This document shows positions 1 to 32,084 of a DNA stretch of 32,084 nt, in pieces; within the stretch, counting starts at the first letter, position 1; every line of letters starts with the position of its first letter. The DNA comes from Candidatus Aminicenantales bacterium. Lineage in GTDB: Bacteria; Acidobacteriota; Aminicenantia; Aminicenantales; UBA4085. The stretch covers positions 335,467 through 367,550 of the forward strand of contig JBEKTZ010000002.1 in assembly GCA_049515535.1 (NCBI GenBank). Reading direction: 5' to 3'. The notes under the pieces were generated by a model. The model was not told the origin of the DNA and searched no databases. It worked only from the letters and a program-made list of their open reading frames with translations. The position numbers were made by a program, and so were the translations under genes.

Positions 1-1
1 C

Positions 2-271
2 GGACCGATCGTCATCAAAAACAGCAAATACGCCCTGGACGGGAGGCCGCCGGACGAGGATTGCGCCTGCTACACATGCCGGAATTTTTCCCGGGCTTAT
101 CTGCGCCACCTTCATGAGCGGGAAGAGATTACAGGCAGCATCCTCAATACCGTGCACAACCTCCACTTTTATCTTGACAACTTTCGCAAAATACGGCAAT
201 CTATTGAATTAAATTCGTTTCAAAGCTTGAAACAGACGATTTTGAATAAACTAAAGGATGGAACAGAATGA
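2..271 (+). CDS. tgt: tRNA-guanine transglycosylase, 3' part (truncated by window start)
   Basis: Frame 2 reads ...DEDCACYTCRNFSRAYLRHL...LNTVHNLHFY...TE*, with the Tgt zinc motif CxCxxC...H. TGA 269-271 overlaps the yajC ATG (ATGA). Classic tgt-yajC-secDF order. Confidence 0.93.
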   Translation, partial: GPIVIKNSKYALDGRPPDEDCACYTCRNFSRAYLRHLHEREEITGSILNTVHNLHFYLDNFRKIRQSIELNSFQSLKQTILNKLKDGTE

Positions 272-630
272 TTCTTAGCCGATTGCTTTTTTTAGTCACG
301 CAGGCCACACAGGGCGCGCCCACGGGGTCCGCTCCCCCGCAACAGGGAAGCATGCTGGGGATGCTCGTTCCTTTCATCGGCGTGTTCGCGATTTTTTACC
401 TGCTCATCATCATGCCCCAGCGCAAGAAACAGAAACAGCACATGACGATGGTCGAAAGCCTGAAGGCCGGCAGCCGGGTCATCACCACGGGCGGCATCTA
501 CGGGACGGTCATGGGCGTCCAAAAGGACCGGATCGAGCTCAAGATCTCGGCTAACGTCAAGATCGACATCACGAAAAGTGCCATTGGGGTCATTCTCTCC
601 TCGGAAACCGCCCCCGAAAAAACAGAATAG
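268..630 (+). CDS. yajC: Preprotein translocase subunit YajC
   Basis: TM segment then IMPQRKKQK...LKAGSRVITTGGIYGTV; lies between tgt and secD. Confidence 0.95.
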   Translation: MILSRLLFLVTQATQGAPTGSAPPQQGSMLGMLVPFIGVFAIFYLLIIMPQRKKQKQHMTMVESLKAGSRVITTGGIYGTVMGVQKDRIELKISANVKIDITKSAIGVILSSETAPEKTE

Positions 631-661
631 CTTCCCGCATTTTACCGGATAAGGGCTAACC

Positions 662-2191
662 ATGAAAAAAGGACTCAGTTGGAAAATTCCCCTCACGGCC
701 GCCATCATCGTCATTTCCATCGCCCTGTTCTTCTTTAATAAGATCCATTTGGGCCTGGACCTGAAGGGCGGTATTCACCTGGTCATGCAGATCATGACCG
801 ACGACGCCGTGACGATGAACACGGATCAGGAGATCCTTCGCCTGCAGGACGTCTTCAAGAAGAAATCCATCACCTTCGCCTCCATGCTGAGGGAAAGCTC
901 CGGAAAATTCACGATCCAGGGTCTCAATGCGGACCAGGAGGGTCTGGCCAGGGACCAGATGGACCAGTATCTTCGGGAATGGGACGTCGTTTTCACCGGA
1001 GCGTCGGCGACCGCCACCATGAAGCCCGTGGCTCTTCAAACCCTGAAGGACCAGGCCGTCGATCAATCGGTCGAGACGATCCGCAACAGAATCGACATAT
1101 TCGGCGTCGCCGAACCGATCATCCAGCGCTACGGAAAAGAGCAGCTCATCGTCGAGTTGCCCGGCGTGGACAACCCGGAACATGTCCAGAGCATCATCAA
1201 GACCGCCGCCGTCCTCGAATGGAAGCTCGTCAAAGGGGGCCCGGCCCCCGATGAGGAAACGCTGCTCAAGGATTTCGGCGGCAAACTCCCCGACGATATG
1301 GAGATCGTCAAAGGCGATCCCAAGCGCGAAGGCGAAGGATTCTATCTGGTCAACAAAGTGGCCGCCGTCACCGGCAAGGATCTTCGTCTTGTCCGGAGAG
1401 GTCAGGACGAATACGGCAGCCCCGCCGTCTCCTTCCAGCTCAAACCGGACGGCGCCGCGCGCTTCGAAACCGTGACCGGAGAAAACATCGGAAAACGCCT
1501 GGCCATCATCCTCGACAAAAAGATCCAATCGGCCCCGAACATCAATGCCCGCATCTCCGACCAGGGCATTATCCAGGGCCATTTCACTGTCGAAACGGCG
1601 GACGATCTGGTGCTCGTCCTCAAAGCCGGCGCCCTTCCCGCGGGCATCAAGACCCTCGAAAACCGGACGATCGGGCCCTCGCTCGGCGCGGATTCGATCC
1701 GGGCGGGCTTTCTAGCCGCCATGATCGCCCTCGTCTCGATCATGACCTTCATGATCGTCTATTACAAGATCTCCGGCATCAACGCCATCGTCGCCCTTTT
1801 CCTCAACCAGATCCTTTTGTTCGGCAGCCTGGCGTATTTCAAGGCCACGCTGACCCTGCCCGGCATCGCCGGAATCATCCTGGGCATCGGCATGGCCGTC
1901 GATTGCAACGTGCTGGTCTTCGAGCGCATCCGCGAGGAACACGCCTTGGGCAAAAGCGTCCTGAATTCCATCTCCCTTGGCTTTTCCAGGGCGTTCCGGA
2001 CGATCTTCGACTCGCACATGACGACGATCATCTCGGCCGTTTTCCTCTTCCAGTTCGGGACGGGGCCGATCAAAGGTTATGCGGTGACGCTGATCATCAG
2101 CCTCGTCGCAAATCTCTTCACGGCCGTTTTCGTCTCGCATTGGATCTTCGACGCCACCCACAGCAGCAAGACCCAACAGTTGAGTATATGA
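662..2191 (+). CDS. secD: Protein translocase subunit SecD
   Basis: LGLDLKGG, IRNRIDIFGVAEP, IGPSLGADSI, GMAVDCNVLVFERIREE, GTGPIKGYAVTL motifs. Confidence 0.97.
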   Translation: MKKGLSWKIPLTAAIIVISIALFFFNKIHLGLDLKGGIHLVMQIMTDDAVTMNTDQEILRLQDVFKKKSITFASMLRESSGKFTIQGLNADQEGLARDQMDQYLREWDVVFTGASATATMKPVALQTLKDQAVDQSVETIRNRIDIFGVAEPIIQRYGKEQLIVELPGVDNPEHVQSIIKTAAVLEWKLVKGGPAPDEETLLKDFGGKLPDDMEIVKGDPKREGEGFYLVNKVAAVTGKDLRLVRRGQDEYGSPAVSFQLKPDGAARFETVTGENIGKRLAIILDKKIQSAPNINARISDQGIIQGHFTVETADDLVLVLKAGALPAGIKTLENRTIGPSLGADSIRAGFLAAMIALVSIMTFMIVYYKISGINAIVALFLNQILLFGSLAYFKATLTLPGIAGIILGIGMAVDCNVLVFERIREEHALGKSVLNSISLGFSRAFRTIFDSHMTTIISAVFLFQFGTGPIKGYAVTLIISLVANLFTAVFVSHWIFDATHSSKTQQLSI

Positions 2192-3381
2192 CCATGCAAC
2201 TCTTCAAAACTCCCAACATCAATTTCATGAAATACAAGTACGTCGCCCTGGCGGTCACGGGCGCGGTCATCCTGGCCGGCTTTCTGAACGTCTTCTTCGG
2301 CAAGGGACTGAAGATGGGCGTCGACTTCGGCGGAGGGACGCTCGTCCGCATCATTTTCAAAAACCCGACGACGATCTCCGATATCCGGGGCGAACTCAAC
2401 CGCGCCGGGCTGGGCGAGAGCGTCATTCAGGAGAGCGGCGAGCCCAAAAGGGAATACATGATTCGGACGCTGCAGTTCATCAGCGTCAAGGACGCTCAGC
2501 AGGAGATCGAAGCCCATGAAAAACTCGGCAACCGGGTCATCGAAATCCTGAAGGGCGACGACGGCAAAGCCGAATCCGCGCAGGGTCTCAAAGATCTCAA
2601 TAATATCGACCTCGCCAGCCTCTCCTCGCTCCTCAAACCGGCGTTTCCGGAAAAGGCGGAGGAATTCGCCCAGAAGATCATCGATTTTCGCGTTCACAAG
2701 ACCCCCGGGAGCGGGATCATCGAGGATTACGCCAAGCTTTCCGGAGCCGGCATCGGTCCGGACGTCATCAAGAATCTCCAGGGCAAAACCTTTCTCGGAA
2801 AGCTGACCGTCGTCAGCAAAGAAACCGTCGGTCCTCAAGCCGGAGCGGATTTAAGAAAAAAAGCGACTTTAGCGGTCGTCTGGTCACTGATCGGCATGCT
2901 CGTTTATATCGGCTTCAGGTTCAAACTGGAATACGGCGTCTCCGCCATCATCACCCTGACTCAGGACGTTCTGATGGCCTTGAGCGTTTACTCGTTCACA
3001 AACCGGGAAATCAACCTGCCGATCATCGCCGCGCTCCTGACGATCGTCGGCTACTCGATCAACGACACGGTCGTTGTCTTCGACCGAGTCCGGGAAAACC
3101 TGAAGATCATGAGGAAGAACTCATTCGAGGAGATCCTTAACCGGAGCATCAACCAGAGCATGAGCCGGACGATCATCACGACCGGCACGGTCTTTCTGGC
3201 CGTCCTCTCGCTCTTTCTTTTCGGCGGCAAAAGCATCAACGATTTCGCCTTCATCATGCTCTTCGGCTCGATCGAAGGCGTGTATTCGACCATCTATCTC
3301 TCCTGTCCGGTCGTATTTTTTTGGACTCAGATCTTCAAGCCCAAGAAAGGCGCTCCCCGAACCGCGTCCAGAAAAAAATAA
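2188..3381 (+). CDS. secF: Protein translocase subunit SecF with a periplasmic insertion (start 2188 or 2194)
   Basis: GVDFGGGT, ETVGPQAG, IVGYSINDTVVVFDRVRE, SMSRTIIT motifs. ATG 2188 overlaps the secD stop. The ORF-track start at 1903 is an upstream extension inside secD. Confidence 0.95.
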   Translation: MTMQLFKTPNINFMKYKYVALAVTGAVILAGFLNVFFGKGLKMGVDFGGGTLVRIIFKNPTTISDIRGELNRAGLGESVIQESGEPKREYMIRTLQFISVKDAQQEIEAHEKLGNRVIEILKGDDGKAESAQGLKDLNNIDLASLSSLLKPAFPEKAEEFAQKIIDFRVHKTPGSGIIEDYAKLSGAGIGPDVIKNLQGKTFLGKLTVVSKETVGPQAGADLRKKATLAVVWSLIGMLVYIGFRFKLEYGVSAIITLTQDVLMALSVYSFTNREINLPIIAALLTIVGYSINDTVVVFDRVRENLKIMRKNSFEEILNRSINQSMSRTIITTGTVFLAVLSLFLFGGKSINDFAFIMLFGSIEGVYSTIYLSCPVVFFWTQIFKPKKGAPRTASRKK

Positions 3382-3395
3382 TTTTCAGGAAAGAC

Positions 3396-3424
3396 TTGTC
3401 AAAAAAAGTTTTTTTATTTATACT
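3396..3424 (+). promoter_or_regulatory. Sigma70-type promoter for tonB-exbBD
   Basis: TTGTCA(3396-3401)-17 bp-TATACT(3419-3424). The spacer region contains an A7-G-T7 palindrome. An AGAGGT RBS precedes ATG 3467. Confidence 0.6.
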
Positions 3425-3466
3425 CTAGCTTCAGTGCATTGGACTTCTGTGTATAAGAGGTAAAAC

Positions 3467-4252
3467 ATGGCTGAACAACCCAAGCCGCAAGTCAAAACGG
3501 CCGGCCGTTCTCGCGACATATTCAAAGATTCGTTCATCGTCAGAGAAAAAGCCGGAGCCAGGAAAGCATTCGCTCTCCCCATCGCCTTCATCGTTCACTT
3601 GGTGCTCGTGGGTGTTCTTGTCGTGCTGCCTCTGCTTTCCACTAGTAACCTGCCGAAGATCGAGATCACGAGCGCATTCCTCGCGCCTCCGCCGCCGCCG
3701 CCGCCTCCTCCGCCGCCGCCGGCCAAGAAAGCGGCCAGTACCCAAGCCAAACGCATCAGGCCCGTCCAAACCCAATCCTCGTTCGAAGCCGGCAAGCTCG
3801 TCGCCCCCGTCGAGATCCCCGACCAGATCGCCGAAGAGCAGATATCCGATGTCGGGATCGAAGGCGGCGTCGAGGGCGGAGTCGAAGGCGGTGTGATCGG
3901 GGGGGTCCTCGGCGGCGTCGTGGGCGGTGTGTTGGGCGGCGTTGTCGGAGAGATCGAGGCCCCGGTCCGGGCCATCGGCGAGGTCAAGCCTCCCAAGCTT
4001 TTGAAGCAGGTGGACCCCCTATATCCGGAGATCGCCCGCCAGGCGCGCGTGGAAGGCATCGTGATCATCGAGGCCACGACCGACATCTACGGCCGCGTCC
4101 AGAGCTACAAGGTTTTACGTTCGATTCCGCTCCTGGACCAGGCGGCCATCGATGCCGTGCGGCAGTGGGTCTACGAGCCGATGATCATCAACGGCCGTCC
4201 CCGCGGCGTCATCTTCACCGTGACCGTCCGATTCAATTTGAAGCAAAGCTGA
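3467..4252 (+). CDS. tonB: Energy transducer TonB family protein
   Basis: N-terminal TM with His (IVHLVL), poly-Pro run, GGVxG repeats, TonB_C motif YPEIARQARVEGIV...LDQAAIDAVRQW. Confidence 0.9.
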   Translation: MAEQPKPQVKTAGRSRDIFKDSFIVREKAGARKAFALPIAFIVHLVLVGVLVVLPLLSTSNLPKIEITSAFLAPPPPPPPPPPPPAKKAASTQAKRIRPVQTQSSFEAGKLVAPVEIPDQIAEEQISDVGIEGGVEGGVEGGVIGGVLGGVVGGVLGGVVGEIEAPVRAIGEVKPPKLLKQVDPLYPEIARQARVEGIVIIEATTDIYGRVQSYKVLRSIPLLDQAAIDAVRQWVYEPMIINGRPRGVIFTVTVRFNLKQS

Positions 4253-4286
4253 TATAGCTTTCGAATATTAAAAGGAGGTACCTAAA

Positions 4287-4961
4287 ATGCAATTTGATCT
4301 CATTTCCATGTGGGTGTCGATGAGTCCTTTAGCCAAAGGAGTCGCTATCCTTCTGATCGGACTATCCATCATTTCTCTCTATATGTTCATCGAAAGAATG
4401 TTGAGCTACTCGCGTGCTAAAAGCACGTCCAAAGCGATCGCCCCAAAACTGGCCGAACTGCTGAAGAACGGACAAATCAGGGAAGCCCTGACGCTCTGCA
4501 ACAGGCCCGAAAACAAAGGTAGCCATCTGGCCCGCGTGACCGCGGCCGGAATCACGGAATTTTTGGAAGGCAAGGAAGCCAACCTGGGCTTCGAGGAACT
4601 GATCTCCACGGCCCAGAGGGGTTGCGACCGCGCCGCTTCAATCTTCAACCAGGAGCTACGGAAAGGCCTGAGCATTCTGGCGACGATCGCGACGTCCTCG
4701 CCGTTCATCGGCTTGTTCGGCACGATCTCGGGCATCATCAATGCCTTCCGCGGCATGGCCTTGACCAACTCGGGCGGTATCGGCGCCGTCGCCTCCGGCA
4801 TCGCCGAAGCCCTGATCACGACCGCCTTCGGGATCGCCGTGGCCGTCATCGCCCTCTGGTTCTACAACTTCCTCAACTCCAGAGTCGAGATCTACGACGC
4901 CGAAATGGCCAACACGTCCTCTCAGGTCATCGACTTCTTCATCCGCAAATCGGCGAAATAG
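4287..4961 (+). CDS. exbB: MotA/TolQ/ExbB proton channel protein
   Basis: LATIATSSPFIGLFGTISGIINAF...GIAEALITTAFGIAVA; strong AAGGAGG RBS. Confidence 0.9.
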   Translation: MQFDLISMWVSMSPLAKGVAILLIGLSIISLYMFIERMLSYSRAKSTSKAIAPKLAELLKNGQIREALTLCNRPENKGSHLARVTAAGITEFLEGKEANLGFEELISTAQRGCDRAASIFNQELRKGLSILATIATSSPFIGLFGTISGIINAFRGMALTNSGGIGAVASGIAEALITTAFGIAVAVIALWFYNFLNSRVEIYDAEMANTSSQVIDFFIRKSAK

Positions 4962-4970
4962 AGGCTTATC

Positions 4971-5396
4971 ATGTCTATATCAATCGGGGGAAAGAACGAA
5001 AAATATCGTTCCGAACCTAACGTCGTTCCTCTGTGCGACGTTCTCCTCGTGCTGCTGATCATCTTCATGGTGGTGACCCCCCTGGTCAAGAAGGGCGTCG
5101 ATCTCAGGCTGCCCACCGCGCTCAACACGGCTCAAATGCCGGAAAACCCGGATGTCACCTTGTACGTCAAGAAGGACGGGACCATCTATCTTAATCAGGA
5201 CAAGATCTCCGATATCGAGCGGCTTCAGCCCATGCTCGAAGAGGCCTTCCTCACCGTCCAGGACAAACGCCTTTATCTCAAAGCCGATGGCGATCTGGAA
5301 TACGGCAAGCTTATCGATATTTACGAGAAGATCAGGGCCGCCGGGATCGAGAACATCGCGGTCATCACGGACAAGAAAACCGAAAAAGTCGGCTGA
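4971..5396 (+). CDS. exbD: ExbD/TolR biopolymer transport protein
   Basis: NVVPLCDVLLVLLIIFMV with the conserved Asp; LYLKADGDLEYG. Confidence 0.9.
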   Translation: MSISIGGKNEKYRSEPNVVPLCDVLLVLLIIFMVVTPLVKKGVDLRLPTALNTAQMPENPDVTLYVKKDGTIYLNQDKISDIERLQPMLEEAFLTVQDKRLYLKADGDLEYGKLIDIYEKIRAAGIENIAVITDKKTEKVG

Positions 5397-5399
5397 CGT

Positions 5400-6545
5400 T
5401 CAGCCGCGCAACCACCCTCGGGGGGAAAGCGCGTTTTCCACAGCGCGCTTTCCTCCCGGTTTCCAGCCAAGAACATCCTGCCAAATGTCTTCGTTCTCCA
5501 TGCACAAATAAAGCGGCACCTCTCCTCCACCGTATCGCCGAAGGAGGGTCGCGACGTGCCGGAAAAGTTCCTCTCGCAACGGCCGGAAATACCGGGCTTT
5601 GCCGTCCTGTCCCGTGATGAATTCCCCATGGACGATCCTTGAGCCGGGAAATCGCGTCTGGATGATTTTTTTCAAAGGCGGCGGAAAGCGGAAGCCTCCC
5701 AGGCTGATCCAGGCGATCCGGCCCGGGGGAATCGTGCGCGAGAGAGCGCGGACGACCGCGGCATAGCCGCTTTTCCAGCCCGCGTGCCGGATGAGCGGGT
5801 CGAAATGAAAGCCGACGCGGAATCCCCTTTCGACTACGGTCCGGGCGGCCTCGAGGCGGTCCTCGATGGAAGGAGCTCCCTGCTCCTCATCGCGGGCCAT
5901 GCGTTCGGCGTTCAAGGACCAAGACACGACGATATTTCGCGGAGGATCGATCTCGAGAAGTCCCCGGATATTCGTCGTTTTTGTCTTCAGCTCAAAATCG
6001 ACGTTCGGATGCTTCCGGAAATAGGAGATCAAGTCCCCGGATAGACCGGTGATGTGATCGAGGGCCAGTGAATCTCCCAACTCGCCCGTGCCCATCCGCA
6101 AATAGCGGAAAGCGAGTTTGCCGAGAAAAGCGTCCAGTTCCGCCCATAAATCCGTCGTATTGACGAAAACCGTGAGCCAGGGCTCGACCAGATAATTCTG
6201 GAGAATGCAATAGGTGCAATCCAAAGGGCATTGCAGGTTTAAATTGATGGTGAAATAACGGCAGCCGACATGGCCGGGCGTGCACGGGCAGGGCTTGACG
6301 AACTTTCCTTTTTGGGCGGCGAGCCAAAGGAGTTTCTTCCCTTCTCGAAGCGGATTTCCGGTTCCATGAAGGGCGGCCAGCACGGCCACTTTCTCGCGAG
6401 GATCTCCGATCACGGTCCGGGGAACGGTCTTGAGACGCGTCAGTATTCTTCGGGTCAGCGGAGCCTTCAGGACGCCGGCATCGACGAATATTCTTTCCGG
6501 GATATAAGCCCCTTCAAGAGCCCGCTTTCTTTGATTTTCTCTCAT
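5400..6545 (-). CDS. Spore photoproduct lyase (SplB)-like radical SAM protein
   Basis: CPLDCTYC radical SAM motif; GTGELGDSL, FELKTKT, VSWSLN, GFHFDPLI and YLCME segments typical of SPL-family homologues. Confidence 0.85.
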   Translation of the reverse strand: MRENQRKRALEGAYIPERIFVDAGVLKAPLTRRILTRLKTVPRTVIGDPREKVAVLAALHGTGNPLREGKKLLWLAAQKGKFVKPCPCTPGHVGCRYFTINLNLQCPLDCTYCILQNYLVEPWLTVFVNTTDLWAELDAFLGKLAFRYLRMGTGELGDSLALDHITGLSGDLISYFRKHPNVDFELKTKTTNIRGLLEIDPPRNIVVSWSLNAERMARDEEQGAPSIEDRLEAARTVVERGFRVGFHFDPLIRHAGWKSGYAAVVRALSRTIPPGRIAWISLGGFRFPPPLKKIIQTRFPGSRIVHGEFITGQDGKARYFRPLREELFRHVATLLRRYGGGEVPLYLCMENEDIWQDVLGWKPGGKRAVENALSPRGWLRG

Positions 6546-7497
6546 GTTTCCACAGGCCGTTCAATTCTTCTTTGGCGGCCAGCCCGGCCAACCGCGCGGC
6601 GTGCTCTTTGAATTCCTTCGCGTCGCGGAAGCGGAAATTCACGGTCATTTCGTCGCATTCGAAATAAGGAGCCGGGGCGATCGCGATATTTTTGGGCCAG
6701 CTCATTTTTTTCAGAACCGCGGCGAAATCCTCCTCCCAATCCGCCAGATGGGGGTTACGCATTTTTTTTAGAATCCGGCGAATGCGCTCGGATTTTTGGA
6801 GGAGCGGCCAGGCGTCCGAACGGAGGATGCGCCGGATGTCCTCTCTTCGCAAGATCCCGCGGACAGACCTGTTTTTTCCCAGGCACAAGCCCCTGAGATC
6901 TTCGAGTATTTCTTTCTGCTTATTCTGTCCAAGGGGGAGGAGGAGCGGGACGATGGCCTCCAGATCGCTCCGGCCGAATCCTGCGAGAAGCTGCGTCACG
7001 GAAAAAGGAAGTTTCCTATCGAGGACCAGGCGTTTGACGCCGGGCGGAAATCGGCCGATGGCTCGATAACCGTCAAGATAGAGTTTTGTGGGAGGAATAT
7101 CGATCATGGGCATGATGGTCTTGATGATCTCCGGATCGGACATGCCGAGCCCGCCCAATTTGGTCAGGATTTCCGCTTTTTCCAAATACGCGAATTCGCG
7201 AACGGCCAGATTTTCGTGAACGGCATAGAGAAAAGCCTCCCGGTCGTTCGGCTCGTCGAGGACGGCCGCCGGCAGGGTCCGCATCCCGATCTTCCTCCAA
7301 GCCGCCGCGCGTTTCCAGCCCGTGACGAGGATCCATTTTTGCCCCCTTTTCGTCACCACGGGCGGATGCAGCAACCCGATCCTTTGAACGGAGGCGGCCA
7401 GCCGGTCGATCGAAAACGTCGAGCTCGTCTTGAAACGCGTATCGTCGAGGTCGATGTCCCGCCATTTGAGGTCAATGAGCCCGCTCGTTTTAGCCAT
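6514..7497 (-). CDS. ParB/Srx N-terminal domain protein
   Basis: LAASVQRIGLLHPPVV...LVTGWKRAAA...HENL...EKA resembles ParB box I/II (GxxR, EN). Overlaps the radical SAM gene by 32 bp. Confidence 0.75.
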   Translation of the reverse strand: MAKTSGLIDLKWRDIDLDDTRFKTSSTFSIDRLAASVQRIGLLHPPVVTKRGQKWILVTGWKRAAAWRKIGMRTLPAAVLDEPNDREAFLYAVHENLAVREFAYLEKAEILTKLGGLGMSDPEIIKTIMPMIDIPPTKLYLDGYRAIGRFPPGVKRLVLDRKLPFSVTQLLAGFGRSDLEAIVPLLLPLGQNKQKEILEDLRGLCLGKNRSVRGILRREDIRRILRSDAWPLLQKSERIRRILKKMRNPHLADWEEDFAAVLKKMSWPKNIAIAPAPYFECDEMTVNFRFRDAKEFKEHAARLAGLAAKEELNGLWKHERKSKKAGS

Positions 7498-7526
7498 GAT
7501 CTCCTATTTTACCCACAAACCCCGGC

Positions 7527-7735
7527 GACACAATACTCCGGCCCGCTCCTCAACCGGGGACACGACGAAAAGGGAGTATTGTCCCGAAATTGCCGATAGA
7601 TCTAATGTTCCTCTGGGAGATCGCGATTTTTGGGTGCGACGCGGAATTCCCTGGTACACGATACCCAATCCGAAGATTGGGTGCTAGTCCCGGAATTCCG
7701 CGTCGTATCTTATCGCCAATTTCGGGTATTGTGTC
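7527..7735. repeat. Nested inverted-repeat element (REP/REPIN- or MITE-like, or structured RNA)
   Basis: Inverted pairs: GACACAATAC 7527-7536/7726-7735; CCCGAAATTG 7583-7592/7717-7726; CGACGCGGAATTCC 7637-7650/7692-7705; ACCCAATC 7663-7670/7675-7682. Confidence 0.75.
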
Positions 7736-7767
7736 TCTGTTTCATTTTTGATATTTTACGTGTTCTC

Positions 7768-8463
7768 ATGAAACAAGAAGAATCCCTGATCCGCCCGAAG
7801 CCTTTCCAGGGCTTCCGGGGCGCAAGAATCCTTTATGTTCCCGTGGACGTCCCTTCCGGCATCATCCGGAAACATCTTTTCAAAAGCGCTTCCAAAACCA
7901 AAACGACGGAATGGGGAACGCTTTGCCGGATCGGCGAAAAAATCGTCCTTTTTCAGGCCATGGGCGCCCCCCTGGCCGTCATGACCTTGGAGCGGCTGAT
8001 CGCCGGAGGAGCCGACGAGGTGCTCGTTCTTGGATTCTGCGGATCGTTGAATCCCGGCCTCAGCATCGGCGCCGCCGTCATCGCCGATCGAGCCTATGCC
8101 GACGAAGGAACGTCCCGGCGTTATTTGCCTGGCCGCAAATATTTTCGCGGTTCTTCGGACCTCGGGAAGATCGTTGAACAGGGACTTTCGGCTGGAAACC
8201 TTCCCTTCGCGCGGGCGGCCGCCGTTTCCACGGACGCGCCGTTCCGGGAAACCCCGGGCTGGATCGGGGCCGCGCGAAAAAAGGGCTGCGATGTCGTCGA
8301 TATGGAAATTTCGGCCGTTTTCGCCCTGGCCGCCTTCCGCGGGATTCGAGCCGCCGCGCTGTTTCTCGTCAGCGACGAACTCTTTGCCGGGAAGTGGAGG
8401 CACGGCTTTTTCGATGACGGGCTCGACGCCGGCGTCAAAAGCTATTTCTTGCCTTTCTTGTGA
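7768..8463 (+). CDS. Nucleoside phosphorylase (PNP/UDP family 1)
   Basis: MGAPLAV, LGFCGSL, DEGTSRRY, STDAPFRET, VVDMEISA, LVSDEL motifs. ATG 7768 preferred over 7630, whose extension crosses the palindromic element. Confidence 0.88.
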   Translation: MKQEESLIRPKPFQGFRGARILYVPVDVPSGIIRKHLFKSASKTKTTEWGTLCRIGEKIVLFQAMGAPLAVMTLERLIAGGADEVLVLGFCGSLNPGLSIGAAVIADRAYADEGTSRRYLPGRKYFRGSSDLGKIVEQGLSAGNLPFARAAAVSTDAPFRETPGWIGAARKKGCDVVDMEISAVFALAAFRGIRAAALFLVSDELFAGKWRHGFFDDGLDAGVKSYFLPFL

Positions 8464-9383
8464 CTCAACCGGGACAACCTCTGGCCTGCGCCATTGCGGA
8501 GGCGCCGCCCGCGCGACGGATTTCGCGACGGAGCGAGCGGCCGGACAACCGATCGGCGCAAACCTTCATTCATGCTGCCCGTCCTATAGCCGGCCAGATC
8601 GAAGGTCGCATAAAGGTATCCCAGTTTCTTAAAACGCCCGACGATCTTCGTCCTGATCTCAGGTTTCATGATCTTCCCGAATTCCCGGGGAATGATCTCG
8701 ATCCGGGCGATCTGGCCGTGATGGCGCACGCGGAGCTGGCCGAAGCCCAGGCTTCGCAAAAAGTCCTCGGCGGCTCCGACTTGTTTCAAGCTTTTGACGT
8801 CGATCTCCATTCCATAGGGAAAGCGGGAAGCCAGGCAGGCCAATGAGGGCTTGCTCCAAGTCGGCAGACCGAACGCTTTCGAAATTTTCCGGATATCGTT
8901 TTTGGTCAGCCCGGCTTCTTTCAGGGGCGATCGAATGCCGAGCTCCCGTCCGGCCCGGGCGCCGGGGCGGAAATCTCCCTCGTCATCCAGATTCTGGCCG
9001 TCGAGAACGAAGGCCATTCCTTCTTTTCCGGCGATCCGCTTCAGAGTCGAAAACAGCTCCTGCTTGCAATAATAGCATCGCAGCGGCGGGTTCTTGACGA
9101 AATCGGGATTTTCGATCTCCCGCGTATGAATGACCCGGTGCCGGACCTTGAGTTTCACGGCCATCGCCCGGGCTTCCCGGATTTCTTTCCCCGGATAAGT
9201 GGCCGAAGCGGCGATCACGGCCAGGACGTTTTTTCCCAGGATGTCGGTCGCCACTTTCAGGAGAAGAGTGCTGTCCACGCCGCCCGAAAAAGCGACCAGA
9301 GCTTTGGGCATGCGCCGGAGAATGCTTTCGAGCTTCCGCAGCTTTTTCGAGAGAGCCGCGTTCAGGGTTTGCCGTCGGATCAT
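8442..9383 (-). CDS. larE: ATP-dependent sulfur transferase LarE (PP-loop)
   Basis: AFSGGVDS PP-loop, RCYYCK, DFRPG, ACLASRFPYG, RVRHHG, DLAGYRTGSMN. Start 9383 (ATG) or 9398. Confidence 0.9.
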   Translation of the reverse strand: MIRRQTLNAALSKKLRKLESILRRMPKALVAFSGGVDSTLLLKVATDILGKNVLAVIAASATYPGKEIREARAMAVKLKVRHRVIHTREIENPDFVKNPPLRCYYCKQELFSTLKRIAGKEGMAFVLDGQNLDDEGDFRPGARAGRELGIRSPLKEAGLTKNDIRKISKAFGLPTWSKPSLACLASRFPYGMEIDVKSLKQVGAAEDFLRSLGFGQLRVRHHGQIARIEIIPREFGKIMKPEIRTKIVGRFKKLGYLYATFDLAGYRTGSMNEGLRRSVVRPLAPSRNPSRGRRLRNGAGQRLSRLSHKKGKK

Positions 9384-9402
9384 ATATCGGCCTTTCAAGG
9401 TC

Positions 9403-10599
9403 TCATTTCTTCGTCAAGGGACGAGCCTTGCGCTCGCCACTCGCCCGTGGCTTATATCCACGGGCGAGTACGGCAGAAGTGGACCCCCGGGCAAAGCCCG
9501 GGGCCCCGGCTGCCGCGGAAACGAGCTTTTCCACTTCTTTCAAGAGTTCGGCCCCGATCCTGTTTCCGGGGACGCGCCGGATAAGCCTTCCATTCTTAAA
9601 AAGAATCCCGACGCCCCGGCCGCAGGCCACGCCGACGTCCGCCTCTTTGGCTTCGCCGGGGCCGTTGACCATGCAGCCCATGACCGCCACGGTCAGGCTT
9701 TGGGGAATATGAGAAAGATTCTTTTCGATATTCGCCGCGATCGATGTGAGGTCCGTTTCGCACCGGCCGCAGGTCGGGCAGGCCACGATATTCGGCCCGC
9801 GGCGGCGGAGTTCGAGGCTGCCGAGGATCTGGTAAGCGACGCGGACCTCGTTTTCGGGTGAAGCCGCGAGAGAAACGCGGATCGTATCGGCCAGCCCTTC
9901 CTGCAATAGAAGCGCCAGGCCGACGGACGATTTGACCGTCCCGCATAGGAGCGGGCCGGCCTCCGTGATGCCGGAGTGAAAGGGATAGTCCGTTTGCCGT
10001 GATAGCCGGCGATAAGCTTCGATCGTCCGCAAGACATCCGATGCTTTCAAAGAGATCTTGATGAGACGAAAATCCAAATCCTCCAGGATCCGGATATGAC
10101 GCATCGCGCTTTCGACCATGGCCGTGGGCGTCGCCCCTCCGTATTTCTGGAGAAGGTCCTTTTCCAGCGATCCCGCGTTGACGCCGATCCGGATGGGGAT
10201 ATGGCGTTCTTTCGCCGCCAGGACGACCTCCTTGATTTTCACCCGGGAGCCGATATTACCCGGGTTGAGGCGCAGGCCGTCGATGCCGAGGTCGATGCAG
10301 GCCAGGGCCAATCTGTGGTCGAAATGGATATCGGCCACGAGCGGCACACGGGCCTTTTCCCTTATTTCCCGCAGCGCCGCCACGGCCCTCCTGTCCGGCA
10401 CGGCCAAGCGGACGATCTCGCAGCCTGCCTTTTCCAGGCGCTTGATCTGGGCTACGGTCGCCTTCACATCCCGCGTATCGGTCTTGGTCATGGATTGGAC
10501 GGATATGGGAGCTCCACCGCCGATGAGCACTCCGCCGATGGAAATCTGCCGCGTCTTACGGCGCGGCAGACCGAAATCGTTCTTCAAATCGTTCTCCAT
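9403..10599 (-). CDS. ispG: (E)-4-hydroxy-3-methylbut-2-enyl-diphosphate synthase IspG
   Basis: SVQSMT, PLVADIHF, RLNPGNIG, RIGVNAGSL, ACPTCGR, VMGCMVNGPGEA. The C-terminus carries the 102-bp repeat in frame. Confidence 0.96.
   Translation of the reverse strand: MENDLKNDFGLPRRKTRQISIGGVLIGGGAPISVQSMTKTDTRDVKATVAQIKRLEKAGCEIVRLAVPDRRAVAALREIREKARVPLVADIHFDHRLALACIDLGIDGLRLNPGNIGSRVKIKEVVLAAKERHIPIRIGVNAGSLEKDLLQKYGGATPTAMVESAMRHIRILEDLDFRLIKISLKASDVLRTIEAYRRLSRQTDYPFHSGITEAGPLLCGTVKSSVGLALLLQEGLADTIRVSLAASPENEVRVAYQILGSLELRRRGPNIVACPTCGRCETDLTSIAANIEKNLSHIPQSLTVAVMGCMVNGPGEAKEADVGVACGRGVGILFKNGRLIRRVPGNRIGAELLKEVEKLVSAAAGAPGFARGSTSAVLARGYKPRASGERKARPLTKK
9413..9514 (+). repeat. 102-bp palindromic repeat, copy 1 (inside ispG 3' end)
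   Basis: GTCAAGGGACGAGCC...CCCCGGGCAAAGCCCGGGGCCCCGGCTGCC; near-identical to 14802-14903 and 15415-15516. Confidence 0.93.
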
Positions 10600-10675
10600 C
10601 CATCCCGCTGAAGAAAAAACCGAACCGACGCGATGGGCGGGAGCCGGGGGACTCGGTCGAGCGAAAACATCGTTC

Positions 10676-12019
10676 TCAAAACGGCAATAAGCTCCCCCAG
10701 CCATGCGGCAGTTTCTTGACGACATCGTTCAAAATGAAAAAAGCGGCAATAAAAACGAAGATGACGAACCCGATCTGCATCCAGATCTGGCGGGCTTTGG
10801 GGTTGAAATCGCGGCGGAAAACGCTTTCCAGGATCAAAACGAAGAGCTGTCCGCCGTCGAAGACCGGGATGGGAAAAAGATTGATGACTCCCAGCTGGAG
10901 GCTGATGAACGCGATCCAGCTCAAAAGGGGAAGAAACCCCATCTGCAGAGCGGCGTAGGACAATTTGGCGATTTCCAGGGGGCCGCCCACCTGGCGGGTC
11001 GAGGCCCGGCCCGTCACCAGGTTCTTGATGAAATCGATCACCAAAAAGACGAGCCTCTTGTTTTCCTTATAACTCTGCCCGATGGCTTTGAAAAACCCGA
11101 ATTTTTTCATGACGGATTTGGCCGTCTGTTGAACGCCGATCTTGCCGATCTTCCCTTCGAGCCTGGGCGTGATTTTCAGGGTGACGGGGCTGCCGTCGCG
11201 CAGCACGCTGAACGTCAGCTCCTTCCCCGGGCTTTTTTCCAGGACTTCGATGAATTTGTAAAAATAGACCTGCGCGTCGTCGATCGTCAGGATGACGTCG
11301 CCGGGCTTCAGCCCGCCTTTCTCGGCGGGGGAACCGGGCGAAACCATCACAATCTGAGTCGGGATCTTTCCATAGAATCCGGCATAGCCCAGCTCGAACT
11401 GGATCTTTTTGTCCTTTTCGATCTGAAGCTCGACGGGAACGATCGCGCCATCCCGCTTGATCTCCAGGACCACTCGCGTATCGGGTTTCGATCCTACGAC
11501 GATCTCGACGTCGCTCCAGGTCTCGACCTTTCGATGGTTGATGCTCAGGATCTCGTCGTCGATCTTGAGATCCGCCTTCGCGGCGGGCGACCCGGCGTCG
11601 ATCCAGCCGATCACGGGCTTTTCGTCCAAATATTCGGGAATGGTCGCGCCGATCATGTTGATGACGGCGACGATAAAGATGGCCAGAAGGACGTTCATCA
11701 CCGCGCCCATGGCGAGGACCAGGAAACGCTGCCAGCGTTTTTTGGCCATGAAGTCGTCGGGCTCGATCGGTCGGCTCGTGTCAAAAACGCCTTCTCCGAG
11801 GAATTTGACGTAGCCGCCCATGGGGATGGCGCTGACCCGGTAGTCCGTGTGTCCCCTTTTGAAACCGAAGAGCCTCTTGCCATAGCCGAAGGAAAAGGTT
11901 TCCACCCGGATGCCGACGAGCTTGGCCATGAAAAAATGGCCGAATTCGTGGATGAAGACGCAGATGCCGAAGACGATAAGGAAAGCCAGGATAGTGCCGA
12001 ACAATGTGACCATGATCAA
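10676..12019 (-). CDS. rseP: RIP metalloprotease RseP
   Basis: HEFGH zinc motif, IPMGGYVKF, two PDZ-like domains (SPAAKADLK, SPAEKGGLKPGD), NLFPIPVFDGG. Confidence 0.95.
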   Translation of the reverse strand: MIMVTLFGTILAFLIVFGICVFIHEFGHFFMAKLVGIRVETFSFGYGKRLFGFKRGHTDYRVSAIPMGGYVKFLGEGVFDTSRPIEPDDFMAKKRWQRFLVLAMGAVMNVLLAIFIVAVINMIGATIPEYLDEKPVIGWIDAGSPAAKADLKIDDEILSINHRKVETWSDVEIVVGSKPDTRVVLEIKRDGAIVPVELQIEKDKKIQFELGYAGFYGKIPTQIVMVSPGSPAEKGGLKPGDVILTIDDAQVYFYKFIEVLEKSPGKELTFSVLRDGSPVTLKITPRLEGKIGKIGVQQTAKSVMKKFGFFKAIGQSYKENKRLVFLVIDFIKNLVTGRASTRQVGGPLEIAKLSYAALQMGFLPLLSWIAFISLQLGVINLFPIPVFDGGQLFVLILESVFRRDFNPKARQIWMQIGFVIFVFIAAFFILNDVVKKLPHGWGSLLPF

Positions 12020-13176
12020 TACCTTTGCTGAAGGATTTGAAGAGTCCGTCGTTTCGTCGATCGGTCGATATCGAAGATGCCTTCCAGGCCTCGAACTTTT
12101 TCCTCGACGTGTCCCTCCATCGCTCGGTGGACGAGTTCGCTGATCGCGCCAAAGCCGATCCGTCGCCCCAGGAAAGCCTCGACGGCGACTTCATTGGCCG
12201 CGTTCAAGGCCACGGACGCGCTCGCGCCGCCTTCAAGTGCCCGGTAAGCCAGGCGAATCAGCGGATAACGTCGGACTTCGACGGCATAAAATTCGAGGGC
12301 GCCGATGCCGGCCAGGTCGAGAGGCGGAAGCACGCCCGGCCGGCGCTCCGGGTACGTTAGGGCGAACTGAATCGGGATCTTCATGTCCGTTGGACCGAGC
12401 TGGGCCAAGACCGAGCCGTCCCGCATTTCGACGAGCGCATGGACGATGCTCTGGGGATGGATGAGGATATCCAGCTCTCCGGGCTTGAGATCGAAAAGCC
12501 AGCGGGCTTCGATGAGCTCCAGCCCTTTGTTCATGAGCGTCGCGGAATCCACGGTCACCTTGTTCCCCATTTTCCAGCGGGGATGGGCCAGGGCTTCCTC
12601 GACCGTTTTGACCCTCAGGGCGGCCAGAGGTGTCCGGAAAAAAGGTCCTCCGGACGCCGTCAACGTCACTTTCTTCGCGTTACGCCGGGCCTCGCCGGCC
12701 AGGCACTGGAATACGCCGCTGTGCTCGGAATCGACCGGGATGATCTCCGCCCCAGACTTGCGCGCTTCCGCGCGGATCAGAGGACCGGCGACGACCATGG
12801 ATTCTTTGTTGGCCAGCGCCACCCTTTTTCCGGCGCGGACGGCGGCCAGCGTCGGCCTCAGGCCGTTGATCCCCGTGATGGCCGCGACGACGATATCGGT
12901 ATTTTCACAGCCGCCGATCTCTTCCGCGCCCTGGGGGCCATAGGTCACCCGGACCGAGTTCCTCTTAAAGGCGCCGCGGACGATTTCCGCGTCTTCTTTC
13001 CTTGAGAGAGAAACGAGTTCGGGGTGGAATTCTCTGATCTGCTCTTCCAACACGCGAACGTTGGATCCCGCGGCCAGGGCCGTGACGCGAAAATACCGGC
13101 GATGATGCCGGACGACTTCGAGCGTGTTCCGGCCGATCGTCCCGGTGGAGCCCAAAATCGCGATTTTTTTCTTCAA
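12016..13176 (-). CDS. dxr: 1-deoxy-D-xylulose-5-phosphate reductoisomerase
   Basis: LGSTGTIG, LANKES, PVDSEHS, LTASGGPF, HPRWKMGNKVTVDSAT, NKGLELIEA, NAANEVAV; TTG start. Confidence 0.97.
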   Translation of the reverse strand: MKKKIAILGSTGTIGRNTLEVVRHHRRYFRVTALAAGSNVRVLEEQIREFHPELVSLSRKEDAEIVRGAFKRNSVRVTYGPQGAEEIGGCENTDIVVAAITGINGLRPTLAAVRAGKRVALANKESMVVAGPLIRAEARKSGAEIIPVDSEHSGVFQCLAGEARRNAKKVTLTASGGPFFRTPLAALRVKTVEEALAHPRWKMGNKVTVDSATLMNKGLELIEARWLFDLKPGELDILIHPQSIVHALVEMRDGSVLAQLGPTDMKIPIQFALTYPERRPGVLPPLDLAGIGALEFYAVEVRRYPLIRLAYRALEGGASASVALNAANEVAVEAFLGRRIGFGAISELVHRAMEGHVEEKVRGLEGIFDIDRSTKRRTLQILQQRY

Positions 13177-13179
13177 CGA

Positions 13180-13986
13180 TCACTTCCAGAAATAGCGAAG
13201 GTAATAATAAAAGAACGGCGCCGCGAGAATAAGGCTGTCGATCCTGTCCAGGACTCCGCCGTGACCCGGCAGGATATTCGAAGAATCCTTGACCCCGACG
13301 GCCCTTTTGAACAGCGATTCGAGAGGATCGCTGATCTGGGCTACGGCATGAACGAGCACGCCGCAGAGGGCCGCTTGTCCCGGACCGATCTGGTTCAGAA
13401 AGAGTCGCTGCGCCGCGAGGGCGCCGAGGCAAGCGAAAGCGAGGCCTCCGACGCTGCCCTCCCAGGTCTTGTTCGGGCTGGCGATGGGCGTCATTTTATG
13501 CTGCCCGATGAGCTTTCCGAAGAGGTAGCCTCCGGTGTCGCCGAGAAAGATCACGCCCAAAAAAAAATAGAGAACCAGCGGCCCTCTTTCCGCCTGGAGA
13601 AGATATAAATGGTTCAAAGTGAAGCTGATATAAACCGGCCCGAAGATCGTGACGGCAAAAGCGGCGGGAAAGGCCATGACCTTCTCGACCGTGTCGAAGA
13701 CGATCAAAAAATATAGGCCGCTGAGCAAAAGGACTCCGAACAGCGCGATCTCGAAGGGAAAAGCCTTGAGGAAAAACGAAGCACTGATGAGCAAGGCCGC
13801 GAGAATTCCGACCGCCGGCCGGGGCCGAAGCTTCTTTTTGCCGGCCAGGTTGTAGAACTCGACGAGGGCCATGACGATGACGATCTGGACGAAACAAAAG
13901 AAGGCCGCGGGTGGAGCCCACTGGAGAATGGAGAAGAGAATCGCCAGGAGGATCATGGCCGTCGGAAATCTTTTGCGGAAGCTCAT
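13180..13986 (-). CDS. cdsA: Phosphatidate cytidylyltransferase
   Basis: DTGGYLFG, SPNKTWEG, ESLFKRAVGVKDSSNILPGHGGVLDRIDS. ATG 13986 overlaps the uppS stop (ATGA). Confidence 0.95.
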   Translation of the reverse strand: MSFRKRFPTAMILLAILFSILQWAPPAAFFCFVQIVIVMALVEFYNLAGKKKLRPRPAVGILAALLISASFFLKAFPFEIALFGVLLLSGLYFLIVFDTVEKVMAFPAAFAVTIFGPVYISFTLNHLYLLQAERGPLVLYFFLGVIFLGDTGGYLFGKLIGQHKMTPIASPNKTWEGSVGGLAFACLGALAAQRLFLNQIGPGQAALCGVLVHAVAQISDPLESLFKRAVGVKDSSNILPGHGGVLDRIDSLILAAPFFYYYLRYFWK

Positions 13987-14756
13987 TTCGCCGCTTGGAT
14001 ATCGCCGAACCGCCGTTCTCGCTTTTGGTAATCGACCAAGGCCTGAAGAAGATGTTTTCTCCGGAAATCCGGCCAATAATCCGGCGTGATCCAGATCTCG
14101 GAATAGGCGATCTGCCATAAAAGGAAATTCGACACGCGGAATTCTCCGCTCGTCCGGATCAGCAAATCCGGGTCGGGCAGGTCCGCGGTGTACAAATAGC
14201 GGGAAAAGGTTTCCTCGGTCAGATCTTCCGGATATATGGATTCGTCGCCAAGGATCCGCTTGACGGCATCCACGATCTCGGCGCGGCCGCTATAGTTCAA
14301 AGCCAGACAAAGTTTCATCCGCTGGTTGTTCCTGGTCAGCTCTTCGACCCTCTCCAACTCGCGGCGTACGACCGCCGGCAGGCCGTCTTTTTGGCCGAGA
14401 ACCATGAGACATAAATCGTTTTCAATCAGGACCTTGTCCTGCTTCTTCAGATAATCCTTGAGAAACCTGAAGAGGCTCGAGACCTCGTTTTTCGGCCGTT
14501 TCCAGTTTTCCTTGGAAAAAGCATACAGCGTGAGGACCTTGATTCCGATTCTGGCGCTCGTCTCGACAGCTTCATGGACCGATTCCGCTGCGGCACGGTG
14601 ACCCTCGATACGGGGGAGGTTCCGGCTTTTTGCCCAGCGGCCGTTGCCGTCCATGATGATGGCCACGTGACGCGGGATTCTCGACAAATCGAGCTCCGCG
14701 GCCAAGCGGGCTTCTTCGCTGCCGGGCTTGAGGAACCCTTCTAAATCCTTGAACAT
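13983..14756 (-). CDS. uppS: Undecaprenyl/isoprenyl diphosphate synthase
   Basis: HVAIIMDGNGRWA, YAFSKENWKRP, DLLIRTSGEFRVSNFLLWQ, RRFG. Confidence 0.97.
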   Translation of the reverse strand: MFKDLEGFLKPGSEEARLAAELDLSRIPRHVAIIMDGNGRWAKSRNLPRIEGHRAAAESVHEAVETSARIGIKVLTLYAFSKENWKRPKNEVSSLFRFLKDYLKKQDKVLIENDLCLMVLGQKDGLPAVVRRELERVEELTRNNQRMKLCLALNYSGRAEIVDAVKRILGDESIYPEDLTEETFSRYLYTADLPDPDLLIRTSGEFRVSNFLLWQIAYSEIWITPDYWPDFRRKHLLQALVDYQKRERRFGDIQAAK

Positions 14757-14762
14757 GCGGAC

Positions 14763-14791
14763 ATTATAGGGGTTGACTCGAGAATTGTCAA
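14763..14791 (-). promoter_or_regulatory. Perfect-consensus sigma70 promoter of the uppS operon
   Basis: Minus strand TTGACA(14791-14786)-17 bp-TATAAT(14768-14763), 6 nt before the uppS ATG. Confidence 0.85.
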
Positions 14792-14801
14792 AAAATAGAT
14801 C

Positions 14802-14903
14802 GTCAAGGGACGAGCCTTCGGCTCGCCACTCGCCCGTGGTTTATATTCACGGGCGAGTACGGCGGAAGTGGACCCCCGGGCGAAGCCCGGGGCCCCGTAC
14901 GCC
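14802..14903 (+). repeat. 102-bp palindromic repeat, copy 2 (intergenic uppS/hypC)
   Basis: GTCAAGGGACGAGCCTTCGGCTCG...CCCCGGGCGAAGCCCGGGGCCCCGTACGCC. Confidence 0.93.
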
Positions 14904-15067
14904 GGCGAAATGACGACGCTCCCCGGGGGAAAAGAGGGCGAGACAAAGGGCCGGATATCTTGGATGAGAGGTCGAGGACGGAAGGGCGGATTTCCGCGCT
15001 CTTCCCCGCGCCCCTTCCCAAAGTCCGCCAAATCTGCTAATCTAAGCGGGTTAAGAAAGAGAAAAAG

Positions 15068-15292
15068 ATGTGTTTGGGAATACCGTCGAAAATCATAGAG
15101 ATGGATGATGTCCGGAGGACCGGAAAGATCGATTATCTCGGGACGAAAGTCAAAACGAACTTCGCCCTCCTGGACGACGCTAAGATCGGAGACTGGGTGA
15201 TCGTCCACGCCGGATTCGCCATCTCCAAACTGGATGAAAAGGACGCCCGGGAAACTCTCGATATGCTCCGGGAGATCGCGGAAAAGGGCTGA
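15068..15292 (+). CDS. hypC: Hydrogenase maturation chaperone HypC
   Basis: N-terminal MCLGIP, GDWVIVHAGFAI. Confidence 0.96.
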   Translation: MCLGIPSKIIEMDDVRRTGKIDYLGTKVKTNFALLDDAKIGDWVIVHAGFAISKLDEKDARETLDMLREIAEKG

Positions 15293-15351
15293 AAACGGCC
15301 GGCGGATCGGGCCGTCAAATCTGCCGCGGACGCAAATGCCACGAAGCTCGG

Positions 15352-16656
15352 ATGAAAAGAAAAACGGAAAAATCGAGACCTGACCCGGTCAAGGGACGAG
15401 CCTTCGCGGCGGAAGTCAAGGGACGAGCCTTCGGCTCGCCACTCGCCCGTGGTTTATATCGACGGGCGAGTACGGCGGAAATGGATCCCCGGGCAAAACC
15501 CGGGGCCCCGTCCGCCGTGGACCCCCGGGCAAAGCCCGGGGCCCCGGCCGCTGTCGCCGCGTTCCGGCGGAAGAAGGTCATCGACGCTCTCGTCGCCAGA
15601 ATAGAGAAAAAAAGGATAGAGCTTCCCTCCCCGTGCCGCATCATGGAAGTCTGCGGCACTCATACCATGACGGTCCACCGGTACGGGCTTCAAACGATGC
15701 TCGAAAAGGCCGGCGTCGAAATGATCTCCGGACCCGGCTGCCCCGTCTGTATCACGCCGGGCGGGATCCATGAAGCCGCCATCCGGCTCGTGACGGAAAA
15801 AGAGAACCTCATCCTCGCGACCTTCGGCGACATGACCCGTGTTCCGACGCGCCGCGGCTCCCTGCAAAAAGCCGTCCCGGCCAAAGGCTCGGCCGTTCGG
15901 GTCGTCTATTCTTCGGAGGAATCGCTCGATTTCGCCCGCCGGAACTCGGACAAAGAAATTGTTTTCTTCGGAGTCGGTTTCGAAACGACCATTCCTTCCA
16001 TCGCCTTGGCGGCCAAATCCGCCGCCGCGGAGAAACTTTCCAATTATTCCATCCTCTCCGCGCTCTGGATGATCCCTCCTCCGCTCCGGGCCATTCTTGA
16101 GGCCGACGACGTAAGGATATCCGGCTTTCTCTATCCGGGCCACGTCAGCGCCATCATCGGGCAAAAACCCTATGAATTCGTCGCCCGGGAGTTCGGCGTT
16201 CCCGGAGTCATCGCCGGATTCGAGCCGGGAGACATGCTTCTCGGGATTATCTCGATCCTGGACCAGATCCGTGAAGGCCGACCCGTCGTCGCGAACGAAT
16301 ATACGAGGGTCGTCCGGCCTGAAGGGAACCCGGTCGCCTTGGCCGTGATGAGAGAAATCCTCGAGCCCAAAGATGCCTGCTGGCGGGGTTTGGGCCTGAT
16401 TCCCGAAAGCGGGCTGAGATTCCGCGTCCGCTACGCCGCGTATGACGCCGAAATCAAACACAAGCTCGAGACCGAGGCCGATGAGGCCGATCTTCCGGGC
16501 TGCCGCTGCGGCGATGTTCTTCGGGGCGTGCTCACCCCCCAGGCCTGCCCTTTGTTCGGCAGAAGATGCGCTCCGGAATCGCCTTCCGGCCCGTGCATGG
16601 TCTCTCTCGAAGGGGCCTGCTTCATCCAATATAAATATCGAGGACCCCGATCATGA
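15352..16656 (+). CDS. hypD: Hydrogenase maturation protein HypD with a 55-aa repeat-derived N-terminal insert
   Basis: MEVCGTHT, GPGCPVC, GFETT, PGHVS, GFEP, CRCGDVLRG...CPLFG..C...GPCMVSLEGAC. Confidence 0.95.
   Translation: MKRKTEKSRPDPVKGRAFAAEVKGRAFGSPLARGLYRRASTAEMDPRAKPGAPSAVDPRAKPGAPAAVAAFRRKKVIDALVARIEKKRIELPSPCRIMEVCGTHTMTVHRYGLQTMLEKAGVEMISGPGCPVCITPGGIHEAAIRLVTEKENLILATFGDMTRVPTRRGSLQKAVPAKGSAVRVVYSSEESLDFARRNSDKEIVFFGVGFETTIPSIALAAKSAAAEKLSNYSILSALWMIPPPLRAILEADDVRISGFLYPGHVSAIIGQKPYEFVAREFGVPGVIAGFEPGDMLLGIISILDQIREGRPVVANEYTRVVRPEGNPVALAVMREILEPKDACWRGLGLIPESGLRFRVRYAAYDAEIKHKLETEADEADLPGCRCGDVLRGVLTPQACPLFGRRCAPESPSGPCMVSLEGACFIQYKYRGPRS
15388..15552 (+). repeat. Nested pair of the 102-bp repeat: full copy 15415-15516 inside an internally deleted 63-bp copy (15388-15414 + 15517-15552)
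   Basis: The outer halves rejoin as CGGCGGAA|GTGGAC, which is contiguous in copy 2. Total 165 bp = 55 codons, in frame in hypD. Confidence 0.88.
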
Positions 16657-17639
16657 CCAAGGTCAGCCTGGAACTCGGCGGGGGCGGAAAATCCATGCGG
16701 GATTTCATCGCCCGGAAAATCGTCCCGGCTTTCAATAACCCTTTTCTGGACGAGCTGCTGGATGCCAGCCATCTCCCGGAAGGGATCGCCTTCACCACGG
16801 ACAGCTACGTCGTGGACCCGATCTTTTTCCCGGGCGGAGATATCGGAAAGCTCGCGGTCAACGGCACCGTCAATGACCTTGTCGTCTCGGGCGCCGTTCC
16901 CCGATATCTTTCTCTCGGCCTGATTCTCGAGGAGGGGCTGGATTGGACCATCCTGGACAAGATCCTCCGCTCCCTGAAAACGGCTGCGGCGCGATCCCGT
17001 GTCAGGATCGTCGCGGGCGACACGAAAGTCGTCAAGCAAGGCCAGGGAGACAAGATCTACATCAATACCGCCGGAATAGGGAACGTCATCGCCAGGCCGA
17101 AGCCCAAGCTCATCCGGCCCGGCGACGGGATCATCCTGACCGGGACGCTCGGAGAGCACAGCCTGGCCATTATGCACGCGCGGGGCGATTTTGGTCTCGA
17201 AGCCCGGGTCCGGAGCGACTGCGCTCCCCTGAATTTCCTTTTGCCCTATTGGAGAAGCGGCGCCCTCTGGATGAGGGACATCACTCGGGGCGGCTTGGCG
17301 ACGATCTTGACCGAGCTGGTCGAACAGATTTCCTATCCCGTCCTCATCGAGGAAAATCGCATTCCGCTTTCCTCCGCCGTGAGGGCGGCTTCCGATCTCC
17401 TGGGAATAGACCCTTTGTATTTAGCCTGCGAAGGCCGGGCGGTTCTCGTCGTGCCCGGGGACAAGGCCCAGGCCATTCTGGCCCGCGTCAAAAGAAATCC
17501 CCTGGGAAGGAGAGCGGCCATCATCGGCCGGATCGAAGGAAAAACCGGACGGCCGGGAGAGCTCCTCTTGAAAACCTCCGTGGGAGGTCTCCGGCTCCTC
17601 GAACCATTGACATCCGAGCTCCTCCCCCGAATCTGTTGA
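16653..17639 (+). CDS. hypE: Hydrogenase maturation carbamoyl dehydratase HypE
   Basis: FTTDSYVVDPIFFPGGDIGKLAVNGTVND, GDTKVV, MRDITRGG, C-terminal PRIC. Confidence 0.96.
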   Translation: MTKVSLELGGGGKSMRDFIARKIVPAFNNPFLDELLDASHLPEGIAFTTDSYVVDPIFFPGGDIGKLAVNGTVNDLVVSGAVPRYLSLGLILEEGLDWTILDKILRSLKTAAARSRVRIVAGDTKVVKQGQGDKIYINTAGIGNVIARPKPKLIRPGDGIILTGTLGEHSLAIMHARGDFGLEARVRSDCAPLNFLLPYWRSGALWMRDITRGGLATILTELVEQISYPVLIEENRIPLSSAVRAASDLLGIDPLYLACEGRAVLVVPGDKAQAILARVKRNPLGRRAAIIGRIEGKTGRPGELLLKTSVGGLRLLEPLTSELLPRIC

Positions 17640-17641
17640 AC

Positions 17642-19315
17642 ATGAAAAACACCAAGCCGGACCGGGGCCGCCGAATCGTCGTCGCGCTGCTCGTGGCCGC
17701 CGGCGTTTATGGCCTCCGTCTCGAAGCCGCGACCCAGACGAACGAACTCGCCCCCGGGACATTCACGGATTTTCGTTCGGACGTGAAAGAGTATCGCGAA
17801 CTGTTCAAGCTCATCCGCTCGACCCTGGACCATAACGCTGTCTCGTTCCAGGGAAAAACGGGGACGATTTACGGTTTCGCCGCCGGAGCCGCTTATCCCC
17901 AAATCTGGCTGCGGGATGCGTACACGATCATTCCGGCTTCGCGGCTTTTTTATGAAGCCCCGTACCTTCAATCATGGCTCGAAGAGCATCTGGCTTTTCA
18001 GCGGGACGACGGATCGCTCGAGGATTGGATCGATTCGCGCGGGAAGCGCGACAAAAATACGACCGAAACCGACCAGGAAACGAGCGCCGTTCGGGCGGCC
18101 GCCCGGATCGCCCGGATCTCCGGGACCGCCTGGCTCCGGAAGATGATCGACGGCGAATCCATTATCGGCCGGCTCGAGAGGGCCCTCGGCTCGGTCCTCC
18201 GCTCGAGGTTCGACAAGGGCCACGGGCTCGTCACCGGCGCGCACACCGCGGACTGGGGCGATGTCGACATGGGGCGCGAGGACCAGCGCGCCATCTCTAT
18301 CGACCAACGGACTCATTGGACGTGCGACATCTACGACCAGAGCGAATTCCACGGCGCCGCGCTGGACCTCGCCTGGATGTTGACCTCAGACGGCCAAACG
18401 GAGAAGGCGAGATTCTGGTCCGGACAGGCCGCGCTCATTCGGAAAAATGCCGACCGGTGGCTCTGGCAGGAAGAGCGCGGCTTCTACCGGGTCCACATTC
18501 ATCTCGATGCGTTGCGGCACGATTTCGACGAGGACGCGATGTTCGCCATGGGCGGAAACACGGAGGCCATCCTTTCCGGATTGGCCTCCGAAGACAAATG
18601 CCGGCGGATCATCGAAACCGCGCTGACTCGGCAGAAAGAGTTCTCGATGTCGACGATCAGCGGGACCCTCCTCCCTCCTTATCCGAAGGGATTCTTCAAG
18701 CATCCGATGCTGGACCAGCCTTATGAATATCAGAACGGCGGCCAATGGGACTGGTTCGGCGGGAGACTCATCCACGCGATGTTCGAACACGGCTTCAGCC
18801 GCGAGGCCCGGCGGAAACTTTCCGAGATCGCTGGGAAGGCCATCGCCAACCGGGGACTTTTCGAATGGGACAGCCCGGCCGGTATAGGCCAGGGGAGCCC
18901 TTTTTATTCGGGAAGCGCCGGGAGCCTGGCCGAAGCCCTTTTCGAGGGATACTTCGGGTTCAAAATTGCCAAGGACGAATGGTCATTGGAACCAAAACTG
19001 GCCGAGGACAATGCGGCCGTCCACGTCTATTATCCGGCGGCCGGGAGCTTCGCGGCTTACGATTATCGATGGGATGGAAAGAATACGGCCGTGGCGTTCC
19101 GCTACAATGGGAATCTCCCGAACCCGGGAAAGGTCAAAATCCTCGTGCCCTGGCTCCATGAGAACGGCGGGCCGATCGAAAAGCTGAAAAATGTCGACGT
19201 CCGCCGGGACGGCCGGAAGATCGCCTTCCTTCCGGCCGTTCTCAACGGTGACGCGTTCGTCGTCGTCGAGACGGATTTCAAAAACCATATTCTGGAAATA
19301 AGGCAAAATCGTTAA
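17642..19315 (+). CDS. Secreted six-hairpin glycosidase-like protein ((alpha/alpha)6 glycoside hydrolase-like)
   Basis: Signal-peptide-like start (MKNTKPDRGRRIVVALLVAAGVYGLRLEA); YPQIWLRD, ADWGD, YQNGGQW and LFEW motifs recall GH63/GH78/amylo-1,6-glucosidase-like folds. The ORF-track start at 16943 overlaps hypE and is rejected. Confidence 0.6.
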   Translation: MKNTKPDRGRRIVVALLVAAGVYGLRLEAATQTNELAPGTFTDFRSDVKEYRELFKLIRSTLDHNAVSFQGKTGTIYGFAAGAAYPQIWLRDAYTIIPASRLFYEAPYLQSWLEEHLAFQRDDGSLEDWIDSRGKRDKNTTETDQETSAVRAAARIARISGTAWLRKMIDGESIIGRLERALGSVLRSRFDKGHGLVTGAHTADWGDVDMGREDQRAISIDQRTHWTCDIYDQSEFHGAALDLAWMLTSDGQTEKARFWSGQAALIRKNADRWLWQEERGFYRVHIHLDALRHDFDEDAMFAMGGNTEAILSGLASEDKCRRIIETALTRQKEFSMSTISGTLLPPYPKGFFKHPMLDQPYEYQNGGQWDWFGGRLIHAMFEHGFSREARRKLSEIAGKAIANRGLFEWDSPAGIGQGSPFYSGSAGSLAEALFEGYFGFKIAKDEWSLEPKLAEDNAAVHVYYPAAGSFAAYDYRWDGKNTAVAFRYNGNLPNPGKVKILVPWLHENGGPIEKLKNVDVRRDGRKIAFLPAVLNGDAFVVVETDFKNHILEIRQNR

Positions 19316-19332
19316 GGCGATCTCTCGGATCA

Positions 19333-19359
19333 GCCCTCTTCCCCAGGGAGGAAGAGGGC
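19333..19359. terminator. Hairpin between convergent genes (possible terminator or REP-like unit)
   Basis: GCCCTCTTCC-ccaggga-GGAAGAGGGC, 10-bp perfect stem, no clear U-tract. Confidence 0.4.
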
Positions 19360-19395
19360 ATGATTGTCCTAAAGAAATCGAGCCGCGGCTCTTTT

Positions 19396-20700
19396 TTATT
19401 TCCGGCCGACGGAGTAGTATTCGAAACCGAGCTTTCTGACGTTCTCGGGAGGGAAGATGTTCCGGCCGTCGACGACGATCGGGTTGGCCATAAGGCTCTT
19501 GACCTTCTTGAGATCGAGGCCCGAAAACTCCTTCCATTCCGTGCAAAGGACGAGCGCGTTGACGCCGGCCACGGCGTCGAAGGGCGTCCGGCAATAGGTG
19601 ATCCGGATCTTATCCTCCGGGAAGAGCTCTTTCATGTTGTTCTGCGCTTCCGGATCATAAAGCCGGACGATGGCCCCTTCGCTCAATAGGGCCTTGATCA
19701 ATCGGATGCTCGGGGCTTCGCGGATGTCGTCCGTCTCCGGCTTGAAGGCCAGACCCAGGACCGCGATTTTCTTGTCTTTCAGGATCCAGAGGGCCTTCTT
19801 GATCTTTTCCAGAATGAGCCCCGTCCGATCGGCATTCACCCGGTCGGTTTCCCTGAGGAGGTTCATGTTAACGCCGAGGTCCTCGCCGATCTTGATCAGA
19901 GCCTTGAGATCCTTGGGGAAGCACGATCCCCCGTAACCCATGCCCGCCTTCAGAAAAAGCCCCCCGATCCTCGGATCGAGGCCCATGCCCTTGGCCACCT
20001 GCTCGATGTCCGCGTCCGTCCTCTCGCAAAGGTTGGCCATGAGGTTGATGTAGGAGATTTTCACGGCCAGGAAGGAATTCGAGGCGTGCTTGATGAGCTC
20101 GGCCGTGTCGATATTGGTGATCAGGATCCGATCCTTGGCCCGCTCATAGATTTTTTCGAGCATGGCCCTGGCCCGCTCCGTCTCGACGCCGATGATGATG
20201 CGGTCGGGATGGAGGAAATCCGAAACCGCGGAGCCTTCCCGGAGAAACTCGGGATTGGAGGCCACGTCGAAATCCTCGTCGGATTTCTTGTAGAGCGAGA
20301 TCGTCCGCTTGATCCAGGAGGACGTCTTGACCGGAACCGTGCTCTTTTCCACGACGACTTTGTAGCCGTTCAAATTCTCGGCTATCAGCCGCGAGACTTC
20401 CTCGATCTGGGACATATCGGCGCTGCCGTCGTCGCTCTGCGGCGTTCCGACACAGACGAAGATCACGTCCGCCGCCTGGATGGTCTTGTTCAGGTCCGTG
20501 CTGAAGGTGATTTTCCCTTTTTTCAAATTGGCCTTTAGAAGCTCCTCCAGCCCTGGCTCATAAATCGGCATGTCTCCGCGCGAGATCCTCTCGATCTTAT
20601 CGGCCACCTTGTCGGCGCCGATCACCGCGTGCCCGAATTCCGCGAGTCCGACGGCCGTCACCAGGCCGACATATCCAGTTCCGATCACGGCGATTTTCAT
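19396..20700 (-). CDS. ugd: UDP-glucose/GDP-mannose family 6-dehydrogenase
   Basis: GTGYVG, VEKSTVP, SNPEFLREG, GYGGSCFPKD, GLAFKPETDDIRE. Confidence 0.93.
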   Translation of the reverse strand: MKIAVIGTGYVGLVTAVGLAEFGHAVIGADKVADKIERISRGDMPIYEPGLEELLKANLKKGKITFSTDLNKTIQAADVIFVCVGTPQSDDGSADMSQIEEVSRLIAENLNGYKVVVEKSTVPVKTSSWIKRTISLYKKSDEDFDVASNPEFLREGSAVSDFLHPDRIIIGVETERARAMLEKIYERAKDRILITNIDTAELIKHASNSFLAVKISYINLMANLCERTDADIEQVAKGMGLDPRIGGLFLKAGMGYGGSCFPKDLKALIKIGEDLGVNMNLLRETDRVNADRTGLILEKIKKALWILKDKKIAVLGLAFKPETDDIREAPSIRLIKALLSEGAIVRLYDPEAQNNMKELFPEDKIRITYCRTPFDAVAGVNALVLCTEWKEFSGLDLKKVKSLMANPIVVDGRNIFPPENVRKLGFEYYSVGRK

Positions 20701-21641
20701 AAGGACCTCCTCTTCTCACGATACCAGGCGATCGTCATTTCCAGCCCGCGCCGAAAATCGCAGCCGGGTCGGTACTTCAATCGATGGATCGCTTTTTGGA
20801 TGTCCGCCGAGGAATGCAGAATGTCCCCCGGACGGATCGGCTCGAAGCGGGGTTCGAGCGCGGCGCCGAGAATATCGTTGATCAGCCGGACGAGCGCGCT
20901 CACGGACAGGCTTTGGGCCGAAGCGATGTTGAAGACCTCGCCGGAAACGCCCTCGGCTTCGGCCGCTAGAATATTGGCTGCCACGACATCCTGGACGAAA
21001 ACGAAATCTCTCGTCTGCTCCCCGTTCCCAAAGATGACCGGCCGTTCGCCGGCAAGCATCTTCGTAATGAAGATCGGGACGGCCGCCGCGTATTGCGATT
21101 GCGGATCCTGACGGGGCCCGAAAACGTTGAAATAGCGGAGTGCGACCGTCGGGATCCCGTAGATCAAGCCGAATGTCTGGCAGTATTTTTCTCCGATCCA
21201 TTTGCTGAGCGCATAGGGCGAAAGCGGGATACCGGACATCTCCTCTCTTTTGGGGAGTTCGGGATTGTCACCGTACACGGAGGTCGACGAGGCAAAAATG
21301 AGCTTTTTAACCCCGGCCTCCTTGGCAGCCCACAGCATGTTCAGCGTTCCCCCGACGTTGATATCGTCGGTGAGGAAAGGATCCTCGATCGAGAGCGGGA
21401 CCGAGGCCAGTGCGGCCTGATGAAAGACATAGTCCGTTTTTTCGACGGCCTTCCGGCACGTCCGCAGGTCCCGGACATCGCCTTCGACAAGATCGATCTT
21501 TTTCCGGAATGAGGCGATGTTCGCGCGCTTTCCGGTTGAGAAGTCGTCGAGCATGCGGACCCGAAATCCCCGGCGGACCAGTTCTTCGGCCAGATGCGAT
21601 CCGATGAAGCCCGCGCCTCCCGTCACTAAGCAGGATTTCAT
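20697..21641 (-). CDS. NAD-dependent nucleotide-sugar epimerase/dehydratase (extended SDR)
   Basis: TGGAGFIGSH, ASSTSVYG, YALSK (YxxxK), LRYFNVFGPRQ, GEQTRDF. Confidence 0.9.
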   Translation of the reverse strand: MKSCLVTGGAGFIGSHLAEELVRRGFRVRMLDDFSTGKRANIASFRKKIDLVEGDVRDLRTCRKAVEKTDYVFHQAALASVPLSIEDPFLTDDINVGGTLNMLWAAKEAGVKKLIFASSTSVYGDNPELPKREEMSGIPLSPYALSKWIGEKYCQTFGLIYGIPTVALRYFNVFGPRQDPQSQYAAAVPIFITKMLAGERPVIFGNGEQTRDFVFVQDVVAANILAAEAEGVSGEVFNIASAQSLSVSALVRLINDILGAALEPRFEPIRPGDILHSSADIQKAIHRLKYRPGCDFRRGLEMTIAWYREKRRSL

Positions 21642-21668
21642 GACTCTCCCTTCCCGGCCGCAGCCATC

Positions 21669-22208
21669 TTAATCCAGGTAACCCCGTTCTTTCAATCCGG
21701 CCAGGACTTTGGCCGTGCTCTGCTCCAGGGTTTCCTTATCGGTCTCGAGGAGGATTTCGGGGTTCGCCGGCTCCTCGTAGGGATCGGAGATGCCCGTAAA
21801 CTCCTTGATTTCGCCTTCCATCGCCTTTTTATACATGCCTTTGACGTCGCGCCCAATGCAGACGTCCAGGGGGCATTTCGTATAGACTTCGAGAAAGCTT
21901 CCGATCTCCTGCCGGGAGTGGGCCCGGATATCCGCGTAAGGCGAGATGAAAGACGTCAAAACGAACACGCCGTTGCGGCTCAGGAGCTTCGCCACGAATG
22001 TCACGCGACGGATATTTTCGTTGCGGTCCTCCTTCGAGAATCCGAGATCGCGGGTCAGGCTCTTGCGGACGATATCGCCGTCGAGCTGTTCCACGCGGTA
22101 GCCCCTTTCCTTCAATATCTCCGCGACGCGGTCGGCCACGGCCGATTTGCCCGAGCACGGAAGCCCGGTGAACCATAGGGTCACGCCCTTTTGATCATGA
22201 TCGCACAT
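21669..22208 (-). CDS. cysC: Adenylyl-sulfate kinase
   Basis: WFTGLPCSGKS P-loop, LDGDIVR, DLGFSKEDR, RDVKGMY, FTGISDPYE. Confidence 0.96.
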   Translation of the reverse strand: MCDHDQKGVTLWFTGLPCSGKSAVADRVAEILKERGYRVEQLDGDIVRKSLTRDLGFSKEDRNENIRRVTFVAKLLSRNGVFVLTSFISPYADIRAHSRQEIGSFLEVYTKCPLDVCIGRDVKGMYKKAMEGEIKEFTGISDPYEEPANPEILLETDKETLEQSTAKVLAGLKERGYLD

Positions 22209-23609
22209 CTATGATTTGTCTCCTTTTTTTTCGTGGCATGTCGTGAAAATCGCGCCCTTCATGTCCGAAGGCACGGGCAGTCCCAAGGAATGAAGCACGG
22301 TCGGGGCCACGTCGCAAATATCGATGTCCTGGCGCCGGCTTCTTCCATCCCGGGGATCGAAGAGGATGTACATGCCTTCCTGGGCATGCACGGCGTCGTC
22401 GGGACCCGTGTCGTTCTCGAGCAAGTATTGCGTTCCATGGCCCAGCGTTCCGGCCGACCGCCAGAAGAGATCGTCGAAATAGACCATGAGGTCCGGATAG
22501 TCGCCCCGGGCCTCGTCGAAGTATTCGTTGGGCTTGATGACATGGGTGTCCCACGCCTCACCCCCGGGCCCGCGGACATTCTTCAGACGCTCGCTGAGCG
22601 CGTCGCGCTCTTTTTCGTAGTCTCCGGGCTTGATGATGCCTTGGGGCTCACGTCCCTCGACGTTTAAGAAAAGGCGCGCGTAATAGCCCCCCCAGCCCCA
22701 GGCTTTCGTTTTCGACCAATCGACGGCCGTCTTTTCGATGCTGGTCCCTTTTTTCGGCGTTTCCTTGAGAACCAGATCGCCCTGCTCGATCAGCCACTCG
22801 TCGATGCAAAAAGCGCCCTTCATGCGCTTGGCGCCGTGATCGGAAATGACCAGGACGATGGTCTCGTCGCCGACGTTGGCCAGCAGCTCGCCGATCTTAC
22901 GATCCAGGAATTTATAGTAATCGAGAATGACGTTTTCGTATTTGTTGCCGGCCGTGTAGAGATGGTGCGCCTTGTCCATGTATTTCCAAAACGCGTGCTG
23001 AATGCGATCCACGCCGATCTCGACGAACATGAAGAGATTCCAGGGTTTGTGCCGCATGAGGTAATCCAGGACGGCGAACCGCTTGGCCGTCATGTCGTAG
23101 ATCTCTTTGAGGATTTGATCGCGGTCCTCGGTCCGGAACACGACGTCGAACATATACGGCCCGAATTGGGATTCGATCTCCTGCCGGAGCCCGGCCGGAT
23201 ACGTATATTCCTTTTCGTTGTCGGGCGTGATGAAACAGGAAATGAGATGGCCCGGGACTTTCCGCGGAGGATAGCTCGGCGGGATGCTCACGAGACAGCA
23301 TGGACCGCCGTGGTCGCCGACGACGTCCCAGATCGCCCTTTCCTTGAACGCCTGCGACGTCGCGATCCACATCTTGTCGTAAGAATAGCCCGTGCGATGA
23401 CGGAAACCGTAAAGGCCGAGCCGGCCCGCGTCCTTCCCCGTCGTCATGACCATCCAGGCGGGAATGGTGATCGGCGGATCGGAGCTGCGCATTTTTCCGT
23501 AGCGGCCGCCTTCGATCAGACGCCCGAGCACGGGGAATTCCGCGCGGCGGTCGATGACGATCTCGGACGGCGCCGAATCCAGCCCGATAATCAATATTTT
23601 TCGATCCAT
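22209..23609 (-). CDS. Alkaline phosphatase superfamily protein (type I phosphodiesterase/nucleotide pyrophosphatase-like), no signal peptide
   Basis: IIGLDS, PPITIPAW..MTTG (Thr nucleophile position), DRIQHAFW, ISDHG, C-terminal H...DVAPTVL..LG..P..MKG. Confidence 0.85.
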   Translation of the reverse strand: MDRKILIIGLDSAPSEIVIDRRAEFPVLGRLIEGGRYGKMRSSDPPITIPAWMVMTTGKDAGRLGLYGFRHRTGYSYDKMWIATSQAFKERAIWDVVGDHGGPCCLVSIPPSYPPRKVPGHLISCFITPDNEKEYTYPAGLRQEIESQFGPYMFDVVFRTEDRDQILKEIYDMTAKRFAVLDYLMRHKPWNLFMFVEIGVDRIQHAFWKYMDKAHHLYTAGNKYENVILDYYKFLDRKIGELLANVGDETIVLVISDHGAKRMKGAFCIDEWLIEQGDLVLKETPKKGTSIEKTAVDWSKTKAWGWGGYYARLFLNVEGREPQGIIKPGDYEKERDALSERLKNVRGPGGEAWDTHVIKPNEYFDEARGDYPDLMVYFDDLFWRSAGTLGHGTQYLLENDTGPDDAVHAQEGMYILFDPRDGRSRRQDIDICDVAPTVLHSLGLPVPSDMKGAIFTTCHEKKGDKS

Positions 23610-23659
23610 TCGATCAAGCCTTTCTCGTTATCACCGCTTTTCGGCGGTAATAGCCGGAT

Positions 23660-24808
23660 TTATTCGTTGAAGGGATTCTTATAATCCATGATGATCTTCG
23701 CCACTTCGGGGCGAACGAGTTCCGCCGGCGGATATTCTCCCCTGAGGAGAAGGTCGCGGATCTTCGTGCCGCTGAACTGGATCTGGTCCGCCGCCGGATG
23801 AGGACAGATCTTGTCGTTGACGACCGACTGGCATTTTTTGCAGTAATAGAACGAGCGAAAGAAGAGCGGCACGATCCCCAGATCCGGAAACTCCTCGAAG
23901 ATGTCCTGGGCTGCGTACGGATGGTAATAGTTGCCGACGCCGGCGTGGTCGCGGCCGATGATGATGTGCGTGCAGCCGAAATTCTTGCGGATGATCGCGT
24001 GGTGAACGGCTTCCCGGGGGCCGGCATATCTCATTTCCATCTGGAGAATGGCCATCACCGCCCGCTCTTTCAAAAAGTAGGTCTTGATGAGCTCTTCGTA
24101 GGAAGCCAGGATGATCTCGTCCTTATAATCTCCTTTTTTCTTCTTGCCGATGACCGGGTTGATGAAAATCCCGTCCACGAACGTCAGGGCCGTTTTCTGG
24201 ACGTATTCATGGCCGATGTGAGGAGTGTTGCGCGTTTGAAAGCCCACGATCGTCCGCCATCCTTTTTCCTTGAAAAGAACTCGTGTTTCTCTGGGGCTCA
24301 ACCGATAGCGGACAAAAGGCGTCGACGATTCCTGGACAAGATCGATCTTGCCGGCGAGAAGAATGTCTTTCATGCCTCTGACCCTGGCCGCGCCGGGATG
24401 GGCGGCGTCCGTCGTCCCGAAGACTTTCAGGGCCATCTCTTCCCGATCGCAGCCGTATTTCTCCTCGAGATGCAGGATGGCGACCGGATCGCCCGTTTCA
24501 TTGACGAGAACGGCATCGCTTCCGACACGGAGCTTGTCGGCCTCACTTTTCTCGATGTCGAGAACGATGGGGATGGTCCAGGGGAGGTCGTTCGAAAGCC
24601 GCATCTGGTTCAGGACGGAGCGGAAATCCTCGCTGCCCATGAACCCTTCCAAGGGGCTAAAGACCCCCGCGGCGATATTTTCGACATCGCCTACGGATTC
24701 GGCGTTCAGCTCGATTCTAGGCAGATTTTTCGCTTTTCCCAGGGCTTCCTTTTTCTTGGCTCCTATAAGCGCCCGTTCAATCAGTTTGCCGCCGTGAGGC
24801 TGGATCAT
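23660..24808 (-). CDS. sat: Sulfate adenylyltransferase (Sat-type ATP sulfurylase)
   Basis: PHGGKL, FSPLEGFM, FQTRNTPHIGHE, MRYAGPREA, GRDHAGVG, FSGTKIR. Confidence 0.96.
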   Translation of the reverse strand: MIQPHGGKLIERALIGAKKKEALGKAKNLPRIELNAESVGDVENIAAGVFSPLEGFMGSEDFRSVLNQMRLSNDLPWTIPIVLDIEKSEADKLRVGSDAVLVNETGDPVAILHLEEKYGCDREEMALKVFGTTDAAHPGAARVRGMKDILLAGKIDLVQESSTPFVRYRLSPRETRVLFKEKGWRTIVGFQTRNTPHIGHEYVQKTALTFVDGIFINPVIGKKKKGDYKDEIILASYEELIKTYFLKERAVMAILQMEMRYAGPREAVHHAIIRKNFGCTHIIIGRDHAGVGNYYHPYAAQDIFEEFPDLGIVPLFFRSFYYCKKCQSVVNDKICPHPAADQIQFSGTKIRDLLLRGEYPPAELVRPEVAKIIMDYKNPFNE

Positions 24809-24826
24809 GGTTCGTCTCCTCCGGTA

Positions 24827-25042
24827 TCAGTCGATGTACCCCAGGGCCTTCAACCGTTCCTTGACCTTTTCCTCATCTTCCTTGCTGAAAACGTCTTCCT
24901 TGGGTTCGTCCTTGACCAGAGTCTCCCGGAGGATCTTGGCGACATAGCTCGAAACGGAGGATACGTCCGTGCCCTTGATTGAGTCTTCTATCTTTTTATA
25001 CAAAGACGTGGGGATCGAGACGGTGGTGAATTCCTTGTCCAT
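24827..25042 (-). CDS. Small ribbon-helix-helix (CopG-like) protein with an acidic C-terminal RLKALGY tail
   Basis: TTVSIPTSLYKKI...SVSSYVAKILRE fits an RHH pattern; AAGGAG RBS 6 nt upstream of the ATG. Confidence 0.75.
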   Translation of the reverse strand: MDKEFTTVSIPTSLYKKIEDSIKGTDVSSVSSYVAKILRETLVKDEPKEDVFSKEDEEKVKERLKALGYID

Positions 25043-25199
25043 GTGTTACTCCTTGGCGCCGGGGCGCGCGATGCCGAAAGCGGCGAAAATTAAAGGTATT
25101 TATATACCAGGCCGCCTTTTTTTTCAACCTTTTTCGGTCATCTTTAAAGCCTCATTCCCTCCTCTTGATCCTCCGACATCCCTTTGTCCCGGACTCGCC

Positions 25200-25230
25200 T
25201 TGACAAAGCCTCTTCAACCATGTTTATAAT
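25200..25230 (+). promoter_or_regulatory. Candidate sigma70 promoter for the phoH operon
   Basis: TTGACA(25200-25205) and TATAAT(25225-25230) are both consensus, but the spacer is a long 19 bp. Confidence 0.55.
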
Positions 25231-25268
25231 GAAATATATGACCGACGACTCGTTTCTCGCCCTCTGAC

Positions 25269-26219
25269 ATGGAAAAAATCACCCATCCTTTTACCCGGAA
25301 AAACGTCTTTTTCGGCGTCCTCGACCGGAACCTGAAAAAGCTCGAGAATCGCCTCGAAGTCTCCCTGTCCATTCGGGGGGACAGCCTCTATATCGACGGC
25401 GATCCCAAGAAGGTCGAGTACGCGAAGTTTTGCTTCGAAAAGATCCACGAGCTCGAAGAGAAGGGCTACAACCTCAAAGAAGAGGATTTTCATATCGTCC
25501 TCGACCTCCTCGAAGAGGGTCATACCAAGCCTCTTGAGACGTATTTTCCCTCCGAAGCCCTGAATCTTTCCAGGAAATCGGTCACGCCCAAAAGCCTCAA
25601 TCAGCAGGATTATATCCAGGCCATCCGGAATTCCGACGTCGTCTTCGGCATCGGGCCAGCGGGAACGGGCAAAACTTACCTGGCCATGGCCATGGCCCTC
25701 TCCTTCTTCCAGAACAAGCTCGTCAGCCGCATCATCTTGACCCGGCCCGCGGTCGAGGCCGGCGAAAAGCTCGGTTTCCTGCCCGGCGATTTGTATCAGA
25801 AGATCAATCCCTACCTCCGGCCCCTTTATGACGCCCTGTTCGATCTCGTCCGGGCCGACCAGGCCAACCGCCTCATCGAAAAGGGAAGCATCGAGATCGC
25901 GCCGCTGGCCTTCATGCGGGGACGCACGCTCAACGGCTCGTTCATCATCCTCGACGAAGCTCAGAATACGACGAGAGAGCAAATGAAAATGCTCCTCACC
26001 CGGGCGGGATTCGATTCCAAAGTGGTCATCACGGCCGATATCACCCAGATCGATCTTCCCCAGCCGACGAAATCCGGAGTTCTCCACGCCATCAAGATCC
26101 TGTCGCCGATCAAGGAAATCGCCTTCTGCTACTTCGACGAAAAGGACGTTGTTCGCCATCCTCTCGTCCAGAAGATCATCAAGGCCTACCAGAAGGCCGA
26201 AGCCAAGCCGCACTCCTGA
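25269..26219 (+). CDS. phoH: PhoH/YbeZ family ATPase
   Basis: GPAGTGKTYLA, RPAVEAGEKLGFLPGD, APLAFMRGRTL, DEAQN, DVVRHPLV. Confidence 0.95.
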   Translation: MEKITHPFTRKNVFFGVLDRNLKKLENRLEVSLSIRGDSLYIDGDPKKVEYAKFCFEKIHELEEKGYNLKEEDFHIVLDLLEEGHTKPLETYFPSEALNLSRKSVTPKSLNQQDYIQAIRNSDVVFGIGPAGTGKTYLAMAMALSFFQNKLVSRIILTRPAVEAGEKLGFLPGDLYQKINPYLRPLYDALFDLVRADQANRLIEKGSIEIAPLAFMRGRTLNGSFIILDEAQNTTREQMKMLLTRAGFDSKVVITADITQIDLPQPTKSGVLHAIKILSPIKEIAFCYFDEKDVVRHPLVQKIIKAYQKAEAKPHS

Positions 26220-26221
26220 CC

Positions 26222-28606
26222 ATGAGTTTCATATCCTTCAAGAACATCAGGCTTTTCAAGAACCCTGTCTTCGTTCCCAAGCACGAAAACGGGAACGTCC
26301 ATGCTCCCGAAGAGCAAAAACTCCGCTTCGGCCGAAGCGTTTTTCAGAGCCCTTTTTTCTATATCGTCGTCTTCGCCTTGGTTCTAGGATATTTCATCGC
26401 TTATGCTCCGTCGAAATCCCTGCCCGAAATCAATCCCGGCGAGATCGCCCGGACCGACATCCTCTGCCCCGTTGATCTGACCATCGAGGACGTGGAGGCG
26501 ACGGAGGCCCGCCGGCGGGAGGCCGTCGAGGCCATCCTCCCGGTTTACGTTTTCGATCCCAACGTCTTTCTCAACACCGAGGAAATGATCCGTCAATTCT
26601 TCGTCGAAGGCCGGGAATGGCTGAAAACGCCGCCGGATAAAAGGGATCGCGCTCAAATCCAAAAGACCGCCTCGGACAAATTCGGCATCGAGCTCCCCGC
26701 GACCGAGCTCGCCTCCCTGGAAAAAGAGAGTTTCGGCTCCGATCTCGAAACCATCCTGCTCGGCCTCATCGAGAAATATTCAAGCCAAGGGATCATTCTC
26801 TCGAAAGACCTCTTCATTCATGGAGAACAGGAACGCGGATTCACGTTTCTCAGGAACCCGGAAAACGAAAAGGTCGTCTTTCCCCGGGACATTCTCGAAG
26901 TCAAAGAAGCCCGGGACCGGTTCATCGCGGAAATCAACAAGCTGGAACTTCCCGCCCGCAAAAAAGGCCTGCTCATCAGCATATCTTTCAGCTTTGTAAC
27001 GCCGAACGTTTCTTTCAATAAAACGGAGACCGCGGTCAGACAAGAGAAAACGCGGGCCCGCGTCGAAACGGTCTTCCACGCGATCAAGAAAGGGAAGATC
27101 TTGATCCGCAAGGGCGACGAAGCGACCGCGGACGGCCTCAAACAGATCAGGAGCATCAACCAGGTCCTCCGGGCGAAGCGGGCCTGGCTGGCCAATTTCT
27201 CCGGCACGTTCCTCCTGTTCGGCCTGCTCCTGGCCACGATCTGGTTCTTCCTCAAATCGCTTCTCAGCCAGCGGACCGCTCTCAAGTATTTTCTCATGAT
27301 GGGCCTGACCATGGCCATCGGCCTCTTGATTTATAAAGTCATGTTCTTCCTGGCGGAGCTCTCCAGCCAGAACGCCCGTTTCTTTTTGTTCTCGGACCTG
27401 GAGAGCTACAAGTTCGTTTTTCCCTACCAGTTCGGAGTCATCCTCTTCGCCTTCCTGACGAGCAATACCGTCGCGCTGATCTACGCCATCCTCAACAGTC
27501 TGCTCGTCGGCTACCTCTTCGAGGCGAATTATTTCCTGATGATTTTCAGCCTGATCGGCGGCCTGGCGGCCATCTACGGCATCAAGTATTTCCGGAGGCA
27601 GAAGAGGACATCCACGCTTAGGGCGGGATTTTTCCTGGTCGCGCCGCTGAACTTGTTCGTCATCGTGACGCTTCATCTGATCGGGCGGCACACGTCGGCC
27701 CTGGATACGTTAGCGGCCGAGGTCTTCATGGGAGCCGTGGGCGGCCTGCTCAGCGCGGCGATGGCTTTCGTTATCCTTCCCATCTACGAGAACGTCTTTC
27801 ATTTCGTTACGCAGACAAAGCTCCTGGAGCTCACCAACTCGGAAAACGAGATCTTCCGGCAGATGGCCATGGAGGCGCCGGGCTCCTATCATCATTCCCT
27901 GGTCGTCGCCTCGCTCGCCGAGAAGGCCGCGGAAGCCATCAAGATCGATCCTCTCCTCGTCAAAGCCGGCGCGCTCTATCATGACATCGGCAAGATCAAG
28001 ATGCCGGAATATTTCATCGAGAACAAGAACAAGAAAACCGATGTCCACAAGGACCTCACCCCGAGCATGAGCACGCTCGTCATCATCAACCACGTCAAGG
28101 AAGGCGTCGAGATCGCGAGGAAGGAGAAACTGCCGCAGCCGATCCGGGACATCATCGAACAGCACCACGGGAATTCCCTGGTCCGCTATTTCTACCAGAA
28201 AGCCAAGGAAAAATACGATCCTGAAATGCAGAAAATCGGAGAGGAAACCTATCGCTATCCGGGACCGCCTCCGCAGAGCAAGGAAGCCGCCCTGATCATG
28301 CTCGCCGATTCGGTCGAGGCCGCTTCGCGGAGCCTCAAGGTCCACAACGAAGATCATCTCAAGCGTGTCATCACGGACATCTTCGACAGCAATCTCCAGG
28401 ACGGCCAGCTGGACGACTGCAATTTCTCGCTGAAAGACTTGCGGACGATCGCCTCGTCCTTCCTGGCCACGCTCCTGATGATCTACCAGCCGCGCGTGGA
28501 TTATCCCGGCTTCGACTTCGAGATGAAAAAAAGGAAAAAACCCGAAAAAAGTCCCAGGACCAACCATGATCGAGATCCTGAACCGCCAGAAAAAATTCCG
28601 GATTGA
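26222..28606 (+). CDS. 7TM-HD membrane phosphohydrolase (PgpH-like, HDIG)
   Basis: N-terminal TM, large extracytoplasmic domain, multi-TM block, then APGSYHHS, YHDIGK, FIEN, QHHG, YRYPGPPP, MLADSVEAASRS. Confidence 0.9.
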   Translation: MSFISFKNIRLFKNPVFVPKHENGNVHAPEEQKLRFGRSVFQSPFFYIVVFALVLGYFIAYAPSKSLPEINPGEIARTDILCPVDLTIEDVEATEARRREAVEAILPVYVFDPNVFLNTEEMIRQFFVEGREWLKTPPDKRDRAQIQKTASDKFGIELPATELASLEKESFGSDLETILLGLIEKYSSQGIILSKDLFIHGEQERGFTFLRNPENEKVVFPRDILEVKEARDRFIAEINKLELPARKKGLLISISFSFVTPNVSFNKTETAVRQEKTRARVETVFHAIKKGKILIRKGDEATADGLKQIRSINQVLRAKRAWLANFSGTFLLFGLLLATIWFFLKSLLSQRTALKYFLMMGLTMAIGLLIYKVMFFLAELSSQNARFFLFSDLESYKFVFPYQFGVILFAFLTSNTVALIYAILNSLLVGYLFEANYFLMIFSLIGGLAAIYGIKYFRRQKRTSTLRAGFFLVAPLNLFVIVTLHLIGRHTSALDTLAAEVFMGAVGGLLSAAMAFVILPIYENVFHFVTQTKLLELTNSENEIFRQMAMEAPGSYHHSLVVASLAEKAAEAIKIDPLLVKAGALYHDIGKIKMPEYFIENKNKKTDVHKDLTPSMSTLVIINHVKEGVEIARKEKLPQPIRDIIEQHHGNSLVRYFYQKAKEKYDPEMQKIGEETYRYPGPPPQSKEAALIMLADSVEAASRSLKVHNEDHLKRVITDIFDSNLQDGQLDDCNFSLKDLRTIASSFLATLLMIYQPRVDYPGFDFEMKKRKKPEKSPRTNHDRDPEPPEKIPD

Positions 28607-28979
28607 TCCCGGCCGGTTCGAACGCCTGCTGAGAAAACTCGTCCGGCATTACGGCCTCAACCGTCCCGAGCTGACGCTCGTGTTCGTGGACGATCCCGAG
28701 ATCCGGGAACTGAACAGGAAATTCCTTAAAAAGGACAAGGCGACGGACGTCCTCAGCTTCCCGCTCCAGGAGAGGGCCGCGGACGGCAAATTCTACCTGG
28801 GCGACATCGTCGTTTCCGTCGCCACGGCGTCCGCGCAGGCCGCCGAGCTCGGCCATGGCCTCGAGGGCGAACTCGAGTTCCTGACCATCCATGGCTTCCT
28901 TCATCTCCTGGGCTTCGACCACGGCCGCGGGCACGAGGCCGAAGAAGCGAAGATCCTCGCGGCCCTGAGGAAAGGCTGA
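28566..28979 (+). CDS. ybeY: rRNA maturation RNase YbeY
   Basis: TDVLSFP, LGDIVVS, HGFLHLLGFDH. Confidence 0.95.
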   Translation: MIEILNRQKKFRIDPGRFERLLRKLVRHYGLNRPELTLVFVDDPEIRELNRKFLKKDKATDVLSFPLQERAADGKFYLGDIVVSVATASAQAAELGHGLEGELEFLTIHGFLHLLGFDHGRGHEAEEAKILAALRKG

Positions 28980-28985
28980 CACCGC

Positions 28986-30230
28986 GTGATCCCCTGGATC
29001 GGACTGGCCTTGAGCTTCGCGGCCGCCTTCGTCCTGTCTCTCTTCCACATCGCGCTCGCCGGGTTCTCCAAGATCTCTCTGAGCGGTTTTCTCGAAGAGC
29101 GAAATAAGCCGTATCGCCGCGACGTTCTGAAACATTACGAAGAGATCAAGATCGCCGTCGAATTCTGGCGGACGGTCGTCCTCCTCGCTTTCCTGGTCTA
29201 CGTTTTCATTTCCTTTCGCGGCGTCTGCCTCTGGCCCCTCTGGCTTTTCCTGGGCCTGGTCCTCGCTTATTGGGTTTTTTTCGAGATCCTCCCGCGCTTG
29301 ATCGGGTCCGCGTACAAAAACGACCTGCTCAACGCCTTCCTGCCTTCCTATAAGTTGTTGCTCATCCTCTCCGCCCCCGTTCTCACTCCGGAGCGGTGGA
29401 TGTGCGCGCGGGAAGAGAGCGAAGAGGCCGCCGAAGACGATCGGGAAGCCGGCGATGAGGAAATCGCGACGTTCATCGACGCGGCCCAGGAGGAGGGCAT
29501 CATCGAGAAGGGCGAGGACGATCTGCTCCGGAGCGTCGTCGAATTCGGCGACATCGTCGTCCGTGAGATCATGACACCTCGGGTGGATATCGTCTGCATC
29601 AAGAAGGACGCGACGATCCTGAAGCTGAGGAACCTGATCATCACCGAGAAATATTCGCGCATCCCCGTTTACAAGGACCGCATCGACAATATCGAAGGCA
29701 TCGTCATCGCCAAGGACCTGCTGGCTTTTTCGGAAGCCGCCCACGAAAAGGATCCCCTCGAGCCGCTCATCCGCCCCGTCATCTTCGTTCCGGAATCCAT
29801 GAAGGTCAGCGATCTTCTCAAGGAATTCCAGAAGGTGAAACAGAAGATGGCCGTCGTGGTGGACGAGCACGGCGCCGTCACGGGCCTCGTGACGATGGAA
29901 GACGTCGTCGAGGAGATCGTCGGGGAAATCCACGATGAATACGACAACGAGGAAGCGCAGATCACGGAAACCGGGCCGGGCGATTATCTCGTCTCGGGCG
30001 GGGCGAAGGTCGAAGAGTTGGAAGACCTGTTCGGCCGGGAGCTGGCCGAGGACGATTACATCACGGCCAGCGGCCTGATCACGCATCATTTGGGGCGGCT
30101 GCCGGTCAAGGGCGAGGTCGTCGAGATCAAGGGCCTGCCGATCGAGATCGTGGATGTGGACCAGATGCGGATCAAGAAAATCAGGATAAAGCGTCCGGCG
30201 CCGACGGAGACGGACGCGGAAAAGGAATGA
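28986..30230 (+). CDS. HlyC/CorC (CNNM-CBS) family transporter
   Basis: N-terminal TM domain, VREIMTPR, YSRIPVY, VVDEHG..TGLVTMED..EEIVGEI.DE, CorC C-terminal domain; GTG start. Confidence 0.9.
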   Translation: MIPWIGLALSFAAAFVLSLFHIALAGFSKISLSGFLEERNKPYRRDVLKHYEEIKIAVEFWRTVVLLAFLVYVFISFRGVCLWPLWLFLGLVLAYWVFFEILPRLIGSAYKNDLLNAFLPSYKLLLILSAPVLTPERWMCAREESEEAAEDDREAGDEEIATFIDAAQEEGIIEKGEDDLLRSVVEFGDIVVREIMTPRVDIVCIKKDATILKLRNLIITEKYSRIPVYKDRIDNIEGIVIAKDLLAFSEAAHEKDPLEPLIRPVIFVPESMKVSDLLKEFQKVKQKMAVVVDEHGAVTGLVTMEDVVEEIVGEIHDEYDNEEAQITETGPGDYLVSGGAKVEELEDLFGRELAEDDYITASGLITHHLGRLPVKGEVVEIKGLPIEIVDVDQMRIKKIRIKRPAPTETDAEKE

Positions 30231-31252
30231 CAAAGACCATGCCGAAACCGAAAACGGCGAAAGAACCGCAGAAAGAATACCGCGTCGGCTATGTCGCGCT
30301 GATCGGACGGCCCAACGTCGGCAAATCCATGCTCCTGAACCGCATCATGGACCAGAAAATCTCGATCGTTTCGAGCAAACCTCAGACGACGCGCATCAGC
30401 ATCCTCGGGATCCACACGACCGACCGGGGGCAGATCATTTTCATCGACAATCCCGGCATTCACAAACCCCTCCACAGGCTGAACAAGCGGATGATGAATT
30501 TCGTCTATTCCTCGCTCGAGACGGCCGACCTGGTTTGCCTCCTCATCGACGCGTCGCAGAAATACGGACACGGCGACGAATTCGTCCTCGAGACCCTCCG
30601 AAATGTCAAAACACCCGTCTTTCTGCTGATCAATAAGGTCGATATCGTCAACAAGGGAAACATCCTGCCGCTCATTGATAAATACAAAGACCTGGCGAAA
30701 TTCAAGGAGATCATTCCTCTTTCGGCCCTGAAGGGAACGAACGTCGACGTCCTGGAAAAGCTCATTTTCGAAAACCTGCCCGTAGCCGAAAAGCTGTTCG
30801 GCGACGAAGAAATCTCCGACCAGTCCGAGCGGTTCCTCCTGGCCGAGATCATCCGGGAAAAATTGCTTGGTCATGTGGAAAGGGAGCTGCCCTGGGTGAC
30901 CGCGACCTATATCGATTCGATCGAAAAAAGGGAGCCGGAGGAGGCGGAAGAAGGACGCCGCCAAACCGAAGCGGAGAAATCCGAAGTGCCGCCCGGCTCG
31001 GGGCCGACGCCAAGAAAAAAACGGCCGGTGATATACATCAAGGCCAGCATCTTCGTCGAAAAGGACAACCATCGCAAGATCATCATCGGGCGGCACGGCC
31101 AGCTCATCAAGATGATCGGAATCGAAGCGCGCCGCGAGATCGAGGAAATCCTGGAGACGAAGATCTATCTGGATCTTCACGTCAAGGTCCGGGACAACTG
31201 GCGCGACTCCGCTGACGTTCTGGATTTGATCGAAGGCCAGAAGACGTCATAG
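30227..31252 (+). CDS. era: GTPase Era
   Basis: GRPNVGKS, KPQTTR, NKVD, SAL, EIIREK, KH domain IIIGRHGQLIKMIG, VKVRDNWR. Confidence 0.95.
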   Translation: MTKTMPKPKTAKEPQKEYRVGYVALIGRPNVGKSMLLNRIMDQKISIVSSKPQTTRISILGIHTTDRGQIIFIDNPGIHKPLHRLNKRMMNFVYSSLETADLVCLLIDASQKYGHGDEFVLETLRNVKTPVFLLINKVDIVNKGNILPLIDKYKDLAKFKEIIPLSALKGTNVDVLEKLIFENLPVAEKLFGDEEISDQSERFLLAEIIREKLLGHVERELPWVTATYIDSIEKREPEEAEEGRRQTEAEKSEVPPGSGPTPRKKRPVIYIKASIFVEKDNHRKIIIGRHGQLIKMIGIEARREIEEILETKIYLDLHVKVRDNWRDSADVLDLIEGQKTS

Positions 31253-31278
31253 ACTTGTAGGCGTCAGAGGCGATTTCG

Positions 31279-31297
31279 TCGGCTCCGTTTGAGCCGA
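31279..31297 (+). terminator. Hairpin after era (possible terminator)
   Basis: TCGGCTC-cgttt-GAGCCGA, 7-bp stem, poor U-tract. Confidence 0.3.
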
Positions 31298-31308
31298 TGC
31301 CCTTCTGG

Positions 31309-31337
31309 TTGACTTTCTATTGGCCCCATGCGAAAAT
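31309..31337 (+). promoter_or_regulatory. Candidate promoter for tRNA-His
   Basis: TTGACT(31309-31314)-17 bp-GAAAAT(31332-31337), with an extended -10 TG. Confidence 0.4.
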
Positions 31338-31355
31338 CAAACTCCCTTTCGCGAC

Positions 31356-31433
31356 GGTGAGTGTAGCTCAACGGGTTAGAGCATCGGACTGTGGATCCGA
31401 AGGTTGGGGGTTCGAGTCCCCTCACTCACCCCA
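31356..31433 (+). tRNA. tRNA-His (GTG)
   Basis: G-1, acceptor GTGAGTG/CACTCAC, anticodon arm TCGGA-CT-GTG-GA-TCCGA, T-loop TTCGAGT, C73 and encoded CCA. Confidence 0.96.
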
Positions 31434-31562
31434 TCTTATTTGCCTATAAATTCAATCGTTTGCCCTGTTTTTTTCTTTCCGCTCCAATACCGTAGTTTAC
31501 CCGCTTTTCAATCTAATCTGTGACATATTTGTGACATGGGAATAGATCTATCTTTGAATAGT

Positions 31563-31624
31563 GCACTGGACTCAAAATCCAGTGGACCGAAAGGCCCGTG
31601 TGGGTTCGATTCCCTCCTCCGGCA
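31563..31624 (+). pseudogene. 5'-truncated tRNA-Leu(CAA) fragment (att-site-like)
   Basis: CTGGA-CT-CAA-AA-TCCAG anticodon arm, long variable arm, GGTTCGATTCC, 3' acceptor CTCCGGCA. No 5' acceptor strand or D-arm upstream, and no CCA. Confidence 0.8.
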
Positions 31625-31816
31625 TACCTTAATTCCCTTACTATTGTGTTACTTGTGAGAAATTAAAACCCTTTCTTGGGTTTAAGTCCCGATGCTGTAT
31701 TTTCAGCGCTTTTAAGCCTGTTTGGTCAAACGGCGGTCAAATGGATTTCCGCCGGTCATCAGACAGTTGACGGATGGCGTTTGCGGAGAAGTCTATCTAT
31801 CGCGCCTACTCAGGGG

Positions 31817-31856
31817 GCATCGGATGAAGGCTAGGGGTTCAAGCCCCCTCACTCAC
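31817..31856 (+). pseudogene. Degenerate duplicate of the tRNA-His 3' half (att-site-like)
   Basis: 31826-31856 matches 31399-31429 at 27/31 nt and is preceded by GCATCGGA (same as 31381-31388). The anticodon loop is deleted. Confidence 0.8.
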
Positions 31857-32084
31857 GCGTCAGATAAATGAGCATAAGTCGAGAGAGTCATTAAAATCAA
31901 CAAATTCATTCAACCGGCTCAAAACGAAAATATTATCTTAAAAACAAAGACATTTATATGTGCTGGGTCAGATACATGGTGGACACTACACTAGTCAAGT
32001 ATGATGGGGGGCATGTACTCCCGCAAAGCGATCTGCTATGGCGACATCATCCCCGGCTCTGAGTTCATCCGGTCTCTGGCCCGG

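Follow-up and report, generated by a model that had tools for sequence, protein, structure and literature searches.

PATEs (palindrome-associated transposable elements) are gene-less derivatives of IS200/IS605 insertion sequences. In the available text of two accounts (PMC3119063; bioRxiv 10.1101/2023.03.14.532601) they are described as lacking terminal inverted repeats, possessing subterminal palindromes and inserting without target duplication; they use a short target oligonucleotide, attain many copies, nest within each other, include very short forms made of the termini only, and are mobile even where the local tnpA is a pseudogene. The IS200/IS605 elements, including ISC and IS605B, are characterized in the available portions of PMC4810608 and PMC5027513 by target-specific, duplication-free insertion and lagging-strand orientation; among them, the ISC elements have 5′-GTCA or 5′-CA termini and sit at GT|GG, GT|GA or 5′ of ATGA. 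A further group, comprising the Rickettsia palindromic elements (RPEs) and intragenic REP and BRE sequences, consists of palindromic repeats of ~100 bp which lie in frame in unrelated conserved proteins, tRNA synthetases among them, at loops and termini; no dedicated transposase is apparent for the CGTC/RPE class in the parts available of the relevant papers (PMC10969869, PMC3733652, PMC3184786).

The repeat described here shares the listed features of PATEs, has the geometry of ISC elements on its plus strand, and resembles RPEs in its size, its palindromes and its in-frame occurrence in unrelated conserved proteins. It was noticed in a 32,084-nucleotide stretch of contig JBEKTZ010000002.1 from a Candidatus Aminicenantales bacterium (the window). 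In our judgement it is probably a gene-less IS200/IS605 derivative, that is a PATE, whose active strand is the minus strand of the window. Since its features allow it to be placed among IS200/IS605 derivatives of the PATE type, it constitutes a new family within a known class; the original prediction, which recognised no family here, needs qualifying on this point.

The repeat family and its forms

The genome contains 127 loci of the repeat, mostly in 63-bp and 102-bp forms, and the dominant lengths of 63, 78 and 102 bp correspond to 21, 26 and 34 codons. Eighty-four of 126 classified copies are intergenic, and about a quarter of the copies lie within ORFs. The presence of the core is patchy (13 of 246 genomes), and the sequence is 93-94% identical across genera. 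In the window, three full 102-bp copies are found in one orientation (9413-9514, 14802-14903 and 15415-15516), pairwise identical at 92-95 of 102 bases; each forms three hairpins when folded, with z of roughly -5 to -6 relative to shuffles. The positions, the common orientation and the multi-hairpin character agree with the original prediction.

The organization of the element is illustrated by the copy at 14802..14903 (minus strand), located between uppS (minus) and hypC (plus). Its right end is formed by the fixed motif TTGAC (14802..14806, minus strand; plus reads GTCAA), beyond which the bases are random in 90 simple copies, making the target one-sided. A central hairpin (module B, 14828..14858) is missing from the 63-bp form. 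At the left end there is an IS200/IS605-like subterminal hairpin core (14874..14892, minus strand), and directly 5′ of the hairpin foot a putative DNA guide, GGGG (14893..14896, minus strand), which by the rule tested on local IS200 elements predicts CCNC.

All length forms have the left-end hairpin in common and differ at the far end. In the 63-bp form there is only one strong hairpin, the strongest subterminal folding being at the left end, and the canonical right-end hairpin-plus-guide is absent. This arrangement would also suit a REP- or REPIN-like unit whose mobility depends on a domesticated Y1 enzyme (RAYT/TnpA-REP). One hairpin with a 5′ tetranucleotide would then be bound, and cuts at variable distance on both sides would yield forms of 63, 78 and 102 bp that all have the same left end. 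TnpA-REP is indeed stated to cleave 5′ and 3′ of a REP in the available part of PMC8266576, and a RAYT-like gene is found in this genome and in 5/5 carrier genomes searched. We nevertheless consider a REP origin unlikely: the element has no GTAG tag, its ends are fixed to the base, its copies stand singly and not as inverted doublets, and REP cleavage takes place at dinucleotides such as CT rather than at a fixed pentamer. Furthermore, no copy of the element borders any of the seven RAYT-like loci, several of which possess unrelated long inverted repeats instead.

The two ends are not complementary, no terminal inverted repeats occur among the listed repeats, and 63-102 bp is too short to encode a transposase, a family of proteins also missing from the 29 window proteins scanned; both absences were correctly predicted. 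A classical MITE (DDE) was rejected, there being neither terminal inverted repeats nor target duplication. An Rfam search of the window matched a tRNA alone, and hence no described family there for the repeat, and the plasmid sequences searched gave no match to it. Seventeen matches of viral contigs to the 15-base head, none of which extends into the element, were read as chance. Hybrid promoters formed from the TTGAC end are not enriched (3/125 copies versus 43/1250 in the background).

Target, guide and strand of insertion

In the 90 simple copies the flanking pentamer has T in 71, C in 82, G/C/A in 53/28/8, A in 72 and C in 86, and outside this genome the same one-sided pattern is seen in 112 copies of genomic or metagenomic origin. 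Insertion occurs directly 3′ of TC[G/C/A]AC, with a cut position ambiguous by one base and no target duplication, as seen in a nested insertion, a filled/empty pair in an IS91-like gene, ortholog gaps and a strain with an empty hypD. Among the targets, enrichment is highest for TCCAC (229-fold), followed by TCGAC (182-fold). The guide GGGG predicts C at positions -4 and -1, observed in 82/90 and 86/90 copies, and the guide rule fits 16/16 of the local IS200 left ends that could be parsed by script out of 19 loci. TCGAC, the commonest target, can be matched at position -3 only if a G:G mismatch is tolerated or the guide slips. That position is loose, and no guide-target covariation was found within the family, the base beside the guide not varying with the target. 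At the left end, the loop that separates the cut from the guide measures 7 nt and is thereby shorter than in local IS200 (13-15 nt).

The active strand of the element (window minus) lies mostly on the lagging-strand template. With the leading strand assigned by GC skew, the assembly being fragmented, it is on the G>C strand in 92 of 123 copies (p 3e-8); the share of target sites on that strand is 47.7% and that of genes 53.7%. The direction agrees in 15/16 contigs. This is the direction given for IS200/IS605 in the available part of PMC5027513, and the genome-wide bias explains why the window copies share one orientation within 6 kb.

A one-sided target without duplication would fit, too, a rolling-circle (IS91/ISCR, Y2) or other HUH-dependent miniature element, having a fixed origin end beside the target and a terminator hairpin before the far end. 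The genome contains six decayed IS91-like transposase remnants, which also occur in 3/4 other carriers searched, and in three genomes copies of the element are found inside such genes. The ends of these remnants, however, are unrelated AT-rich ISCR-type sequences with no flanking copies, and the guide rule and common TTGAC end indicate Y1; we regard this explanation as very improbable. The target and its guide, the fixed end and the strand bias, together with the nesting and the empty allele of a close strain, all point to an IS200/IS605 TnpA, and make the origin of the peptide insertions testable. Of the enzyme classes listed with the original prediction, the anatomy of the ends favours IS200/IS605 TnpA (Y1) over RAYT, GIY-YIG and IS110. 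An IS110-type element was rejected on the basis of one random flank and the lack of an element module at the two IS110 loci. As to GIY-YIG, 1/10 loci has a composite copy downstream, and like genes in three other carriers have none.

The likeliest candidate partner is the IS200-type element of the same order, which has a TTGAC end as well and a hairpin resembling that of the repeat. An IS200/IS605 transposase element with TTGAC at both ends carries a stop codon in this genome and is intact in another (G014). The hairpin apex of a 101-bp variant of the repeat is identical to that of the local IS200, with a similar hairpin and the same TTGAC end. The close TnpA subfamily, broken here, is present in only 2/13 carrier genomes, a co-occurrence that is not significant (p 0.24). 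A search of 246 genomes with the strict left-end pattern yielded no autonomous element with these ends, the one match being a degenerate ordinary copy. Apart from a faint similarity of hairpins, no element modules lie next to 30 TnpA loci; no TnpA was found near 193 fetched element loci, and no TnpB was found in this genome.

TTGAC ends are common to the element, local IS200 and two sibling gene-less families of the same grammar in this genome, with 38 and 11 loci. One of these, F2, exhibits no significant strand bias (16/26). None of 49 sibling copies lies in a gene, compared to 31/126 for the element (p 1e-5), a comparison confounded by the greater length of the siblings and by the codon-multiple lengths of 9/19 F2 copies measured.

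Copies within protein-coding genes

The gene ispG (9403..10602, minus strand) is present in single copy in the genome; its start at 10602 is that chosen by our own gene caller, the longest ORF beginning at 10725. The 102-bp copy at 9413..9514 (minus strand) lies in frame 2-3 codons before the stop and adds 34 residues. It adjoins the host target pentamer TCCGC (9515..9519, minus strand), a variant of TCNAC. All 24 orthologous IspG C-termini that could be read in the comparison are without the insertion, and the orthologue in genome G004 has an empty site with the same bases as the target pentamer.

The hypD ORF (15352..16656, plus strand) contains a nested insertion of 165 bp (55 codons) near its N-terminus, in the reading frame and upstream of the HypD domain. 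It is made up of the right-end half of a 63-bp element (15388..15414, minus strand), a 102-bp element (15415..15516, minus strand) and the left-end half of the 63-bp element (15517..15552, minus strand), the target of which is 15553-15557. What was originally taken for a deleted copy (15388-15552) is consequently an intact 63-bp element carrying an inserted 102-bp copy, and not a deletion product. The nested copy adjoins TCCAC (15517-15521), a target supplied by the host 63-bp element, without duplication. Candidate in-frame starts are located at 15352, 15481 and 15517, with no start codon between the insertion and the conserved N-terminus. A contig of run X6 links 15387 straight to 15553, revealing a close strain without the 165-bp block; contig joints skipping 102 bp were excluded as evidence, since free 63-bp copies elsewhere yield the same signal. 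The predicted in-frame insertion into genes holds for ispG and the hypD ORF but not for the copy at 14802, which like most is intergenic. Both in-gene examples are at protein termini and not in the folded core.

Insertions deep within proteins occur elsewhere in the genome, outside the window. Clean insertions of 21 or 34 residues relative to orthologues are found in GltX, AFOR, a LeuC-family enzyme, iPGM and IspG, with exact gaps of these lengths against 4-5 orthologues for each of the five genes; gltX, ispG and bamA, all of which carry copies, are single-copy essential genes. An AlphaFold model of the decorated GltX is uninformative, with a mean pLDDT of 49. The observations on the family support the prediction that it is non-autonomous, mobilised in trans and able, in both orientations, to extend core enzymes by peptide segments. 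Copies of codon-multiple length are in coding DNA in 39/210 cases and those of other lengths in 3/51 (p 0.03). As predicted, each 102-bp copy in the window is free of stops in three plus frames and one minus frame, though not above chance in the shuffle comparison; representative copies have 3/6 (102 bp) and 4/6 (63 bp) open frames, and the shuffled modes are 3 and 5. The proposition that the element is stop-free by design was rejected, the counts being no higher than in shuffles.

In-gene copies prefer two of the six frames (28/39, expected 49%, p 0.003), and this preference, the strong folding and the sequence identity across genera could reflect a structured RNA or peptide module under selection rather than a selfish element. 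The patchy distribution, presence/absence differences between close strains, a position not fixed relative to genes and the absence of an Rfam match speak against such a module; an assembly artefact is countered by contigs from other studies, which continue from unique flanks into the copies. The empty orthologous sites by themselves go most of the way to refuting either explanation, and we judge both to be extremely unlikely.

Counting against the PATE reading are the failure to find an autonomous element, the scarcity of the close TnpA subfamily among carriers, the right end of the 63-bp form, the imperfect fit of TCGAC to the guide, the short left-end loop, the F2 result and the assignment of the leading strand by skew. 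For the PATE that we favor, a putative Y1 HUH transposase (TnpA) supplied in trans would recognise the hairpin of the left end where the DNA is single-stranded at replication forks, the GGGG guide would base-pair to choose the target, and TnpA would peel the element strand out as a circle and paste it elsewhere. Since about 90% of possible target sites lie within genes, most insertions would be purged, leaving those between genes, those at gene ends and those in frame. The dominant lengths of 63, 78 and 102 bp would allow copies inside genes to persist as Ala/Pro/Gly-rich loops of 21, 26 or 34 residues, even in single-copy essential genes. With 63 or 102 bases as the common forms, some landings are in frame and add 21 or 34 residues; with most copies intergenic, these in-frame cases form a minority that is tolerated.

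Comparison with known systems

PATEs and in-frame palindromes (RPE, REP) have each been published already; we found no publication on this repeat family or on PATEs in frame, though subscription journals, ISfinder or supplements could hold one. Unlike PATEs as portrayed in the available parts of the two accounts cited, which do not mention this feature, the element has dominant forms that are codon multiples and in frame in essential proteins. The left hairpin is also not repeated at its right end, and no parent IS with the same ends was found. It differs from IS200/IS605 elements in having no tnpA, tnpB or iscB cargo and in measuring only 63-102 bp. RPEs, to which it is likened by description and which reside in a different host phylum, differ in that the insertion chemistry of our element is legible from its ends (target, guide, fixed end and strand bias).

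The system offers test material for the origin of peptide insertions (a 63-mer oligonucleotide and a 147-residue enzyme), shows natural sites at which GltX, IspG, BamA and AFOR tolerate an insertion, and calls for caution in annotation, where mobile peptides recur in Aminicenantes proteins. The 101/62-bp form has at most 11 copies per genome, while the 102/63-bp form reaches 44-96. We tentatively propose, with some doubt, that this PATE lineage may have evolved harmlessness in coding DNA through translatability, an extra hairpin-loop base having converted the frameshifting 101/62-bp form to one of 102/63 bp that colonised essential genes. If true, this would furnish a readable mechanism for the origin of RPE-type peptide insertions, reversible by scarless TnpA excision. 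In IStrons, mobility of the IS200/IS605 type is rendered harmless in genes through RNA self-splicing. The present element, instead of being spliced out, would by inference remain in the mRNA and be translated, which, if the proposal is true, represents a protein-level alternative to IStron splicing.

Copies and distribution of the element

The three full 102-bp copies predicted in the window are present at 9413-9514, 14802-14903 and 15415-15516, with 92-95 of 102 bases identical. They lack stops in the three plus frames and in one minus frame, as originally described, and fold far more strongly than shuffled sequence; the number of open frames is unremarkable. The supposed deleted copy proved to be a misreading, since 15388-15552 is a complete 63-bp element carrying a 102-bp copy inserted after its base 27. 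Six such nested heads occur in the genome, and in three of them the other half of the host element is in place. The assembly at the ispG and hypD copies is no artefact: in sequencing run X2, from another study, contigs extend from unique flanking sequence into both.

Further copies were expected elsewhere in the genome (3.45 Mb), and profile searches located 127 loci. Two lengths dominate the 94 simple copies that were measured, 63 bp (48 copies) and 102 bp (42 copies); a 78-bp form and composite copies also exist. Matches were found in 16 of 60 relatives, with identity up to 94%; of 246 genomes from the order, 13 in two families carry the core pattern. Named records with the element are mostly Ca. 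Aminicenantes, the others being labelled as three Acidobacteria, one Spirochaetes, two Eubacteriales and one Elusimicrobia contig, some of which may be mis-binned. The Elusimicrobia-labelled contig has a diverged variant of the element that lies in frame within an alpha/beta hydrolase.

At three loci (L024, L025 and L010, in related genomes G048, G008 and G012) the element lies within IS91-like transposase remnants, and two of the genomes, which belong to different families, share the insertion site; carriage by IS91-like genes could have spread it horizontally. On contig C12 (61870-65800) the 3′ half of tRNA-Arg(TCG) is duplicated about 3.7 kb apart in an island-like segment, with a partial or complete element ahead of each half.

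Insertions in protein-coding genes

Of 126 copies placed using our own hexamer gene caller, 84 fall between genes, 31 lie within ORFs and 11 extend across a gene end. Eighteen of the in-ORF copies are separated from the gene's start by 30 codons or more and from its end by 20 or more, and a stricter two-sided test gave 12 of 114. Because 90% of possible target sites fall in genes, in-gene copies are strongly depleted. In-frame insertion into core enzymes, as originally proposed, is a minority outcome, most copies being intergenic.

IspG orthologues end a few residues past the last helix, whereas here the element contributes 34 extra residues immediately ahead of the terminal Lys-Lys-stop. In hypD orthologues the start Met lies 5-8 residues ahead of the conserved FR motif. 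The gene in the window has no start codon between the element and this motif, so the HypD protein would include element residues with any of three in-frame starts. Comparison with empty sites in 4-5 orthologues each revealed clean gaps of exactly 21 residues in GltX, AFOR, a phosphodiesterase and a LeuC-family dehydratase (where only one of the orthologues has the neighbouring loop as well), and of 34 residues in a permuted iPGM. The latter (L137, C2:209882-211621) has its halves in swapped order, likewise in five relatives, and the 102-bp element occupies the linker between them.

Since gltX, ispG and bamA are each single-copy, insertions there are presumably tolerated. When in-gene copies from three sets are combined, 28 of 39 use the two Ala/Pro/Gly-rich frames, where target phases would give 49% (p 0.003). 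The element is presumably translated as part of these proteins.

Of 210 codon-multiple copies, 39 lie in coding DNA, against 3 of 51 others (p 0.03). The 101/62-bp variant, not a codon multiple, lies in coding DNA in one of the 15 copies for which both ends were located and reaches at most 11 copies per genome; the codon-multiple core numbers 96, 70 and 44 copies in the three richest genomes. In-frame copies can survive without special adaptation. Codon-multiple length might also have driven the expansion, which we offer as a hypothesis because the genomes are related and the copies mostly intergenic.

Two other regions of the window are recorded here. Past hypE, a long unnamed plus-strand ORF (17643-19315) runs 570 codons stop to stop, and the two shorter ORFs scanned in this region gave no Pfam match. 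At 5400-7497 a spore-photoproduct-lyase-like radical SAM gene adjoins a ParB-N-domain gene.

Ends, target and strand

On the minus strand, every form of the element starts directly after the host pentamer TC[G/C/A]AC; the 63- and 102-bp forms terminate at TTGAC, past which the flank is random, and a second copy set gave the same picture. The nested 102-bp copy left its host 63-bp element intact, indicating no target duplication, and in run X6 a contig from a close strain, at depth 41 and about 96% identity, runs straight from 15387 to 15553, the whole 165-bp block missing. The G008 copy inside an IS91-like gene likewise aligns with empty homologues, revealing no duplication. This end anatomy is the IS200/IS605 pattern. 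IS200/IS605 elements insert downstream of a target chosen by a DNA guide, without duplication (bioRxiv 10.1101/2023.03.14.532601), and their active strand is expected on the lagging-strand template (PMC5027513). Strand orientation, scored against the G>C strand, therefore provides an independent test: 92 of 123 copies have their active strand on the G>C strand, and 15 of 16 contigs agree. The bias is alike in genic and intergenic copies, and target sites are unbiased.

Under the pairing rule derived from IS608, guide base 2 pairs with -4, guide 1 with -3 and guide 4 with -1. In the local IS200 subfamily, 16 left ends could be parsed, carrying nine different tetramers, and the rule predicts the target of every one. 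For the studied element, GGGG is the guide in 108 of 127 pattern matches, which include some noise; this guide predicts C at -4, -3 and -1. Of 90 copies, 82 have C at -4 and 86 have C at -1; at -3, G is commoner than C, mismatching the prediction, as also happens at the local IS200's right end. A member of this subfamily with TTGAC ends (L011, L235; C9:107.9-108.5 kb) is inserted in an IS1-like gene, and across the order guide and target covary within the subfamily over nine tetramers in 16 copies, a natural retargeting series.

Candidate mobilizing enzymes and related elements

The genome's IS200/IS605 tnpA, bounded at both ends by TTGAC, has a stop codon. An intact tnpA in relative G014 is 93% identical to this interrupted copy, and the structures nearest to its product are ISDra2 and IS608 TnpA. 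The hairpin apex of the 101/62-bp variant is identical to that of the local IS200, and two other gene-less families in the genome have TTGAC ends. Against this link, the studied element has a non-canonical right end, the searches turned up no autonomous element with matching ends, and the local TnpA subfamily occurs in only 2 of 13 carrier genomes. These absences weigh little, since repeated ISs assemble poorly in MAGs and the PATEs of Haloquadratum are mobile despite local tnpA pseudogenes (PMC3119063). The RAYT, GIY-YIG, IS110 and IS91 candidates failed the flanking test.

The larger of the two other families (38 loci, about 165-205 bp, e.g. C8:136633-136820) has a TTGAC target and end and the local IS200 hairpin. 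None of its copies lies inside called genes, promoter-like -10 boxes follow several, and one sits within the loop of the studied element (C1:55385-55485). The smaller (11 loci, about 100-115 bp, e.g. C7:156021-156150) has classic IS605-type hairpins and TTGAC/TTGAT ends. A RAYT-like gene (L012, C13:96.2-97.2 kb) has a C-terminal extension and long flanking inverted repeats; five relatives contain similar genes, several with different inverted repeats.

The repeat is real and represents a new family of a known class, the PATEs defined in PMC3119063. The literature searched yielded no description of this family or of PATEs that are read as protein. ISC elements have the same GT|GG geometry (PMC4810608). 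At metagenome loci from other lineages (L273, L283, L347, L378), extra 30-40 bp hairpin modules nested in the left-hairpin loop resemble the SMR-in-PATE nesting of haloarchaea. Palindromes read in frame are also described for the RPE, REP and BRE families (PMC10969869, PMC3733652, PMC3184786), a feature which the element shares with them.
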